A DNA stretch of 63,222 nt, counting the filler, from a bacterium (lineage in GTDB: Bacteria > JAMORN01), in NCBI GenBank assembly GCA_027063545.1. It is 12 parts of 12 records of this genome, joined end to end, with 100 filler letters (N's around TTAATTAATTAA, not from the genome) between each part and the next. Parts side by side here need not be neighbours in the genome. Positions count along the whole stretch, not along the records: positions 16,644 to 22,452 come from JAMORN010000171.1; 11 more parts are not named here. One strand, 5' to 3'. The position numbers and the translations under genes are program-made. Below are positions 1 to 63,222 of the stretch, piece by piece. The notes under the pieces were generated by a model. That model did no database searches. It was not told the origin of the DNA and was given only the letters and a program-made list of their open reading frames with translations. How positions within the stretch are numbered: position 1 is the first letter of the stretch; every line of letters begins with the position of its first letter.

Positions 1-1
1 G

Positions 2-1285
2 AATATTTTAGAGATTGTATTTTCTGATCCTTCTTTTTTAATAGATTTATATATCTATGATACAACAAACACAAATGATATAATGAAAATAGTATCTTCT
101 ATAGGAATAAATGCTTTAACAAATTTCGTTAAACAATTGCCTATATATCCTTTATCCTTGCAAAATGAATATAAAAATATATTTAATATTGAAAAAAAAT
201 TGAAAGAACTTAAAAAAAATATTTTAATATTTAATTTAATTTTTAATAATGATAAAGATATAAATTTAATTAAATCAGTTTATTTAATTAAAGAATGGAA
301 GGAGTTCTTCGCTTTATATTATAATTCTTCTCTTTTAATAAATAAAAGATATGAAGAAATTAACAGTAAATATATGAAATTTCTCCAGCAAAATTTGGGG
401 GATAAAGTAATATATAAAGAATTGAATAATCCGGAGATAGTAAAAAAAATTGATGAAATTAAATTTTTACTAAAAAATCCTGAAAAAATAAAAGAACATC
501 CTAAAAAAGATGAAATTCTTTCTTTATTAAAAAAAGAAATAACTATATATGATATAAACTTTCTAAATAAATATATTTTTTATCTAGAAGAAAATAATGA
601 TGTTTTAAAATCTGAGATATCAAAAGTAAATCTTAAATTAAAAGAAAATACTGAAATATTAAAATTTTATAAACTTATTATTGATGTTATAAAAGATGTT
701 GTAGACATAGAACATATTGCAAATTTAAAAAATGTATATAATATAATCTTAAATAAAATAAATGATTACTTTAGTGTATTTTTATTAAATAAAGAAAACT
801 TAATATCTTCAAAAGGACAGAGAAAATTATCAAAAGAAGAACTATATGAAATTAAAACTACTCATAATGATGTTAACATCTCATCTACCAAATATTTAAG
901 TAAAATAGAGTTTTTACCTCAAGATTTTTATTTATATAAAATTACATTAAACAAAGATTACATATTAATTTTATCTAAAAAAGAAAAATTATCAACTAAA
1001 GAACTGCAAATATTAAAAGAATTCGAAAATATTCTCCAATTAATAGGATCTTTATCTGATATGTTTAATAAAAAACTTACACAATTAAAAGAAAGTGAAG
1101 AAAAGAATATAATAGGTCAAACACAAGAGCTTTTAAATTCATACTACCATATATTAAAAAAATACTCTAATATTGATTACTATAAATTTGAAGATGTTAA
1201 AAAGATAATTGATATACTTAATAAGGAATTTATAAAATTAATGGATAAATTTAAAACAAAGGTATTAAAAACAGGGGAGAACTAA
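2..1285 (+). CDS. Hypothetical protein, 5'-truncated by window edge; N-terminus weakly HDOD-like
   Basis: Frame is open from position 2 (NILEIVFSDPSFLIDL...DIMKIVSSIGINALTNF), upstream of the ORF-track ATG at 83. It stops 1 nt before rho, whose RBS (GGGGAG) lies in its 3' end. Confidence 0.6.
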   Translation, partial: NILEIVFSDPSFLIDLYIYDTTNTNDIMKIVSSIGINALTNFVKQLPIYPLSLQNEYKNIFNIEKKLKELKKNILIFNLIFNNDKDINLIKSVYLIKEWKEFFALYYNSSLLINKRYEEINSKYMKFLQQNLGDKVIYKELNNPEIVKKIDEIKFLLKNPEKIKEHPKKDEILSLLKKEITIYDINFLNKYIFYLEENNDVLKSEISKVNLKLKENTEILKFYKLIIDVIKDVVDIEHIANLKNVYNIILNKINDYFSVFLLNKENLISSKGQRKLSKEELYEIKTTHNDVNISSTKYLSKIEFLPQDFYLYKITLNKDYILILSKKEKLSTKELQILKEFENILQLIGSLSDMFNKKLTQLKESEEKNIIGQTQELLNSYYHILKKYSNIDYYKFEDVKKIIDILNKEFIKLMDKFKTKVLKTGEN

Positions 1286-1286
1286 T

Positions 1287-2717
1287 ATGCCAAGAAGAAA
1301 AAAAACAGAAACAGCAAAAAAAACAACTTCTTCAGCTGAAATAAAAACAAATCATATTCTTGCAAATAAAAGCATAATAGAAGAGGAAATTATTCAAAAA
1401 ATAAGAACAGATAAAAACTCTAATATATTAAATTTAAATGAACTTAGAAGAATGTCTATAGATCAACTTATAGAAATGGCAGAAAATATAGGGCTTGAGG
1501 ATTATTCTCGTTTAAAAAAGGCTGAACTTGTTTTTAAGATTTTAAATCAAAAGGCTAGAAATGAAAATGTAGAATTATTTGGGGGTGGAGTTTTAGAAAT
1601 ATCTCACAATAACAATTTTGGTTTTTTAAGAGCAAGTGAATATCATTACAAGCAAAGTTTATCAGACATATATGTTCCTCCTCAAATAATAAAACAATAT
1701 TCATTAAAAACAGGAGATGTTGTCTTCGGGAAGTTAAGACCTCCTGATCCTACAAGAGAAAAAGACAATTACTTTGCTCTTCAAGTAATTGGTCATATTA
1801 ATTATGATGATCCAGAAGTTTGTAAAACAAAAATTCCTTTTGAGGATTTAACACCTATTTTTCCAAACGAAAAATTTAATCTAGAATATGATCCTTCTGA
1901 AGTTTCAACAAGACTTATTGATATGTTTGCTCCTATTGGTAAAGGACAACGTGCTTTAATAGTTGCTCCTCCTAAATCTGGTAAAACAATAATCCTACAA
2001 CAAATAGCTAAAGCGATTGTAACTAACCATCCAGAAGTAATTGTGATAGTTCTTCTTATAGATGAAAGACCTGAAGAAGTTACAGACTTTAAAAGAGTTT
2101 TCTCTGATAAAGACAATGTAGAAGTTGTTGCTTCAACATTTGACGAAGATCCAAAAAATCATATCCATTTAGCTGAACTTGTAAAAGAAAAAGCAAAAAG
2201 ATTTGTAGAACATGGTAGAGACGTTGTTATTCTTCTAGACTCTATTACTCGTTTAACAAGAGCTTATAACGCTACTTTAAATAGTAGTGGTAAAGTTTTA
2301 TCTGGTGGTATAGATGTAAATGCATTTAGTGTCCCAAAAAGTTTTTTTGGTGCTGCTAGAAAAATAGAAGCTGGTGGTTCCCTTACTATAATTGCTACCG
2401 CTTTAATTGAGACTGGTAGTAAGATGGATGAGGTTATTTTTGAAGAATTTAAAGGTACTGGTAATATGGAACTAGTTCTTGATAGAAAAATGGCTGATAG
2501 AAGAATATTCCCTGCTATTGATCTTATAAGAAGTGGTACAAGAAGAGAAGAACTTTTATTAAGGGAAGATATTAAACAAAGGGTATGGATTTTAAGAAAA
2601 ATCTTTGCTGAAACTTTTACCAATTCTGGAGAGATTATATTAAAAATAAAGGATAAAATAAAAGAATTCCCAAATAACGAGGAATTTTTAAGTAACTTAC
2701 AAAATATTAAATTTTAA
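1287..2717 (+). CDS. rho: Transcription termination factor Rho
   Basis: FGFLR RNA-binding motif, PIGKGQRALIVAPPKSGKT Walker A, LIDERPEEVTD, LLDSITRL, FEEFKGTGNMEL, SGTRREELL. Confidence 0.98.
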   Translation: MPRRKKTETAKKTTSSAEIKTNHILANKSIIEEEIIQKIRTDKNSNILNLNELRRMSIDQLIEMAENIGLEDYSRLKKAELVFKILNQKARNENVELFGGGVLEISHNNNFGFLRASEYHYKQSLSDIYVPPQIIKQYSLKTGDVVFGKLRPPDPTREKDNYFALQVIGHINYDDPEVCKTKIPFEDLTPIFPNEKFNLEYDPSEVSTRLIDMFAPIGKGQRALIVAPPKSGKTIILQQIAKAIVTNHPEVIVIVLLIDERPEEVTDFKRVFSDKDNVEVVASTFDEDPKNHIHLAELVKEKAKRFVEHGRDVVILLDSITRLTRAYNATLNSSGKVLSGGIDVNAFSVPKSFFGAARKIEAGGSLTIIATALIETGSKMDEVIFEEFKGTGNMELVLDRKMADRRIFPAIDLIRSGTRREELLLREDIKQRVWILRKIFAETFTNSGEIILKIKDKIKEFPNNEEFLSNLQNIKF

Positions 2718-2776
2718 ATTATTTTAAATAGAATTGAATTATACTTATTTTGATTTAATAATATGATTTAATATAA

Positions 2777-3529
2777 TTAAGATATAAAATCTTGACATAT
2801 TTTTATTGGACCCACATAGTAAAGACTTAAATTATATGGATTAAAGAAAAGTTTAACTACTTTTATTTTAAACTTTTCTTTTTTTAATGCTTCCTTTAAA
2901 AATTTATAAAAATTACCTTCTTTATTATTTGGTCTAAAGCAGGAGCAATCTACAAAACTTAAAAAAAGTATATATGCATAAGTATTTTTTTCTTTTTCAA
3001 TAATAGAAACTAACTCTTCTATATGTTTTTCTCCTCTTTTTGTAGGACTATCGGGAAATAAACATATATTACCTTCTCTTAATGTAACACCTTTTACTTC
3101 TATCCAATACCTTTTTGTTTTACTCTCCACAAAAAAATCTATTCTAGAATCACCTAATTTTTTTTCTTTATATACAATAAATGGTTCTTCTAATTCTAAT
3201 ATATTCTCCTCTATTAAAAAATTAGCTATTTGAGAATGATATTTAGGATTTAAAAATATGAAATTTTTAAACTCATCTTCTATAGCAATTAAATCATATT
3301 GAGTTTTTCTTGACAAATTACTTTCTATATATCTAACAATAACCTTTCTTTTTTCCTTTAAAAGTTCATTTAATCTCCCAGAATCTGAAAGATGAACCTC
3401 CACATCTTTCTTTATGATACTATTAGTGTTACTATCTATTAAATCACAAATAACTAAAAATCTATTTTTTCTTTCCTTAAATATGCCATAAAATATATTT
3501 TTATTATCAAGCGAAAATATTAACTTCAT
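2777..3529 (-). CDS. sfsA: DNA/RNA nuclease SfsA (sugar fermentation stimulation protein)
   Basis: RKNRF N-terminal OB region, HLSDSGRLNELL, SRIDF..WIEVKGVTL..FPDSPTKRGEKHIEEL. Confidence 0.93.
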   Translation of the reverse strand: MKLIFSLDNKNIFYGIFKERKNRFLVICDLIDSNTNSIIKKDVEVHLSDSGRLNELLKEKRKVIVRYIESNLSRKTQYDLIAIEDEFKNFIFLNPKYHSQIANFLIEENILELEEPFIVYKEKKLGDSRIDFFVESKTKRYWIEVKGVTLREGNICLFPDSPTKRGEKHIEELVSIIEKEKNTYAYILFLSFVDCSCFRPNNKEGNFYKFLKEALKKEKFKIKVVKLFFNPYNLSLYYVGPIKICQDFIS

Positions 3530-3531
3530 TT

Positions 3532-3981
3532 TTATTCTTTTCTACATTCTTTGCAAATTCCATAAAAGTAAAATTGATAAAAATCAACACTATGTCCTTC
3601 TATTTCTTTTATCTCTGGAAGATTAAGATTATCAGACATAATGTCATAAATTTTTCCACACTTTAAACATTTAAAATGAGAATGGGGTTCTGTATTGATG
3701 TCATATCTTACAACCTCTTCCTCTAATGTCAAAGGAACTACTATATTATGTTTAACAAAAAGTTTCAATGTATTATATACAGTAGTTAATGACAAAACAG
3801 GTATAGTTTGCTTAAGGTGGGAATAAATCTCTTCAGCTGTTGGATGAATTCTATTCTCCAAAAGAAATTTTAAAATATTAACACGATGAACAGAAGGAGA
3901 CAATCCTTTTTCTTCTTTTAAAAATTTTTTTAACTCATCAATAGAATATTCTTTCCTAGACAATAAAGTATTACTAGCCAT
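3532..3981 (-). CDS. perR: Fur-family regulator, PerR-like
   Basis: HPTAEEIY, TVYNTLKLF, RYD..HSHFKCLKCGKIYDI, FYGICKEC. Start placed at the second Met (3981) behind a GGAGG RBS. A Per box lies upstream. Confidence 0.8.
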   Translation of the reverse strand: MASNTLLSRKEYSIDELKKFLKEEKGLSPSVHRVNILKFLLENRIHPTAEEIYSHLKQTIPVLSLTTVYNTLKLFVKHNIVVPLTLEEEVVRYDINTEPHSHFKCLKCGKIYDIMSDNLNLPEIKEIEGHSVDFYQFYFYGICKECRKE

Positions 3982-4002
3982 ATTAACCTCCATTTTACAA
4001 TA

Positions 4003-4017
4003 TTATAATAATTTTAA
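4003..4017. promoter_or_regulatory. Per box (PerR operator), likely autoregulatory
   Basis: TTATAAT-A-ATTTTAA matches TTATAAT-N-ATTATAA at 13/14, about 20 nt upstream of the perR-like start. The AT-rich background lowers specificity. Confidence 0.6.
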
Positions 4018-4061
4018 TATAAAAATATTTTAAAATAAAGTAAATCTTTATACGAATTTTT

Positions 4062-4715
4062 TTAAAATTTTTCTCTCAAAGATTTTATTTTTGAAATTCT
4101 CCCCCTATACTCCTTGGGAATAGAGTCCTTAAAAAAATTCTCTGATAGAAAATTTAAATTAATCCAAGCATCTTCATATAAGGGATTTAATTCTAAACTA
4201 CTTATAAATAGATTTAAAGATTCCAAAAATTTGTTTTCTATGTAATAGAAAAAACCTAAATTATTTATCGCTATAAAATCATAGGGCTCTTTTTCTAACC
4301 GATTCTTTATAATCTCTAAAGCTCTTTTTATATCTTTATCATATATTCTGTTAAACTCTTTCCATTCTTCAAAATTTTCTAAAATTTCTATAGATTTTAA
4401 GTAAAAGTCTTTACTTTTTTGATAATTTTCCTTTTTCTCATAAGCTTTAGCTAAAACTAAAAAAACAAAAAAATCTTTTTTAGAATAAAAGTTAAAATCC
4501 TTTATAAAAAATTCTCCTAATTTAATAGTATTATCTAAATCATCCTGTTTATAGTATATCCTAATAAGTAAATATATTGTTTTTGCATAAAGTTCATATT
4601 TATCTACAGGTATAAAATTTATAACTATAGGCATTTTTAAAACTCTTTCTAAATCTTGTTTGGCTCTATTATATTCGCCTAACCTAAATAGATAAAACCC
4701 TCGCTGGAGATAAAA
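4062..4715 (-). CDS. TPR protein, 5'-truncated at contig end
   Basis: Frame open to the contig end (FYLQRGFYLFRLGEYNRAKQDLERVLK); further TPRs LAKAYEKKENYQKS and AINNLGFFYY...LELNPLYEDAWINL. Confidence 0.75.
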   Translation of the reverse strand, partial: FYLQRGFYLFRLGEYNRAKQDLERVLKMPIVINFIPVDKYELYAKTIYLLIRIYYKQDDLDNTIKLGEFFIKDFNFYSKKDFFVFLVLAKAYEKKENYQKSKDFYLKSIEILENFEEWKEFNRIYDKDIKRALEIIKNRLEKEPYDFIAINNLGFFYYIENKFLESLNLFISSLELNPLYEDAWINLNFLSENFFKDSIPKEYRGRISKIKSLREKF

Positions 4716-4717
4716 GT

Positions 4718-4817
4718 NNNNNNNNNNNNNNNNNNNNNNNNNNNNNNNNNNNNNNNNNNNNTTAATTAATTAANNNNNNNNNNNNNNNNNNNNNNNNNNN
4801 NNNNNNNNNNNNNNNNN
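4718..4817. other. Artificial contig spacer
   Basis: N44-TTAATTAATTAA-N44, stops in all six frames. Confidence 0.99.
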
Positions 4818-6052
4818 CTTAATGCCTCTTTCCTTAATCTGGCACCATTACATACAGGACAAACTTTTTCTATTAAAAATTTTTCTATATGATATCTTTT
4901 TTTGAATGAAAATTTACTATATTCATATTCCTCTAGTAAATATTCCTCAAAGCCTTTAAATCCGTCTCCTCCATAAAATATTTTTTTCTTAAGATCTGTT
5001 GAAATATTACGCCATCTATCATTTAAACTTTTATTACACTTTTTTAATAATTTCTTAACTTCTTCCATGACCTCATAACTCAAATATAAAGGATCAAATA
5101 TATATTTAATGACAGATCGAATGATACTATCAGTTTCTGTAACAATAGAGTCTATAAAATCTGAGTTTAATCCAACTTTTATTCCTAAACCTCCACAACT
5201 AGGGCAAGCCCCATAAGGACTATTAAAAGAAAAAAGCCTAGGTTCTAAATTGGGATAAGAAATATTACAATAAGGACAAGCAAAATGTTCTGAATATAAC
5301 TCTCTTTTAGATAAATCATACTCAACTATTTCAACGAAACCTTTTGATAATTTTAAAGCTATTTCAACGGAATTTAATAATCTATCCCTAAAATCCTGAT
5401 CATCCTCTTTTAAAATAAGTCTATCTATAACAACATAAATATCATGATTTTTATATTTATCTAACTGGGGTATCTCATCAGAAGAAAAATTGAACCATTC
5501 TCCATCTATCAAAAATCTACTATATCCTTCAGAAATTAAACTTTCTATAGTTCTTTTATGCTCTCCTTTCCTTCCCCTTATTATAGGTGATAATACCATG
5601 AATTTTTTAAATTTCTTAGAACTTAATATTATATTTACAATATCGGAAGGTGATTGACTTTCAATTTTTCTTCCACAATTATAACAATATACCTCTCCCA
5701 ATCTTGCAAACAATAATCTTAAATAATCATAAATTTCTGTTGTTGTCCCAACTGTAGATCTTGGATTATGAGAAGTTGTTTTTTGTTCTATCGCAATAGC
5801 AGGCGATATACCTTCAATTTTATCTAAATCTGGTTTTTCCATTAAATCCAAAAACTGCCTAGCATAAGAAGAAAGAGATTCAACGTATCGTCTTTGACCT
5901 TCAGCATATAAAGTATCAAAGGCTAAAGAGGATTTTCCACTACCACTAACCCCTGTTATAACAACAAATTTATTTCTTGGAATTTTTACATCTATATTTT
6001 TAAGATTATGAGTTCTAACACCTTTTAAGTAAATATATTGTAATTCTCCCAT
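4818..6052 (-). CDS. uvrA: Excinuclease ABC subunit A, N-terminal part (3'-truncated)
   Basis: HNLKNIDV, TGVSGSGKSSLAFDTLYAEGQRRYVESLS, NPRSTVGT, Zn-finger CxxC pairs. Confidence 0.98.
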
Positions 6053-6061
6053 TTTTATTGA

Positions 6062-6481
6062 TTAATCATTGATATCATTTTGATTATTTTGATGTCTTAA
6101 TTTATAAAAATGTAAAGCTGTATTTATTATTTCTTTTAATTTTTTATCACTAATAGGTTTAGCTATCCATTTATATAACCCTAACTTCTTAGCTTTTATT
6201 ATAGCATGGCTAGGATCATAACCAAAAGCTGTCATTAAGACAACTGGCAATTCTGGTTTTATCTGTTTTATTTTTTCAAATACTTCATATCCATTCATAT
6301 CTGGCATTGCTATATCAGATAAAACTAAAAAAAAGTCATTTTCTTTTACTAACTCTATAGCTTTCTCTCCGCTATCTACAACAATAGGGACAAAGCCTTC
6401 TAATTCTAACTTTAATTTTAAACTCTCTCTAATATCTCTATCATCATCTATAATTAAAATCTTTTTTTCTATCTCCGTCAT
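6062..6481 (-). CDS. Single-domain response regulator (receiver)
   Basis: ILIIDDD, LSDIAMPDMNG, MTAFG, KP; no output domain. Confidence 0.92.
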   Translation of the reverse strand: MTEIEKKILIIDDDRDIRESLKLKLELEGFVPIVVDSGEKAIELVKENDFFLVLSDIAMPDMNGYEVFEKIKQIKPELPVVLMTAFGYDPSHAIIKAKKLGLYKWIAKPISDKKLKEIINTALHFYKLRHQNNQNDIND

Positions 6482-6502
6482 TCCGTATCCTAAGTTAAAT
6501 TT

Positions 6503-7819
6503 CTAATATCTATAGTTATCATGTTTATACGGCCCTTCTATTGGAATACCTAAATATTCAGATTGCTCTGGTGTTAGCTTTGTTAATTTTACTCCTAACT
6601 TTCCTAAATGAAGTCTAGCTACTTCCTCATCAAGTATCTTAGGCAGTGTATATACTCTATTTTGATATTTACCTCTATTTTTATATAGTTCTATCTGAGC
6701 AAGAACTTGATTTGTAAAAGATATAGACATAACAAAACTAGGATGTCCTCCTCCATTACCTAAATTTACAAGTCTTCCTTCAGAAAGTAAAATTATACTC
6801 TTTCCATCTGGCCATGTAAATCTGTCTACTAATGGTTTTATTGTTGTTCTTTTTATATTTGGATCATTCATTATTGAAGCTACATCTATTTCTATATCAA
6901 AATGTCCTATATTTGCTACTATTGCACCATCTTTCATTCTATCCATGTGCTCTCTTCTTATAACATGTTTATTACCAGTTGCTGTAACAAAAATATCCGC
7001 TTTCTCTACAACATCTTCTAAAGTAGTAACCTCATATCCTTCCATTACAGCTTGTAAAGCACAAATAGGATCAATTTCTGTTACTACAACCCTAGCACCC
7101 TGCCCTCTTAAAGCCTGAGCAACACCTTTCCCAACTTCTCCATAACCTAATACAACAGCTAATTTTCCTGCTATCATTACATTAACAGCCTGTTTAAATC
7201 CATCTAAAAAACTTTCCCTACATCCATATGTATTATCAAACTTTGATTTTGTAACAGAATCATTTACAGCAATAGCAGGGAATGGCAAAGTTCCTTCCTT
7301 CTCCCTTTGAATTAATCTATGTACACCTGTTGTAGTTTCCTCTGAAACACCTAAAATTTCAGGCACAAGCTTAGAATGCTTCTCTATTACATAATTAGTT
7401 AAATCTCCCCCGTCGTCTATTAAAAGATTAGGTCCTTTCCCATCTTCAAAATGAAGAGTTTGCTCTATTGCCCACCAATACTCATCTTCTGTTTCTCCTT
7501 TCCAAGCAAATACAGGAATTCCTTTATGGGCAATATACGCTGCTGCTGTATCCTGAGTAGAATAAATATTACAGGAACTCCATCTAACCTCAGCTCCTAA
7601 CTCTACCAATGTTTCTATTAGTACTGCTGTCTGAACAGTCATGTGAATACTACCAGCGATTCTTGCCCCTTTTAAAGGTTTCTCATCTCTATATTTTTCC
7701 CTTAGAGCCATAAGTCCTGGCATATCATTCTCAGCCATTCTAATCTCTTCAGCTCCCTGTTTCCATAAATTTATATCTTTAACTTTATATTGCAATACTT
7801 CTATTTTCTCCTTTGACAT
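6503..7819 (-). CDS. ahcY: Adenosylhomocysteinase
   Basis: [62 protein letters not shown]. Start at the second Met, 6 nt after GGAGG. Confidence 0.98.
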
Positions 7820-7873
7820 ATTCATCCTCCAGTTAGTATCTAAGAATTTTTTAAGCTATATTATTATAAATAA

Positions 7874-9034
7874 TTATAAATTAAAATAATTTTTTATATC
7901 TTCAACCTTATCCAATCTCTCCCATGTAAATTCTTCTTCATCTCTTCCAAAATGTCCTAAGGCTGCTGTTTTTTTGTATATAGGACGTTTTAAATCTAAT
8001 TTTTCAATTATATCTTTAGGTTTTAATGGAAAAATTTTTCTTATAGCATCAACTATTTTCTCTTCATCAACTTGAGATGTTCCATAAGTATTTACATATA
8101 TACTTACTGGCTCTGCTACACCTATTGCATAAGCTAACTGCACTAATACCTTTGAGGCTATTCCTGAAGCCACAATATTTTTAGCAATATATCTTGCTGC
8201 ATAAGCTGCAGATCTATCCACTTTTGAAGGATCTTTACCTGAGAAAGCACCTCCTCCATGTGAGCCATGACCTCCATAAGTATCTACAATAATCTTTCTT
8301 CCGGTTAATCCAGTATCTCCTGCAGGGCCTCCAATTACAAATCTTCCAGTAGGGTTTATATAAAATTTTGTATCACTATCTATTAAATCTCCACAAACAG
8401 GCTTTATTAGCTTTTCTATAATATCATTTTCTATCTGTTCTCTAGATATAGAATCCTTATGCTGAGTAGAGACAACTACAGATGTTATTTTTACTGGTTT
8501 ATCATTTTCATATAGTACCGTTACCTGTGTTTTAGCATCTGGATATAAATAATCAATTATACCCTCTTTTCTTAATCTTACCAACTCTCTAACAAGCCTA
8601 TTTGAATAAGCTATTGTTGTTGGCATAAACTCTGGAGTCTCATTTGTGGCATATCCAAACATCATTCCCTGATCACCAGCTCCTTGCTCCTTAAACAAAC
8701 CTTCTCCTTCTTCAACACCCATTGAAATATCTGAAGATTGTTCATGAATAGAAGTTAAAATTCCAACACTTTTATAATCAAATCCTATTGATGAATCTGT
8801 ATACCCAATTTCTTCTATAGTTCTTCTTATTATCTTATCATGATCTAATTTTACCTTTGATTTTACCTCACCAGCTACAATTACAAGTCCTGTAGTTACA
8901 AGAGTCTCACACGCTACTTTAGAATCTGGATCTTCTTTTAAATATTCGTCTAATATTGCATCTGAAATCTGATCAGCTATTTTATCAGGATGTCCTGGAG
9001 ATACAGACTCTGATGTAAAAAGATATCTTTTCAT
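7874..9034 (-). CDS. metK: S-adenosylmethionine synthetase
   Basis: [35 protein letters not shown]. Confidence 0.99.
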
Positions 9035-9177
9035 TTTATTCTCTCCTTATTAGATTTAAATGTTTTCATTTTTTAAGAAAAAATACTATTTTATAACTAA
9101 TGAAACAAAATTTATTTTTTTAAATAATTTGTAAGAAATAATATACTAAACTAAATTAAAACAAAGGAGTTAGATAA

Positions 9178-9846
9178 ATGGAACAACCAATCTATCCAGA
9201 GACTGCTGAACAGAAATTTTTAAGATATTATGAGTTAACATTAAATTTCTATAAAAAGAATAAGAAAGTATTTGATGGATTATTTATATTAATAATAATT
9301 GCTTTAATAGGGGCTGGATTATATTATAACAATCAAAGAAGAAAAGAAAAAGAACTAGAAAACTTAATAGGAAAATTTTATGTATATATTTATAAAGGAG
9401 ACAAAGAAAACGCTTTAGCAATAGGAAATCAAATGTTAAATAAATATTTAGGTGATAAAAAGGCTTTAAATGTATTTTATTTAATGGCTAATATATATGC
9501 TAATGACTTTAAAAGAGAAGAAAGTATTGCTATTTTAGAAAAGGTAAAAAACAACTATAAAGATGATAATGATATATACATGTTTGTTCTTTCTAAGTTG
9601 GCATATTTATATACATATAATAATTCTAAAAAAGCAGAAAATTTATTTTCATATTTAATTGAAAAACATCCGAAAGCTGCTTTAAGCAATTATTGGCGGT
9701 TAGAATTAGCAAAATTGATATATAAAGATAATCCTCAAAAGGCAATTGAATTATGTAATTATGTAATAAATAATGAATTACAAAACCCTCAATTAAAACA
9801 GGAAGCAAAAAATTTAAAAAGTATTTATGAATATGTATCAAAATAA
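9178..9846 (+). CDS. Membrane-anchored TPR protein (YfgM-like)
   Basis: Single N-terminal TM (LFILIIIALIGAGLYY) followed by TPR-like helices; AAGGAG RBS. Confidence 0.65.
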   Translation: MEQPIYPETAEQKFLRYYELTLNFYKKNKKVFDGLFILIIIALIGAGLYYNNQRRKEKELENLIGKFYVYIYKGDKENALAIGNQMLNKYLGDKKALNVFYLMANIYANDFKREESIAILEKVKNNYKDDNDIYMFVLSKLAYLYTYNNSKKAENLFSYLIEKHPKAALSNYWRLELAKLIYKDNPQKAIELCNYVINNELQNPQLKQEAKNLKSIYEYVSK

Positions 9847-10631
9847 ACTTAATAAATTATTCTTTTTAATCTTTGGTATATTATTTTTTATGTATACATC
9901 TATATATGCTACTGGTAGTAATTATAGTAAATTGTATAAAGAAGCTTTAACATATTATAAAAAAGGAGATTACTCAAAGGCTTTAAATACTATTCGGACA
10001 ATTATATTTAAATTAAAAGTAAAAAACTATGATGTATATTTATTAGCAGCAAAAGTTAGATATAAAAAAGGTGATATTAAACTTGCAAAAAAGAATTTAG
10101 AAATAGCCCTTAAATATAATCCTAATGGACAAGAGGCTAAAAAGTTATTAGCTCAAATTAGAAAACAAACCTCTTATAAATCTTCTGCTAAATCCAATAA
10201 TGTGACAAAAAAATCATCAAAAATTTCTTCAAAAGAGGAATTATATAAAAAGTTAGATAATTTAATAACAGATGGACAATATGAGAAAGCTATATCTTTA
10301 ATACATAAATATTTAAAAAAATACCCTAATGATCCGGGATTATTTTATTATGCGGGTATTATAAGGTTTGAAAAAGGAGAATATAAAAAGGCTATTATAA
10401 ATTTAACCAAAGCATTAAAGAAAAAAAATAAATTTTATCGTTCCACATACTATTTAGCTATGTCTTATGAGAAGTTAGGGCAGATAGATAAAGCTATAGT
10501 ATTTTATGAAGATTTTATTAGATATCCTATCTCAGAAACATTTAGAAATTCTATTAAAAAGAAATTAGAATTATTAAAAAGTAAAAAAACAGAGCTTATT
10601 AAAAGAGAACTTAGTGCTTCTTTACCTAAAT
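9827..10631 (+). CDS. Exported TPR protein, 3'-truncated
   Basis: Signal peptide, multiple TPRs (YYAGIIRFEKGEYKKAI, YYLAMSYEKLGQIDKA). Confidence 0.8.
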
Positions 10632-10731
10632 NNNNNNNNNNNNNNNNNNNNNNNNNNNNNNNNNNNNNNNNNNNNTTAATTAATTAANNNNNNNNNNNNN
10701 NNNNNNNNNNNNNNNNNNNNNNNNNNNNNNN
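10632..10731. other. Artificial contig spacer
   Basis: N44-TTAATTAATTAA-N44. Confidence 0.99.
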
Positions 10732-10887
10732 ACCAACATTTAAACCATTATATACTTTTGTCCCCAATTGTCTTACTATAATATTTCCAGCTTTTACCTT
10801 CTCTCCGCCGTACTTCTTTATACCTCTATATTTAGGATTTGAATCTCTTCCATTTTTTGATGAACCTTGTCCCTTATGATGAGCCAT
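10732..10887 (-). CDS. rpmA: 50S ribosomal protein L27, 3'-truncated
   Basis: [28 protein letters not shown]; follows rplU. Confidence 0.97.
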
Positions 10888-10908
10888 CCTTTTATCCTCC
10901 TTTTATTC

Positions 10909-11217
10909 CTATTTTATTTCTAAAATCTTTATTTCTGTATAAGGTTGTCTATGTCCTTTTTTCTTTTTTGAATCTTTTCTTTTTCTATACACAAAATGAA
11001 TTACTTTTGGATGTTTCCCATGGGATAAAATTTCAGCTACTACCTTTGAATTTTCAACATAAGGCTTTCCTACTTGATAATTCCCTTCATCACCCTTTAA
11101 TAAAACTCTATCAAATTCTACCTTTTCTCCAACTTCTGCTTTTATAGAAGGTACTTTTAATACATCACCTTCTTCTACCTTAAATTGAAAACCTTTAATC
11201 TCAACAATCGAAAACAT
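10909..11217 (-). CDS. rplU: 50S ribosomal protein L21
   Basis: GFQFKVEEGD, GKPYV, KGHRQPYTEIKI. Confidence 0.97.
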   Translation of the reverse strand: MFSIVEIKGFQFKVEEGDVLKVPSIKAEVGEKVEFDRVLLKGDEGNYQVGKPYVENSKVVAEILSHGKHPKVIHFVYRKRKDSKKKKGHRQPYTEIKILEIK

Positions 11218-11333
11218 ATATCCTTCTCCTTTTATTTTTAATTTGTTTTCATTAAAAAATAAAAAAGCCTTCTAATCTATTTAAAAAAATAAATTTATAT
11301 AGTAATTTTATCAAGATTTTATAGAAAAATTAA

Positions 11334-12710
11334 TCATAGAGTTTTTAATAAAGATTTTATATATCTAATCTCATCTACTACTATTAATGAACCTTTTTCT
11401 ATTTGTTCTTTTATATCACCTACTATTATCTTATTATACCCTAATCTTTTGGCCTGATTAACTCTTTTCAATAAATCAGATGGAGATCTAACAAAACCTG
11501 CCAAAGTGACCTCACCTATAGCCACAAAATTTTTAGAAAAATTATAATTCCCTAAAGAACTTAAAATAGCTATAATAATACCTAAATCTATATAGGGATC
11601 TTCTATTCTTAGTCCTCCAGATATATTAACAAACACATCATATCTACCCATTTCTATATTCAAATACTTCTCTATTATAGCTATAAGTATTGAAAGCTTT
11701 CTATGGTCTATACCCAAAGAAACCCTTTGAGCCTGTCCATAATTTGACAATGTTACTAATGCTTGTATTTCTATAAAAATCACTCTAGAACCTTCTACTA
11801 TTGGCACTATACTAATTCCAGGGACTATTTTATCTTTATTATTTAAAAATATGTCTTCAGCATTATTAACTTCTACAAGACCTTTTTCTGTCATTTCAAA
11901 TACAGCTATCTCGCTAGTAGAGCCAAATCTATTCTTAAAACACCTTAAAATCCTATAATCATAAAAACGATCTCCTTCAAAGTAAAATACTCCATCAACT
12001 AAATGTTCCAGTATTTTAGGGCCTGCTATATCACCCGTTTTTGTTATATGTCCTATCAAAAAAGTTGCTACATTATATTTTTTACTATAATTCATAACTC
12101 TAAAAGCAACTTCTTTAATTTGCGATACAGTCCCTGGTGCCGATGTTAAATCATTAGTATATAATGTTTGTATCGAATCTAAAATTAAGATATCTATCTC
12201 TAAATCTCTTAACTTTTCTAGAATAATATCTATATCTGTTTCTGTTAGAATATAAATATTACCATTATTAACTCCTAATCTCTTTGCCCTATCTAATATT
12301 TGAGTTAAACTTTCTTCCCCAGATATATAGTAAACCTTATGACCTTTAGAAGCATACCTCTGGGATATCTGAAGCATTAAAGTAGATTTTCCTATTCCAG
12401 GCTCTCCTCCTATTAAATTTAAAGCTCCCTTTACCAAACCTCCTCCCAAAAGCTTATCCCACTCATCTATACCTGAAAAAATACGAGAATAATTTGAATT
12501 ATAAGTATTGATCGATTCTTTTAATGAAACTATATCTACACTTTTCTTATCTTTTTTTGATTTTTTAGAAGTTAAAATATTATCTATCTTTTCTTCTACA
12601 AATGTATTCCATTCCCCACATTCAGGGCATCTACCAAGCCATTTTAGACTCTTATAGCCACAATTCTGACATACAAAATAAGTTTCTATTTTACTATTTT
12701 TTGAAGACAT
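11334..12710 (-). CDS. radA: DNA repair protein RadA/Sms
   Basis: CQNCG..WLGRCPECGEWNT, GGEPGIGKSTL, KNRFG, Lon-like C-terminus. Confidence 0.98.
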   Translation of the reverse strand: MSSKNSKIETYFVCQNCGYKSLKWLGRCPECGEWNTFVEEKIDNILTSKKSKKDKKSVDIVSLKESINTYNSNYSRIFSGIDEWDKLLGGGLVKGALNLIGGEPGIGKSTLMLQISQRYASKGHKVYYISGEESLTQILDRAKRLGVNNGNIYILTETDIDIILEKLRDLEIDILILDSIQTLYTNDLTSAPGTVSQIKEVAFRVMNYSKKYNVATFLIGHITKTGDIAGPKILEHLVDGVFYFEGDRFYDYRILRCFKNRFGSTSEIAVFEMTEKGLVEVNNAEDIFLNNKDKIVPGISIVPIVEGSRVIFIEIQALVTLSNYGQAQRVSLGIDHRKLSILIAIIEKYLNIEMGRYDVFVNISGGLRIEDPYIDLGIIIAILSSLGNYNFSKNFVAIGEVTLAGFVRSPSDLLKRVNQAKRLGYNKIIVGDIKEQIEKGSLIVVDEIRYIKSLLKTL

Positions 12711-13557
12711 CTAGATCTATCTTTTCAGAATATTTTTCTTCATATTCCTTCTTTTTAAGTACAATTGCTTCAGGATCATATACACCTTCTATAAATGCCT
12801 TTAAACGAAGATTTTTATCTGCTTCTATTGCTAAAGTTTCTGGTGTTCCTATAAACATAATCTTTGCACCTGTATCTTCACTAGTTTTATCTATATATAT
12901 TATTCTATCCGCTATTTTATTTGCTGACTTCATATCATGGGTAACCACTATAGAAGTCACATTTAACTTTGTTTGCATACTTCTTATTATGGTATTTATC
13001 TTATCAGAGGTTACAGGATCAAGACCTGTTGTTGGCTCATCATAAAGAAGAATCTCAGGTTCCATTGCTATAGTTCTTGCAATAGCCACTCTCTTTTTCA
13101 TACCTCCTGAAAGTTCTGCTGGAGATTTTTTTCTTACATCCTCTGGATTTAAATCTACCATTTCTAATGTCATATTAATCCTTTTTTCAATCTCTTCTTC
13201 ATCTAAATGAAGAGCTTCTCTTAGAGGAAAAGCTATATTCTCTTCAACTGTCATAAAATCAAATAAAGCATTTTCTTGAAATACCATTCCCATCTTTTTT
13301 CTTAAATCTTCCAACTCTTTTTTTGAAGCTTTTACTATACTTTTACCATATATTAATATATCGCCTTTATCTGGCTTTATTAAACCTATTATATGTCTTA
13401 AAATTTGACTCTTACCTGTTCCACTTTTACCAATAATAACTAAAGTCTCACTTTTATAAACATCAAAAGAAATATTTGTTAATATTTGTCTTTTACCATA
13501 CGCTTTTGAAAGATTTCTCACAGAAATGACAATTCTTTCATCTACATTTTTATCCAT
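12694..13557 (-). CDS. mlaF: Mla/Mce-type ABC transporter ATPase (MlaF/Mkl)
   Basis: GKSGTGKS, LSGGMKKRVAIAR, YDEPTTGLDP, VVTHD; downstream of two MlaE permeases. Confidence 0.9.
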   Translation of the reverse strand: MDKNVDERIVISVRNLSKAYGKRQILTNISFDVYKSETLVIIGKSGTGKSQILRHIIGLIKPDKGDILIYGKSIVKASKKELEDLRKKMGMVFQENALFDFMTVEENIAFPLREALHLDEEEIEKRINMTLEMVDLNPEDVRKKSPAELSGGMKKRVAIARTIAMEPEILLYDEPTTGLDPVTSDKINTIIRSMQTKLNVTSIVVTHDMKSANKIADRIIYIDKTSEDTGAKIMFIGTPETLAIEADKNLRLKAFIEGVYDPEAIVLKKKEYEEKYSEKIDLDVFKK

Positions 13558-13578
13558 TATTCTAAACCTCTTTTTCTA

Positions 13579-14346
13579 TTAAAATAATAACCACGCAACT
13601 ATAAAGTCAAAAATTAAAATTAAAATATCAGCCCAAACAACAGCATTCATTGTACTCTCACCCACACCCTTTGCTCCATTCTTTGTCATATATCCAAAAA
13701 TACAGCCTACATAAGTTACTATAAATCCAAAAACTGCAGCTTTTATAAGACCAACTACTACATCAAAAACAAAAAAGAATTTTTTACTACCCTCTATAAA
13801 AATGTAGGCGGGAACATTTAAAAAAAATACACTTGTAGCCATAGCCCCTAAATAGGAAAAAACATCTGATAATATTGTTATTACAGGGAACATTATTATT
13901 CCTGCAACAATTCTTGGTGTAAATAAAAATCTTATAGGATTTAGACCTAAAACTATCATAGCATTTATTTGTTCAGACACAGCCATAGTCCCGAGTTCTG
14001 CGGCTGTAGCAGAAGCATATCTAGAACTCATAACCAAAGCCATGATTACTGGTGCAAGTTCTGTAACTATTGCCTTTAAAATTGCTGTACCTAAGAAAAT
14101 TTTTGGTACCAAATCATCAAATTGATAGTTTGCTTGTAATGCTGTTATTATACCAACAAAAATAGAAGTAAATACTACTAAAGGAAAAGTTTCTACTCCA
14201 ATTTCATACATATATTTGATGGTTATATTTATATTTTTAAAAATTAAAGGAATATTTACGATAGTTTCATATATATGATAAATTCCTTCAACTAATCTTT
14301 CATAATTTTTATAAAATCTAACCCAAAAACTACTACTATTTTCCAT
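13579..14346 (-). CDS. mlaE: MlaE-family ABC permease
   Basis: ELAPVIMAL, AELGTMAVSEQINAM, GAKGVGEST. Confidence 0.92.
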   Translation of the reverse strand: MENSSSFWVRFYKNYERLVEGIYHIYETIVNIPLIFKNINITIKYMYEIGVETFPLVVFTSIFVGIITALQANYQFDDLVPKIFLGTAILKAIVTELAPVIMALVMSSRYASATAAELGTMAVSEQINAMIVLGLNPIRFLFTPRIVAGIIMFPVITILSDVFSYLGAMATSVFFLNVPAYIFIEGSKKFFFVFDVVVGLIKAAVFGFIVTYVGCIFGYMTKNGAKGVGESTMNAVVWADILILIFDFIVAWLLF

Positions 14347-14370
14347 ATTCTTACTTTCCTAATAAAAATT

Positions 14371-15183
14371 TTATTTCATAAGTATCCATATAATAGCATC
14401 AGTAATTAATATTAATACAGAAACAGTTATTACTGAATCTTTTGTTGTATTTCCTACCCCTACAGCTCCACCTTCTGTTTTAAACCCATAAAAACTTGCA
14501 ACTATTGCTATTATATATCCAAAAATAAAGGCTTTTCCTATACCGAAATATACATCAAATGTGTTTAAAAATAGTTTTAATCCTCTAAAAAATATAATAG
14601 TCTCTAAATTAACTAAAAATTTTGCAACTAACCATGCACCAAGAACAGAAAAAACATCTGAGAAAATTGTTAGAACTGGTAAAGCTATTGAAGCTGCTAC
14701 AACTTTAGGAATAACTAAATACTTTATTATATCTAAATTTAAAACTTTCATAGCGTCTATTTGCTCTCCAACCTTCATTGTCCCTATTTCACCTGCAATA
14801 GCAGATCCTATTCTACCAGCAAAAACTAGAGCCGTTAAAACCGGTGCAAGTTCCGTTGCAACAGATTTACCCACAGCTACACCTAAATAATTAAGTGGTA
14901 TATAATCAGAAAATTGAAAAGCAGCTGACCACGCTGTTACACCTCCTATAAAGATAGAGGTAACTAGAATAATTGGCAGTGTCCTAACTGCCATTATATA
15001 TAATTCTTTCCATATATATCCTTGTACTTGAAATATGGTATTTAGCTTTAGAATAGTCTTTACATTAAGAAAAATAAAACTAACTAATATATATACTTTA
15101 TACCATAAAGATTCTATAAAATTAGAGATTTTTGGCTTTTGATAGTTTATTATATCAAAATCATTATAAATCATAAAATACAT
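14371..15183 (-). CDS. mlaE: MlaE-family ABC permease (second copy)
   Basis: ELAPVLTALVFAGRIGSAIAGEIGTMKVGEQIDAM, GGAVGVG; true start may be 15174. Confidence 0.93.
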   Translation of the reverse strand: MYFMIYNDFDIINYQKPKISNFIESLWYKVYILVSFIFLNVKTILKLNTIFQVQGYIWKELYIMAVRTLPIILVTSIFIGGVTAWSAAFQFSDYIPLNYLGVAVGKSVATELAPVLTALVFAGRIGSAIAGEIGTMKVGEQIDAMKVLNLDIIKYLVIPKVVAASIALPVLTIFSDVFSVLGAWLVAKFLVNLETIIFFRGLKLFLNTFDVYFGIGKAFIFGYIIAIVASFYGFKTEGGAVGVGNTTKDSVITVSVLILITDAIIWILMK

Positions 15184-16543
15184 CTCCTATTGATTCCTCG
15201 TCATTTTCTGTATTAATATTAAATTCTTCTCTTTCTAAATTTAAACTTTCATTTTGAGATTGTTGACTCTTTTCATACATAGTCAAATAATTTGCATACT
15301 CCTCTTCCACATTTTCCGATACTTTTTCAACAAAATATGTATATTCAGGTATCCATTTTAAATCTATTTCTACATTATTTCTACCAGACCTATGCTTTGC
15401 TATTATCAATTTAGCTTCATTTTCCTCCTCTAAATCTTGAGTATAGTAATATGGTCTATATACAAAAAGAACTAAATCAGCAAATTGTTCAATGGCTCCG
15501 GATTCTCTTAAATCAGAAAGTTTAGGTTTTCTATCTTCTCTCTTTTCAACATTCCTATTTAACTGACTTAATGCTATAATAGGTATACCTAAATCCTTTG
15601 CCATATACTTAAGTCTTGCAGCAACACTTCCAACCTGTTGTTCCCTTGATAATCTCTTATCATCAGACTCTATTAATTGAAGATAATCAACAACCACAAG
15701 TCCTAACTCTTTTCCTTGATTTCTACTTTCATATTGTATCCATTTTATTTTTGATTCTATATCCATAACCCTTATTCCAGATCTATCATCTATAATGATT
15801 GGGAGATTGGTAAGCTCATCAAGTATTGCCATAAGTTTATCTACTTCCTCTGGAGTTATCTTCTTATTTCTAATTCTATAAAGAGAAATCCTAGAGGCTA
15901 TACTCAAAAGTCTTTGAGCAACCTCTTCTTTTGTCATTTCTAATGTAAAATAAACTATTTGTTTATTTTTTAACTCATCATCTTTTAACAATTCTAAAGC
16001 AACCCTATATATTAGTGATAATGAAAATGCTGTTTTACCCATTCCTGTTGCGCCAGCAAGTATAATAAGCTGTCCAGGTTTAAAACCTCCTGTTAAATCA
16101 TCCAAAGAAGGATAACCTGTAGGTATATAATCCTTTTGTTTTTCTATTAAATTCTTAAAAAATTCTAAAAAAATTTCTTTCAAATTAAAATATTCTTGTG
16201 TCCCTGTTTTGTTTCTTATTTTAAAAAATTGTTTTTCTATTTTCTCTACAATTTCTTCTGTATCAATACCTAAATAAGCCCTTTCTGATAATTCTTTACT
16301 TAGTTTTATCAAAGTTCTAAGATGATATTTTTCTAATACAATTTCTAAATATGCTGTTAAATTCTCATCTATTACTAAATTTTCCTCAACTAACTGATCT
16401 ATATATTCTTCTTTTACTATATGACTATAGCCTAAATCCCTTAATTTAGACTTTACAATTAATGGATCTATAGGTCTTTTTTCTTCAAGAAGGGTATTTA
16501 CTATTCTTGCTATATAATTATGTCTTTCATCATAAAATATTCC
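15164..16543 (-). CDS. dnaB: Replicative DNA helicase, 5'-truncated
   Basis: Frame open to the contig end (FYDERH..PIDPLIV N-domain); GMGKT, LEM, VVDYLQL, LSQLNR, SDLRESGAIEQFAD, IAKHRSG. Confidence 0.97.
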   Translation of the reverse strand, partial: GIFYDERHNYIARIVNTLLEEKRPIDPLIVKSKLRDLGYSHIVKEEYIDQLVEENLVIDENLTAYLEIVLEKYHLRTLIKLSKELSERAYLGIDTEEIVEKIEKQFFKIRNKTGTQEYFNLKEIFLEFFKNLIEKQKDYIPTGYPSLDDLTGGFKPGQLIILAGATGMGKTAFSLSLIYRVALELLKDDELKNKQIVYFTLEMTKEEVAQRLLSIASRISLYRIRNKKITPEEVDKLMAILDELTNLPIIIDDRSGIRVMDIESKIKWIQYESRNQGKELGLVVVDYLQLIESDDKRLSREQQVGSVAARLKYMAKDLGIPIIALSQLNRNVEKREDRKPKLSDLRESGAIEQFADLVLFVYRPYYYTQDLEEENEAKLIIAKHRSGRNNVEIDLKWIPEYTYFVEKVSENVEEEYANYLTMYEKSQQSQNESLNLEREEFNINTENDEESIGDVFYDL

Positions 16544-16643
16544 NNNNNNNNNNNNNNNNNNNNNNNNNNNNNNNNNNNNNNNNNNNNTTAATTAATTAAN
16601 NNNNNNNNNNNNNNNNNNNNNNNNNNNNNNNNNNNNNNNNNNN
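16544..16643. other. Artificial contig spacer
   Basis: N44-TTAATTAATTAA-N44. Confidence 0.99.
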
Positions 16644-16884
16644 GTATTTCAATAACTATAAAATTCTGTAAATACATATAAACAAAATATAAAAAATAAA
16701 CAAAATGTAAAACTAGAGAAACTATATTTATGGCTGTAAATCCTTTTTCATCTATCTCAATGGCCACATCCTCCAAATTTCTATAAAACTCATCTATTAA
16801 TTCATTTAAATCGTATCTAAAGCCTCTTGATACAACAACACCAGCCTGAAATAGAATTATAATAATTGTTATTATTGCGAGCAT
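16644..16884 (-). CDS. Membrane protein N-terminus, 3'-truncated, function unknown
   Basis: Two hydrophobic segments; start overlaps the stop of the PTS IIA gene. Confidence 0.5.
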
Positions 16885-17375
16885 AGTTCTATTAGTCTAT
16901 TATAAAAATCCTCTGATGATTCTGATTTTAAAAGATAATTTATATTATTCTCTTCCATAAATATAGATGTTATAAGTGGTAAAATTTCTGTTCTTTTTGT
17001 ACAATAAGCATCTTGATTATAGCCTATTAAAAATAAAAATTTTACCTCTCTATCATCAAATTCACTTATATAATCCTCTACGCCACCTTTTATAAAAACA
17101 GCAACTAAAATAATCTCTTTAGAATAGCTATAATCAAAAAATATACCATGAGGTATGGCTAGATAATTACCTATAGCTGTAATATTAGGAATCTCTTTTT
17201 CTTTTTTTAAAATTGATTCTTTTAAAGCTTCAATAGGTTTTATTTCTGGATATATATCCTCTATTTTATTAAAAACAAATTCGAATAAATGGTCCTTTTT
17301 TATAGTATCTTCAATATAAAATACTAAATCTTTATCTAAAAACTCTTTTAATGATTTTTTCTTATTCTCTTTCAT
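16872..17375 (-). CDS. PTS IIA domain protein (Ntr/fructose-mannitol type)
   Basis: ILKKEKE..TAIGNYLAIPHG phospho-His motif, DDREVKFLFLIG. Start taken at MKENKK, 2 nt after the Omp85 stop. Confidence 0.85.
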   Translation of the reverse strand: MKENKKKSLKEFLDKDLVFYIEDTIKKDHLFEFVFNKIEDIYPEIKPIEALKESILKKEKEIPNITAIGNYLAIPHGIFFDYSYSKEIILVAVFIKGGVEDYISEFDDREVKFLFLIGYNQDAYCTKRTEILPLITSIFMEENNINYLLKSESSEDFYNRLIELCSQ

Positions 17376-17377
17376 CC

Positions 17378-20300
17378 CTAAAACTCTCCTGATAAAGATA
17401 AATAAAACTTCCAATCACCATCAAAGCTATCTTTTCCTATATTTTTCAAATATATAGGCTTTGCCCAATCAAATTTTAAAATAAAATATGGGTATAAATT
17501 TATCCTATAACCTAATCCTGTACCTATATGATAATTATCTACAGACTTTAATTCATCATAATTATTATAACAAGCTGCTATATCTAAAAATATATCACCT
17601 TGAATATAACTCAACCTAAATCTAAAAGGAAAATAAAAATCTATGTTAGAAATAAAAGGGAATCTAAACTCCATATTTGTCATAAAAAAATTATGGGTCT
17701 TTAACTCAAAAATATCATAGCCTCTAAAAGGTACAACAACGTCAAAATTACTAAAAGCATCTAATGAATAGTCTAAATTTTCATATTTAGGTATACGAGA
17801 TGGATTTATTGTGAAATATTCTCCTCCTAAGTAATAATACTTAAAATTTTCACCCCTAATAGGCTTTGTATAACCTGATAGAAATCTTGTTGCCAGTGTA
17901 TAGCTTCTCTTAAATCTAAAATACTTTCTTAGATCTATATTCATTTCCCCTATACTATTTTTTAAATAAGCATCAGATATTGACTTTAAATTAATATCTA
18001 TATACGTCCCATTTACAGGTCCATATACATCATATATTCTATTATCTGTATTATAACCTGTTGATAAAGAAATAAAAGGCTTCTTTTTATAAGCTGCTAA
18101 ATCTTCAGTTTCTGTTACCATCGTATATATACCATAATAATCCTCAAAAGAAATATCAATCTTATGTCTAACAATAAGATAAGGATTAAATATAAAATAT
18201 AAAGAATTATAAACAGATAAAGGATATTTTATCCCTAGAAATGCCCAATTTTTAATATCATAATAATAGGTATATATAAAACTATCGGGAACCATAAAAT
18301 ATATAGGATATCTTCCTATACCCAAGTAATAATCTGGACGCTTAGATAAATACTGATAAAAAAATGAAAAATTCAGGTCTCTATCTATATCTTTTATTTC
18401 CATATTACTATTGAATGATAAATATATTCTATTATTTCCTAATTCATCGCTCACAATTATATTTCCTAAAAGAGTCACTCCTGTAAGAATCTGGTAGTAT
18501 AAAGCCATATATATAAAATCTATTGAATACTCGGGTTTATACTCACTTTTTTCGTATAATGTATCTGAAGAAGGTGCTACTAAAACATGAAGAGTATCTT
18601 TTTTGTTCTCTATATGAAGTTTTCTTTTTTCTTTTTCAAAATCTTTTATTAACTTTTCTATTTTCTTTGAAATATTTTTATTTGATTTTATTTTAGTTAT
18701 CTTATACTCTACTTTCTTATCTATAAAATCGGAAATTCCCTCTGCTTTAGGCAAACTATTGAATCTATACTTAAACAAAGAATCTATATCTTCTATATAT
18801 ACATCAAATGTAAATTCATTTAGATAGTTTAAAACAATCTTATTTTTTCCTATGGAAAAATTTCTTATATTTCTATATGAATTTGTAATATAATAAGATC
18901 TTTTTGTATTTAAATCTAGTACTTTAATATTTCCTATTCCTGAAGAATAATTTATAAACAATATTGTAGAATCATTATTATAAAAAACAGGGTTGTCTAT
19001 CTTATATTTTGAAGAATAAATAACCTCACTTTCCCCATTTGATAGATCGTATCTTATTAAAAGATAATGGGTTTTATAATTCCAAACATTGTCCATATTA
19101 TCAAAATATTCTTTTACAAAAACAATATATCTACCATCTGGTGAAAAACTAGGGGAATATTCTTTACTATAATCTACACCTATTTTAATTAAAGAATTCT
19201 TTGAATAATCATATATACCTATAAAAGGGCGATTCTTTTCATCTATACTTTCAAAAGCAATAGTATAATCATCCATTGGCGAAGGCTTAGGATTTTTTAA
19301 AACTTCTATATTTTTAAATCTTAATTTTTTTACTATTTTATTTTTCTTTACCGAATACACTATTATCTCATCTTTACCATTTATGGTAGCTGAATAATAT
19401 ATAGTATCTTTATATGGATTCCATGAAATCTTAGAATAAAATGGGTGAAAACTTTCATAGTTTTTTATAACATCTTGCTTTATCTTTTTTATTACCTTCT
19501 TCTGTTTTACATCATATATAAAAATTGCGTCATAATCATCTCTGTCTGTAAAATAAGCAATCAAAGAATCATTATGATTGATTGAAGGGTTTACATTATA
19601 TAATGTTAAATCTTTAATATGCTTTGTGATAGGTTTTCCATAAAAGTTTAAGTTATAGCTTTTATAATTAAACTTTGACCAGTACTTCTCTTTTAAATAT
19701 ATTTTCCAATCATCTACAGCATCCTCAAACTTCTCTCCAAAAACCTTCTTAAATGTGTCGTAAAATCTATTAGAATACCAGTCTAATGAGGATTTATTAT
19801 TACTTCCAAAAAAGAATTCTTTTATAAATAAAAATAATGTAGACTCAGAATACTTTTCAGATAAATAATATATAAAACTCTGTCCTAGTTTATACATCAT
19901 AAATCCAGAAGATGAACTTAAATCTATTTTATCTAAAATACCAGAAATAACTAATTCTCTTATATAAATATCCGTCTCATTATCCCATCCTAAAGAAGTA
20001 TACTCACATAACCCTTCATGAAACCATAATGGAAACATCCATAATATAGAAAATAGATTATATTTACCATATTTAGATGAAACCATATCATAAATAAAAG
20101 CATGGGTAAGCTCATGATGTAAAACATGTCTAAAATCGTAATAATCTCCACTAAATGGGACAACTATTCTATACTTTACACTCTCTGTAAAACCACCAAC
20201 CCCTTCTCCTATATATTGAAGTACAATGTTTGTCTGTTGAAATTCAAAAGGTGTAGCATAGATAATAACACTAAATTTTTGAGATGGATAATATCTAAAT

Positions 20301-20512
20301 CTGGTAACTAGGTTAGAATAAGCTCTTTCCAAGAAAAAAGCAGCTTTTTGAGCTAAAACATAACTATTATTGTAAAAAAATATTCTAAAATGCTCTGTTT
20401 CTATATAATACCAGTTAAGGTCTTTATATTGAACCTTATTATATCCCCAGCTTTGTATAGAAAAAGTTAATAAAAAAAGAAAAATAACAAAAAATCCTTT
20501 TATCTTTTTCAT
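17378..20512 (-). CDS. Outer-membrane protein: peptidase MA-like gluzincin domain + PD40/WD40 beta-propeller + Omp85/BamA-type barrel
   Basis: Signal peptide; ETEHFRIFFY; HHELTHAF..PLWFHEGLCEY; SPSFSPDGRYIVF; PFRGY loop-6 motif, MEFRFP, C-terminal FYLSLSGEF beta-signal. Confidence 0.85.
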   Translation of the reverse strand: MKKIKGFFVIFLFLLTFSIQSWGYNKVQYKDLNWYYIETEHFRIFFYNNSYVLAQKAAFFLERAYSNLVTRFRYYPSQKFSVIIYATPFEFQQTNIVLQYIGEGVGGFTESVKYRIVVPFSGDYYDFRHVLHHELTHAFIYDMVSSKYGKYNLFSILWMFPLWFHEGLCEYTSLGWDNETDIYIRELVISGILDKIDLSSSSGFMMYKLGQSFIYYLSEKYSESTLFLFIKEFFFGSNNKSSLDWYSNRFYDTFKKVFGEKFEDAVDDWKIYLKEKYWSKFNYKSYNLNFYGKPITKHIKDLTLYNVNPSINHNDSLIAYFTDRDDYDAIFIYDVKQKKVIKKIKQDVIKNYESFHPFYSKISWNPYKDTIYYSATINGKDEIIVYSVKKNKIVKKLRFKNIEVLKNPKPSPMDDYTIAFESIDEKNRPFIGIYDYSKNSLIKIGVDYSKEYSPSFSPDGRYIVFVKEYFDNMDNVWNYKTHYLLIRYDLSNGESEVIYSSKYKIDNPVFYNNDSTILFINYSSGIGNIKVLDLNTKRSYYITNSYRNIRNFSIGKNKIVLNYLNEFTFDVYIEDIDSLFKYRFNSLPKAEGISDFIDKKVEYKITKIKSNKNISKKIEKLIKDFEKEKRKLHIENKKDTLHVLVAPSSDTLYEKSEYKPEYSIDFIYMALYYQILTGVTLLGNIIVSDELGNNRIYLSFNSNMEIKDIDRDLNFSFFYQYLSKRPDYYLGIGRYPIYFMVPDSFIYTYYYDIKNWAFLGIKYPLSVYNSLYFIFNPYLIVRHKIDISFEDYYGIYTMVTETEDLAAYKKKPFISLSTGYNTDNRIYDVYGPVNGTYIDINLKSISDAYLKNSIGEMNIDLRKYFRFKRSYTLATRFLSGYTKPIRGENFKYYYLGGEYFTINPSRIPKYENLDYSLDAFSNFDVVVPFRGYDIFELKTHNFFMTNMEFRFPFISNIDFYFPFRFRLSYIQGDIFLDIAACYNNYDELKSVDNYHIGTGLGYRINLYPYFILKFDWAKPIYLKNIGKDSFDGDWKFYLSLSGEF

Positions 20513-21840
20513 ATCTTCTCTAATTTATATATATTAGAAATATCTTCATTTATTCCTTTTAAATTAAACTCTCCTATTTTTGAATATACAACATTTATAT
20601 TATTATTATCAAGAAATTCTTTTAAATCATCAGAAAAGGCAACTACTATATCATCTTTTATATAGTCTGACAATTCGTTCTTAAATATACTAAGAATTCT
20701 TTCTGCTTTATTTACAGCTACCCCAATAGCTGTATATGTTTTTCTCATCCCTTCTCCAAATACTCCAACACCTACTTCTCCATAAGTGATACTAAATATA
20801 AAATGAACATTATCTTTTACTATTAAAGAAGAAAATTCCTTCACTATAAGTGTCTGAAATTGATTTAAAATGTAGTGAATAAAATTTTCTAAATTTTTAT
20901 AGACTTCCTTTGGTGTTTTACTGTCCAGTTCAAATCTTACAATAAAGTTATCAGCAACAAATTTATCTAACACAGCACCATTATAGTACACAGACTCTTC
21001 TATTATATTATAATATAATCCCAAAAATTTGAGCCAATCCTCATCTTTTGTTTTATAGTAAAATTCAGAAAACTCTTTAAAGCATCCCATAACCACTATA
21101 CTCTTTTTCTTCTTAATCTCCTTCACATTAATAGATTCTTCAATTATTTTGCTATCTATTAACTCTCTATATATTTTATTAATTGTTATTAACGATTTTA
21201 TTCTCTCTATAGAATATTTTAGTCTTTCAGATATAATTTCATAGAAATTGCTATGCAAATAGTATAAAAGAAAAAATACATTATAAGAAGTAAATTTTAA
21301 AATCTCATCAGATAAATCAACCCTATATCCTTTGTAGTAAGAATATACAATTATTAAAATATAAAACGGATAAAATAGTAAATATTGAATTAAATAATTA
21401 CTATATGTTATAACTTTAACTCCTATAATTACTAAAAAATATATATAAAAAATTGGTGATTCCGTGCCCTTATCAAAAAACATCATTAAAGTAGGACCTA
21501 AATACATATAAATTACATCTATAATAAAAAATTTTTTAAAGAAATTAACATCATAATACTGTTCTTTAAGTTTAGGGATTACTAAATAGAAAACTCCTAT
21601 TGAATATATTAAATGAACAAATAATGAAAAAATAGCTCCATAAAAAAAAGTTTTTGTTTCAAATCCTAAAAAATAAGAAAAAATAGCTAATAAGAATAAA
21701 ACAATTATTCCAATATTTCTATATAGATAATAATAATAAGCTGTTCTATACCTAGTTTCTATATCATCTAAAACAATCTTTGTCTTTATATTTTCTAAAT
21801 CTGTAAGATTATAAAAAAAACGTTCTATTAACCTTGTCAT
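20509..21840 (-). CDS. 6-TM membrane class III adenylate/guanylate cyclase-family protein; first metal Asp replaced by Cys
   Basis: Six hydrophobic segments, then VVMGCFKEFS, DKFVADNF, GEVGVGVFG..YTAIGVAVNKAERI, FNLKGI. Confidence 0.85.
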   Translation of the reverse strand: MTRLIERFFYNLTDLENIKTKIVLDDIETRYRTAYYYYLYRNIGIIVLFLLAIFSYFLGFETKTFFYGAIFSLFVHLIYSIGVFYLVIPKLKEQYYDVNFFKKFFIIDVIYMYLGPTLMMFFDKGTESPIFYIYFLVIIGVKVITYSNYLIQYLLFYPFYILIIVYSYYKGYRVDLSDEILKFTSYNVFFLLYYLHSNFYEIISERLKYSIERIKSLITINKIYRELIDSKIIEESINVKEIKKKKSIVVMGCFKEFSEFYYKTKDEDWLKFLGLYYNIIEESVYYNGAVLDKFVADNFIVRFELDSKTPKEVYKNLENFIHYILNQFQTLIVKEFSSLIVKDNVHFIFSITYGEVGVGVFGEGMRKTYTAIGVAVNKAERILSIFKNELSDYIKDDIVVAFSDDLKEFLDNNNINVVYSKIGEFNLKGINEDISNIYKLEKI

Positions 21841-21844
21841 AACA

Positions 21845-22450
21845 TTAAACCTGTATTCTATATATTGTTAACTCTCTGTTTCTAACAACACCTACTTCTA
21901 TCTCATCTAATATCTTCACATTATCTATCTTAAACTCTTTTATTATATTTAAAACTTCCTTTGTAACAAGTATCACATTTTCATCATCATTAAATGTTTT
22001 CCCAAACTTTTCTATTATATGAGCTTCTTCTATTGATTCTCCCACACTAGAAAAAGTTTTTCTTCTTCCTTTACCCATAATTCCAATACTTACCTCTCCT
22101 ATTGTTATAACAAAAACTAATTTCAATAGATTCTTTGGAAAATATTTTTTAAATTCATCCATTATTTTATTATCAAGATCTCTTATTATATCTCTTATAG
22201 TATATATAGCATTTAAAACTTTAATTCTATTCTTTGTTCTTATATCTTCATGGGTATATCCATAGATTGCTAAAAAACCATCTCCTATAAATTTATCTAT
22301 TATTCCATTATACCTAGATACATTTCTAGAAACAATAGTATAAAAAGTGTTTAAAAAATTAAAAATTATATGATCTGGGGCATTATGTAAAAAATGAGTA
22401 GACCTTCTTATATCCCCTATCATTACAACTAGATGTTTAGTCTCTATTAA
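21845..22450 (-). CDS. Class III adenylate/guanylate cyclase domain, 5'-truncated; lacks the transition-state Asn/Arg
   Basis: Frame open to the contig end (LIETKHLVVMIGDIRRST), DKFIGDGFLAIYG, GEVSIGIMG..FSSVGESIEEAHIIE. Confidence 0.85.
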   Translation of the reverse strand, partial: LIETKHLVVMIGDIRRSTHFLHNAPDHIIFNFLNTFYTIVSRNVSRYNGIIDKFIGDGFLAIYGYTHEDIRTKNRIKVLNAIYTIRDIIRDLDNKIMDEFKKYFPKNLLKLVFVITIGEVSIGIMGKGRRKTFSSVGESIEEAHIIEKFGKTFNDDENVILVTKEVLNIIKEFKIDNVKILDEIEVGVVRNRELTIYRIQV

Positions 22451-22452
22451 TT

Positions 22453-22552
22453 NNNNNNNNNNNNNNNNNNNNNNNNNNNNNNNNNNNNNNNNNNNNTTAA
22501 TTAATTAANNNNNNNNNNNNNNNNNNNNNNNNNNNNNNNNNNNNNNNNNNNN
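22453..22552. other. Artificial contig spacer
   Basis: N44-TTAATTAATTAA-N44. Confidence 0.99.
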
Positions 22553-22554
22553 AC

Positions 22555-25500
22555 TGGATAGTTCTAAATAATTATGGGAATAATCCGGCAACCTCATCTA
22601 CCGTTGCATCAGCACCTGTTTCTTTTGTTATAAGAACAAACTCTCAACTTGTATCTCCTGTAAATTTATATCCAACTCAGGGAGATTCATTTAATTATGT
22701 TGATGATACTACAATAGTATTTAGATGGACAAATGGAGGTAAAGATGCTATAAAATATGAGTTATACATATTTGTTTATGATACAATAAATGGGGTAGAG
22801 GCTGCTATAAATGTTTGGAATACTGTAACAACTGATACATTTTTTATCCTAAATACACATGATGCTTTATATAAAGGAAAATTTTTATGGAAGGTTTATG
22901 CTGTAGATGACCAAGGTTTTAGTAAAGTTTCAGATCCTACATGGTTTTATTATAATGCTAAAATGGCTACTTTATCAATAAAAACTTATGGAATAATAAA
23001 TGATACAACACTTCCTCTTGCCTTTGTTAGTATAGATTTAATACCTTTATCAGGATCTAGTGATATTATTCCGATTGTAACAGATAATAATGGGGGATAT
23101 AAGAGGGTATTCTTATTAGGTAAATATAAGTTAGTGGCAAATAAAGATGGGTATAAGTCTGAGACCAAGTATGTAGATCTACTTAAAGAGGATTCTACTT
23201 ATTATGTTAGTTTTGTTTTAGAAAAAGCAGCAGGCCGTGTTATTGGTAAAGTTGTAAATAAAGAGGATTCATTACCAATATCTGAAGTAAATGTAATAGC
23301 AACAAATGTCAATGGAGAAAAGAGCGAAACTCAAACAGATAAATCTGGTTATTTTGTATTAGATATACCTGAAGAAGGCTCTTGGGTAATAAATATTGAG
23401 AAAACAGGATATATATCTCCAAGCCCAAGAAATATTACAATACAACAAGGTGATATTTTAGATTTAGGCTCTATACCTATAGAAAAGGCTCCTTATAGAA
23501 TTTATGGAATAATAAAGAATGAGGATGGTTATCCTATATCAAGAGCCACAATAGAGATTATTAATCTGATTACAAATGAAGTATATGATGAGGTTATAAC
23601 AGGCGATGATGGAACATATAGTTTTTATGTGCCTTATGGTAGTTGGAGGGTGTATGTAAATACTGCAGGTTTTATCCCAGAATATAAAGATATAGAGAAT
23701 CTTGGGTATGATAATGAGGTTAATTTTGTCCTTAAAGTAGGAGGTCTTATCAGTGGAGTTATATATAGAGTAAACTATAATGTAGAAACAGGCGAGTTTG
23801 ATCCACCTGCTCCTATTCAGAGAGAAGCAAATATAATTGCTTACAATATTGAAACTCAAGAAGAGTTTAAGACATCTCCAGATGTTTATGGTAAATATTC
23901 TTTAGGGGTAAGTTATGGTAGGTATATTTTAAAAGCAGAAGGTCCAAATTATATTGATTACATTTATCCAGACACAATAACTATTACTGAAACTAATAGA
24001 TCTTTTACCCAAAATATTTACTTAAGAAGTTATGGTGATATTGTATCTTATACTTTTGATACTTTAAATAATCCGATTGAAGGAGCGTATATTTCATCTT
24101 TTAAAGATAATAAATTTATTAAAGGTGTATATACAGATCAAGATGGGAAAGGTTTTTTAGAGGATTTAGAAGATGGTAGTTATACCATTTTTGCAGCAAA
24201 GAAGATGTATATTACTTCTATAAAGAAAACTATTACTATAGATTCAGGAGTTGTTGATAGTGTTTTACATTTTAATATAATAAGAGGTCCTTATAGATCT
24301 TTAAATGTTAAAGTATTGTATAATGGAAATGATTATACAGAAGGATTTTTAAACTTAATATCTCCTTATCCAGATAAAGCTATTCTTTTAGATAATAACT
24401 ATTATAATATAGATTCATTAACAACAGATATATATTATTTTAAATACATTCCTGAAAATTCAAATATTATAGGAATATATCAAGGAAGTTTTGATTTAAC
24501 ATCAACTACACAAGAGAATATTTTAGATACAATTTATTTACCCTTTACATGTTTATATGATGATACGTTAGCTTTATATAATGGAAATAGTATTATTTTT
24601 AAAATATATAATAGTAGTCCTTCTTTAAATATTACAGGTAAAGTATTTTATAGATATAAAGGAGAAGATGAGTATAAAGAACTTTCATTAAATAAAAATC
24701 CAACAGGTGATACTTTATATGCCACTTTAAATAATGTTATAACAGACAATCTATTAGAATATTATTATGAAATTGCCACTTCTGATGGAAATATATATTC
24801 AAATATTGACTATCCATACTATAGTTATATACCTAAAAAGATAAAATTGGAATATGCTAAATTTAAGCCAGCAGTGGTAGAACCTCCAGATAAAAAGATT
24901 GTATTAAAAGATTATCCTATATATTTAACAGTAGAAGGATATTATAGAGGTCAAGTTTTTTCAAACTTAATATCAAAAATAGAATGGTTTTCTTCAGATA
25001 CCTCAATTTTATCTATGAATAAATCTACAACTAGAGAAGGAGAGTTTATCACTTTATATCCTAAAAAGGTAGCCTCTAGTGTCTCTATAAGAGCTGTAGT
25101 TTATGGAACATCAGGTGAGAGGGATACACTTTTAGCTTATTTTAATATAATTGAAGGAGAAATTGATTCAGCATATATTTTAAGAAAAGATAAAAAAGTA
25201 GATGATAGAATGGTAGCAAATAATGAAGAGGCTATTTTTGTTGTTATGGGAAAAGTTAAAACCGATAGCGGAATTGTATATTTAGACCTTCCTGCTATAT
25301 GGAGTATTTACCCCAAATCAGGTGGAGAGATAGAAGCTGGATATTTAACTATAAAAAAGAATTTTGTTGGACAGATGAGGGTTATTGCAACAGTAAAAAA
25401 TTATAAAACATTATATTATAATGAGTCTCCATCAACTAGGTATGCAAATAGGTTTTTACATGTATATGCACCAATAGTTGAACCTGATACAGTATCTGAT

Positions 25501-26199
25501 TATAGAGGATTAACTATTATAGTAAATGATAGTAGTTTAATAAATTCAACAACAGATAAGTTCTTTTTGTCTTATACATTAATGAGCAATTATCAAAAGC
25601 AAGTAGATACAATGGAGGTTGTAAGTAATATCTATAATCTATATATGGAACAGAACAATATATTTAACAAACCTCTTACCTTAATCTATAAAATTCCAGA
25701 GGAATTAAGAAGTAGAAAGAATTTTATGTTAGGATACTATGTAGATTCTTTAATGAAATTTGTTTTTATTGAAAAATTAAAAAGAGTAAATGATTCTATT
25801 GTTGTAGGAAGCATAAAACATTTTTCTACTTATGCAATTTTTACAGAAAAAGAACCTGTATCAATAAAAAATGTTCAGTTTGTTCCTAATCCATTCTCTC
25901 CTTATGTATGGGCTAGGGATAATAATAGGGAAAGCCCGGGACTTGCTATAAAGTTCTATGCTTCAGTTCTTCATGATCCAGTTCCTAACATAAAGATTGA
26001 AATATATACAATAACAGGTGTTAAGGTGTGGGAAAAAGAGGTAGAAAATGCAGAAAACGGATATCAAACAGTATATTGGGATGGTAAAACATTAAATGGT
26101 AAAATGGCAAGAAATGGAAGATATATTGTAAAGATTAAAGTATGGGAAACAACAGGGGCAGAAGCAGTTTATAAAGGATTAGTAGTCCTAATTAAATAG
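22555..26199 (+). CDS. Large surface protein, 5'-truncated: tandem carboxypeptidase-regulatory/Cna-B-like beta-sandwich repeats with a C-terminal FlgD-Ig/T9SS-like sorting domain
   Basis: Frame open from 22555; repeats of G.V......PI..A.V....T.TD..G.Y/F; C-terminus FVPNPFSP..IEIYTITG..VYWDGKTLNGKMARNGRYIVKI..VVLIK. Confidence 0.8.
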   Translation, partial: WIVLNNYGNNPATSSTVASAPVSFVIRTNSQLVSPVNLYPTQGDSFNYVDDTTIVFRWTNGGKDAIKYELYIFVYDTINGVEAAINVWNTVTTDTFFILNTHDALYKGKFLWKVYAVDDQGFSKVSDPTWFYYNAKMATLSIKTYGIINDTTLPLAFVSIDLIPLSGSSDIIPIVTDNNGGYKRVFLLGKYKLVANKDGYKSETKYVDLLKEDSTYYVSFVLEKAAGRVIGKVVNKEDSLPISEVNVIATNVNGEKSETQTDKSGYFVLDIPEEGSWVINIEKTGYISPSPRNITIQQGDILDLGSIPIEKAPYRIYGIIKNEDGYPISRATIEIINLITNEVYDEVITGDDGTYSFYVPYGSWRVYVNTAGFIPEYKDIENLGYDNEVNFVLKVGGLISGVIYRVNYNVETGEFDPPAPIQREANIIAYNIETQEEFKTSPDVYGKYSLGVSYGRYILKAEGPNYIDYIYPDTITITETNRSFTQNIYLRSYGDIVSYTFDTLNNPIEGAYISSFKDNKFIKGVYTDQDGKGFLEDLEDGSYTIFAAKKMYITSIKKTITIDSGVVDSVLHFNIIRGPYRSLNVKVLYNGNDYTEGFLNLISPYPDKAILLDNNYYNIDSLTTDIYYFKYIPENSNIIGIYQGSFDLTSTTQENILDTIYLPFTCLYDDTLALYNGNSIIFKIYNSSPSLNITGKVFYRYKGEDEYKELSLNKNPTGDTLYATLNNVITDNLLEYYYEIATSDGNIYSNIDYPYYSYIPKKIKLEYAKFKPAVVEPPDKKIVLKDYPIYLTVEGYYRGQVFSNLISKIEWFSSDTSILSMNKSTTREGEFITLYPKKVASSVSIRAVVYGTSGERDTLLAYFNIIEGEIDSAYILRKDKKVDDRMVANNEEAIFVVMGKVKTDSGIVYLDLPAIWSIYPKSGGEIEAGYLTIKKNFVGQMRVIATVKNYKTLYYNESPSTRYANRFLHVYAPIVEPDTVSDYRGLTIIVNDSSLINSTTDKFFLSYTLMSNYQKQVDTMEVVSNIYNLYMEQNNIFNKPLTLIYKIPEELRSRKNFMLGYYVDSLMKFVFIEKLKRVNDSIVVGSIKHFSTYAIFTEKEPVSIKNVQFVPNPFSPYVWARDNNRESPGLAIKFYASVLHDPVPNIKIEIYTITGVKVWEKEVENAENGYQTVYWDGKTLNGKMARNGRYIVKIKVWETTGAEAVYKGLVVLIK

Positions 26200-26217
26200 A
26201 TAAAAAGAGGTATAGTT

Positions 26218-27780
26218 ATGAAAAAGAGTATATTTTTCTTTGTATTACTTATAATTATGGGTTTTAGTATGAATCTAAAGGCAAAAAGTGAGGATTTTTC
26301 TAATTTATTTCGTTTGGCAGTTTTTGATATAAAAAGTGATGTTTTAGATGATTCTATTTTAGTTTTATTTACAGATAGTTTGAAAAAGGAGTTAAAGTCT
26401 TTAGGTCTTTATTATATAATACCAAAAGAAGATTTAAAAAGAGCACAAAAGGAAATAAGAAAACCAGAATTAACTAGAAAAAGAGATTATGTTAGGGTAG
26501 GAAGAAGAGTTGGTGCTGACAAAATATTTTTTGGTAGCATAAATAAAATAAATGAGATGTATGAAATAAAAGTAAAACTTTATGATATAGAATCAAAGAG
26601 TGTTGAAAGACAAGCAACTCTTTATACTATAGCAGATTATGATAGTATTTTTAAGTTTGTTCCTGCTATTATATGGAAACTTTATTATCCACAAGATTCA
26701 ACAATGATGGTTAAAGGAGTTTTTGAGGATTATAGTCAAAAATTAAATCATACCAAAATAAATGGTATAATAACAGGCATAGGTTTTTTGAGTATATTAA
26801 TCTATAATTTATATGATAAAAGACTTTTTTATGATGATGATATTTTAACACCTGTTGATTCTTTACAGATAAGTTATTATTCAATAGGACTATCTTCAAT
26901 ACAAGCAAGTTTTATAAATAGTGGGTATTCTGCAAGAGGAGAGGGGATATCTGCTTATATGGGATTAGCAGATGATCCTTTTTGTTTTTTATATAATCCC
27001 GCATCTTTAGCAAGAATAGAGTCAAGAGGTGTAGGTTATTCATTTATTACAACCCCAATAAATAGTGATATATCAATTGTAGAAAATTCTATATCCTATG
27101 TAGATAATTTAACCTCTAAAACGTATTATGGAACCGCAATTGTTACAACAACAGATGGTGGTCTTATGAGTGAACTTACATATTATCTTTCTGGAGCAAT
27201 ACTATTTAAAAGGCTTTGGTTTTTGCCAAAATTTTCTTTAGGTGCAAATTTAAAATTTAGAACAGCTTCATTTGGTTATGGGGAGTTATCAGAAGGAGAA
27301 GATAGGGTTAGAGGTAATGCTCATGGTTTTGGGATTGATATAGGTGGAACAGCTAATTTTACAGATTATCTTGTTGGGGGTATGGCTCTTCAAGATGCTT
27401 ATAATTATCTTGTGTGGAATAATTATTTAACAAATAGAATTTATAGAGAGGATCTTCCTAGAGTTTATAGAATGGGGTTAGCATATAAAACTGAACGCTT
27501 TATTATGACAATGGATTGGTTTAAGAGTATATATGTAGAACAAAGTGAAGCCTTTTCTTTTGGGCTTGAGTATAGTCCTTTTGAATATCTTTCTTTTAGA
27601 GGAGGATGGTTTCAAGATGGTGAGGATCAAAATAGAAAGAAATTTAGTATAGGCTCAGGTATAAATTATTTATTTAATATCCCTCCGTATGGGAAGTATG
27701 ATGTAAAACTTGATTATGCTTTTGAATATTTCCCTAATTTAGTTAATACTCATACTTTTAGTTTTATTGTTGAATTTTAA
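26218..27780 (+). CDS. PorV/FadL-like outer-membrane barrel fused to an N-terminal CsgG/TolB-N-like alpha/beta domain
   Basis: Signal peptide; RLAVFDI..VGRRVGADKIFFGSI..IKVKLYDIE; SARGEG.SAYMGLADDPFCFLYNPASLA; GIDIGG, LSFRGG, KLDYAF, THTFSFIVEF. Confidence 0.7.
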   Translation: MKKSIFFFVLLIIMGFSMNLKAKSEDFSNLFRLAVFDIKSDVLDDSILVLFTDSLKKELKSLGLYYIIPKEDLKRAQKEIRKPELTRKRDYVRVGRRVGADKIFFGSINKINEMYEIKVKLYDIESKSVERQATLYTIADYDSIFKFVPAIIWKLYYPQDSTMMVKGVFEDYSQKLNHTKINGIITGIGFLSILIYNLYDKRLFYDDDILTPVDSLQISYYSIGLSSIQASFINSGYSARGEGISAYMGLADDPFCFLYNPASLARIESRGVGYSFITTPINSDISIVENSISYVDNLTSKTYYGTAIVTTTDGGLMSELTYYLSGAILFKRLWFLPKFSLGANLKFRTASFGYGELSEGEDRVRGNAHGFGIDIGGTANFTDYLVGGMALQDAYNYLVWNNYLTNRIYREDLPRVYRMGLAYKTERFIMTMDWFKSIYVEQSEAFSFGLEYSPFEYLSFRGGWFQDGEDQNRKKFSIGSGINYLFNIPPYGKYDVKLDYAFEYFPNLVNTHTFSFIVEF

Positions 27781-28317
27781 AAGAATTATTAAAATAAATA
27801 TTACACCAACAATAGATGTAATAGAGCCTATAGGAAGATTGTAATTTTTTATTATATTTTTTGAAATAAAATCACTAATACTTAAAAAACTAATACTATA
27901 TAGAATAATCAAAAGGAATTTATTTTTATAATCTTTTTTTTCAATAAAACTGACAAAATTAGGAATTATTAAGCCTATAAAACCAACAGGTCCTATAGTA
28001 GCAGCAACAAAAGATACACTTATAGATGAGATTATAAGTAGTTTAATAAAATTTTTATCATAGTCTATTCCTTTAGAAATAATATATTCTCTTCCAAGAG
28101 GAGAAACTTCTATAAAAAAGAGATTTTTGTATGTATATATTGTAAAAATAATAGAGATAAATAGCAATATTGTTGGGTATTTATATCCATATATATCTAA
28201 AGAACCTAGAAGATATAGAATTAAAGATTTAGATGAGGTATTTGAAAGAAATATATTGAGAATTGAGATAATTGATGAAGAAAAAAAACTAAAGAATACT
28301 CCTATTATTAAAAGAAG
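27739..28317 (-). CDS. FecCD/BtuC-family iron-chelate/cobalamin ABC permease, 5'-truncated
   Basis: LLIIGVFFS..YLLGSL, GPVGFIGLIIPNF, LPIGSITSIVG; overlaps the convergent PorV-like gene by 42 nt. Confidence 0.88.
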   Translation of the reverse strand, partial: LLLIIGVFFSFFSSSIISILNIFLSNTSSKSLILYLLGSLDIYGYKYPTILLFISIIFTIYTYKNLFFIEVSPLGREYIISKGIDYDKNFIKLLIISSISVSFVAATIGPVGFIGLIIPNFVSFIEKKDYKNKFLLIILYSISFLSISDFISKNIIKNYNLPIGSITSIVGVIFILIILLKFNNKTKSMSIN

Positions 28318-28318
28318 A

Positions 28319-28418
28319 NNNNNNNNNNNNNNNNNNNNNNNNNNNNNNNNNNNNNNNNNNNNTTAATTAATTAANNNNNNNNNNNNNNNNNNNNNNNNNN
28401 NNNNNNNNNNNNNNNNNN
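28319..28418. other. Artificial contig spacer
   Basis: N44-TTAATTAATTAA-N44. Confidence 0.99.
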
Positions 28419-28420
28419 CC

Positions 28421-28576
28421 CCATATATCCCTAACTCCTTTAAAGATAATTTTAAGCTATTTAAAAATTCTATAATTTTTAACTATGAGATAAAAAAAAT
28501 TATAGACTTCTTATATAAAAACAGAAAAATAAATGGAAATAATATTCTAATATCTGGAGGTTATAATATTGAATAA
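28421..28576 (+). CDS. C-terminal fragment, probably an SDR-family oxidoreductase (5'-truncated)
   Basis: PYIPN..EIKKIIDFLY..INGNNILISGGYNIE* resembles the SDR C-terminal 'ITGQ.I.VDGG' motif; not in the ORF track. Confidence 0.4.
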   Translation, partial: PYIPNSFKDNFKLFKNSIIFNYEIKKIIDFLYKNRKINGNNILISGGYNIE

Positions 28577-28596
28577 CATTTTATGATATAAAAAGA

Positions 28597-30105
28597 TTAA
28601 TACAATAAATTATCAATATTGTGTAAGATTACTTTCCCTGAGTTATCTTTTACAATAAATTCTACTTCTCTAAATAATGGATTTACACTTACTATTATTT
28701 CTTTATTTAAAATTTTCTTCAATTCTTCCAAATTAAATTCAACAAAATGTTCATATAAAAATGGAGATAATTCTATATAAAACTTTGAACCCTTTATTGT
28801 CTTCAATTGCCCATATAGATCTGAAAATATTGTTAAATATGAAGGTATATAACCTTCTCCATTACATACTGGACATAAAGATACATTATAATCTAGCATA
28901 TTTTGAGAAATTTTTTTTCTTGTAATCTGCATCAAAGACAACTCAGTTAATGGATAAACTTTAACTGTTGTTCTATCTTTTTTTACAAGTTCCTTCATAT
29001 ACTCAAAAAGTTCTTCCCTTGCCTCTTGAGTTTTTAAATCTATAAAATCCACAAGTATTATTCCTCCAATATTTCTTAACCTAAGCTGTCTTGCTATCTC
29101 TTCTGCTGCTTGTTTATTAACCTTTAAAGCTGTCTCTTCAAACTCTTTTCTTCCAATAAAACTTCCACTATTTACATCTATCACAGTCATAGCTTCTGTT
29201 TTTTCTATAATTAAATAACCACCATTTTTTAACCATACTTTTTTATCAAATATCTTTTTGATTTTTCTGTTTAGATCAAAATAGTCAAAAATATTATCTT
29301 TACTATCAAAAAACTTTACCTTTGGTATTAGTTCCTGGGAGTTATTCTCTATTAAATAAGATATAATCTCTCTATAATCTTCTGCGTTATCAACCACACA
29401 TCTATCTACATCCTGATTTAATAAATCCCTTATAACAGAAGAAAATATATCCTCTGACTTGTAAAGAAGTGATGGAGGGGTAGTATTTGAAGCTTTTTCT
29501 TTAATATATTCCCACTTTTTAATTAAATAATCAATCTCATACTCAATTTCTTTTTCACTTTTATACTGGGCAGATGTTCTAACTATAAATCCATAATTTC
29601 CTTTAACATAATTTCTTATAAAATTTTTTAGATGTTTTCTCTTTTCTTTGTCCTTTATTTTTCTAGATACTCCTACAATATTATATTCAGGTATTATTAC
29701 TAAAAACCTTCCCGGAATTGTTATAGTTGTTTTAAGTTTAGGGCCCTTATCTCCAACAGGATTTTTTTCTACTTGAACAATTATCTCATCACCTTCTTTT
29801 AAAATCTCCTCTATTTTATTCGACTGTTTTCTTTTAATATCTATCTCATCTTCATCCTCTAAATCCTCATATATAAAACTTCCTATATCACTAACATGAA
29901 GATATCCTGCTTTTTTCCATCCTATATCAATAAATGCAGATTGAATACCAGGTATTACATCCTTAACTTTTCCTTTATAAATATTTCCTACTAAATTATT
30001 ATGTTTATTTTCCTCTATTATATATTCAACTAACTGGTTATCTTCGATAACAGCTATTTTCCTTTCAAAAAAAGTATTGTTTATAAAAATTTCTCTTTTG
30101 GGCAT
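28597..30105 (-). CDS. rng: Ribonuclease G/E family endoribonuclease
   Basis: VGNIYKGKV S1 domain, SAFIDIG, VIDVNSG, IARQLRLRNIGGIILVDFID, CPVCNGEG. Confidence 0.95.
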   Translation of the reverse strand: MPKREIFINNTFFERKIAVIEDNQLVEYIIEENKHNNLVGNIYKGKVKDVIPGIQSAFIDIGWKKAGYLHVSDIGSFIYEDLEDEDEIDIKRKQSNKIEEILKEGDEIIVQVEKNPVGDKGPKLKTTITIPGRFLVIIPEYNIVGVSRKIKDKEKRKHLKNFIRNYVKGNYGFIVRTSAQYKSEKEIEYEIDYLIKKWEYIKEKASNTTPPSLLYKSEDIFSSVIRDLLNQDVDRCVVDNAEDYREIISYLIENNSQELIPKVKFFDSKDNIFDYFDLNRKIKKIFDKKVWLKNGGYLIIEKTEAMTVIDVNSGSFIGRKEFEETALKVNKQAAEEIARQLRLRNIGGIILVDFIDLKTQEAREELFEYMKELVKKDRTTVKVYPLTELSLMQITRKKISQNMLDYNVSLCPVCNGEGYIPSYLTIFSDLYGQLKTIKGSKFYIELSPFLYEHFVEFNLEELKKILNKEIIVSVNPLFREVEFIVKDNSGKVILHNIDNLLY

Positions 30106-30110
30106 AAATA

Positions 30111-31112
30111 CTATATAACCTCATTCTCTAATTTTTCACCATTTATAAAACTTTTTATATTATCTAAGGTAGTTTTTGCTATATTTTCCAATGCTTCTTT
30201 TGTCAAAAATGCTTGATGGGAGGTTATTATAACATTTGGAAATGTTAACAATCTTGCCAACACATCATCTTCGATTACATCTGTAGAGTGGTCTTCAAAA
30301 AAGTAGTGCTCTTCTTCTTCATACACATCAAGACCTGCATATCCTATTTTTCTTGTTTTTAATCCTTTAATAAGTGCTTTTGTATCTATTAAGCCTCCTC
30401 TTGAGGTATTTATAAGCATAACTCCATCTTTCATTTTGTTTATAGCATCTTCATTTATCATATGATAAGTTTCTTTTGATAATGGAGTATGAAGTGTTAT
30501 TATATCACTTTCTCTATATAAGGTATCTAAATCTATATATTGAAATCTTTTATATTCTGCATATTCATAATCTGGATATACATCATAGGCTAAAATCCTC
30601 ATTCCAAAACCTTTTAAAATATTTATTACTGATTTTCCTATTTTTCCTGTTCCTATAACACCTGCTGTTTTACCATATAAATCAAATCCAACAAGTCCTT
30701 CTAAAGAAAAATTTCCTTCTCTTACCCTAAAATAAGATTTTATTAATTTTCTATTTAATGCTAAAATCAAAGCAATAGTATGCTCTGCTACTGCATGAGG
30801 AGAATAGGCAGGTACTCTTACTACCTTTATCCCATACTCTTTTGCTGCTTCTAAATCCACATTATTATATCCAGCACACCTTAAAGCAATTAATTTTATA
30901 TTATTCTCTGCTAAGCACTCTATAACTTTTCTGGATACTCTATCATTTACAAACACACATATAGCATCATGGCCATTTACTAAACTACATGTTTCCTCAT
31001 CTAATCTAACAGAACAATATTTTATATCAAAATTATAATCCTTGTTTAGTCTATCAAATACATCTCTAAAAAATTCTTTTGTATCAAAAAATATTATTTT
31101 AAATTTTTCCAT
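30111..31112 (-). CDS. ldhA: D-lactate dehydrogenase / D-2-hydroxyacid dehydrogenase
   Basis: LRCAGYNNVD, RVPAYSPHAVAEH, GTGKIG, INTSRGGLID, LDVYEEE, TSHQAFLT. Confidence 0.93.
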   Translation of the reverse strand: MEKFKIIFFDTKEFFRDVFDRLNKDYNFDIKYCSVRLDEETCSLVNGHDAICVFVNDRVSRKVIECLAENNIKLIALRCAGYNNVDLEAAKEYGIKVVRVPAYSPHAVAEHTIALILALNRKLIKSYFRVREGNFSLEGLVGFDLYGKTAGVIGTGKIGKSVINILKGFGMRILAYDVYPDYEYAEYKRFQYIDLDTLYRESDIITLHTPLSKETYHMINEDAINKMKDGVMLINTSRGGLIDTKALIKGLKTRKIGYAGLDVYEEEEHYFFEDHSTDVIEDDVLARLLTFPNVIITSHQAFLTKEALENIAKTTLDNIKSFINGEKLENEVI

Positions 31113-31127
31113 AATTAGACTCCTTTT

Positions 31128-32357
31128 TTAAATAAATAATTTTAATATTTGTTTATAACTTAAGTATCTTTTTAAAAATATAAAATCTATTAATACAGAA
31201 AACATATAACTTATTGTTATACTAATTACTATTCCTTCAATTTTATATTTAAATACTAATATATAACTTAAAATAAAATTCAAAACCATAGAAAAAAAGG
31301 TTGAAATAGTAGAATAGTATGTCTTATTTTTTACTAAAAAAAATACACTGTAAAATCTGCTAATACCTAAAAAAACTATAGAAGGAAGAAGTATTATATA
31401 TAAATAAGTTGTTCCTCTAAACTCTTCTCTAAGTATATAATCAACTATGATTTTATATGGAATTATACTTAAAATCGCCAAAAAACTCATTATCCAAAAA
31501 ATTTTTTTATGATAATTCTTAAATATTAAATATTCATCTTGATTATTAGATAACTCTCTAAGAAGAATATCTCCAAACGCTGATGGAAGATACCATAATA
31601 TTTCTGCTGTTGTTAATATAACAAATAGCACCCCTGTTGCACTAAGTCCTACAACTTTATGGGCAATAAATAAACTTTCTCTTATCATAACTATATAAAA
31701 AAATGAGGCAAAAAAAATTCCTAAAGAATACTTTAATACATTCTGCCATACTTCTTTTATTTTCTTATAATTAAAATAAAATTTAATATGGTTATTTTTA
31801 AATATATCATACATTAAAATAGAGGCAATAACCACCCATGATAAAGAATAGAAAAATCCTATATAATCTTGAGAAATATCAAATATCAAAAAACCAAATA
31901 AAAAAAATAAAAATAAACTACTTCTTAATATTCCTATTTTTATAAACTCACTTACCTTAAAAAACATTATATAATAAAAATAGGAAAAATTTACTATACT
32001 ATTTGAAATAACACCAAATATTAGAAAAAATTTCCCCCAAATATTTAAATCTTTAAAATAAAAGAGAAAACCTAAATAAAATAATGGAGTGATTATAAAT
32101 ATATGAATAGCAACTATAAAATTAAAAATTTTTTGAGATATTTCATCTTTTTTATTATAATAAACAATTAAATATTGATCTAGTCCCAATGCTGCGACTT
32201 GGGCTATTATAGTAAAAGAAGAGGCTATTAAAGAATAAACTCCTTCTCCTACAGAGCCAAAAATCTTTCCAACTAAGATTACATTTATAGAAGATATTAA
32301 AAAACTTATTACTCTAAAAAGAAGTATTTTTATACTATCTTTTACTATAAAATTCAT
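31128..32357 (-). CDS. Oligosaccharide/O-antigen flippase (Wzx-like, MOP family)
   Basis: About 12 hydrophobic segments; GSVGEGVYS in the first loop; C-terminal NFILSYILVFKYKIEGIVISITISY. Confidence 0.8.
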   Translation of the reverse strand: MNFIVKDSIKILLFRVISFLISSINVILVGKIFGSVGEGVYSLIASSFTIIAQVAALGLDQYLIVYYNKKDEISQKIFNFIVAIHIFIITPLFYLGFLFYFKDLNIWGKFFLIFGVISNSIVNFSYFYYIMFFKVSEFIKIGILRSSLFLFFLFGFLIFDISQDYIGFFYSLSWVVIASILMYDIFKNNHIKFYFNYKKIKEVWQNVLKYSLGIFFASFFYIVMIRESLFIAHKVVGLSATGVLFVILTTAEILWYLPSAFGDILLRELSNNQDEYLIFKNYHKKIFWIMSFLAILSIIPYKIIVDYILREEFRGTTYLYIILLPSIVFLGISRFYSVFFLVKNKTYYSTISTFFSMVLNFILSYILVFKYKIEGIVISITISYMFSVLIDFIFLKRYLSYKQILKLFI

Positions 32358-32364
32358 AAATATA

Positions 32365-32607
32365 TTATTTATTTATCACTAAAATTTTCTTTTTAAATCT
32401 TCCTCTTGGATCATCTATAATTATATAATAAACACCTGAGGATATAAGACTGCCATTTTTATCTTTAAAATCCCATATAATCCTACTTGTATTTTTAGGG
32501 AAAAATTCTTTTATTATCCTTCCATCTGATGAAATAATATAAATAGTACTTGCATCATCAATAATGTTATCTATATATAAAAGGTGAGTTTGACCTAATA
32601 TAACAGG
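32365..32607 (-). CDS. C-terminal T9SS-type/FlgD-Ig sorting domain of a 5'-truncated exported protein (PorZ-like end)
   Basis: Not in the ORF track; translates PVILGQTHLLYIDNI..TIYIISSDGRIIKEF..IIWDFKDKNGSLISSGVYYIII..KKILVINK*. Confidence 0.7.
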   Translation of the reverse strand, partial: PVILGQTHLLYIDNIIDDASTIYIISSDGRIIKEFFPKNTSRIIWDFKDKNGSLISSGVYYIIIDDPRGRFKKKILVINK

Positions 32608-32609
32608 AT

Positions 32610-32709
32610 NNNNNNNNNNNNNNNNNNNNNNNNNNNNNNNNNNNNNNNNNNNNTTAATTAATTAANNNNNNNNNNNNNNNNNNNNNNNNNNNNNNNNNNN
32701 NNNNNNNNN
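32610..32709. other. Artificial contig spacer
   Basis: N44-TTAATTAATTAA-N44. Confidence 0.99.
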
Positions 32710-32949
32710 ATTTCATTACAGATGGAATTTACTACAAAAAAATCTTTAAGTAAAAAGGGAAGTATTCAGAGAGTTTTATTTTATAATAGAAATGAGAAAG
32801 GGCAAAATATTGGTAAAACAATGGATTATAAAAGTGTTATAGTAGAATCAGATGAAGATTTAACAGGTGAGATTTTAGATGTTTATATAAAGGACGCTTC
32901 AAGTTATGCTTTAATTGGTGAGTTAACTTTAACCAAGGTTAATTTATAA
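32710..32949 (+). CDS. miaB: C-terminal TRAM domain, probably of tRNA methylthiotransferase MiaB (5'-truncated)
   Basis: ISLQMEF..QRVL..GKTMDYKSVIV..LTGEILDVYIKDASSYALIGEL. Confidence 0.7.
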   Translation: MSLQMEFTTKKSLSKKGSIQRVLFYNRNEKGQNIGKTMDYKSVIVESDEDLTGEILDVYIKDASSYALIGELTLTKVNL

Positions 32950-32961
32950 GGAGGTTTAGAT

Positions 32962-33285
32962 ATGAAATATATTAAGTATATTTTAGGATTAATTTTAATA
33001 CTTTTTGTTTTAATATTTTTAATACAAAATGTATTTGTGGATCAAGGAAATATATATAGTTTTATAGAGGTAAAATTTTTAAGCTTTGCTGTTGTAATGC
33101 CTATAATTGTACTTTTATTTTTAAGTTTTCTTTTGGGTCTATTTGTTGGAATAATATGGATGTCAAAGACAATTTTTTATTTAAAAAGAGAAGTAAATAG
33201 CAAACAAAAAGAAATTGAGAAATTAGAAAAAACAATAAGAGATATGAAAAATATAAATATAGAAGACAATAGTAATGAGGAATAA
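32962..33285 (+). CDS. lapA: LapA-family membrane protein
   Basis: Two TMs (LIFLIQN..MPIIVLLFLSFLLGLFVG) plus a coiled coil; upstream of the LapB-like gene. Confidence 0.8.
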   Translation: MKYIKYILGLILILFVLIFLIQNVFVDQGNIYSFIEVKFLSFAVVMPIIVLLFLSFLLGLFVGIIWMSKTIFYLKREVNSKQKEIEKLEKTIRDMKNINIEDNSNEE

Positions 33286-33302
33286 TATAGGGAGGTTATA
33301 GT

Positions 33303-34433
33303 ATGTTTGAAGACCTTTTATCTCTTTTTATAAAAAAGAGTAAAGCTCGGTTAAAGGAAGACAAAGGAACTGAGGATATATCTAGACTATCTAAAGAAGA
33401 AATTTTACAACTAGGAATAAAAGAATTTGTTTTAGGTAGAATAGGGAGAGCAGAAAAATATTTTAAAGCTTATTTAAAGCAAGAGGATAACAATCTTGTA
33501 TATTATCTTATTTCTGAGATTTATAGAAATAAAGGGGATTATGAGAGAAGTTTTAATATATACCAACAAATTATTTATTCTACAGAAGTAGATGTAGAGA
33601 TTTATTATAATAGTATTTTAGGTATGATTAAAGTATATCCAAGTATCAAGAGTGATTTAAAAAAAGATAATTTAATAAAAATATTAAAGGGATTACCAGA
33701 GTATATAAAGAATGTAGTATTAAGAGAAAAAATTTTGAGAGTTTTATTAGAAAATAGACTTTATGAAGAGTCTGTAATTTTACTTAAATATGATAAAGAA
33801 TTAAGAAAATATATAAATATAGATGAGAATTATATAGAATTGTTAAGGGCTATATACTTATATGAAGATAAAGATTTAGACAAGAGTATGGAAATTTTGA
33901 ATAAAATAGAAAATAAGATTTCAGAAGAGTATAGAAAGTATGTGTTTTATTATTTAGGATTGATTTATTATAAGAAAGGAGAAAAGGAAGAGAGTTTTAG
34001 ATATTTAAAAGATGTAATGAAATGGTTTCCTGAATCTTATAAATTGTATTCAGATTTACTTTATGAATTGGGAAAATTTGAAGAGATAGGAAGGTTTATA
34101 CATAATATTTTAGAAAATAAAGAAAATGGAGAATTAGAATATTATATAGCTTTAGATTATAAAAGTAAATTGGGAAGCATTGATGATATTTCTGATAAAG
34201 TAGAAAGTTTTATTTTAGACAATAATTTAAATAGATATAAATTAGTTTATAAATATATTAAAATATTAAATGACCAGAAAAAATATGATAAATTAGATAA
34301 TTTCTTAAAACAGCTTTCATCAAAGGTTATTACTCCATCAATAAATACATGGACTTGTAATAATTGTGGGTATGAGAATTCGCTATCTTTTGATTTTTGT
34401 AAGGTGTGTGGTACTAAAAGAGAAAAAAAATGA
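33303..34433 (+). CDS. lapB: LapB-like TPR protein with C-terminal rubredoxin motif
   Basis: TPRs (ISEIYRNKGDYERS) and WTCNNCG..FCKVCG; follows lapA. Confidence 0.7.
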   Translation: MFEDLLSLFIKKSKARLKEDKGTEDISRLSKEEILQLGIKEFVLGRIGRAEKYFKAYLKQEDNNLVYYLISEIYRNKGDYERSFNIYQQIIYSTEVDVEIYYNSILGMIKVYPSIKSDLKKDNLIKILKGLPEYIKNVVLREKILRVLLENRLYEESVILLKYDKELRKYINIDENYIELLRAIYLYEDKDLDKSMEILNKIENKISEEYRKYVFYYLGLIYYKKGEKEESFRYLKDVMKWFPESYKLYSDLLYELGKFEEIGRFIHNILENKENGELEYYIALDYKSKLGSIDDISDKVESFILDNNLNRYKLVYKYIKILNDQKKYDKLDNFLKQLSSKVITPSINTWTCNNCGYENSLSFDFCKVCGTKREKK

Positions 34434-35266
34434 AAAGATTGATTTTTTATATATCTATTATTTTATGTCTTTTTTTTGAGGTAGTTAGTATTTGGGCAGA
34501 ATCGAAAGATATAAAGAAAATTTTAGATAAAGGTGATTATTATTATAGTTTAGGTAATTATAATAAGGCTTTAAAATATTATAAAAATATTATTGAACAA
34601 AAAAATATAGATAATATATACACATCAAAATATTTATATACTCTCTTATTATTAAAGAAGGATAGTATATACCTTAAGTATGTTGAAGAAAAATTAGATG
34701 GGTTAGATAGTTTATATTTTTTGAGTCTTCTATGGATAAAACAATCTAAATATAAAAATATTACACAATTGGAATTACTCTCAGATAGTAATTCTATAAA
34801 TTCATATACTTTTGCTAAATTACTTTTTTTAAAAATTGAAGCATATAGAATGTTAAATAGAAATTCTGAAGCTATTAAACTTGCCAAGGAATATGTGAAA
34901 CTCTATCCATTTTCTATAGAGTCAATAAGATTATGTCAATATTTTCCCGTATTGACAGAAATTAAAAAAGCTAAAACAGATAAGCAATTAATTATTTCTA
35001 AAAAAACTAATAAAAGAAAAATTTATTATATATATCAATTTGGAATGTTTGCCAAACAAGAGAATGCTCAACGATTTTTAGTATATCTAGTTAGTAAATA
35101 TCCTGGAATTAAATTCTATATAAGAGAGAAAAAAAGAAATGGAAAAAAAGTATATATAGTTACCAGTAAAAGATTTAAAAGTAAAAAGGAAGCTAAAAAA
35201 TACTATGATAAAGTTTTAAGCAAAAAAATAAAAGAAAAAATGTTTTTGACCTTTTATTATGAATAA
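34430..35266 (+). CDS. Exported TPR + SPOR-domain protein
   Basis: Signal peptide, TPR, C-terminal YIYQFGMFAKQENA..YIV..FKSKKEA. Confidence 0.75.
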   Translation: MKRLIFYISIILCLFFEVVSIWAESKDIKKILDKGDYYYSLGNYNKALKYYKNIIEQKNIDNIYTSKYLYTLLLLKKDSIYLKYVEEKLDGLDSLYFLSLLWIKQSKYKNITQLELLSDSNSINSYTFAKLLFLKIEAYRMLNRNSEAIKLAKEYVKLYPFSIESIRLCQYFPVLTEIKKAKTDKQLIISKKTNKRKIYYIYQFGMFAKQENAQRFLVYLVSKYPGIKFYIREKKRNGKKVYIVTSKRFKSKKEAKKYYDKVLSKKIKEKMFLTFYYE

Positions 35267-35762
35267 ATTAAAAAAAATTATTTTTCTTCTTAATATATTT
35301 CTTTTTTTTGTATTTAGTTGTTCTTCTAATATTATTTATAGATCTGATATATATAAAAATAGAGGAATAATTCTCTCAAAAAATTATAATGTAGAGTGTA
35401 GAAAAAAAGTAGTGAATACAGCTAGAAAATATATAGGAGTAAGGTATAAATACGGAGGGAGTACTTCAAAGGGTTTTGATTGTTCAGGTTTTGTTTATAA
35501 AGTATATTTGAATGCTTGTAGGATAAAATTGCCTAGAACAGCTCATGAACAAGCAAAATATGTTAAAAAAACAAGAAGTCCTAAAGAAGGGGATCTTGTA
35601 TTTTTCAAAATAAATAGCTTCTGGAAAATAGATCATGTTGGTATCTATATAGGTGATGGAAAATTTATACATGCCTCCTCATCAAAAGGTGTTACAATTT
35701 CAAATTTAAGTAGTCCATATTATAAAAAACATTTAATGTTTTTTGGAACGGTATTTAAATAA
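35259..35762 (+). CDS. NlpC/P60 (C40) peptidoglycan endopeptidase lipoprotein
   Basis: Lipobox FSC; YKYGG..GFDCSGFV, GDLVFF, HVGIYIG..FIHASSS. Confidence 0.95.
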   Translation: MNKLKKIIFLLNIFLFFVFSCSSNIIYRSDIYKNRGIILSKNYNVECRKKVVNTARKYIGVRYKYGGSTSKGFDCSGFVYKVYLNACRIKLPRTAHEQAKYVKKTRSPKEGDLVFFKINSFWKIDHVGIYIGDGKFIHASSSKGVTISNLSSPYYKKHLMFFGTVFK

Positions 35763-35781
35763 GATATTTAAGGAGGGAAAT

Positions 35782-36618
35782 ATGATTGTTGGATTTCAAG
35801 GGGAGAAAGGGGCTTATTCAGAAAAGGCTGCTAAAAAATATTTTGAATATAAAAGTATTGTTTTAAAAAATTTTGAAACTTTTAGAGATATATTTGAAGC
35901 TTTAAAACGGAATGAAATAGAATATGCTGTAATCCCAATAGAAAATTCCTTAGCAGGGAGTGTCCACGAGAATTATGATTTGATGCTAGAATATAAATAT
36001 CATATTATAGGAGAGGAGATTATAAGAATAAACCATAATTTAATAGGAATAAAAGGTGCAAAATTAAAGGATATTAAGGAGGTATATTCTCATCCACAGG
36101 CATTATCTCAATGCAGTAATTTTTTTAAAAAACATAAAAATATAAAGAAAATACCTTTTTATGATACTGCTGGTGCAGTAAAGATGGTAAAAGAGTTAAA
36201 CGATAAGACTAAAGCAGCAATAGCTTCAGAGCAAGCTGCAATAGATTATGATATGGAAATTTTAGCTTCTTCCATAGAAAATGATAAAAATAATTATACT
36301 AGATTTCTTATAATAACTAAACAGGGATTGAAGAATTTAAAAAAAGAAGAAGGTGTGGTATATAAGACTTCAATCGTGTTTTCTTTAAAAAGTATTCCTG
36401 GAGCATTATTTAAAAGTCTTTCAGTTTTTGCTCTTAGAGAAATAAATTTATTAAAGATAGAATCCCGTCCTTTAATTGGAACGCCTTGGAAGTACTTATT
36501 TTACCTAGATTTTGAGGGATTTTATAAAGATAAATTAATAAAAAGAGCATTAAATAATTTATCTGAAGTTGCAGAGAATATTTATATCTTTGGTTCCTAC
36601 AAAAAGAAAAATTTTTAA
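35782..36618 (+). CDS. pheA: Prephenate dehydratase
   Basis: FQGEKGAYSE, PIENSLAGSV, SHPQALSQC, NYTRF, INLLKIESRP ACT domain; start after AGGAGG. Confidence 0.96.
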   Translation: MIVGFQGEKGAYSEKAAKKYFEYKSIVLKNFETFRDIFEALKRNEIEYAVIPIENSLAGSVHENYDLMLEYKYHIIGEEIIRINHNLIGIKGAKLKDIKEVYSHPQALSQCSNFFKKHKNIKKIPFYDTAGAVKMVKELNDKTKAAIASEQAAIDYDMEILASSIENDKNNYTRFLIITKQGLKNLKKEEGVVYKTSIVFSLKSIPGALFKSLSVFALREINLLKIESRPLIGTPWKYLFYLDFEGFYKDKLIKRALNNLSEVAENIYIFGSYKKKNF

Positions 36619-36725
36619 CCTATTTTTTTATTTGACTAATAGGCAAAAAAAAAATATTTTCTTTATATAATTTTGTTTAAACGTTTAATTTGAACATATA
36701 AAACTTTCTATATAGAGGGTTAAGT

Positions 36726-38246
36726 ATGAGGGAAAAATTTAGAGTTTATAACATATTAATAATTTTTGTGTTAATTATGAATACCATATTATATTCTAAA
36801 ACAATAGTTGTTCCAGATAAATATCCAAAAATTTCTATAGCATTAAACAATGCAGAGCCAGGAGATACTATTTTTGTGAGAGCTGGGGTTTATAAAGAGA
36901 ATATAGTTTTAGTAGATGAAGTAGTATTGATAGGAGAAGATAAATATACAACAATTATAGATGGTGGCAGAAAGACTTATACTGTAAAAGGAGCTGATTA
37001 TGCTTATATTGGAGGATTTACTATTAAAGGAGGTTATGGAGCAGGTATCTTATGTGAAAATACTTCTCCAATTATAGAGAATAATATTATAAAAGATAAT
37101 CGTGGTGCTGGTATTATGGCTGTTTTATCTTTGCCAATGATTAGGAATAATATAATATATGGAAATGAGTGGACAGGTATATATTTAGAAGCTGCTAAAT
37201 CTCTAGATACTAAAATAGACCATAATGTTATAGTAGAAAATGGATATCATGGAATATATTGTGGTGATGAGAGTAATGTTTTAATTACTAATAATATCAT
37301 ATATAAAAATAAAGGTTTTGGAGTTTTTCTTGATGAAACAAGTAAAAAGACAAGATTAGAATATAATGATATTTATGCGAATTTAATGGAAGTATCAAAA
37401 GGATATATAGTAAGTGCTACAAATATAAATAAGGATCCTCTTTTTAAAGATGATAAAACTTTTGAAATAAAGGAATTATCTCCTTGTAAAAAAACAGGAG
37501 AAGATGGAACTGATATAGGACTAGATTATAATATGTCCACTTCTTTACCTTCTATGAATCAATTAGCATATCAAAGTAAAGAAGGAGATGCTGATGGAGA
37601 TGGAATTGCTGATACATTGGATAATTGTCCAAATTTATCTGAAGATAAAGATGGGTATGAAGATAATGATGGATGTCCTGATAAAGATAATGATGATGAT
37701 GGAATTTTAGATGATAAAGATTTATGTAAAAATGAGGCAGAGGATTTAGATAATTTTGAAGATAATGATGGATGCCCTGATTTAGATAACGATGGAGATG
37801 GTATTTTAGATACAGAGGATAAATGCCCCAATGATGTAGAAACTTTTAATGATTATAAAGATTATGATGGATGTCCAGATACAATTCCAAAGAAATTTCC
37901 TAAAAAATTAGTTTTACCTGGAATAAAATTTGAACCGGGTAGTGCAAAGCTTTTACCAGAATCATATATAATATTAGATGATGTAGCTAAACAATTAAAG
38001 AGATTTCCTAACGTTATTGTTGAAATAGGGGGTCATACTGATAATACAGGATCAAGAAGGGCAAATATGAGATTGTCTTTGGAAAGGGCAAAGGCTGTAA
38101 AAAGATATTTAGTTAAAAAATGGAAGATAAATCCGAGAAGATTAAAAGTTAAAGGATATGGTCCAGATTTTCCAGTTGCAGATAATTCAACAGAAGAAGG
38201 TAGAGCTCAAAATAGAAGAATAGAGTTTAAAGTATTAAAATATTAA
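36726..38246 (+). CDS. Exported right-handed beta-helix + thrombospondin type 3 repeats + OmpA-like peptidoglycan-binding domain protein
   Basis: TIVVPDKYPKIS.A..GDTIFVRAGVY and NN.I..N..GI beta-helix repeats; DxDGDGI..D.CP repeats; GHTDNTG..NMRLSLERAKAV..QNRRIEF. Confidence 0.9.
   Translation: MREKFRVYNILIIFVLIMNTILYSKTIVVPDKYPKISIALNNAEPGDTIFVRAGVYKENIVLVDEVVLIGEDKYTTIIDGGRKTYTVKGADYAYIGGFTIKGGYGAGILCENTSPIIENNIIKDNRGAGIMAVLSLPMIRNNIIYGNEWTGIYLEAAKSLDTKIDHNVIVENGYHGIYCGDESNVLITNNIIYKNKGFGVFLDETSKKTRLEYNDIYANLMEVSKGYIVSATNINKDPLFKDDKTFEIKELSPCKKTGEDGTDIGLDYNMSTSLPSMNQLAYQSKEGDADGDGIADTLDNCPNLSEDKDGYEDNDGCPDKDNDDDGILDDKDLCKNEAEDLDNFEDNDGCPDLDNDGDGILDTEDKCPNDVETFNDYKDYDGCPDTIPKKFPKKLVLPGIKFEPGSAKLLPESYIILDDVAKQLKRFPNVIVEIGGHTDNTGSRRANMRLSLERAKAVKRYLVKKWKINPRRLKVKGYGPDFPVADNSTEEGRAQNRRIEFKVLKY
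37587..37883 (+). repeat. Three 99-bp (33-aa) coding repeats, TSP3 Ca-binding type
   Basis: DADGDGIADTLDNCP..EDKDGYEDNDGCPDK / DNDDDGILDDKDLCK..EDLDNFEDNDGCPDL / DNDGDGILDTEDKCP..ETFNDYKDYDGCPDT. Confidence 0.9.
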
Positions 38247-38261
38247 AGAGGGTAGAGGGAT

Positions 38262-38421
38262 ATGATTAAATATAGAAGAATAATAATTATATTAATAGCT
38301 ATTTTTTTATGGATTTCCAATATACAGGGAGCCGGTTTATTATCAGATATTTATTTAAATAGAGCTATTGATAATTATAGATACTATACTAACTCTCTAT
38401 TGTCTCCTTCAATGACAACAG
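38262..38421 (+). CDS. Exported protein N-terminus, 3'-truncated
   Basis: Signal peptide MIKYRRIIIILIAIFLWISNIQG, GAGGG RBS. Confidence 0.6.
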
Positions 38422-38521
38422 NNNNNNNNNNNNNNNNNNNNNNNNNNNNNNNNNNNNNNNNNNNNTTAATTAATTAANNNNNNNNNNNNNNNNNNNNNNN
38501 NNNNNNNNNNNNNNNNNNNNN
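38422..38521. other. Artificial contig spacer
   Basis: N44-TTAATTAATTAA-N44. Confidence 0.99.
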
Positions 38522-38523
38522 AT

Positions 38524-38601
38524 TTATCAGGGTTACCATCTCAGAAAAAAAGAGCCTCTGCATCAAGTCCTACTGAAGGATTATTAAAATTTTTAGAATA
38601 G
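38524..38601 (+). CDS. thiG: Thiazole synthase C-terminal fragment
   Basis: LSGLPSQKKRASASSPTEG matches the ThiG C-terminal ASASSP motif; directly upstream of thiH. Confidence 0.8.
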   Translation, partial: LSGLPSQKKRASASSPTEGLLKFLE

Positions 38602-38608
38602 GTGAAGT

Positions 38609-39757
38609 ATGTTTGTAGATAGAATCTCTTCTTTAAAAAATCAGGAAAAAGAGTTTTTGGAAATAAATAAAAAGGCAACACAAAAAGAATTAGATGAGGT
38701 TATTTTAAAAATAGAGTCAAATGAAAAGTTAGATTGGCGCGATTTAGCGGTTTTATTATCTGAGGTTAGTTTAAAAAAAGAGAATTTAGGTTATTTAGTC
38801 CAACTTGCTTATAATAAAACTATAGAAAGATTTGGAAAGGTAATAAAATTTTATGTTCCGCTTTATTTATCAAATTATTGTATTAATAGTTGTTTATATT
38901 GTTCTTTTGCTGCTGTTAATAAAATAAATAGAAAAGTATTAACAATTGAAGAAGCTAAATTAGAACTGGAAGCAATAAAGAAAATGGGATTTAAACATAT
39001 TCTTTTGGTTGCAGGAGAAGATCCAACAAATATAAATGTAAATTATCTTTCTGAGATAATAAGTGTTGCAAAAAATGAATTGGGAATAGCTTCTGTTTCT
39101 ATAGAAGTTTCTCCTTTTGAAGAAAATGAATATAAAAAGCTTGTAAAATCAGGACTTGATGGTTTAACATTATATCAAGAAACTTATCACAAAGATACTT
39201 ATTTAGAGGTGCATAGAGGAAGAAAAAGAAATTATGAAAAAAGACTTATTTATCCAGAGTATGCTGCTAAAGCAGGTATAAGGAAATTTAATTTTGGGGT
39301 ATTGTTGGGGCTTTATGATCATATTATAGAGAGTTTTTATTTATATCATCATGTGAAATATTTTGAGAAAAATTATTGGCAAGTTCATTTGGGAGTAAAT
39401 TTCCCACGGATTAGGCCTATGTATGGAGGTTTTAAACCAAAATATCCAGTATCTGATAAGGAATTGGTTAGAATGATTGTAGCTTTTAGATTAATGTTTG
39501 AAGATATAGATTTAGTTTTATCAACGCGAGAAAGTGCAGAGTTTAGAGATTTTATGCTTGGTATTGGAATAACTCAAATTTCAGCAGGAAGTAAAACTTA
39601 TGTAGGAGGATACTTTAAAAATTATGCAAAGGTGGAAGAGGATATTGGGCAATTTGAAATAGCAGATACTAGAACTGTTAAAGAAGTAGAAAATGCTGTG
39701 AAAAATAAAGGTTTTGAGGTTGTATGGAAGGATTGGCAGGAGGTGATGTTTGGTTAA
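38609..39757 (+). CDS. thiH: 2-iminoacetate synthase (radical SAM)
   Basis: YVPLYLSNYCINSCLYCSF, LYQETY, LSTRESAEFRD, SAGSKT.VGGY, QFEIAD.R, VWKDW. Confidence 0.95.
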   Translation: MFVDRISSLKNQEKEFLEINKKATQKELDEVILKIESNEKLDWRDLAVLLSEVSLKKENLGYLVQLAYNKTIERFGKVIKFYVPLYLSNYCINSCLYCSFAAVNKINRKVLTIEEAKLELEAIKKMGFKHILLVAGEDPTNINVNYLSEIISVAKNELGIASVSIEVSPFEENEYKKLVKSGLDGLTLYQETYHKDTYLEVHRGRKRNYEKRLIYPEYAAKAGIRKFNFGVLLGLYDHIIESFYLYHHVKYFEKNYWQVHLGVNFPRIRPMYGGFKPKYPVSDKELVRMIVAFRLMFEDIDLVLSTRESAEFRDFMLGIGITQISAGSKTYVGGYFKNYAKVEEDIGQFEIADTRTVKEVENAVKNKGFEVVWKDWQEVMFG

Positions 39758-39962
39758 AGTGATTGTTAATGATAATGAATTTTATATAGAAAAGAAAACA
39801 AATTTATATGATTTTTTAAAGGAAAAAGGTTATATTAAAGAAGAGAGTAAATGGGTTGTTATTGTTGTAAATGGAGAACCAAAAAGTATAGAAGAGATAA
39901 AAAACTTAAATATAGAGAATAATTTAAAAATAGAATTAGCAAATATAGTAGGTGGTGGTTAG
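39750..39962 (+). CDS. thiS: Sulfur carrier protein ThiS
   Basis: 70 aa, VVNGE, C-terminal VGGG; TTG start overlapping thiH. Confidence 0.9.
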   Translation: MVKVIVNDNEFYIEKKTNLYDFLKEKGYIKEESKWVVIVVNGEPKSIEEIKNLNIENNLKIELANIVGGG

Positions 39963-39980
39963 AAAAAGGAGGTATTAGTT

Positions 39981-40706
39981 ATGTCTGGACATAATAAATG
40001 GAGTAGTATAAAACACAAAAAAGCAAGAATGGATGCTCAAAGGAGTAAGATTTTTTCTAAGTTAATAAGAGAAATAACAGTTGCTGCAAAACTTGGAGGT
40101 CCTGATCCAGAATCAAATCCAAGACTTAGACAAGCAATAGCGAATGCAAGAGCCAATAATATGCCCAAAGAAAATATTGAAAATGCCATAAAAAAAGGTA
40201 CAGGAGAACTTCCGGGTGTTAGTTATGAAGAAATTTCACTAGAAGGCTATGGCCCTGGTGGAATTGCTATAATGATAGATGCTTTAACAGATAATAGAAA
40301 TAGAACAGTTGCAGAGATTAGAAGTATTTTTAATAAAAATGGTGGAAATTTAGCAGAAAAAGGTGCTGTTGCTTGGATGTTTGAAACAATAGGTCAAATT
40401 TTAGTTGAAAAATCAAGGGTTGATGAAGATTCTTTAATGGAAGCAGCAATAGAGGCAGGTGCTGAAGATGTTATTACTGATGATGAGGAGTTTTATATTA
40501 TAAAGACAGCAAAAGAAGATTTAATGAATGTAGTTGATGGTTTAGAAAAGGCAGGTATTCCAATAAAGTCTTATGAGATAACAAAGGTAGCACAAACACC
40601 TGTAAAACTTTCAGGTGATCAGGCTGAGAAAGCAATGAAATTATTAGAATTATTAGATGATCATGATGATGTTCAAAAGGTTTATACAAATTTTGATATA
40701 GAATAA
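39981..40706 (+). CDS. yebC: YebC/PmpR family protein
   Basis: [42 protein letters not shown]. Confidence 0.97.
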
Positions 40707-41182
40707 TGATAGTTTTAGGAGTAGATCCAGGAATAAATAATACAGGTTATGGTATAATAAAATATGATAGTAAAAAGAATTTACTAGAAACAGTGGATTA
40801 TGGAGTTATTTCACCAAAAAGAAACTGGACTACTCCTAAAAAACTATCTTTTATATATGATTCTATTCTCAATAAAATAGATGAATTTAATGTAGATGTA
40901 TTAAGTTTAGAAAAAAGTTTTTATGGCAAAAATGTTCAAGTAATAATAACTATGTCTCAGGCAAGGGCTATTGTTATTTTAGCGGGTTATAAAAAGGGTT
41001 TAGATATTTTTGAATACTCTCCTAAAGAGGTAAAAAAGGTTATTACAAGTTATGGAGGTGCTTTAAAATCTCAGGTTAGATATATGGTTGATACCACTTT
41101 AAATATAGATACATCAAAAGAGAAGTATGATGTTAGTGATGCCTTGGCTATAGCATTGTGTCATGTTTATAGAGAGGGTTAA
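40706..41182 (+). CDS. ruvC: Holliday junction resolvase
   Basis: LGVDPG..TGYG, EYSPKEVKK, DVSDALAIALCH. Confidence 0.96.
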   Translation: MIVLGVDPGINNTGYGIIKYDSKKNLLETVDYGVISPKRNWTTPKKLSFIYDSILNKIDEFNVDVLSLEKSFYGKNVQVIITMSQARAIVILAGYKKGLDIFEYSPKEVKKVITSYGGALKSQVRYMVDTTLNIDTSKEKYDVSDALAIALCHVYREG

Positions 41183-41185
41183 GGG

Positions 41186-41779
41186 ATGTATAGTTTTATA
41201 AGAGGAAGACTTTTTAGTAAAAAACCCACAAATATTATTGTGGATGTATCTGGTATAGGTTTTGAGATTTTTATTCCAACAAGGGTTTTTGAGATTCTCC
41301 CTAAAGAAGGTGAAGAGGTTTTTTTATACACTTATTATTATGTAAAAGAGGATATTCATAGACTTTATGGATTTTTAATAGCAGAGGATAGAGATTTTTT
41401 TAAATTACTTATTTCTATTAGTGGAATAGGTCCTTCTCAGGCTTTAAATATATTATCATCAATTGATAGTATTAGTTTTATTGAGTATATTAAGGAAAAA
41501 AGCGTTGAAAAATTAGTAAAAATTCCTGGAATAGGGAAGAAAAAGGCAGAAAAGATTATATTTGAACTTAATTCTAAAATAAAGGATTTAGAATCTATTT
41601 ATGAAGAGATTGATTCGGTTGAAAAAGAGAAGAAAGAAGATTTAATTTTAGCATTAAGTAATTTAGGTTATCAGAAAGGAGAAATAAATAAGGTATTGAA
41701 AATATTGGAAGATGATATTATAATAATGCCAATTGAGGAGTTAGTAAAAAAGGCATTAAATTTATTACTTGAATTATAA
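41186..41779 (+). CDS. ruvA: Holliday junction branch migration protein
   Basis: VSGIGFEI, LYGF, ISGIGP, IPGIGKKKAEKIIFEL, ALSNLGY. Confidence 0.96.
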   Translation: MYSFIRGRLFSKKPTNIIVDVSGIGFEIFIPTRVFEILPKEGEEVFLYTYYYVKEDIHRLYGFLIAEDRDFFKLLISISGIGPSQALNILSSIDSISFIEYIKEKSVEKLVKIPGIGKKKAEKIIFELNSKIKDLESIYEEIDSVEKEKKEDLILALSNLGYQKGEINKVLKILEDDIIIMPIEELVKKALNLLLEL

Positions 41780-41782
41780 AAT

Positions 41783-42805
41783 ATGAAGGATTTTATAAAT
41801 AATCCGAGACATATTGATGAGGACTCCATTGTTGAAGAAACTTTAAGGCCGAAGAAATTAGATGATTTTATTGGCCAAGAAAGTTTAAAACTTAATTTAT
41901 CTTATGCAATAAAATCAGCAAAAGAAAGAAGTAAATCTATAGATCATATTATATTATATGGACCTCCAGGGCTTGGTAAAACAACTCTTGCTGAGATTAT
42001 AGCAAACGAAATGGGTGTTAATTTTATTTCAACAAGTGGACCTGCTTTAACAAAACCCGGAGATATAGTTGGAATATTAACACGTCTAAAATCAAGAGAT
42101 GTGTTTTTTATAGATGAGATTCATAGGCTCTCTAAGACAATAGAGGAGTACTTATATCCTGCAATGGAGGATTTTAAGGTTGATTTAATTTTAGATACAG
42201 GCCCAAATGCAAGAACAATGAAGATTAAAATAGAGGAATTTACTTTAATTGGAGCCACTACGATTGCAGGAAAGATTTCTCAGCCTTTAAGAGATAGGTT
42301 TGGTATTGTTTTGAAGGTTGATTATTATAATGAGGAGGAGTTAAAAAGAATCATTTTAAGAAGTGCTAAGATTTTAGAGATAGGGATAACAGAGAAGGCT
42401 GCTCTTTCTTTAGCAAGAAGGTCAAGAGGAACCCCAAGAATAGCAAATAGACTTCTTAAAAGGACAAGAGATGTTGCTATTGTTGATAAAAAGGATTTTA
42501 TAGATGAAGAGGTTGTAAATAAGACATTAAAGATTATTAATATAGATAAATATGGGCTTGATGAGACTGATAGAAAAATTTTAGAGGTAATAATTAAGAA
42601 TTTCTCTGGAGGGCCTGTAGGAGTAAAGAATATTGCTATAGGTATTGGCGAGGATCCTCAAACAATAGAAGAAGTTTATGAACCGTTTTTAATTCAAAAG
42701 GGTTTTATAAAAAGAACGCCAAGGGGAAGAGTTGCAACTAAAAAGGCTTATGATGTTTTAGGTATAAAAAATTATGATGATTCAGAGGATTTAAGTCTGT
42801 TTTAA
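41783..42805 (+). CDS. ruvB: Holliday junction branch migration helicase
   Basis: LRPK.LDDFIGQ, GPPGLGKTTLA, FIDEIHRL, RGTPRIANRLL, EPFLIQ.GFI.RTPRGR. Confidence 0.98.
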   Translation: MKDFINNPRHIDEDSIVEETLRPKKLDDFIGQESLKLNLSYAIKSAKERSKSIDHIILYGPPGLGKTTLAEIIANEMGVNFISTSGPALTKPGDIVGILTRLKSRDVFFIDEIHRLSKTIEEYLYPAMEDFKVDLILDTGPNARTMKIKIEEFTLIGATTIAGKISQPLRDRFGIVLKVDYYNEEELKRIILRSAKILEIGITEKAALSLARRSRGTPRIANRLLKRTRDVAIVDKKDFIDEEVVNKTLKIINIDKYGLDETDRKILEVIIKNFSGGPVGVKNIAIGIGEDPQTIEEVYEPFLIQKGFIKRTPRGRVATKKAYDVLGIKNYDDSEDLSLF

Positions 42806-42806
42806 T

Positions 42807-44201
42807 CTAATCCCTAAATTCATTAGCATCAATTCCAAGACGTTGCATTATTCTAATAAATGATTTTCTCTCAGTTTTTAAAGCGCGGGCTGCTTTTGAT
42901 ATATTTCCATGATAGAGTTTTAAGTATTTTATAATAGCCTCACGCATTGTATTATCCCTAATTTCACTTAAAGATAACTCTTTTTCTTTAGATTCTTTTT
43001 CGATTAGAGTTTCTGATATTAAAATATCTTCAGGCTTTATAGTATTAGACTCACTTAATACCAAAGCCTTTTTAATTACCATTTCAAGTTCTCTCACATT
43101 ACCCGGCCAAGAATAGTTTAGAAGTTTTTGTTTTGCTTTTTCAGAAAGTTTCTTAGAAGGAAGTTTAAACTCTTTTGAATATTTTTCTATAAAATATTCA
43201 GATAAAAGTATTATATCCTCAGGTCTATCTTTTAAAGGAGGTAAATTAATTTTAAAACCATTTATTCTATAATATAAATCTTCTCTGAATTTTCCTTGCT
43301 TAATTTCTTCTTCTAAATTTCTATTTGTTGCTGATATTATTCTAACATCAATAGGAATCTCTTGAGTTGCTCCAAGAGGTAGGATTTTCCCTTCTTGTAA
43401 TACTCTTAAAAGTTTTACCTGCATATAAAGAGGAAGTTCTCCTATTTCATCTAAAAATAGTGTGCCTCCATTTGCCATTTCAAAAAGTCCTTTTTTATCT
43501 TTATCAGCACCAGTAAAGGCACCTTTTTTATATCCAAAAAGCTCACTTTCAAGTAGATTTTCTGGTATTGCTCCACAATTTACAGCTACAAAGGGTTTAT
43601 CTTTTCTTAGAGATTTATAATGAATAAATTTTGCAATTTTTTCTTTACCTGATCCTGTTGGGCCGGTAATTAACACAGGAATATCAATTTTTGCTATTTT
43701 TTCTGCGGTTTTTATAATCTCTTCCATTTTTTTATCCGCATATATTAACTCTGCTTCTTTTGTTTCCTTTTCCATTAGAGATTTTAGTTTCTTTTCTTTT
43801 TCAATATTTTCATATGAAAGTTTAAGTAGAATTTCAAATATAGGTTTAAAACTTTCAAGTAGATATCTATCATTTTCAGTAAATAACCCTTTGTCCTTTC
43901 TTTTGTCAATATATATGTAAGCATTGTTGATTTTATCAATATTTATATCCAGTTTCGAGCATATTATAGATGATATTTCATTTATATAAATAGACTCAGA
44001 ATAATTTTTATCTGATTCAATACTTTTCATAAGAATTGTTTTACTAAGTTTTTTTGCTTCAGAAAGCACACTTTGAGAAAAGTCTTTATTTTTTAAATTT
44101 TCAGGAAATGTATATAAATTTTTAAATTTATTATTTTCCTCAATTACAATTCTAACAGCAGAAGCATCAAATAGTTTATATATAAATTTTAATAAATCTA
44201 A
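42807..44201 (-). CDS. Sigma54-dependent enhancer-binding activator (GAF-like + AAA+ + HTH), 5'-truncated
   Basis: [57 protein letters not shown]; frame open to the contig end. Confidence 0.95.
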
Positions 44202-44202
44202 C

Positions 44203-44302
44203 NNNNNNNNNNNNNNNNNNNNNNNNNNNNNNNNNNNNNNNNNNNNTTAATTAATTAANNNNNNNNNNNNNNNNNNNNNNNNNNNNNNNNNNNNNNNNNN
44301 NN
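44203..44302. other. Artificial contig spacer
   Basis: N44-TTAATTAATTAA-N44. Confidence 0.99.
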
Positions 44303-45289
44303 TACTTTATAAAAAATAGGTTCTACAATATTATGACCTCCTATTTTTTCATCAAAAGTTCCTCCAACAATAGATAAATCGGAAATTTTTAAAAATGTAT
44401 CCACAACTCCATATTTATCTACTATTAAAAATTGTCTATCAAAAATAAAATTTTCTTTTTTCAAAAGTTCTTCTATTTCAGAATATAGATAGTAAAATTC
44501 TCTTTTCAAAATAGTAGCTAAAATTTTACTTTCGGAAATATGTCTTGGGATTAAAATGAACTTAAATTTAAAATAACTACTATTTCTATCTAAATTCTTA
44601 AGGCATTTAATATATTTTAAGGCTATTTTAAATTCACCTTCTCTTATACTTATAAAAGAAATTACAAAATTCATATTGTCTATATTAAACTTCTTTCTTT
44701 CATTTATTTTATTATATTCTATATAATCAAGTTTATACTTTAAATTGAACCCTTCTATTATCTTCCCATTATACTTCAATACCTTATATCTATACTTATA
44801 TCTTTTATCCTTCAAAATAATTTTAGAGAAATATTTTATTGGATTAAAAGAAAACATAGAATAAATTCTATACCAAAAATTTCTTGTTGACCTTGTCATA
44901 AATGAGTTAATCCCTATAATTTCCAAATGCTTTTTATTTGACACATATAATAGAAAAGGCCAAATTTCTGTTTCTATTATTATAACTTTTTTTATACCAA
45001 AAAATTCTATGAAGTTTAAATAGCTAAAAAAGAACAAATCAAAAGGAGCTAAAAGTACAATATCCTCTGGAAATCTACTTTTTATAGAATAATAACCTCT
45101 CGAAGAAAAAACAGTTATTAAAAATCTATTATTGTTATATTTCTTTTTTAAATCATGATAAATATTCTCTAATACCTTAGATTCTCCAATACTTGCTAAA
45201 TGTATCCATACTCTTATATTATTTTTATCTTTGCTATATCTATCTTCTAAACTCTTTTTTGTATATAAAAATCTACTTCTTTTTACCAT
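44303..45289 (-). CDS. waaA: Kdo transferase, 3'-truncated
   Basis: VWIHLASIGE, APFD, IETEIWP, LIPRH, VGGTF..GGHNIVEP. Confidence 0.9.
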
Positions 45290-47102
45290 CTATTTTAGCA
45301 TTTTTTGTAAGAATCTTCTTATAATCATCAGACTTTATAATCTGTAAAGCCTTTCTAATCTCTTCATCTACTTTAGTTAAATATTCATATTTACCTTCTT
45401 GTCCATAATAAGCATTTAAAATCTCTCTTTTTATAGCTCTTTTTATATATTCCTTATCCTTTTCAAAAGCCATTTCTTTTCTTTCTTCTATCTTTTTATA
45501 TAACTCTTTATAAATCTTTCCCATATCAGAATCTATACTATCCACCTTACTTAACAATACTTCTAATGATAAAGTATCTAATTTTTCATTATATACCTTC
45601 TCACCTATATTATATTCTAGGGTTTTTAAAATTAATTCTTTTAATTTAGCTTCCTCTCTTGTGGTATATGTAAAATTCTTACTCTTTAAAAATTCTCTAA
45701 AATCCTTTAGGATATCATCTGTTATCTCTATATCTTTTGATACCTTCTCATGTTTAGCTTTATAATTTATAGCATATGTAAAAAACATACTTTTAGCTTC
45801 TAAATTTACTTCTAAAAGATCTATATCTCTCTCTGGTAATATTAAATCAGGAAGAATTCCTCCTCCAGCCTTAACAGGTCTATGTAAAACTTTGGTATAG
45901 TATACTTTTGTTGTATCAAAAATCTCTAAATTGGCAATTGTTGAATCTCCTTCTTTGTATAATTCATAACCAGCACTATTTTCTATTCTATTTATACATC
46001 TACCACTAGGGGTATAATAATAAGCTGTTGTTAACTTTAATGCCTTAGTACCTGTTGGAGTCTTCATTAAAGGGATAATTGTTTGAACAGAACCTTTTCC
46101 ATATGTTCGTCTTCCTAAAATAACTCCTCTATCCCAATCTTGAATAGCACCTGATACAATCTCACTAGCACTTGCTGAACCTTCATTAACTAATACAACT
46201 ACTCTTACATTATCATCTAAAAAAGCTCTTTCTGTGGCAGTGAAATCTCTTTTATCACCTTTTCTTCCTTTTACTGATACAATAACCTTCCCCTTATCTA
46301 AAAATACATTACCTACACTTATAGCCTGAGATAAAAGCCCTCCAGGATTATTTCTTAAATCTAAAATTATTCCCTTTAACTCTCCGCCATTTGATTTTTC
46401 CAATTCTCTAATAGCCTTCTTCAACTCCTGAGTAGTATTTTTGGAAAAGCTAACCAATTTTATATATCCATATCCATTTTCTAAAAGAGTATAATATGGT
46501 ACACTTTTTATTTTTATAATATCTCTTGTAATTGTAAATGTCAAAAGCCCTGGAACACCTTCTCTTTTAACTTTTATTGTTACCTTACTCCCCTTTGGAC
46601 CTCTTAAAATATTTACAGCTTCTTCTAAACTCATTCCTTTTGTAGGTTTATCTTCTATATATAAAATTTGATCCCCTGCCTGAATACCTGCTTTTTCTGC
46701 CGGAGTTCCTGGAAGTGGACTTATAACAGTTAACACTTTATTTCTTATAGAAATAATTATACCCAATCCTCCAAATTCACCTTTAGTATGAATCATTAAA
46801 TCTTTATATTCTTTTTCCTCAAAAAAGTTAGTATGAGGATCTAAAATTTTTTCCATTCCATTTATTGATGCTTCTATTAACTTTGAAGTAGGAATATCAA
46901 TGACATAATCTTGTTTTATTCTTAATAAAACATCATTAAATATTTGTATCCACTGATATGGGGTGATATCTTGTGTCTGTTCTTTTGTATCTTCTTCTGT
47001 ATATGAGTATAATAGTTTATTAAAACTAACTACCCCAAATACCAAAGAAAATATAATTAATAAAGTACTAAAACTTATTCTTATATAATCTTTTTTATTC
47101 AT
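45273..47102 (-). CDS. ctpA: Carboxyl-terminal processing protease (S41, PDZ)
   Basis: LDPHT, GEFGGLGI, DLRNNPGGLL, SASASEIVSGAIQD, TYGKGSVQ, LTTAYYYTPSGR. Confidence 0.96.
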   Translation of the reverse strand: MNKKDYIRISFSTLLIIFSLVFGVVSFNKLLYSYTEEDTKEQTQDITPYQWIQIFNDVLLRIKQDYVIDIPTSKLIEASINGMEKILDPHTNFFEEKEYKDLMIHTKGEFGGLGIIISIRNKVLTVISPLPGTPAEKAGIQAGDQILYIEDKPTKGMSLEEAVNILRGPKGSKVTIKVKREGVPGLLTFTITRDIIKIKSVPYYTLLENGYGYIKLVSFSKNTTQELKKAIRELEKSNGGELKGIILDLRNNPGGLLSQAISVGNVFLDKGKVIVSVKGRKGDKRDFTATERAFLDDNVRVVVLVNEGSASASEIVSGAIQDWDRGVILGRRTYGKGSVQTIIPLMKTPTGTKALKLTTAYYYTPSGRCINRIENSAGYELYKEGDSTIANLEIFDTTKVYYTKVLHRPVKAGGGILPDLILPERDIDLLEVNLEAKSMFFTYAINYKAKHEKVSKDIEITDDILKDFREFLKSKNFTYTTREEAKLKELILKTLEYNIGEKVYNEKLDTLSLEVLLSKVDSIDSDMGKIYKELYKKIEERKEMAFEKDKEYIKRAIKREILNAYYGQEGKYEYLTKVDEEIRKALQIIKSDDYKKILTKNAKIDGKKK

Positions 47103-47722
47103 TTTCGTTCCTCCCTACCTAAAATTTTACTTTCAAAAATTTTTAATATTTCATTAAATATTTCATCTTTCGATTTAGTAGCATCTATATAAAATACATT
47201 TTTTTTGCTTTTGAAAATAAAATAATATCCTTCTTTTACCTTTTCAAAAAATTCTATTCGCTCCTTTTCTATTCTATCTATCTTATCTCCTTTTCTTTTT
47301 ATAAAAGTATTATTATCTATATCAAAAAAAAATATATAGTCAGGTTCATAATCATTAACTACTATTTTATTTAAATATAATAACATATCGACATCTAAGC
47401 CTCTCCCATATCCCTGATAGGCAATGGTCGAATAGTAATATCTATCACTTAAAATAATTATATCTTCATTCTTATAATTTTTTATATATTCTTCTATTAA
47501 TTGAGCCCTTGCTGCTAAATACAAAAATAACTCTGATATAGGCGAAATCTTAATAGATTTATTTAAAAGAAGCTGCCTTAATTCTTCTCCTAATTCCGTT
47601 GTTCCCGGTTCTTTAATTAATATAACATTACCATACTTATCCTTTAAATATTTATATATCATTTCAATCTGAGTAGTCTTACCACTTTTGTCTATTCCTT
47701 CAAAAACAACAAATCTTCCCAT
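47099..47722 (-). CDS. tmk: Thymidylate kinase
   Basis: FEGIDKSGKTTQ, LYLAARAQ, SDRYYYSTIAYQGYGRG. Confidence 0.96.
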   Translation of the reverse strand: MGRFVVFEGIDKSGKTTQIEMIYKYLKDKYGNVILIKEPGTTELGEELRQLLLNKSIKISPISELFLYLAARAQLIEEYIKNYKNEDIIILSDRYYYSTIAYQGYGRGLDVDMLLYLNKIVVNDYEPDYIFFFDIDNNTFIKRKGDKIDRIEKERIEFFEKVKEGYYFIFKSKKNVFYIDATKSKDEIFNEILKIFESKILGREERK

Positions 47723-47729
47723 ATTAAAA

Positions 47730-49955
47730 TTACCTTACTTTAGCACCACAGCAGTGTTTATATTTTTTACCACTACCACAAGGGCATGGATCGTTAGGAC
47801 CAACTTTTTGTTTTTTTACAATAGGTTCCTGTTTTACTTCCTCTTTAGAAGCATTTGTTGTTAATGTAGAATCTTCATAGGGATTCCAATATAGATCATG
47901 AGATAACTCAAAATCGTCTATAGAAGATTGTTGTGGTCTTTCAACTTCTACATCTTCAATTCTAAATAAAAACTCTAAAGTCTCCTCAGAAACTTTAAGA
48001 AGCATTGCTTCAAATAATCCTAAAGCATCTCTTTTAAATTCTACTAAAGGATCTTTATGACCATAAGCTCTTAAATTAATTCCCTCTTTTAAATGGTCTA
48101 ATATTCTAAGCTGTTCCTTCCATCTATTATCTAAAACTTGAAGTAACACATATCTCTCTATATCTCTTAAATACTCTTCTCCTATCTTTTTTTCCTTTTC
48201 TTCATATATCTTAAAAGCCATATCCTTTACTTTTTCATATATTAAATTTATCATTTCTTTTTTATTATCTGCAACCTTTACAACATCGAAATTAATATCT
48301 GGATAAAAATTAAAAATCCTCATTATTTCTGCATTAAATTCTTGATATGGCCAATTTTCTGGAAACTCTGGGCTGTCTTCAAAAAATCTTCCTACTTTAT
48401 CATATATAACATCATCAATTCTTGTATATATATCCTCTTTTAAATTAGCACCTTCTAAAATCTTTCTTCTCATTTTATAAACAACTTCTCTCTGGACATT
48501 CATTACATTATCATATTCTAATAGATGCTTTCTTATTTCAAAATGATACTCCTCTACTCTTCTCTGAGCCCTTTCTATACCTTTAGATAACCACTTATGA
48601 GTTAGTGGTATATCTTCCCTTTCGGTTGCTCTTAACATAAAACTCTTCATAGATTCAGAGCCAAAAAGCCTCATTAAGTTATCTTCTAAAGAAACATAAA
48701 ATTGACTAACTCCAGGATCTCCCTGACGTCCCGCTCTACCTCTTAACTGATTATCAATTCTTCTTGATTCATGTCTCTCTGTACCTATAACAAATAATCC
48801 TCCTAACTCTACAACCTTCTTTCTTTCTTCTTCAGCTTTTTTCTTTAACTCTTCTAATTCCCTATTATACTCTTCCCAATCTATTTCTTCCTTTGGTATA
48901 TTCTTATATTTAGCTTTCATTAGAGCCTCTGGATTTCCTCCTAAAATAATATCTGTACCACGACCTGCCATATTTGTTGATATAGTGACAGCACCTAGCC
49001 TTCCTGCCTGAGCTATTATCTCAGCTTCTCTTTCATGATGTTTAGCATTTAAAACATTATGTTTTATTCCCTCTTTTTTTAACATCTTTGATAACATTTC
49101 TGACTTTTCTATTGAAACAGTACCTATTAAAATAGGTTGTCCTGTACTATGTATTTTCTTTATATCTCTTACTAATGCTTTAAATTTTCCTTTCTCTGTA
49201 GGAAAAATAAAATCAGGCCTATCTTCTCTAATCATTGGTTTATTTGTAGGAATTACTACAACATCTAAATTGTAAATTTCTTTAAATTCTATAGCTTCAG
49301 TCTCTGCAGTTCCTGTCATACCAGCAAGTTTGTCATACATCTTAAAATAATTTTGGAATGTAATTGTAGCTAATGTTTGATTTTCACTTTGAATTTTTAC
49401 ACCTTCTTTTGCTTCAATTGCTTGATGAAGACCATCTGACCATCTTCTACCAGGTAAAATTCTTCCTGTAAATTCATCTACTATTAAAACCTTTCCGTCC
49501 TTTACAACATAATCTACATCCCTATGGAATAAATAATGGGCTCTTAATGCCTGTATAATGTGATGTATCCAATCTGCATTTATATCCTGATATAAATTTT
49601 TTATTCCTAAAAGTCTTTCACACTTTAGAATACCCTTTGAGGTTAGATAAGCCATTTTATTCTTTTCATCTATCCAAAAATCACCATCCGGTTCAATAAT
49701 CTTCCCATCTGGTGTCCTTTGAATTTCATTTGTAGTACTCTTTTGAAGTTGAGGTATTATTCTATTCACGAGAATATATTTTTCTGTAGAAAATTCTGAA
49801 GGACCACTTATTATAAGTGGTGTTCTGGCCTCATCAATTAATACTGAATCAACCTCATCCACAATTGCATAATGAAGTTCTCTCTGAACCATATCATTAA
49901 GATCCATTACCATATTATCTCTTAAATAATCAAATCCGAATTCATTATTTGTACC
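47730..49955 (-). CDS. secA: Preprotein translocase SecA, 5'-truncated
   Basis: GTNNEFGFDYLRDNM, VDEVDSVLIDEARTPLIISG, TNMAGRGTDI, QLRGRAGRQGDPG, C-terminal CPCGSGKKYKHCC. Confidence 0.99.
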   Translation of the reverse strand, partial: GTNNEFGFDYLRDNMVMDLNDMVQRELHYAIVDEVDSVLIDEARTPLIISGPSEFSTEKYILVNRIIPQLQKSTTNEIQRTPDGKIIEPDGDFWIDEKNKMAYLTSKGILKCERLLGIKNLYQDINADWIHHIIQALRAHYLFHRDVDYVVKDGKVLIVDEFTGRILPGRRWSDGLHQAIEAKEGVKIQSENQTLATITFQNYFKMYDKLAGMTGTAETEAIEFKEIYNLDVVVIPTNKPMIREDRPDFIFPTEKGKFKALVRDIKKIHSTGQPILIGTVSIEKSEMLSKMLKKEGIKHNVLNAKHHEREAEIIAQAGRLGAVTISTNMAGRGTDIILGGNPEALMKAKYKNIPKEEIDWEEYNRELEELKKKAEEERKKVVELGGLFVIGTERHESRRIDNQLRGRAGRQGDPGVSQFYVSLEDNLMRLFGSESMKSFMLRATEREDIPLTHKWLSKGIERAQRRVEEYHFEIRKHLLEYDNVMNVQREVVYKMRRKILEGANLKEDIYTRIDDVIYDKVGRFFEDSPEFPENWPYQEFNAEIMRIFNFYPDINFDVVKVADNKKEMINLIYEKVKDMAFKIYEEKEKKIGEEYLRDIERYVLLQVLDNRWKEQLRILDHLKEGINLRAYGHKDPLVEFKRDALGLFEAMLLKVSEETLEFLFRIEDVEVERPQQSSIDDFELSHDLYWNPYEDSTLTTNASKEEVKQEPIVKKQKVGPNDPCPCGSGKKYKHCCGAKVR

Positions 49956-49956
49956 A

Positions 49957-50056
49957 NNNNNNNNNNNNNNNNNNNNNNNNNNNNNNNNNNNNNNNNNNNN
50001 TTAATTAATTAANNNNNNNNNNNNNNNNNNNNNNNNNNNNNNNNNNNNNNNNNNNN
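49957..50056. other. Artificial contig spacer
   Basis: N44-TTAATTAATTAA-N44. Confidence 0.99.
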
Positions 50057-50057
50057 A

Positions 50058-50477
50058 AAAGCTGGAGATAGAAGTGGTAAAATATATGGTTTTGGACACG
50101 CAGTATATACTTTAAGTGATCCTAGAGCAAAAATTTTAAAAAAGTATGCAAAAGAGTTGGCTGAAGAGAAAGGTAGAATGGAGGAATATAATTTATATAA
50201 CTTATTAGAAAAGGTGGTGCCTGAGGTATTTTACGAGGTAAAAGGAAGAAAGAAAATTATATCTCCAAATGTAGATTTTTACTCAGGATTTGTATACGAT
50301 TGTTTAGGTATACCAAGAGAGCTTTATACTCCAATTTTTGCTATGGGAAGAATTGCTGGTTGGATTGCCCATAGAATTGAAGAACTTCTTGTTTCTAGAA
50401 GGATTATTAGGCCAGCATATAAAAATGTTACTCCTAAAAAACCTTATATTCCTCTTGAAAAAAGGGATAAGAAATAA
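50058..50477 (+). CDS. gltA: Citrate synthase, C-terminal part (5'-truncated)
   Basis: YGFGHAVYTLSDPRA, PNVDFYSG, FAMGRIAGWIAH, RIIRP. Confidence 0.95.
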   Translation, partial: KAGDRSGKIYGFGHAVYTLSDPRAKILKKYAKELAEEKGRMEEYNLYNLLEKVVPEVFYEVKGRKKIISPNVDFYSGFVYDCLGIPRELYTPIFAMGRIAGWIAHRIEELLVSRRIIRPAYKNVTPKKPYIPLEKRDKK

Positions 50478-51637
50478 TGGAAAGTTTAAAAAAGAAAGCT
50501 TTAGAAGTTCATAAGAAAGGACCGGGTAAATTAGCTATATCTTCTTTAGTACCATTGGAAACTCAATTTGACCTTTCTATTTTATATACTCCTGGGGTAG
50601 GGGAAGTTTCTAAAGAGATAGCAAAAAATAGAAATTTAGTATATGATTATACATCAAAATCTCACTTGGTTGCTGTTGTCTCTGATGGTAGTGCGGTATT
50701 AGGATTAGGGAATATTGGCCCTGAAGCTGCTCTTCCTGTAATGGAAGGGAAAGCTCTTTTATTTAAAAGATTTGCAAATGTTGATGCTGTTCCTATTGTA
50801 TTAGATACCCAAGATCCAGATGAAATAATTAATATTGTAAAAGCTATTTCTCCAGGATTTGGGGGAATAAATTTAGAAGATATATCTGCTCCAAGATGTT
50901 TTGAAATAGAAAAAAGACTTATAGAAGAATTGAATATTCCAGTTTTCCATGATGATCAGCATGGTACAGCAATTGTAGTCATAGCAGGGCTTATAAATGC
51001 GTTAAAATTGGTAAATAAGACATGGAATGAGGTTCAGATTGTTATAAATGGGGCTGGGGCAGCTGGTATTGCTATAGGTAATCTTTTAATAGAAAAAGGT
51101 GTAAAAAAAGAAAATATAGTTATGCTTGATAGTAAAGGAGTAATAAGAGAAGATAGAAGTAATTTAAATGAGTATAAAAGATTATTTGCTACATCTAGGA
51201 ATATATACACTCTTGAAGAGGCCATGAAAGGAGCAGATATTTTTATAGGTGTATCTGTAAAAGACATAATAACCCCTGAAATGCTCTTATCAATGAATAA
51301 AAATCCAATTATTTTTGCAATGGCAAATCCTGACCCTGAAATAAAACCTGAGATTGCTTTGAATATTAGAAAAGATATAATAATAGCTACAGGTAGGAGT
51401 GATTATCCAAATCAGGTAAATAATGTTTTAGCTTTTCCTTTTATCTTTAGAGTTGCTTTAGACTTAAGATTGAGAAAAATAGATAACAGAATAAAATTAT
51501 TATTATCAGAGGTATTGGCAGAATTTTTAGGAGAAAATATAACTAAGGATAAAATAATACCATCTGTTTTTGATGAAGGCTTTTCTGAATTTGTGATTGA
51601 TAGGTTAAAATCCAAGATATTGGAAAGTTCTCTATAG
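50477..51637 (+). CDS. NAD(P)-dependent malic enzyme
   Basis: YTPGV, DGSAVLGLGNIG, GGINLEDI, FHDDQHGTA, GAGAAG, AMANPDPE, TGRSDYPNQVNN. Confidence 0.96.
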   Translation: MESLKKKALEVHKKGPGKLAISSLVPLETQFDLSILYTPGVGEVSKEIAKNRNLVYDYTSKSHLVAVVSDGSAVLGLGNIGPEAALPVMEGKALLFKRFANVDAVPIVLDTQDPDEIINIVKAISPGFGGINLEDISAPRCFEIEKRLIEELNIPVFHDDQHGTAIVVIAGLINALKLVNKTWNEVQIVINGAGAAGIAIGNLLIEKGVKKENIVMLDSKGVIREDRSNLNEYKRLFATSRNIYTLEEAMKGADIFIGVSVKDIITPEMLLSMNKNPIIFAMANPDPEIKPEIALNIRKDIIIATGRSDYPNQVNNVLAFPFIFRVALDLRLRKIDNRIKLLLSEVLAEFLGENITKDKIIPSVFDEGFSEFVIDRLKSKILESSL

Positions 51638-51720
51638 AGACCATTTTATTAAAAAAATCATTGAATATATTGTCATTATATCTTATCTTAAATAATAAAA
51701 AGAGTACAACACAAAGAAAA

Positions 51721-52676
51721 ATGAGGGAATTATGTTTATCGCAGCATGTTCAAGCAATGATAATTCAATTTCTGTTTCAGAAGAGGCAGATAATTATTCA
51801 AATATTATTGTAAGTTCATCAATATTTTATGATTTGTCTCCGGCTATTGCACCTATAGAAAAATATCTCAGGGCTATCAAAATTATATTTATCTACAGGA
51901 CGTTATGAAATTAATGAAAATGGTTTAATAATAAATGTGAATAGCAAAGATAGTGTAATGATGAATAATAATAATGGAGATTTTTACAGCTTTAATATAT
52001 ACAGTAAGTTATTACAGGATACCATAATGGACTTAATTGTTTTTAGAAGTAGCAGATTTTATTATATAAATGCAAATTTTCATCATTACGAATCTTTTAT
52101 ATTACTAACAGGAATAAAAATAGAATATATAAATAATGAAATATTTTAAAAGAGAATGATCCAAAGAGTATAAATTTAAAAAGTTATTATATAGATACTC
52201 TTCTTTTTTTGAAAGGATATGCTTATATTCCTAATTTTATAGATACAACAGGTTTTTTTAGTAATAAGACCAAATACTATTTCTTTAAATCTCTTATTAA
52301 TAATATAAAAGAATATAGCTCTATTATTGTATCTATATGTGATTCTAATGAACTATCATTAGATATTATAGAGAACAATTTTTTTAACAAAAATAGAATA
52401 GATAGTACAATAATAAACAAAACTATAGATATAATAAAAGATAGCTTGTATAATAATGATATTTTAAGAAAACTAGTATATTGGTCTATTGATTCATTGA
52501 AGGCAATCCCTAGTGATACTGATACTTTAAGTTGGATATCAATATTGAGATATCCTTATGCATCTATCGATAGAATTGTTTTATTTAATTATGATACTAT
52601 AAATAATTCAGATATTGAAAATTTAAAATTTTTATACTATATTGGAGCCCCTATAATTTTAGATTTTTATTCTTAA
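51721..52676 (+). pseudogene. Frameshifted (or mis-assembled) lipoprotein gene in three pieces
   Basis: 51732-51908 (MFIAAC lipobox, no intact signal h-region), 51859-52149 and 52140-52676 join through a +1 shift in the A-run near 51859 and a -1 shift in the T-run near 52145. Composition resembles the neighbouring DS/DT-rich lipoproteins. Confidence 0.55.
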
Positions 52677-52860
52677 GTTATAGCTAATATAAATAATTAT
52701 CCTAAAGAGTTATCTTATGAATATACAAAATATTCCATTTTATATTATAAGATAGGAATAAAAATCAACCTTTGCAAAATTCAATAAAAATATGAATAAA
52801 ATTGAAATAGTTTAATTTTTTATTAACTATAACATTTTGAAAATAAAAGAATAACTTAAT

Positions 52861-52877
52861 CGGCATATATATTGCTT
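52861..52877 (+). promoter_or_regulatory. Sigma54 (-24/-12) promoter
   Basis: CGGCATATATATTGCTT: GG(52862-63)-N10-GC(52874-75), close to TGGCAC-N5-TTGCW. It stands out in an AT-rich intergenic region, and a GAFTGA activator is encoded in this assembly. Confidence 0.7.
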
Positions 52878-52886
52878 ATAAGATAT

Positions 52887-53021
52887 AGAAGAATAGAAAC
52901 AGGGAAAAATAAAAAATTTATATAAAGATCTATCCCCCTCCATAATCCTTCTTCATAATTCCTCATATTATTCTATAACCCCCTCCACTCTCCGGTAGAG
53001 AGCCGGAGGGTGGAAATTTTT
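52887..53021 (+). ncRNA. Candidate sigma54-dependent small RNA with repeated CU-rich anti-SD motifs
   Basis: Lies between the sigma54 promoter and a GC-rich hairpin; carries CCCCCTCCATAAT, CCTTCTTCATAAT, TCCTCATATT, CCCCCTCCA. Confidence 0.45.
52984..53021 (+). terminator. Probable intrinsic terminator
   Basis: TCCACTCTCCGG-TAGAGAG-CCGGAGGGTGGA 12-bp stem (one G-U pair) followed by AATTTTT. Confidence 0.6.
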
Positions 53022-53191
53022 AAAAAAGATAGTGAGGCTTTTTGTTTTATTTTTTTTGGTATTTTGCCATATGTAAAATTGACATAACATACTATAATAA
53101 ATTGATTTTTATTTTGATATAGTGTTAAGAACAATTATTGTTATACTATAAGGAATGAAATAGAATAAAATAAACAAAAAAGGAGGGTAAA

Positions 53192-54528
53192 ATGAAAGTC
53201 TCAGTAAAAATTTCCAATTTATTTTTAGCGATTTTTATTATGACGTTTATATTTAGCTGTACGTCAGAGGATGAAATATTAGATAAGGCAAGGGCTTCAG
53301 ACTCTGTATGGATAGATTCTTTAACAAAAGTTGATAGTATATTATCTGATTCATTATCCCAAACAGATGTAATGATTCAAAATTTGATAACATCAATAGA
53401 TTCTAGGTTAAGGGAATCTGATTCTATAGTTGCAGATTCTTTAATTAATTTATTAAATGAATTAAAAGAGTATGTAAATGCTAATGATACAGCTACTATA
53501 GATTCATTATTAGAAGTTATTTCAAATGTTGTAAGTAAGCTTGAAGCTTCAGATTCAACAATTGTAGATTCCTTGAGTTTTCAAATTGTAACACTTGAGA
53601 CAAAATTGGATTCATTGTTAAATCAAGATTATGGTATAATTGTTGAAGGGAAAGTTTATGATGCCTTAACAAACCAGCCTATTATTGGAGCAAAAGTTGA
53701 AATTTTAGAAAATGGAATGATTTGTTCTACAAGTGCAGATATTGATACTACAGAGGAAAATGAAACAGGATATTTTAGATTTGTATTTAATAGGGCAACC
53801 AGTGTAGGACCGTTGACTTTATATATTACTAAAGACGGTTATAATCCAAAAACAGTTAATGTGGCTACAATTACGGGTGTTACATCTATAACCCAATATA
53901 TTGTTAGTAATGTAGGACCAATTTATTTAGATACTTTAAAAACATATTATGATACATTAAAGAGTATTGCTGAAACTAGTGAAAATACAACATTGAATAT
54001 TGTTGCATCAGAGTCTAATGTGAATAAGGTAATATTAGCATCTTCTCCTATAATAATAAGATTTAATAGATCTATAGATACTACATATCATTTTGACCTT
54101 TATGTAATAGATGAATCAACAGGTGATACTTTAACTATAAATAGAATAGAATATAAAGATTATATGAGAGTAATGAAAATATATACAAATTTAGAGGAAG
54201 GTTATTCATACTCTATACATATAGAAAATATATGGGGAATTCCTGCTAGCGATGTTGAAGATTTAACATATTATGCTGAAAAAGATTTTGATAGATGGGT
54301 AATTACTTATAAAAAAGAGGATCCTGTAAAAGTAGCTATGTATATACCAACATTTGATACAACTTCTGTAATTATAGTTTTTGATAGGCCGATAACAAAT
54401 CCTGCTGAAGATGCAGAGTTATATGTAGATGTAGATGGTAATGGCTCTTACACAACTTCAGGTGTGGGAGGTTCTGATCCAAATCTTACTTTATTTGAAT
54501 ATGGTAGATTAATAAATGTAGTAGGTAC
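53192..54528 (+). CDS. Lipoprotein: DSL-rich helical N-terminus, carboxypeptidase-regulatory-like and Ig-like (Big_5-like) domains; 3'-truncated
   Basis: AAGGAGG RBS; lipobox FSC; VEGKVYDALTNQPIIGAKV; IIIRFNRSID, IIVFDRPI. Confidence 0.75.
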
Positions 54529-54628
54529 NNNNNNNNNNNNNNNNNNNNNNNNNNNNNNNNNNNNNNNNNNNNTTAATTAATTAANNNNNNNNNNNNNNNN
54601 NNNNNNNNNNNNNNNNNNNNNNNNNNNN
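54529..54628. other. Artificial contig spacer
   Basis: N44-TTAATTAATTAA-N44. Confidence 0.99.
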
Positions 54629-55242
54629 AATAATTTTATTTTTTTTTCCTTTTTTATTTGTAAATATGCTTTATTAACAACGCTTCTCATTTCACCTTTA
54701 TGATATTCATTAGGGCCATAAACATTAAAAAATTTTAATCCAACCACTCTATTAAAAAGTTTATTTTTATACAACCATAAGTCAAATAGATGTTTTGAAA
54801 ATCCATATATATTTAAAGGTTTTAAAAAAGGTAAAAGTTTAATATCATCTTTAAAACCCATACTTCCATCACCATATGTGGCTGCGCTGGAAGCATAAAT
54901 AAATCTTATATTATTGTATAGGGCAAATGAGCATAATTTTTTTGAATATTTATAGTTGTTATGGATAAGATAATTAGAGTCTTTCTCAATAGTAGAAGAA
55001 CAAGCTCCTAGATGAATTATTGCCCTTATATTGTCTATTTTATTTTTATCTAGTAGTTCTAGGAAGTCCTTTTTATCTATATAGTCTTCAAATATTTTAT
55101 TTCTTAAATTTTTCCACTTTTCAGACGTGTCTAAGTGATCTACAATTATTATTTCTTCTATACCTATATTATTTAAAAATTTTAATAAAACACTACCTAT
55201 AAATCCCGCGCCACCAGTTAAAATTATTTTATTCTTCTTCAT
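54629..55242 (-). CDS. hldD: ADP-L-glycero-D-manno-heptose 6-epimerase, 3'-truncated
   Basis: TGGAGFIGS, HLGACSST, YASSAATYG, PLNIYGFSK, FFNVYGPNEYHKGEMRSV. Confidence 0.95.
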
Positions 55243-55300
55243 ATATTAAGTTAATATAAAAAAAAAATTTAAAATAGTTCAATATTTTATTTATTTCTTA

Positions 55301-55328
55301 TTGACAAAATATAAATACATTTTATATT
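55301..55328 (+). promoter_or_regulatory. Putative sigma70-type promoter of the 55392 lipoprotein
   Basis: TTGACA-N16-TATATT upstream of an AGGAGG RBS. Confidence 0.45.
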
Positions 55329-55391
55329 AAATAACATAAGTAGGAAAAATTATAGAGATAAAGTATTTAAACTAAAAAAAAGGAGGAATTT

Positions 55392-56855
55392 ATGCCTAAC
55401 TTTAGATTTATTAATGTGTTAGTAAGTATAACAATGGGGTTATTACTTTTTATAACAAGCTGTTCGGATAATACACAACAGATTACACAAAATGATATAG
55501 AAGATATAGCAGATTCAGTAGCTGATTCGTTGGGAATTTCAGATTCATTAAAAGACAGTCTACAAAATATTATAGAAGACAGTATAAAAAATTTAACATC
55601 TATTAGTTCTTTAAATGAAATAACTGGGACATGGCAATTTTCAACCGAAATCCAATATAGAAAACTAAGTATATCTCTTGTAAAATTACCAGATGAGCTT
55701 ATAGGTGATACTACATTTATTCAAGAGGTAAATATAGATCATAGTCAAGATTCTATTTTAAGCTTTATTTATGTAGAAAAAATTTCAGAAAATCAAGCTG
55801 TTGGCATAAATATTTTTAAAATAGGAAATCAATATTATGTAGAAACAGAGGATGGATATGATACTTTAACACTAATTAATAATGAAATTTTTGTGGCGAC
55901 AGCAGAAGGAGATACTATACGATTATATAAAGATGCTAATGGGAATTTGGTATTTTTAGGTCATTTTGATGAGGGAGATGTTATGAGTAATGAAGAAGCA
56001 CCAGATACTATTAAATGTAATGATACAACAAATATTATTATAAATGGTAGTTTTAGTGTTGATATTTTAGGAGGACTTGTTAGTGTAGATATAGCAGTTG
56101 ATATTAATTCTTTACCAAAAATTCCAGAAGATTCAATATATGAAGAGAATGGGGAAGATGATAATAATATATTCTTTCAAGCTCAACAATGGGTGAAAGA
56201 TAAAGTTAAGGAGGTTTGTCCAATACCAATAGGACCAATGCCATCTGAAGATCAAGATTCTAACTTTTATAATGATACAGTTTATTATTCACCTATTGAT
56301 ACTAATATTAATCCTGATGATACAAGCTATGAAGAGCCATATCCAACAAATTGTCCTACAGGGTATGGGTATGATGAAACTTGGTTTGAGAATGATCCTA
56401 TAAGAGATTCTATTTATGCAGCAATTTTAAAAGGTTCAGAATTTAAGGTGTTTGGTATTGTTAGTATAAAAATTGATTCTTCAGGAGATACTATTTCAGT
56501 TGATTCTATTAATTCTTATTTAGAAATGGTATATAAGTTTTCTCCTAATTTAGATACTATTAAGTTTTATCAATATGATCCAGCAGGAGTCCCTATAGAT
56601 AGTGCTATAGCACTAACAAATGTTATTCCAGAAAAACAAGCTATTTTTATGACAGTAATGACTACTATGACAATAGATTATTCTTCACCTGAGGATCCTA
56701 ATTCTGCTTGTCCAGTAATAAGTCCTATACCTGAAACAATAAAATTTTTAGAGTATTCACCTGATGGCAATAGGGTAAAAATTACTTTTATTATAGAAAA
56801 AGAAGACGGCTCAAAAGAAATAATAGAAGATTACTGGGAAAAAATTATAGAATAA
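55392..56855 (+). CDS. Acidic lipoprotein of unknown function
   Basis: Lipobox TSC, AGGAGG RBS, very D/S/T/I-rich, own promoter and terminator. Confidence 0.8.
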   Translation: MPNFRFINVLVSITMGLLLFITSCSDNTQQITQNDIEDIADSVADSLGISDSLKDSLQNIIEDSIKNLTSISSLNEITGTWQFSTEIQYRKLSISLVKLPDELIGDTTFIQEVNIDHSQDSILSFIYVEKISENQAVGINIFKIGNQYYVETEDGYDTLTLINNEIFVATAEGDTIRLYKDANGNLVFLGHFDEGDVMSNEEAPDTIKCNDTTNIIINGSFSVDILGGLVSVDIAVDINSLPKIPEDSIYEENGEDDNNIFFQAQQWVKDKVKEVCPIPIGPMPSEDQDSNFYNDTVYYSPIDTNINPDDTSYEEPYPTNCPTGYGYDETWFENDPIRDSIYAAILKGSEFKVFGIVSIKIDSSGDTISVDSINSYLEMVYKFSPNLDTIKFYQYDPAGVPIDSAIALTNVIPEKQAIFMTVMTTMTIDYSSPEDPNSACPVISPIPETIKFLEYSPDGNRVKITFIIEKEDGSKEIIEDYWEKIIE

Positions 56856-56884
56856 AAAGAATAGAATATAAATAAAAAACTTGC

Positions 56885-56919
56885 ACCCTGGCTTCTATTA
56901 ATGGAGTCAGGGTTTTTTT
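56885..56919 (+). terminator. Intrinsic terminator, possibly bidirectional
   Basis: ACCCTGGCTTC-loop-GGAGTCAGGGT stem followed by a T-tract, between convergent genes. Confidence 0.8.
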
Positions 56920-56924
56920 ATATA

Positions 56925-58202
56925 TTATATCTCCTCAGTAGTAAACAAATATTCATCTAAAGGCTGTGATTTTAACTTAAAATTATATTTGAAATAATTA
57001 GGATAGTATTTATTTTTTATTTTAAGTTTAAATTTTTCCATAATTTTTTCTTTATTTGAAAAATCAAAATCACCATAATATTTTCCATTTATTGTAATAA
57101 AGTAAATAGCCTTTTTTAAAGGGAAATAAATTTGAGAAAGTATATTTAAGTCAATATAAGAGTTTTTTCTTAATTTAATAATTGTTTTAGCAGTTTTTTT
57201 ACCAATTCCAGGTACTCTAATTAAAGTATCATAATCTGCTTTTGTTATTTCAACAGGAAATAGATCTATGTTTTCTAAAGCATACCAAAGTTTAGGATCA
57301 ATATTTTGAGGGAGATTATTGGTAGTTTTAAAAAAGTCACTAACAGAAAAGTTATATCTTCTTATAAGAAAATCAGCTTGATAAAGCACAACTTCTCTTT
57401 CAATAGGCGGTTTTTTAATCTTGTTAATTAATGGATTTGATGTTTCAATAGGTCTTATAGCAGAAAAATATACCCTATGAAGATGAAATTTATCATACAA
57501 GTATTTACTTAATGTTAGTATTTGTTTGTCATCTTCTTCAGAAGCACCTATAATCATTTGTGTAGTATGGCCTGATGGAAGAATTTTGGGAGCTTTTTTA
57601 TATTTTTTCCTTTCAGTTTTAAAGAAATAAAATAATTCTCCAATATATTTCATTGGTTTTATAATTGAATTTTTATTTTTTTCAGGAGCAAATAGTTTTA
57701 AGCTTTTTTCCGAAGGCATTTCTATATTTATTGATACTCTAGATGCATATTTTGATATTTCATTAATAAGTTCTTTACTTATATTAGGCATTATTTTAAC
57801 ATGGATATAACCTTTAAAATTATATTTTTCTCTTAATAATTTTATTGTTTCAAGAAGCTTTGAAGCAGTATATTCCTCAGATTTATATATAGCAGAACTT
57901 AAAAATAAGCCATTAATTAGTTTTTTATTGTAAAATTCTAAAGTAATTTTTGCGATTTCTTCAGGTGTAAATATTGCTCTTGGGATATTACTTTCTCTTC
58001 TATTTATACAATAAGAGCAATTGTATTTACATATATTAGTATATAATAATTTTAAAAGACCTACTTTTCTTACTTGATTATTATAGGCTACATTAGAATA
58101 ATATATAGGATATTTATTTACCTTTTCTACAGAAGAACAAGTTTGATCATAGTAAGCTGCATATGTTAACAGTTTAAGTTTTTCATATAAATATTTTTCC
58201 AT
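56925..58202 (-). CDS. Putative DNA modification/repair radical SAM protein with HhH motif (TIGR03916-like)
   Basis: LLKLLYTNICKYNCSYCINRR, GLFLSS, GYIHVKI, GHTTQMIIGA, RVYFSA, LYQADFLIR.Y, LIRVPGIG. Confidence 0.88.
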   Translation of the reverse strand: MEKYLYEKLKLLTYAAYYDQTCSSVEKVNKYPIYYSNVAYNNQVRKVGLLKLLYTNICKYNCSYCINRRESNIPRAIFTPEEIAKITLEFYNKKLINGLFLSSAIYKSEEYTASKLLETIKLLREKYNFKGYIHVKIMPNISKELINEISKYASRVSINIEMPSEKSLKLFAPEKNKNSIIKPMKYIGELFYFFKTERKKYKKAPKILPSGHTTQMIIGASEEDDKQILTLSKYLYDKFHLHRVYFSAIRPIETSNPLINKIKKPPIEREVVLYQADFLIRRYNFSVSDFFKTTNNLPQNIDPKLWYALENIDLFPVEITKADYDTLIRVPGIGKKTAKTIIKLRKNSYIDLNILSQIYFPLKKAIYFITINGKYYGDFDFSNKEKIMEKFKLKIKNKYYPNYFKYNFKLKSQPLDEYLFTTEEI

Positions 58203-58233
58203 AATAAAAAAAATAATTTTTATATTTTATTAC

Positions 58234-58566
58234 ATGGAAGATGAAAAAAAATTTAATAATACTGATAAATATTTTGGTAAAAAATTAAGAAAAATAGTTA
58301 TTTTTTCATTATTTTTTTTATCTGTATTTTTTTTCTTAACTCAAATTTTTTTCTATTGGAGAGATCTTTCAAAAATGGATAAGGAAATAAAAAAAGAAAT
58401 GGAGAAACAAAGGCTTTTACAAGTAAAAATAGATTCTATAGAAAATATTATAAAAAAATTAGATACAGATACTTTTTTAATTGAAAAAATTGCAAGAGAA
58501 AAGTTGGGAATGATAAAAAAAGGAGAGCAAGTTTATAAAATAAAAATAAAGGATATAAAAAAATGA
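58234..58566 (+). CDS. ftsB: Septum formation initiator (FtsB/DivIC family)
   Basis: One TM, coiled coil, IEKIAREKLGMIKKGE. Confidence 0.88.
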   Translation: MEDEKKFNNTDKYFGKKLRKIVIFSLFFLSVFFFLTQIFFYWRDLSKMDKEIKKEMEKQRLLQVKIDSIENIIKKLDTDTFLIEKIAREKLGMIKKGEQVYKIKIKDIKK

Positions 58567-59213
58567 AAAAAATAATATCATTTCTTAAAAATAGTTTTTT
58601 TTCGGGGATAATATTTTGGACTCCTATTGCTATAACCTTTTTTATTGTTTATAAAATTTTTCTGTTTTTAGATCAACCAACGCGTTTGTTAATAAAAGAT
58701 TTTGTAGAGAGAACTATTCCAGAATATAGTAATTATATAGTACCAGGTATAGGACTTTTTATCACAATCTCTATTATAATAATTTCAGGAGTGTTTGCTA
58801 AAAATATGATAGGGAGATATATTACAAATTTTTTTGTTGATTTAATGCTTAATATTCCAATAATAAATAAAATTTATAAAGCTGTAAAGGAGATTGTTGA
58901 TTCTATTTTATCAACTAACAAAAAGGCATATAAAAGAATTGTATTAATAGAATATCCAAGAAAAGGTATATGGAGTATTGGTTTTGAGACAGGTGAGGTT
59001 AAAGATTATTTGAAAGAAAAGATAAATGATAACAAAGAAAAAAAGGAAAAATATATATACGTCTTTCTTCCAACAACTCCTAATCCTACTTCAGGTTATA
59101 TGTTAATTTTAAAAAGAGATGAAGTGATAGATACAGATTTAACTGTTGAAGAAGCTTTAAAACTTATAATGGCAGGTGGTGCTTTTGACCCAAGGGAGTT
59201 TATCAAAGATTAA
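58563..59213 (+). CDS. DUF502 membrane protein
   Basis: PGIGL, IPIINKIY, VLIEYPRKGIWSIGF, VFLPTTPNPTSG. Confidence 0.92.
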   Translation: MKKIISFLKNSFFSGIIFWTPIAITFFIVYKIFLFLDQPTRLLIKDFVERTIPEYSNYIVPGIGLFITISIIIISGVFAKNMIGRYITNFFVDLMLNIPIINKIYKAVKEIVDSILSTNKKAYKRIVLIEYPRKGIWSIGFETGEVKDYLKEKINDNKEKKEKYIYVFLPTTPNPTSGYMLILKRDEVIDTDLTVEEALKLIMAGGAFDPREFIKD

Positions 59214-59967
59214 AAAACAAGAGGGTTATTTAATAAGTTTTTATCCTTGGAAGGAATCTTCATATATACTCAAATTTTTACTAAAAGATTTTGGAGTTTT
59301 AGATTTTATACTATTTAGAGGAAAAAGAAAACATATTCCTATTTCTATAGGATTCAAATATGATATAGTATTTTATAAAAAAGAAAATCTTTCTATAATA
59401 AAAGAAATAGTATTAAATGAATCAATAACAATAAATACAAAAAAAGATTTTTATCTAGTACATATAATCTTTAAACTTATATCAAAACTTCATATAAGTG
59501 AGGAATACTCTAATTTTTTTTGGACTCTTATTGAAGAAATTTTTTCTCTACTAAAAAATAGTAAAATAGATAAAGATTTGATTTTTATAAAGTTTCTTAT
59601 AAGTGTTTTAAAAATAGAAGGACTATGGAAGGAATATACTAAATGTTTTAAGTGTCACAAAAAATTTTCAAAAGGAGATGATGTATTTTTTGATTTACAA
59701 AATGTGAGAATATATTGCTCTGAATGTATAGATACATATAATAATAAACAGAATAAAATTTTTCCCATAAAGTTTTGGATTATTTCTTTTTCAAACTGGT
59801 TGATTTATAACAATATTGACTTAATTCCAGATTCAAAAAAAGAAAATATATTAAAAAATAAAAATGAGATAATGAATTTTCTTATAGAGTATTATAAAAT
59901 ACATCTTCTTTATAAAGATGAAGAAATATTTAAGATAATAGATAAATACTTACAAGTTTCCTCTTAA
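59176..59967 (+). CDS. recO: DNA repair protein RecO (divergent; start uncertain)
   Basis: EGYLI..WKESSYIL..FG OB-fold start; CFKC..CSEC zinc finger. Confidence 0.7.
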   Translation: MVLLTQGSLSKIKKQEGYLISFYPWKESSYILKFLLKDFGVLDFILFRGKRKHIPISIGFKYDIVFYKKENLSIIKEIVLNESITINTKKDFYLVHIIFKLISKLHISEEYSNFFWTLIEEIFSLLKNSKIDKDLIFIKFLISVLKIEGLWKEYTKCFKCHKKFSKGDDVFFDLQNVRIYCSECIDTYNNKQNKIFPIKFWIISFSNWLIYNNIDLIPDSKKENILKNKNEIMNFLIEYYKIHLLYKDEEIFKIIDKYLQVSS

Positions 59968-60063
59968 AATATTGACTTTATTTTAAATAGATTATATTTT
60001 AATTTTTGAAAAATTTATTTTTCTTAAAGAAATATAAATCTTAAAGTATAAAAGGAGAAAGAT

Positions 60064-60199
60064 ATGTTACTTGATAAGTTTATTGAAAAAGGGAGAGAGT
60101 TTTTAGGTGTTGAGTATCCTATTTTAGGTGGAGCAATGAGTTGGGTTAGTGATAGTGATTTAGTTTCTGCGATAAGCAACGCTGGGGGATTTGGAGTTT
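60064..60199 (+). CDS. Nitronate monooxygenase / FabK-like flavoprotein, 3'-truncated
   Basis: LGVEYPILGGAMSWVS..LVSAISNAGGFGV. Confidence 0.85.
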
Positions 60200-60299
60200 N
60201 NNNNNNNNNNNNNNNNNNNNNNNNNNNNNNNNNNNNNNNNNNNTTAATTAATTAANNNNNNNNNNNNNNNNNNNNNNNNNNNNNNNNNNNNNNNNNNNN
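60200..60299. other. Artificial contig spacer
   Basis: N44-TTAATTAATTAA-N44. Confidence 0.99.
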
Positions 60300-60860
60300 G
60301 TTATGTATTGTGATATTAATAATTTTACTCGTTTTGCTTCTCTTAATACACCTGAATACGTTTTCTATAGGTTAAATAAATTTTATAGTGAAATATTACC
60401 TATTATAAGGGTTAATAAAGGAAAGATTGATAAATATATAGGAGATGCTATAATGGTGGTTTGGACGGATGAATTACTTCCTGAAGATCAAGCTTATTAT
60501 GCTTGTAAATCTGCTGTTGAATTAGTTGAATATATAAATCAAAGAAAAAAAGAGGGAGAGTATATATTTGATGTTAGTATAGGAATAAATACAGGAGAAG
60601 TTCTTATAGGAAGTGTTGGAGATTCTGAGTTTATGGATTTTACAATTATAGGAAATCCTGTAAACATAGCAGCAAAACTTGAGCCTATGTGTAAGAAATT
60701 TGATGCTTCAATATTGATTACAAAGGATGTTGTAGATTTAGTACATGCTAAGATAGATGCAAAATTTGTTTATCAAGATTTGAATATGGGCGTAGATATA
60801 TTTATTTTAAATGGTATATTTGATGAGGAAACATGCAGATGGATAACTATAAAAGATTAG
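60300..60860 (+). CDS. Class III adenylate/guanylate cyclase domain, 5'-truncated
   Basis: VMYCDINNFT, DKYIGDAIM, SIGINTGEV, DFTIIGNPVNIAAKLE. Confidence 0.92.
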   Translation, partial: VMYCDINNFTRFASLNTPEYVFYRLNKFYSEILPIIRVNKGKIDKYIGDAIMVVWTDELLPEDQAYYACKSAVELVEYINQRKKEGEYIFDVSIGINTGEVLIGSVGDSEFMDFTIIGNPVNIAAKLEPMCKKFDASILITKDVVDLVHAKIDAKFVYQDLNMGVDIFILNGIFDEETCRWITIKD

Positions 60861-60872
60861 GATTGTTTGTAA

Positions 60873-61859
60873 ATGATAGTAATTACAGGTAGTTGTGGAT
60901 TTATTGGTTTTCATCTTTCTAAATATCTTCTAGAAAAAGGATATTATATTTTAGGAATAGATAATCTTAATAGTTATTATAGTGTTGAATTAAAAGAAGC
61001 TAGACTTAAAATTTTAAACAATTACTATAATTTTAAGTTTGTAAAAATAGATTTAGCAAATAGTAGTAAATTTAATAAAATTGTAGAAACCTATTTAAAA
61101 CAAAATTCTATAAGAGCGTTTATTCATTTAGCAGCTCAACCGGGTGTTCGTTTTTCAATTTCAAATCCAGAGATTTATTTTAAAAATAATATATATGCTT
61201 TTTTTAATATATTAGAGTTTTTAAGAAAATATAACAATGTAGAACATTTTATTTTTGCAAGTAGTTCTTCTGTTTATGGATTGAATAGAAAACTTCCTTT
61301 TTCAGAAGAAGATAAAACTGATTTTCCAGCAAGTTTTTATGGAGCTACAAAGAAAGTTGATGAGATTATGGCTTTTTCTTATAGTTTGTTATATCAAATA
61401 CCAACAACAGGATTAAGATTTTTTACAGTTTACGGCCCTTGGGGTAGACCAGATATGGCTTATTTTAAATTTACAGATAAAATAATAAAGGGAGAGGAAA
61501 TAGAAATATATAATTTTGGAAAACTTCAAAGGGATTTTACTTATATAGATGATATAATAAATACAATTGGTATAATGGTTGAGAAGGGATTTATAAAAAA
61601 AGAAAAGGAAAATCCCTTTTTTAATTTGTATAATATAGGTGGGAGTAATCCTGTTGAACTTATGTATTTTATAGAACTTCTTGAAAAGTATATTGGTAAA
61701 AAAGCAAATAAGAAATTTGTGGAATTTCAAAAAGGGGATTTGGAAAAAACATGGGCTGATGTAGAAAATCTTGAAAAAGATTATAACTATAAACCTAAAG
61801 TTAGTATAGAAGAAGGTTTAAAGAAATTTGTAGAATGGTATAAAGATTTTTATCTTTAA
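60873..61859 (+). CDS. NAD-dependent epimerase (UDP-glucuronate 4-epimerase type)
   Basis: TGSCGFIGFH, HLAAQPGVRFS, ASSSSVYG, YGATK, LRFFTVYGPWGRPDMA. Confidence 0.92.
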   Translation: MIVITGSCGFIGFHLSKYLLEKGYYILGIDNLNSYYSVELKEARLKILNNYYNFKFVKIDLANSSKFNKIVETYLKQNSIRAFIHLAAQPGVRFSISNPEIYFKNNIYAFFNILEFLRKYNNVEHFIFASSSSVYGLNRKLPFSEEDKTDFPASFYGATKKVDEIMAFSYSLLYQIPTTGLRFFTVYGPWGRPDMAYFKFTDKIIKGEEIEIYNFGKLQRDFTYIDDIINTIGIMVEKGFIKKEKENPFFNLYNIGGSNPVELMYFIELLEKYIGKKANKKFVEFQKGDLEKTWADVENLEKDYNYKPKVSIEEGLKKFVEWYKDFYL

Positions 61860-61871
61860 ATTAAATATATT

Positions 61872-63222
61872 ATGGCGGATAAAAGATATAATTTTGTCGT
61901 AATTGGCTCTGGAATTGCAGGACTCACAGCAGCTATACTTTTGTCAAAAATTGGAAAGGTAGCAGTTATAACAAAAGATGATCCTTTAGAAACAAATACG
62001 TTCTATGCTCAGGGGGGGATAGCAGCTGTTTTATCTCCAGATGATAATTTTGAAGAACATATTGAAGATACAATAAATGCAGGATGGGGCCTTTCTGATT
62101 TAAATGTTGTAAAAATAGTTGTTGAAAGTGCACCTAAAGTTATAAAATTTTTAGAGGACCAAGGTGTACCATTCAATAAAATTCCTGGAGATGGTCTTGA
62201 TTTAGGAAGGGAAGCTGGCCATTCTAAAAATAGAATAGTTCACTATTATGATTTAACAGGAGAAGCAATTCAAAAAACATTATTAGAAAGAATTGTTCAT
62301 AATAAAAATATAGATTTATATTCTTATCATATAGTTATTGATTTTATAAGAGAAGAGGATATAATAAATTTCACTTTCGACAATGATATATATGGAATAT
62401 ATGCCTTAGATGTAAAAAAAGGGAAAATATTAAAATTTTTATCAGATTATACAATCTTAGCTTCCGGTGGGGGAGGAAATATATATACAACTACAACAAA
62501 TCCATCTGTGGCAACAGGAGATGGGTTTGCTTTATCTTTTTTTAATAGTTTATCTTTGGGAAATATGGAGTTTGTTCAGTTTCATCCAACAGCATTTTAT
62601 ACTGAAGAAGGTAGAAGTTTTTTAATTACAGAAGCAATAAGGGGTAAAGGAGCAATAGTTAGAGATAGTGATGGATATGCATTTTTAAAGGATTATGATC
62701 CTAGAGCTGAGCTTGCACCTAGAGATATTGTAGCAAAAGCTATAGATTCCCATTTGAAAAAGAGGGGAGAAAAATATGTTTTCTTAGATGCTACTGTAAT
62801 AGGTGAGAGAGTAAAGAAAGAATTTCCTAAAGTATACAATTATTGTATATCTAAAGGTATAGATATAACTAAAGATTGGATACCTATAAAACCAGCAGCT
62901 CATTATTTTTGTGGAGGTGTAAAGGTAGATATTAATGGTAAAACAGAATATAATAGATTATTTGCAACAGGTGAGGTGGCTTATACAGGACTTCATGGAG
63001 CAAATAGATTAGCATCTAACTCATTGCTTGAAGCATTAGTTTTTTCTCATAACATTTTTGATTATATAAAGAATAATTTTATTCCTCTTAAGACAAGTAA
63101 TAATATAAAAGTAAAAAACTTTATAAGTTATCCATCAATTTTTGATGCTAATATGGAAAAAATATTAATTTCTCATGAAAAAGAGACAATAAAAAATATA
63201 ATGACAGATTTAGTGGGAATTG
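61872..63222 (+). CDS. nadB: L-aspartate oxidase, runs off the window end
   Basis: Not in the ORF track; VIGSGIAGL, YAQGGIAAV, REAGHS..RIVH, EFVQFHPT, TEAIRG, ELAPRDIV, AAHYFCGG, TGLHGANRLASNSLLE. Confidence 0.96.
   Translation, partial: MADKRYNFVVIGSGIAGLTAAILLSKIGKVAVITKDDPLETNTFYAQGGIAAVLSPDDNFEEHIEDTINAGWGLSDLNVVKIVVESAPKVIKFLEDQGVPFNKIPGDGLDLGREAGHSKNRIVHYYDLTGEAIQKTLLERIVHNKNIDLYSYHIVIDFIREEDIINFTFDNDIYGIYALDVKKGKILKFLSDYTILASGGGGNIYTTTTNPSVATGDGFALSFFNSLSLGNMEFVQFHPTAFYTEEGRSFLITEAIRGKGAIVRDSDGYAFLKDYDPRAELAPRDIVAKAIDSHLKKRGEKYVFLDATVIGERVKKEFPKVYNYCISKGIDITKDWIPIKPAAHYFCGGVKVDINGKTEYNRLFATGEVAYTGLHGANRLASNSLLEALVFSHNIFDYIKNNFIPLKTSNNIKVKNFISYPSIFDANMEKILISHEKETIKNIMTDLVGI

What the first reader, a model, noticed from the sequence alone, without database searches (positions are those of the whole stretch)
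20509..22450. Tandem class III cyclases with reciprocally degenerate active sites: predicted two-gene, C1/C2-type heterodimeric bacterial adenylyl cyclase
Seen: two co-oriented cyclase genes 4 nt apart. Gene A (21845-22450) keeps both metal-binding Asp (GDIRRST, codon 22412-14; DKFIGDG) but has lost the transition-state pair (SVGESIEEAHIIE: N->E, R->I). Gene B (20509-21840) has lost the first metal Asp (GCFKEFS, Cys at 21082-84) but keeps the adenine-specifying Lys/Thr and the Asn/Arg (TAIGVAVNKAERI, 20710-12 and 20698-700). Established: class III cyclases build the active site across a dimer. In mammalian membrane ACs, C1 supplies the two Asp and C2 supplies Lys/Asp/Asn/Arg, leaving one catalytic site and one degenerate regulatory (forskolin) pocket; characterised bacterial enzymes are mostly homodimers. 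Inference: each homodimer is inactive, and A+B form one active site plus a possible allosteric pocket. B has six TM segments. If A's missing N-terminus also has six, the pair would mirror the 12-TM mammalian layout.
Basis: partly seen in the sequence, partly recalled or inferred. Interest (0 to 1): 0.8.

Follow-up and report, generated by a model that had tools for sequence, protein, structure and literature searches.

The report
Two-gene split-site membrane adenylyl cyclase
Two neighbouring sister genes of an uncultured hydrothermal-vent bacterium each encode a six-helix membrane cyclase that has lost the opposite half of the catalytic site, so they most likely make cyclic AMP only as a mixed pair, the design of animal adenylyl cyclases built from two separate genes.

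Summary
Genes A (21845-22450, minus) and B (20509-21840, minus) are co-oriented, 4 nt apart, and both have the class III cyclase fold. At the six catalytic positions A reads D,K,D,S,E,I and B reads C,K,D,T,N,R, against D,K,D,T,N,R in 138 of 151 related domains.

A's missing 5' end is an assembly artefact. The window is a string of draft contigs joined by N/TTAATTAATTAA linkers, and A runs off contig C171. A 444-aa database protein (P0002) matches A's 201 window residues exactly. It supplies a six-helix membrane domain that is 39% identical to B's.

The reciprocity goes beyond the six residues. B departs from family-conserved positions mainly in the metal-binding half, and A mainly in the substrate/transition-state half (p about 0.02).

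A complex prediction passes (0.68 against 0.00 for controls), but this may only reflect likeness to solved cyclase dimers.

No orthologue exists in 1.84 billion representatives, so conservation and dN/dS cannot be tested.

Two unrelated bacteria examined here carry adjacent cyclase genes with the same reciprocal pattern.

Verdict: a probable obligate heterodimeric adenylyl cyclase, and a new variant of a known kind. It is inferred, not assayed. Earlier unchecked notes of this scan report similar pairs in other genomes.

The parts
21845..22452 (-). Gene A, 3' part only (201 codons + TAA stop at 21845-21847). It holds the C1-like cyclase domain. The gene runs off the end of contig C171. The full protein is P0002, 444 aa.
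   Evidence: PF00211 26.2 bits; fold match to 3r5g TMt 0.84
21841..21844 (-). 4-nt spacer (TGTT) between A's stop and B's ATG. It implies co-transcription and probably coupled translation.
20509..21840 (-). Gene B, 443 aa: six-helix membrane domain, long linker helix and C2-like cyclase domain.
21241..21765 (-). B membrane domain (residues about 26-200, six predicted helices). It is 39% identical to A's and includes a strongly conserved TM3-TM4 loop motif.
20512..21114 (-). B cyclase domain (residues 243-443).
22412..22414 (-). A Asp256, first metal-binding Asp, kept.
22280..22294 (-). A Lys296...Asp300: substrate Lys and second metal Asp, both kept.
22016..22051 (-). A Ser377 (family Thr), Glu384 (family Asn) and Ile388 (family Arg). 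The substrate and transition-state half is lost.
21082..21084 (-). B Cys253 in place of the first metal-binding Asp (Asp in 48/48 homologues).
20950..20964 (-). B Lys293...Asp297: substrate Lys and second metal Asp kept. Gly296 of the family is Ala here.
20698..20733 (-). B Thr370, Asn377 and Arg381. The adenine-specifying and transition-state residues are kept.
22453..22552 (.). Assembly joiner (N44 + TTAATTAATTAA + N44). It is not genomic sequence, and what lies beyond is another contig (C172).

Best explanation
A and B are tandem paralogues of a 6TM class III adenylyl cyclase. After duplication each kept only one half of the shared active site.

- A supplies the two metal-binding Asp (D256, D300) and the phosphate Arg (R373).
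- B supplies the adenine-specifying Lys/Thr (K293, T370) and the transition-state Asn/Arg (N377, R381).

The two genes are co-transcribed and probably translationally coupled. The proteins pair through their TM6-linker helices and their catalytic domains into a 12-helix, two-domain enzyme. It has one competent ATP-to-cAMP site (A metal face plus B substrate face). It also has one degenerate pocket (B C253/D297 with A K296/S377/E384/I388) that could serve regulation.

Shown: gene order, paralogy, residue pattern, folds, six helices each.
Inferred: heterodimerisation, inactivity of the homodimers, cAMP as product, any role of the degenerate pocket or of the membrane domains.
For: 1. Catalytic residues are reciprocal: A = D,K,D,S,E,I and B = C,K,D,T,N,R. 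The comparison sets are 28/28 canonical in chosen homologues and 138/151 canonical domains in the 150 best hits.
2. The reciprocity extends to 27 family-conserved positions (at least 85% conserved in 48 homologues). B deviates at 6/13 positions in the N-terminal, metal-binding half and 1/14 in the C-terminal half. A deviates at 3/13 and 8/14. For positions where only one of the two deviates, the table is [[5,2],[0,7]], Fisher p = 0.021. General decay would not be expected to sort this way.
3. A and B are paralogues: 35% identity over 386 aa, E 8e-63. They lie 4 nt apart on one strand.
4. The membrane domains are better conserved (76/197) than the catalytic domains (42/187).
5. Both fold as 6TM + long helix + class III domain, with pLDDT 83.4 and 84.3. 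Best PDB matches are 3r5g (TMt 0.85 and 0.84) and 1wc3 (0.82). The 6TM cyclase Rv1625c (7yzk) aligns over 412 and 426 columns.
6. The complex prediction of A201-444 with B201-443 scored 0.68 (runs 0.69, 0.67, 0.68). The best of 3 controls scored 0.00. This mark was reached by 116 of 157 solved complexes and 2 of 215 mismatched pairs. Runs agree in at least 90% of contacts and partner pLDDT is at least 78. The interface includes the linker helices, A 296-300 and 367-388, and B 293-297 and 361-378. Class III dimers are solved, so this pass may show likeness only.
7. The same design recurs independently. In a Spirochaetes MAG, a DKDTGE gene is followed by an adjacent HKDTNR gene (L024). That is 2 of 2 degenerate cyclases whose neighbours I examined.
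8. Both reading frames are intact in roughly 24-28% G+C DNA. Pieces of the locus are letter-identical in a second vent metagenome from another study.
Against: - No activity data exist.
- There is no orthologue anywhere, so there is no conservation or dN/dS evidence.
- Both catalytic domains are far from the family norm. PF00211 gives 23.5-26.2 bits for A and no hit for B, against 87-103 bits for five homologues.
- A has also lost a family-invariant Phe (S260; Phe in 48/48) in the phosphate loop of the face that should be active.
- B lacks the C-terminal Lys/Arg (I430), which 22 of 28 homologues have.
- B keeps D297 and R366, so a B homodimer lacks only one Asp and might retain some activity.
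- The complex pass can come from memory of solved cyclase dimers, and A:A and B:B were not modelled (only one job was allowed).
- The split into two halves used for the Fisher test was made after seeing the data, and the counts are small.
Confidence: 0.6

Rival explanations
1. Non-catalytic or decaying paralogues. Both cyclase domains have lost activity. They serve as membrane receptors or scaffolds without making cAMP, or they are on the way to becoming pseudogenes.
For: - Pfam scores are very low: A 23.5-26.2 bits, B no hit, homologues 87-103 bits.
- Catalytic domains are only 22% identical, against 39% for the membrane domains.
- There are extra losses: A S260, B I430, A V431.
- There are no orthologues to show constraint.
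Against: - The losses are sorted by half-site in opposite directions in the two proteins (p = 0.021).
- The union of A and B retains all six catalytic residues plus the phosphate Arg.
- Both 443/444-codon frames are intact in AT-rich DNA.
- The same reciprocal pairing occurs in two unrelated genomes.
Confidence: 0.2
2. B is the enzyme and A is a modulator. B homodimers keep residual or metal-dependent activity with Cys253 in place of Asp. A forms heterodimers that tune or inhibit that activity, rather than being required for it.
For: - B keeps five of the six catalytic residues plus R366, and deviates at only 1 of 14 conserved positions in its C-terminal half.
- Cys can in principle ligate a metal (general chemistry, not tested here).
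Against: - The first metal Asp is Asp in 48/48 homologues, and in 146 of the 149 other domains in the 150 best hits.
- B also deviates at five further conserved positions in the metal-binding half. This is as expected if that face is no longer used.
- From recall, not checked here: Ala replacement of the metal Asp in Rv1625c abolishes activity and is rescued by pairing with an Arg mutant (Guo et al. 2001).
Confidence: 0.15
3. Assembly artefact. The tandem arrangement or the truncated gene A results from mis-joined contigs.
For: The window is a concatenation of draft contigs, and A is cut at a contig end.
Against: - A and B lie inside one contig (C171).
- An independent Logan contig of run X1 spans 19765-22452 and continues 661 nt further. 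Its extension contains a stretch paralogous to B's TM3 region.
- A different (ENA) assembly carries full-length A and B, each seen on a single contig whose length is 12,126 bp in both cases.
Confidence: 0.02

Closest known systems
Mammalian membrane adenylyl cyclases AC1-9 (TM1-C1-TM2-C2 pseudo-heterodimers)
   Same: - Two six-helix membrane domains and two class III catalytic domains.
- The first domain keeps the metal Asp and lacks Asn/Arg. The second keeps Lys, the substrate residue, Asn and Arg, and lacks a metal Asp.
- One competent site and one degenerate site are expected.
- Gene order A then B equals C1 then C2.
   Different: - Two separate genes instead of one chain.
- The Lys/Thr substrate pair, with closest structures CyaB and CyaC, rather than the Lys/Asp pair of the mammalian enzymes (recalled).
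- B loses only the first Asp, whereas mammalian C2 has lost both (recalled).
- No evidence of G-protein or forskolin regulation.
- The resemblance is almost certainly convergent.
Mycobacterium tuberculosis Rv1625c/Cya (6TM homodimeric class III cyclase; PDB 7yzk)
   Same: Architecture is 6TM, a TM6-continuous helical domain and a catalytic domain. The models of A and B align to 7yzk_A over 426 and 412 columns. Dimerisation is needed to form the site.
   Different: Cya is a homodimer with two occupied nucleotide sites (PMC9433096, passages read). Neither A nor B carries the full residue set. Recalled, not read here: engineered Rv1625c Asp and Arg mutants complement each other (Guo et al. 2001). 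The A/B pair looks like a natural version of that experiment.
Soluble guanylyl cyclase alpha/beta and fungal RGC/NeoR pairs (two-gene class III heterodimers of eukaryotes)
   Same: Two separate gene products form one active and one degenerate site.
   Different: They are eukaryotic, with other sensor domains (haem-NOB, rhodopsin), and make cGMP. sGC is recalled. For RGC/NeoR I saw only the abstract in a search listing (PMC12264004).
Adjacent reciprocal cyclase pairs in other bacteria
   Same: Adjacent, co-oriented class III cyclase genes with one C1-like member (DKDTGE, DKDTIE) and one C2-like member (HKDTNR, SKETNR).
   Different: They have different N-terminal domains and sizes (546-691 aa) and are not orthologous to A/B (about 20-30% identity in the catalytic domain only). 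In G027 the gene order is reversed. I found none described in the literature I could search.

Membership tests
Class III nucleotidyl cyclase (Pfam PF00211) | Significant match to the family profile | tested here: inconclusive
   A scores 26.2 bits (window frame) and 23.5 bits (P0002), against a cut-off of 21.9. B has no hit at E<1. B is linked through A (BLASTP 9e-17) and through PDB cyclases (3r5g, 9e-4).
Class III nucleotidyl cyclase (Pfam PF00211) | Class III catalytic fold | tested here: met
   AlphaFold models have pLDDT 83.4 (B) and 84.3 (A). Foldseek top hits are 3r5g (TMt 0.85 and 0.84, rmsd 2.7) and 1wc3 (TMt 0.82). There are 188 and 190 PDB chains at E<=1e-3.
Class III nucleotidyl cyclase (Pfam PF00211) | Two metal-binding Asp in each chain | tested here: not met
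   A has D256 and D300. B has C253 and D297, where 48/48 homologues have Asp at the first position.
Class III nucleotidyl cyclase (Pfam PF00211) | Transition-state Asn and Arg in each chain | tested here: not met
   B has N377 and R381. A has E384 and I388, where 48/48 homologues have Asn and Arg.
Class III nucleotidyl cyclase (Pfam PF00211) | Full residue set present across a dimer interface | tested here: met
   A (D, D, R373) together with B (K, T, N, R) gives a complete set. The predicted A:B interface contains A 296-300 and B 361-378. That call is a prediction only.
Class III nucleotidyl cyclase (Pfam PF00211) | Cyclase activity | not testable with these tools
   It needs expression and a cAMP/cGMP assay.
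Adenylyl (not guanylyl) specificity, Lys/Thr type (class IIIb, as recalled from Linder and Schultz 2003) | Lys and Thr at the two base-specifying positions | tested here: met
   B has K293 and T370, the chain that would present them to the active site. A has K296 and S377. The closest structures are CyaB and CyaC adenylyl cyclases.
Mammalian-type pseudo-heterodimeric membrane AC (TM1-C1-TM2-C2) | Single polypeptide with two membrane and two catalytic domains | tested here: not met
   There are two genes with a stop codon and a 4-nt spacer between them.
Mammalian-type pseudo-heterodimeric membrane AC (TM1-C1-TM2-C2) | Complementary degenerate catalytic domains and 2 x 6 membrane helices | tested here: met
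   Residue pattern. Six helices in each model.
Rv1625c-like 6TM homodimeric bacterial AC | 6TM + helical domain + catalytic domain in one chain | tested here: met
   Models of A and B. Both align to 7yzk_A.
Rv1625c-like 6TM homodimeric bacterial AC | A complete catalytic residue set, so that a homodimer has two active sites | tested here: not met
   Neither chain has all six residues.

The most novel reading that the evidence does not exclude
Bacterial class III cyclases are described in reviews as homodimers. Instead, they have repeatedly evolved obligate two-gene heterodimers by duplication and reciprocal loss of half-sites. This vent-bacterium pair, 2 x (6TM-cyclase) with the C1-like gene first, is the closest free-standing analogue of the step between a bacterial 6TM homodimer and the fused 12TM animal enzyme. 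On this reading its degenerate pocket and its paired but diverging membrane domains are regulatory inputs.
Probability: 0.5. Interest if true: 0.7.

Novelty: new variant of a known kind. Interest (0 to 1): 0.6.

Why it matters
A 2022 review states that bacterial class III adenylyl cyclases homodimerise. It also states that the animal pseudo-heterodimer arose by duplication and fusion in early eukaryotes (PMC9552081, passages read).

A natural bacterial pair would show that the asymmetric one-site design does not need fusion or a eukaryotic setting. In such a pair each protein carries one half of the site, and the two have 39%-identical six-helix membrane domains.

It would also give a small, genetically separable system. 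In it the roles of the degenerate pocket and of the two membrane domains, both long-standing open questions for animal cyclases, could be tested one subunit at a time.

Two further pairs were found here in unrelated bacteria, and earlier notes of this scan report more. The design is therefore probably widespread and under-described, not a curiosity of one genome.

Tried and rejected
**Orthologue searches**
- Among the 40 genomes the tool offered as relatives, all are only 'same domain' kin. The best non-self match was E 4.1e-7.
- The word-indexed search of 5.8 billion proteins returned only B itself.
- The JGI metagenome scan with A returned only the same 5809-bp contig plus distant cyclases.
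- The HMMER scan of 1.84 billion representatives found only B and full-length A at E<=1e-10, out of 229 hits at E<=1e-3.
- Both 90% clusters have a single member.
- Conservation of the pair and dN/dS therefore could not be tested.

**Joining contig C171 to another contig**
- No k-mer of 21 or longer from the contig end occurs elsewhere in the assembly.

**Sequencing runs**
- No RNA holder is listed.
- Run X2's contig pieces over A and B are letter-identical, so there is no polymorphism for a pN/pS estimate.

**Structure and complex prediction**
- The complex prediction was run for A:B only.

**Literature**
- Five full-text searches found no description of a bacterial two-gene heterodimeric class III cyclase.
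- The body of Shenoy et al. 2004 (PMC2447327) holds 'heterodimeri' twice according to the search listing. It was not readable through paper reading, so it may bear on the novelty claim.
- Subscription papers were not searchable (Linder and Schultz 2003; Bassler et al. 2018; Guo et al. 2001).

**Other checks**
- A PDB sequence search of the 1044-aa downstream protein found nothing at E<=0.01.
- Rejected idea: that the cyclase fragment on contig C201 is the missing part of A. It is itself a 5'-truncated catalytic domain, not an N-terminus.
Full report
**What is in the sequence**

The window is not one piece of chromosome. It is twelve draft contigs joined by N44-TTAATTAATTAA-N44 linkers. The finding lies on contig C171, at window 16644-22452.

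On its minus strand four genes are tightly packed:
- gene A, an open frame at 21845-22450 that runs off the contig end;
- a 4-nt spacer;
- gene B (20509-21840, 443 aa);
- a 1044-aa gene whose start overlaps B's stop by 4 nt (17378-20512);
- a PTS EIIA-2-like gene (16872-17414).

**Gene A is whole in nature**

A HMMER scan of 1.84 billion representative proteins with B gave 229 hits at E<=1e-3. Only two reached E<=1e-10: B itself and P0002, 444 aa. Residues 244-444 of P0002 are 201/201 identical to the window's frame for A.

P0002 and B are each recorded on a single contig, 12,126 bp long in both cases; P0002 is held by ENA only. A Logan contig of run X1 spans 19765-22452 and continues 661 nt further. 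Part of that extension aligns to B's TM3 region as a paralogue would.

So A is a 444-aa protein, cut in this assembly only. A and B are 35% identical over 386 residues, E 8e-63.

**Both are class III cyclases, but divergent ones**

- Pfam PF00211 gives A 26.2 bits (23.5 for P0002) against a cut-off of 21.9, and gives B no hit. Five homologues of similar architecture score 87-103 bits.
- phmmer against PDB sequences finds CyaB of P. aeruginosa (3r5g) at 2.3e-6 for A and 9e-4 for B.
- AlphaFold models built on 50-row alignments have mean pLDDT 83.4 (B) and 84.3 (A). Each shows six membrane helices, with the sixth running on into a long linker helix, followed by a catalytic domain.
- Foldseek places both catalytic domains on 3r5g (TMt 0.85 and 0.84, rmsd 2.7) and on CyaC 1wc3 (TMt 0.82). 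Both full models align to the 6TM cyclase Rv1625c (7yzk_A) over 412 and 426 columns.

**The reciprocal pattern**

I chose 28 of the 148 other listed hits, by length and by alignment reaching into the membrane region. In the alignment with them, all 28 have D,K,D,T,N,R at the six catalytic positions. A has D256, K296, D300, S377, E384, I388. B has C253, K293, D297, T370, N377, R381.

All 150 listed hits contain 151 domains. Of these, 138 are D,K,D,T,N,R.

I then listed every position that is at least 85% conserved in 48 homologues, which gives 27 positions:
- In the N-terminal half of the domain (13 positions, carrying the metal Asp residues and the phosphate loop), B deviates at 6 and A at 3.
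- In the C-terminal half (14 positions, carrying Thr, Asn and Arg), B deviates at 1 and A at 8.

Where only one of the two deviates, the table is [[5,2],[0,7]], Fisher p = 0.021. I defined the halves after seeing the data and the counts are small, so this is supportive and not conclusive. Even so, it is the pattern expected if each protein remains constrained only on the face it gives to a single shared site.

The membrane domains are more alike (76/197) than the catalytic domains (42/187).

**Pairing**

A complex prediction of A201-444 with B201-443 scored 0.68 (runs 0.69, 0.67, 0.68), against 0.00 for the best of three controls. That mark was reached by 116 of 157 solved complexes and 2 of 215 mismatched pairs. 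The runs agree in at least 90% of contacts, and the partner's pLDDT is at least 78.

The interface comprises the two linker helices (about residues 203-233 in both), A 296-300 and 367-388, and B 293-297 and 361-378.

Class III cyclase dimers are solved, so the pass may show only likeness to them. A:A and B:B were not modelled.

**Points against**

- A has lost a family-invariant Phe (S260) in the phosphate loop of its supposedly active face.
- B lacks the C-terminal Lys/Arg, which 22 of 28 homologues have.
- B still has its second metal Asp and R366, so residual activity of a B homodimer cannot be excluded.
- There is no orthologue in any collection searched. The only other metagenome holding the locus has identical sequence.

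**Recurrence elsewhere**

Among the hits, a few domains show one-sided losses. I examined the neighbourhoods of two such genes.

- P0066 (DKDTGE) maps to a Spirochaetes MAG. There it is directly followed on the same strand by a cyclase gene reading HKDTNR (L024).

So 2 of 2 examined have an adjacent reciprocal partner, with unrelated N-terminal domains. Of the 25 cyclase domains in the other 24 fetched loci, 19 are canonical.

One database protein, P0088, carries both kinds of domain in one chain: SKNTNR then DTDTDA.

Earlier notes of this scan (AI notes, unchecked; one marked as partly fallen) describe similar pairs in WOR-3, Riflebacteria, Bdellovibrionota and spirochaetes.

**Comparison with what is known**

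A 2022 review says that bacterial class III cyclases homodimerise and that a fused dimeric form is unknown in bacteria (PMC9552081, passages). The Cya/Rv1625c structure paper describes a 6TM homodimer with two occupied nucleotide sites (PMC9433096, passages). Five full-text searches found no bacterial two-gene heterodimer. Key subscription reviews, and the body of PMC2447327, could not be read.

The pair works like a mammalian C1/C2 enzyme and has its 2 x 6TM layout and domain order. It is not a member of that family. It consists of two genes, it carries the Lys/Thr pair, and its nearest structures are CyaB and CyaC.

**Verdict**

I put 0.6 on an obligate A:B adenylyl cyclase, 0.2 on non-catalytic or decaying paralogues, and 0.15 on an active B with A as a modulator. 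An assembly artefact is essentially excluded.

Noticed in passing
window 4718-4817, 10632-10731, 16544-16643, 22453-22552 and seven more: The window is a pseudo-molecule of 12 draft contigs (C168-C173, C175-C179, C201) joined by N44-TTAATTAATTAA-N44 linkers. Neighbourhood across a linker is not real. The genome has 355 contigs, 1.57 Mb, and is 82.7% complete.
   Followed up: yes
window 60300-60857 (+) (= G000:C201:1-558): A third class III cyclase domain, also cut at its 5' end by a contig start. PF00211 gives 68 bits. Its residues are D,K,D,T,N, with Lys in place of the transition-state Arg.
   Followed up: partly
G000:C279:1796-3292 (-), outside the window: A fourth cyclase: an open frame of 499 aa with about four hydrophobic segments, cut by a contig end. 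Its residues are D,N,D,T,N,K, so the substrate Lys is replaced by Asn and the Arg by Lys. Four cyclase genes is many for a genome of about 1.6-1.9 Mb.
   Followed up: partly
window 17378-20512 (-) and 16872-17414 (-): Two genes lie downstream of B in the same tight operon. The first is a 1044-aa protein with a signal-peptide-like start, an HExxH motif and TolB/PD40-like propeller repeats; it has no PDB sequence match. The second is a PTS EIIA-2 / PtsN-like protein of 180 aa. A regulatory link between the EIIA-like protein and the cyclase pair is conceivable but untested.
   Followed up: partly
B residues about 104-131 (window 21448-21531) and P0002 residues about 103-130: This is the most conserved stretch between A and B. 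It covers the end of TM3 and the TM3-TM4 loop (Asp/Gly-Thr-Glu-Ser-Pro-Ile-Phe region). If the N-terminus is cytoplasmic, the loop would face outward. It is a candidate ligand site of the membrane domains.
   Followed up: no
L024:4998-8428 (+) (Spirochaetes MAG contig): Adjacent cyclase genes read DKDTGE (546-aa open frame, long non-cyclase N-terminal region not analysed here) then HKDTNR (609-aa open frame). This is an independent reciprocal pair. P0053 and P0094 are further members of the first gene's family, with the same Asn/Arg loss.
   Followed up: partly
This is a reciprocal pair with the opposite gene order.
   Followed up: partly
protein P0088 (526 aa, database hit): A single chain with two cyclase domains, reading SKNTNR then DTDTDA. 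It is a fused complementary pair with the C2-like domain first. Its origin (bacterial or eukaryotic) is unknown.
   Followed up: no
window 22553-26199 (+): A very large open frame (1078 aa from the first ATG, and open back to the contig start) encoding a repetitive, probably secreted protein. It lies on contig C172 and is unrelated to the finding.
   Followed up: no
runs X1 and X2: Contig pieces letter-identical to this locus occur in hydrothermal-vent metagenomes from two different studies, at low depth (about 2.5-6).
   Followed up: partly
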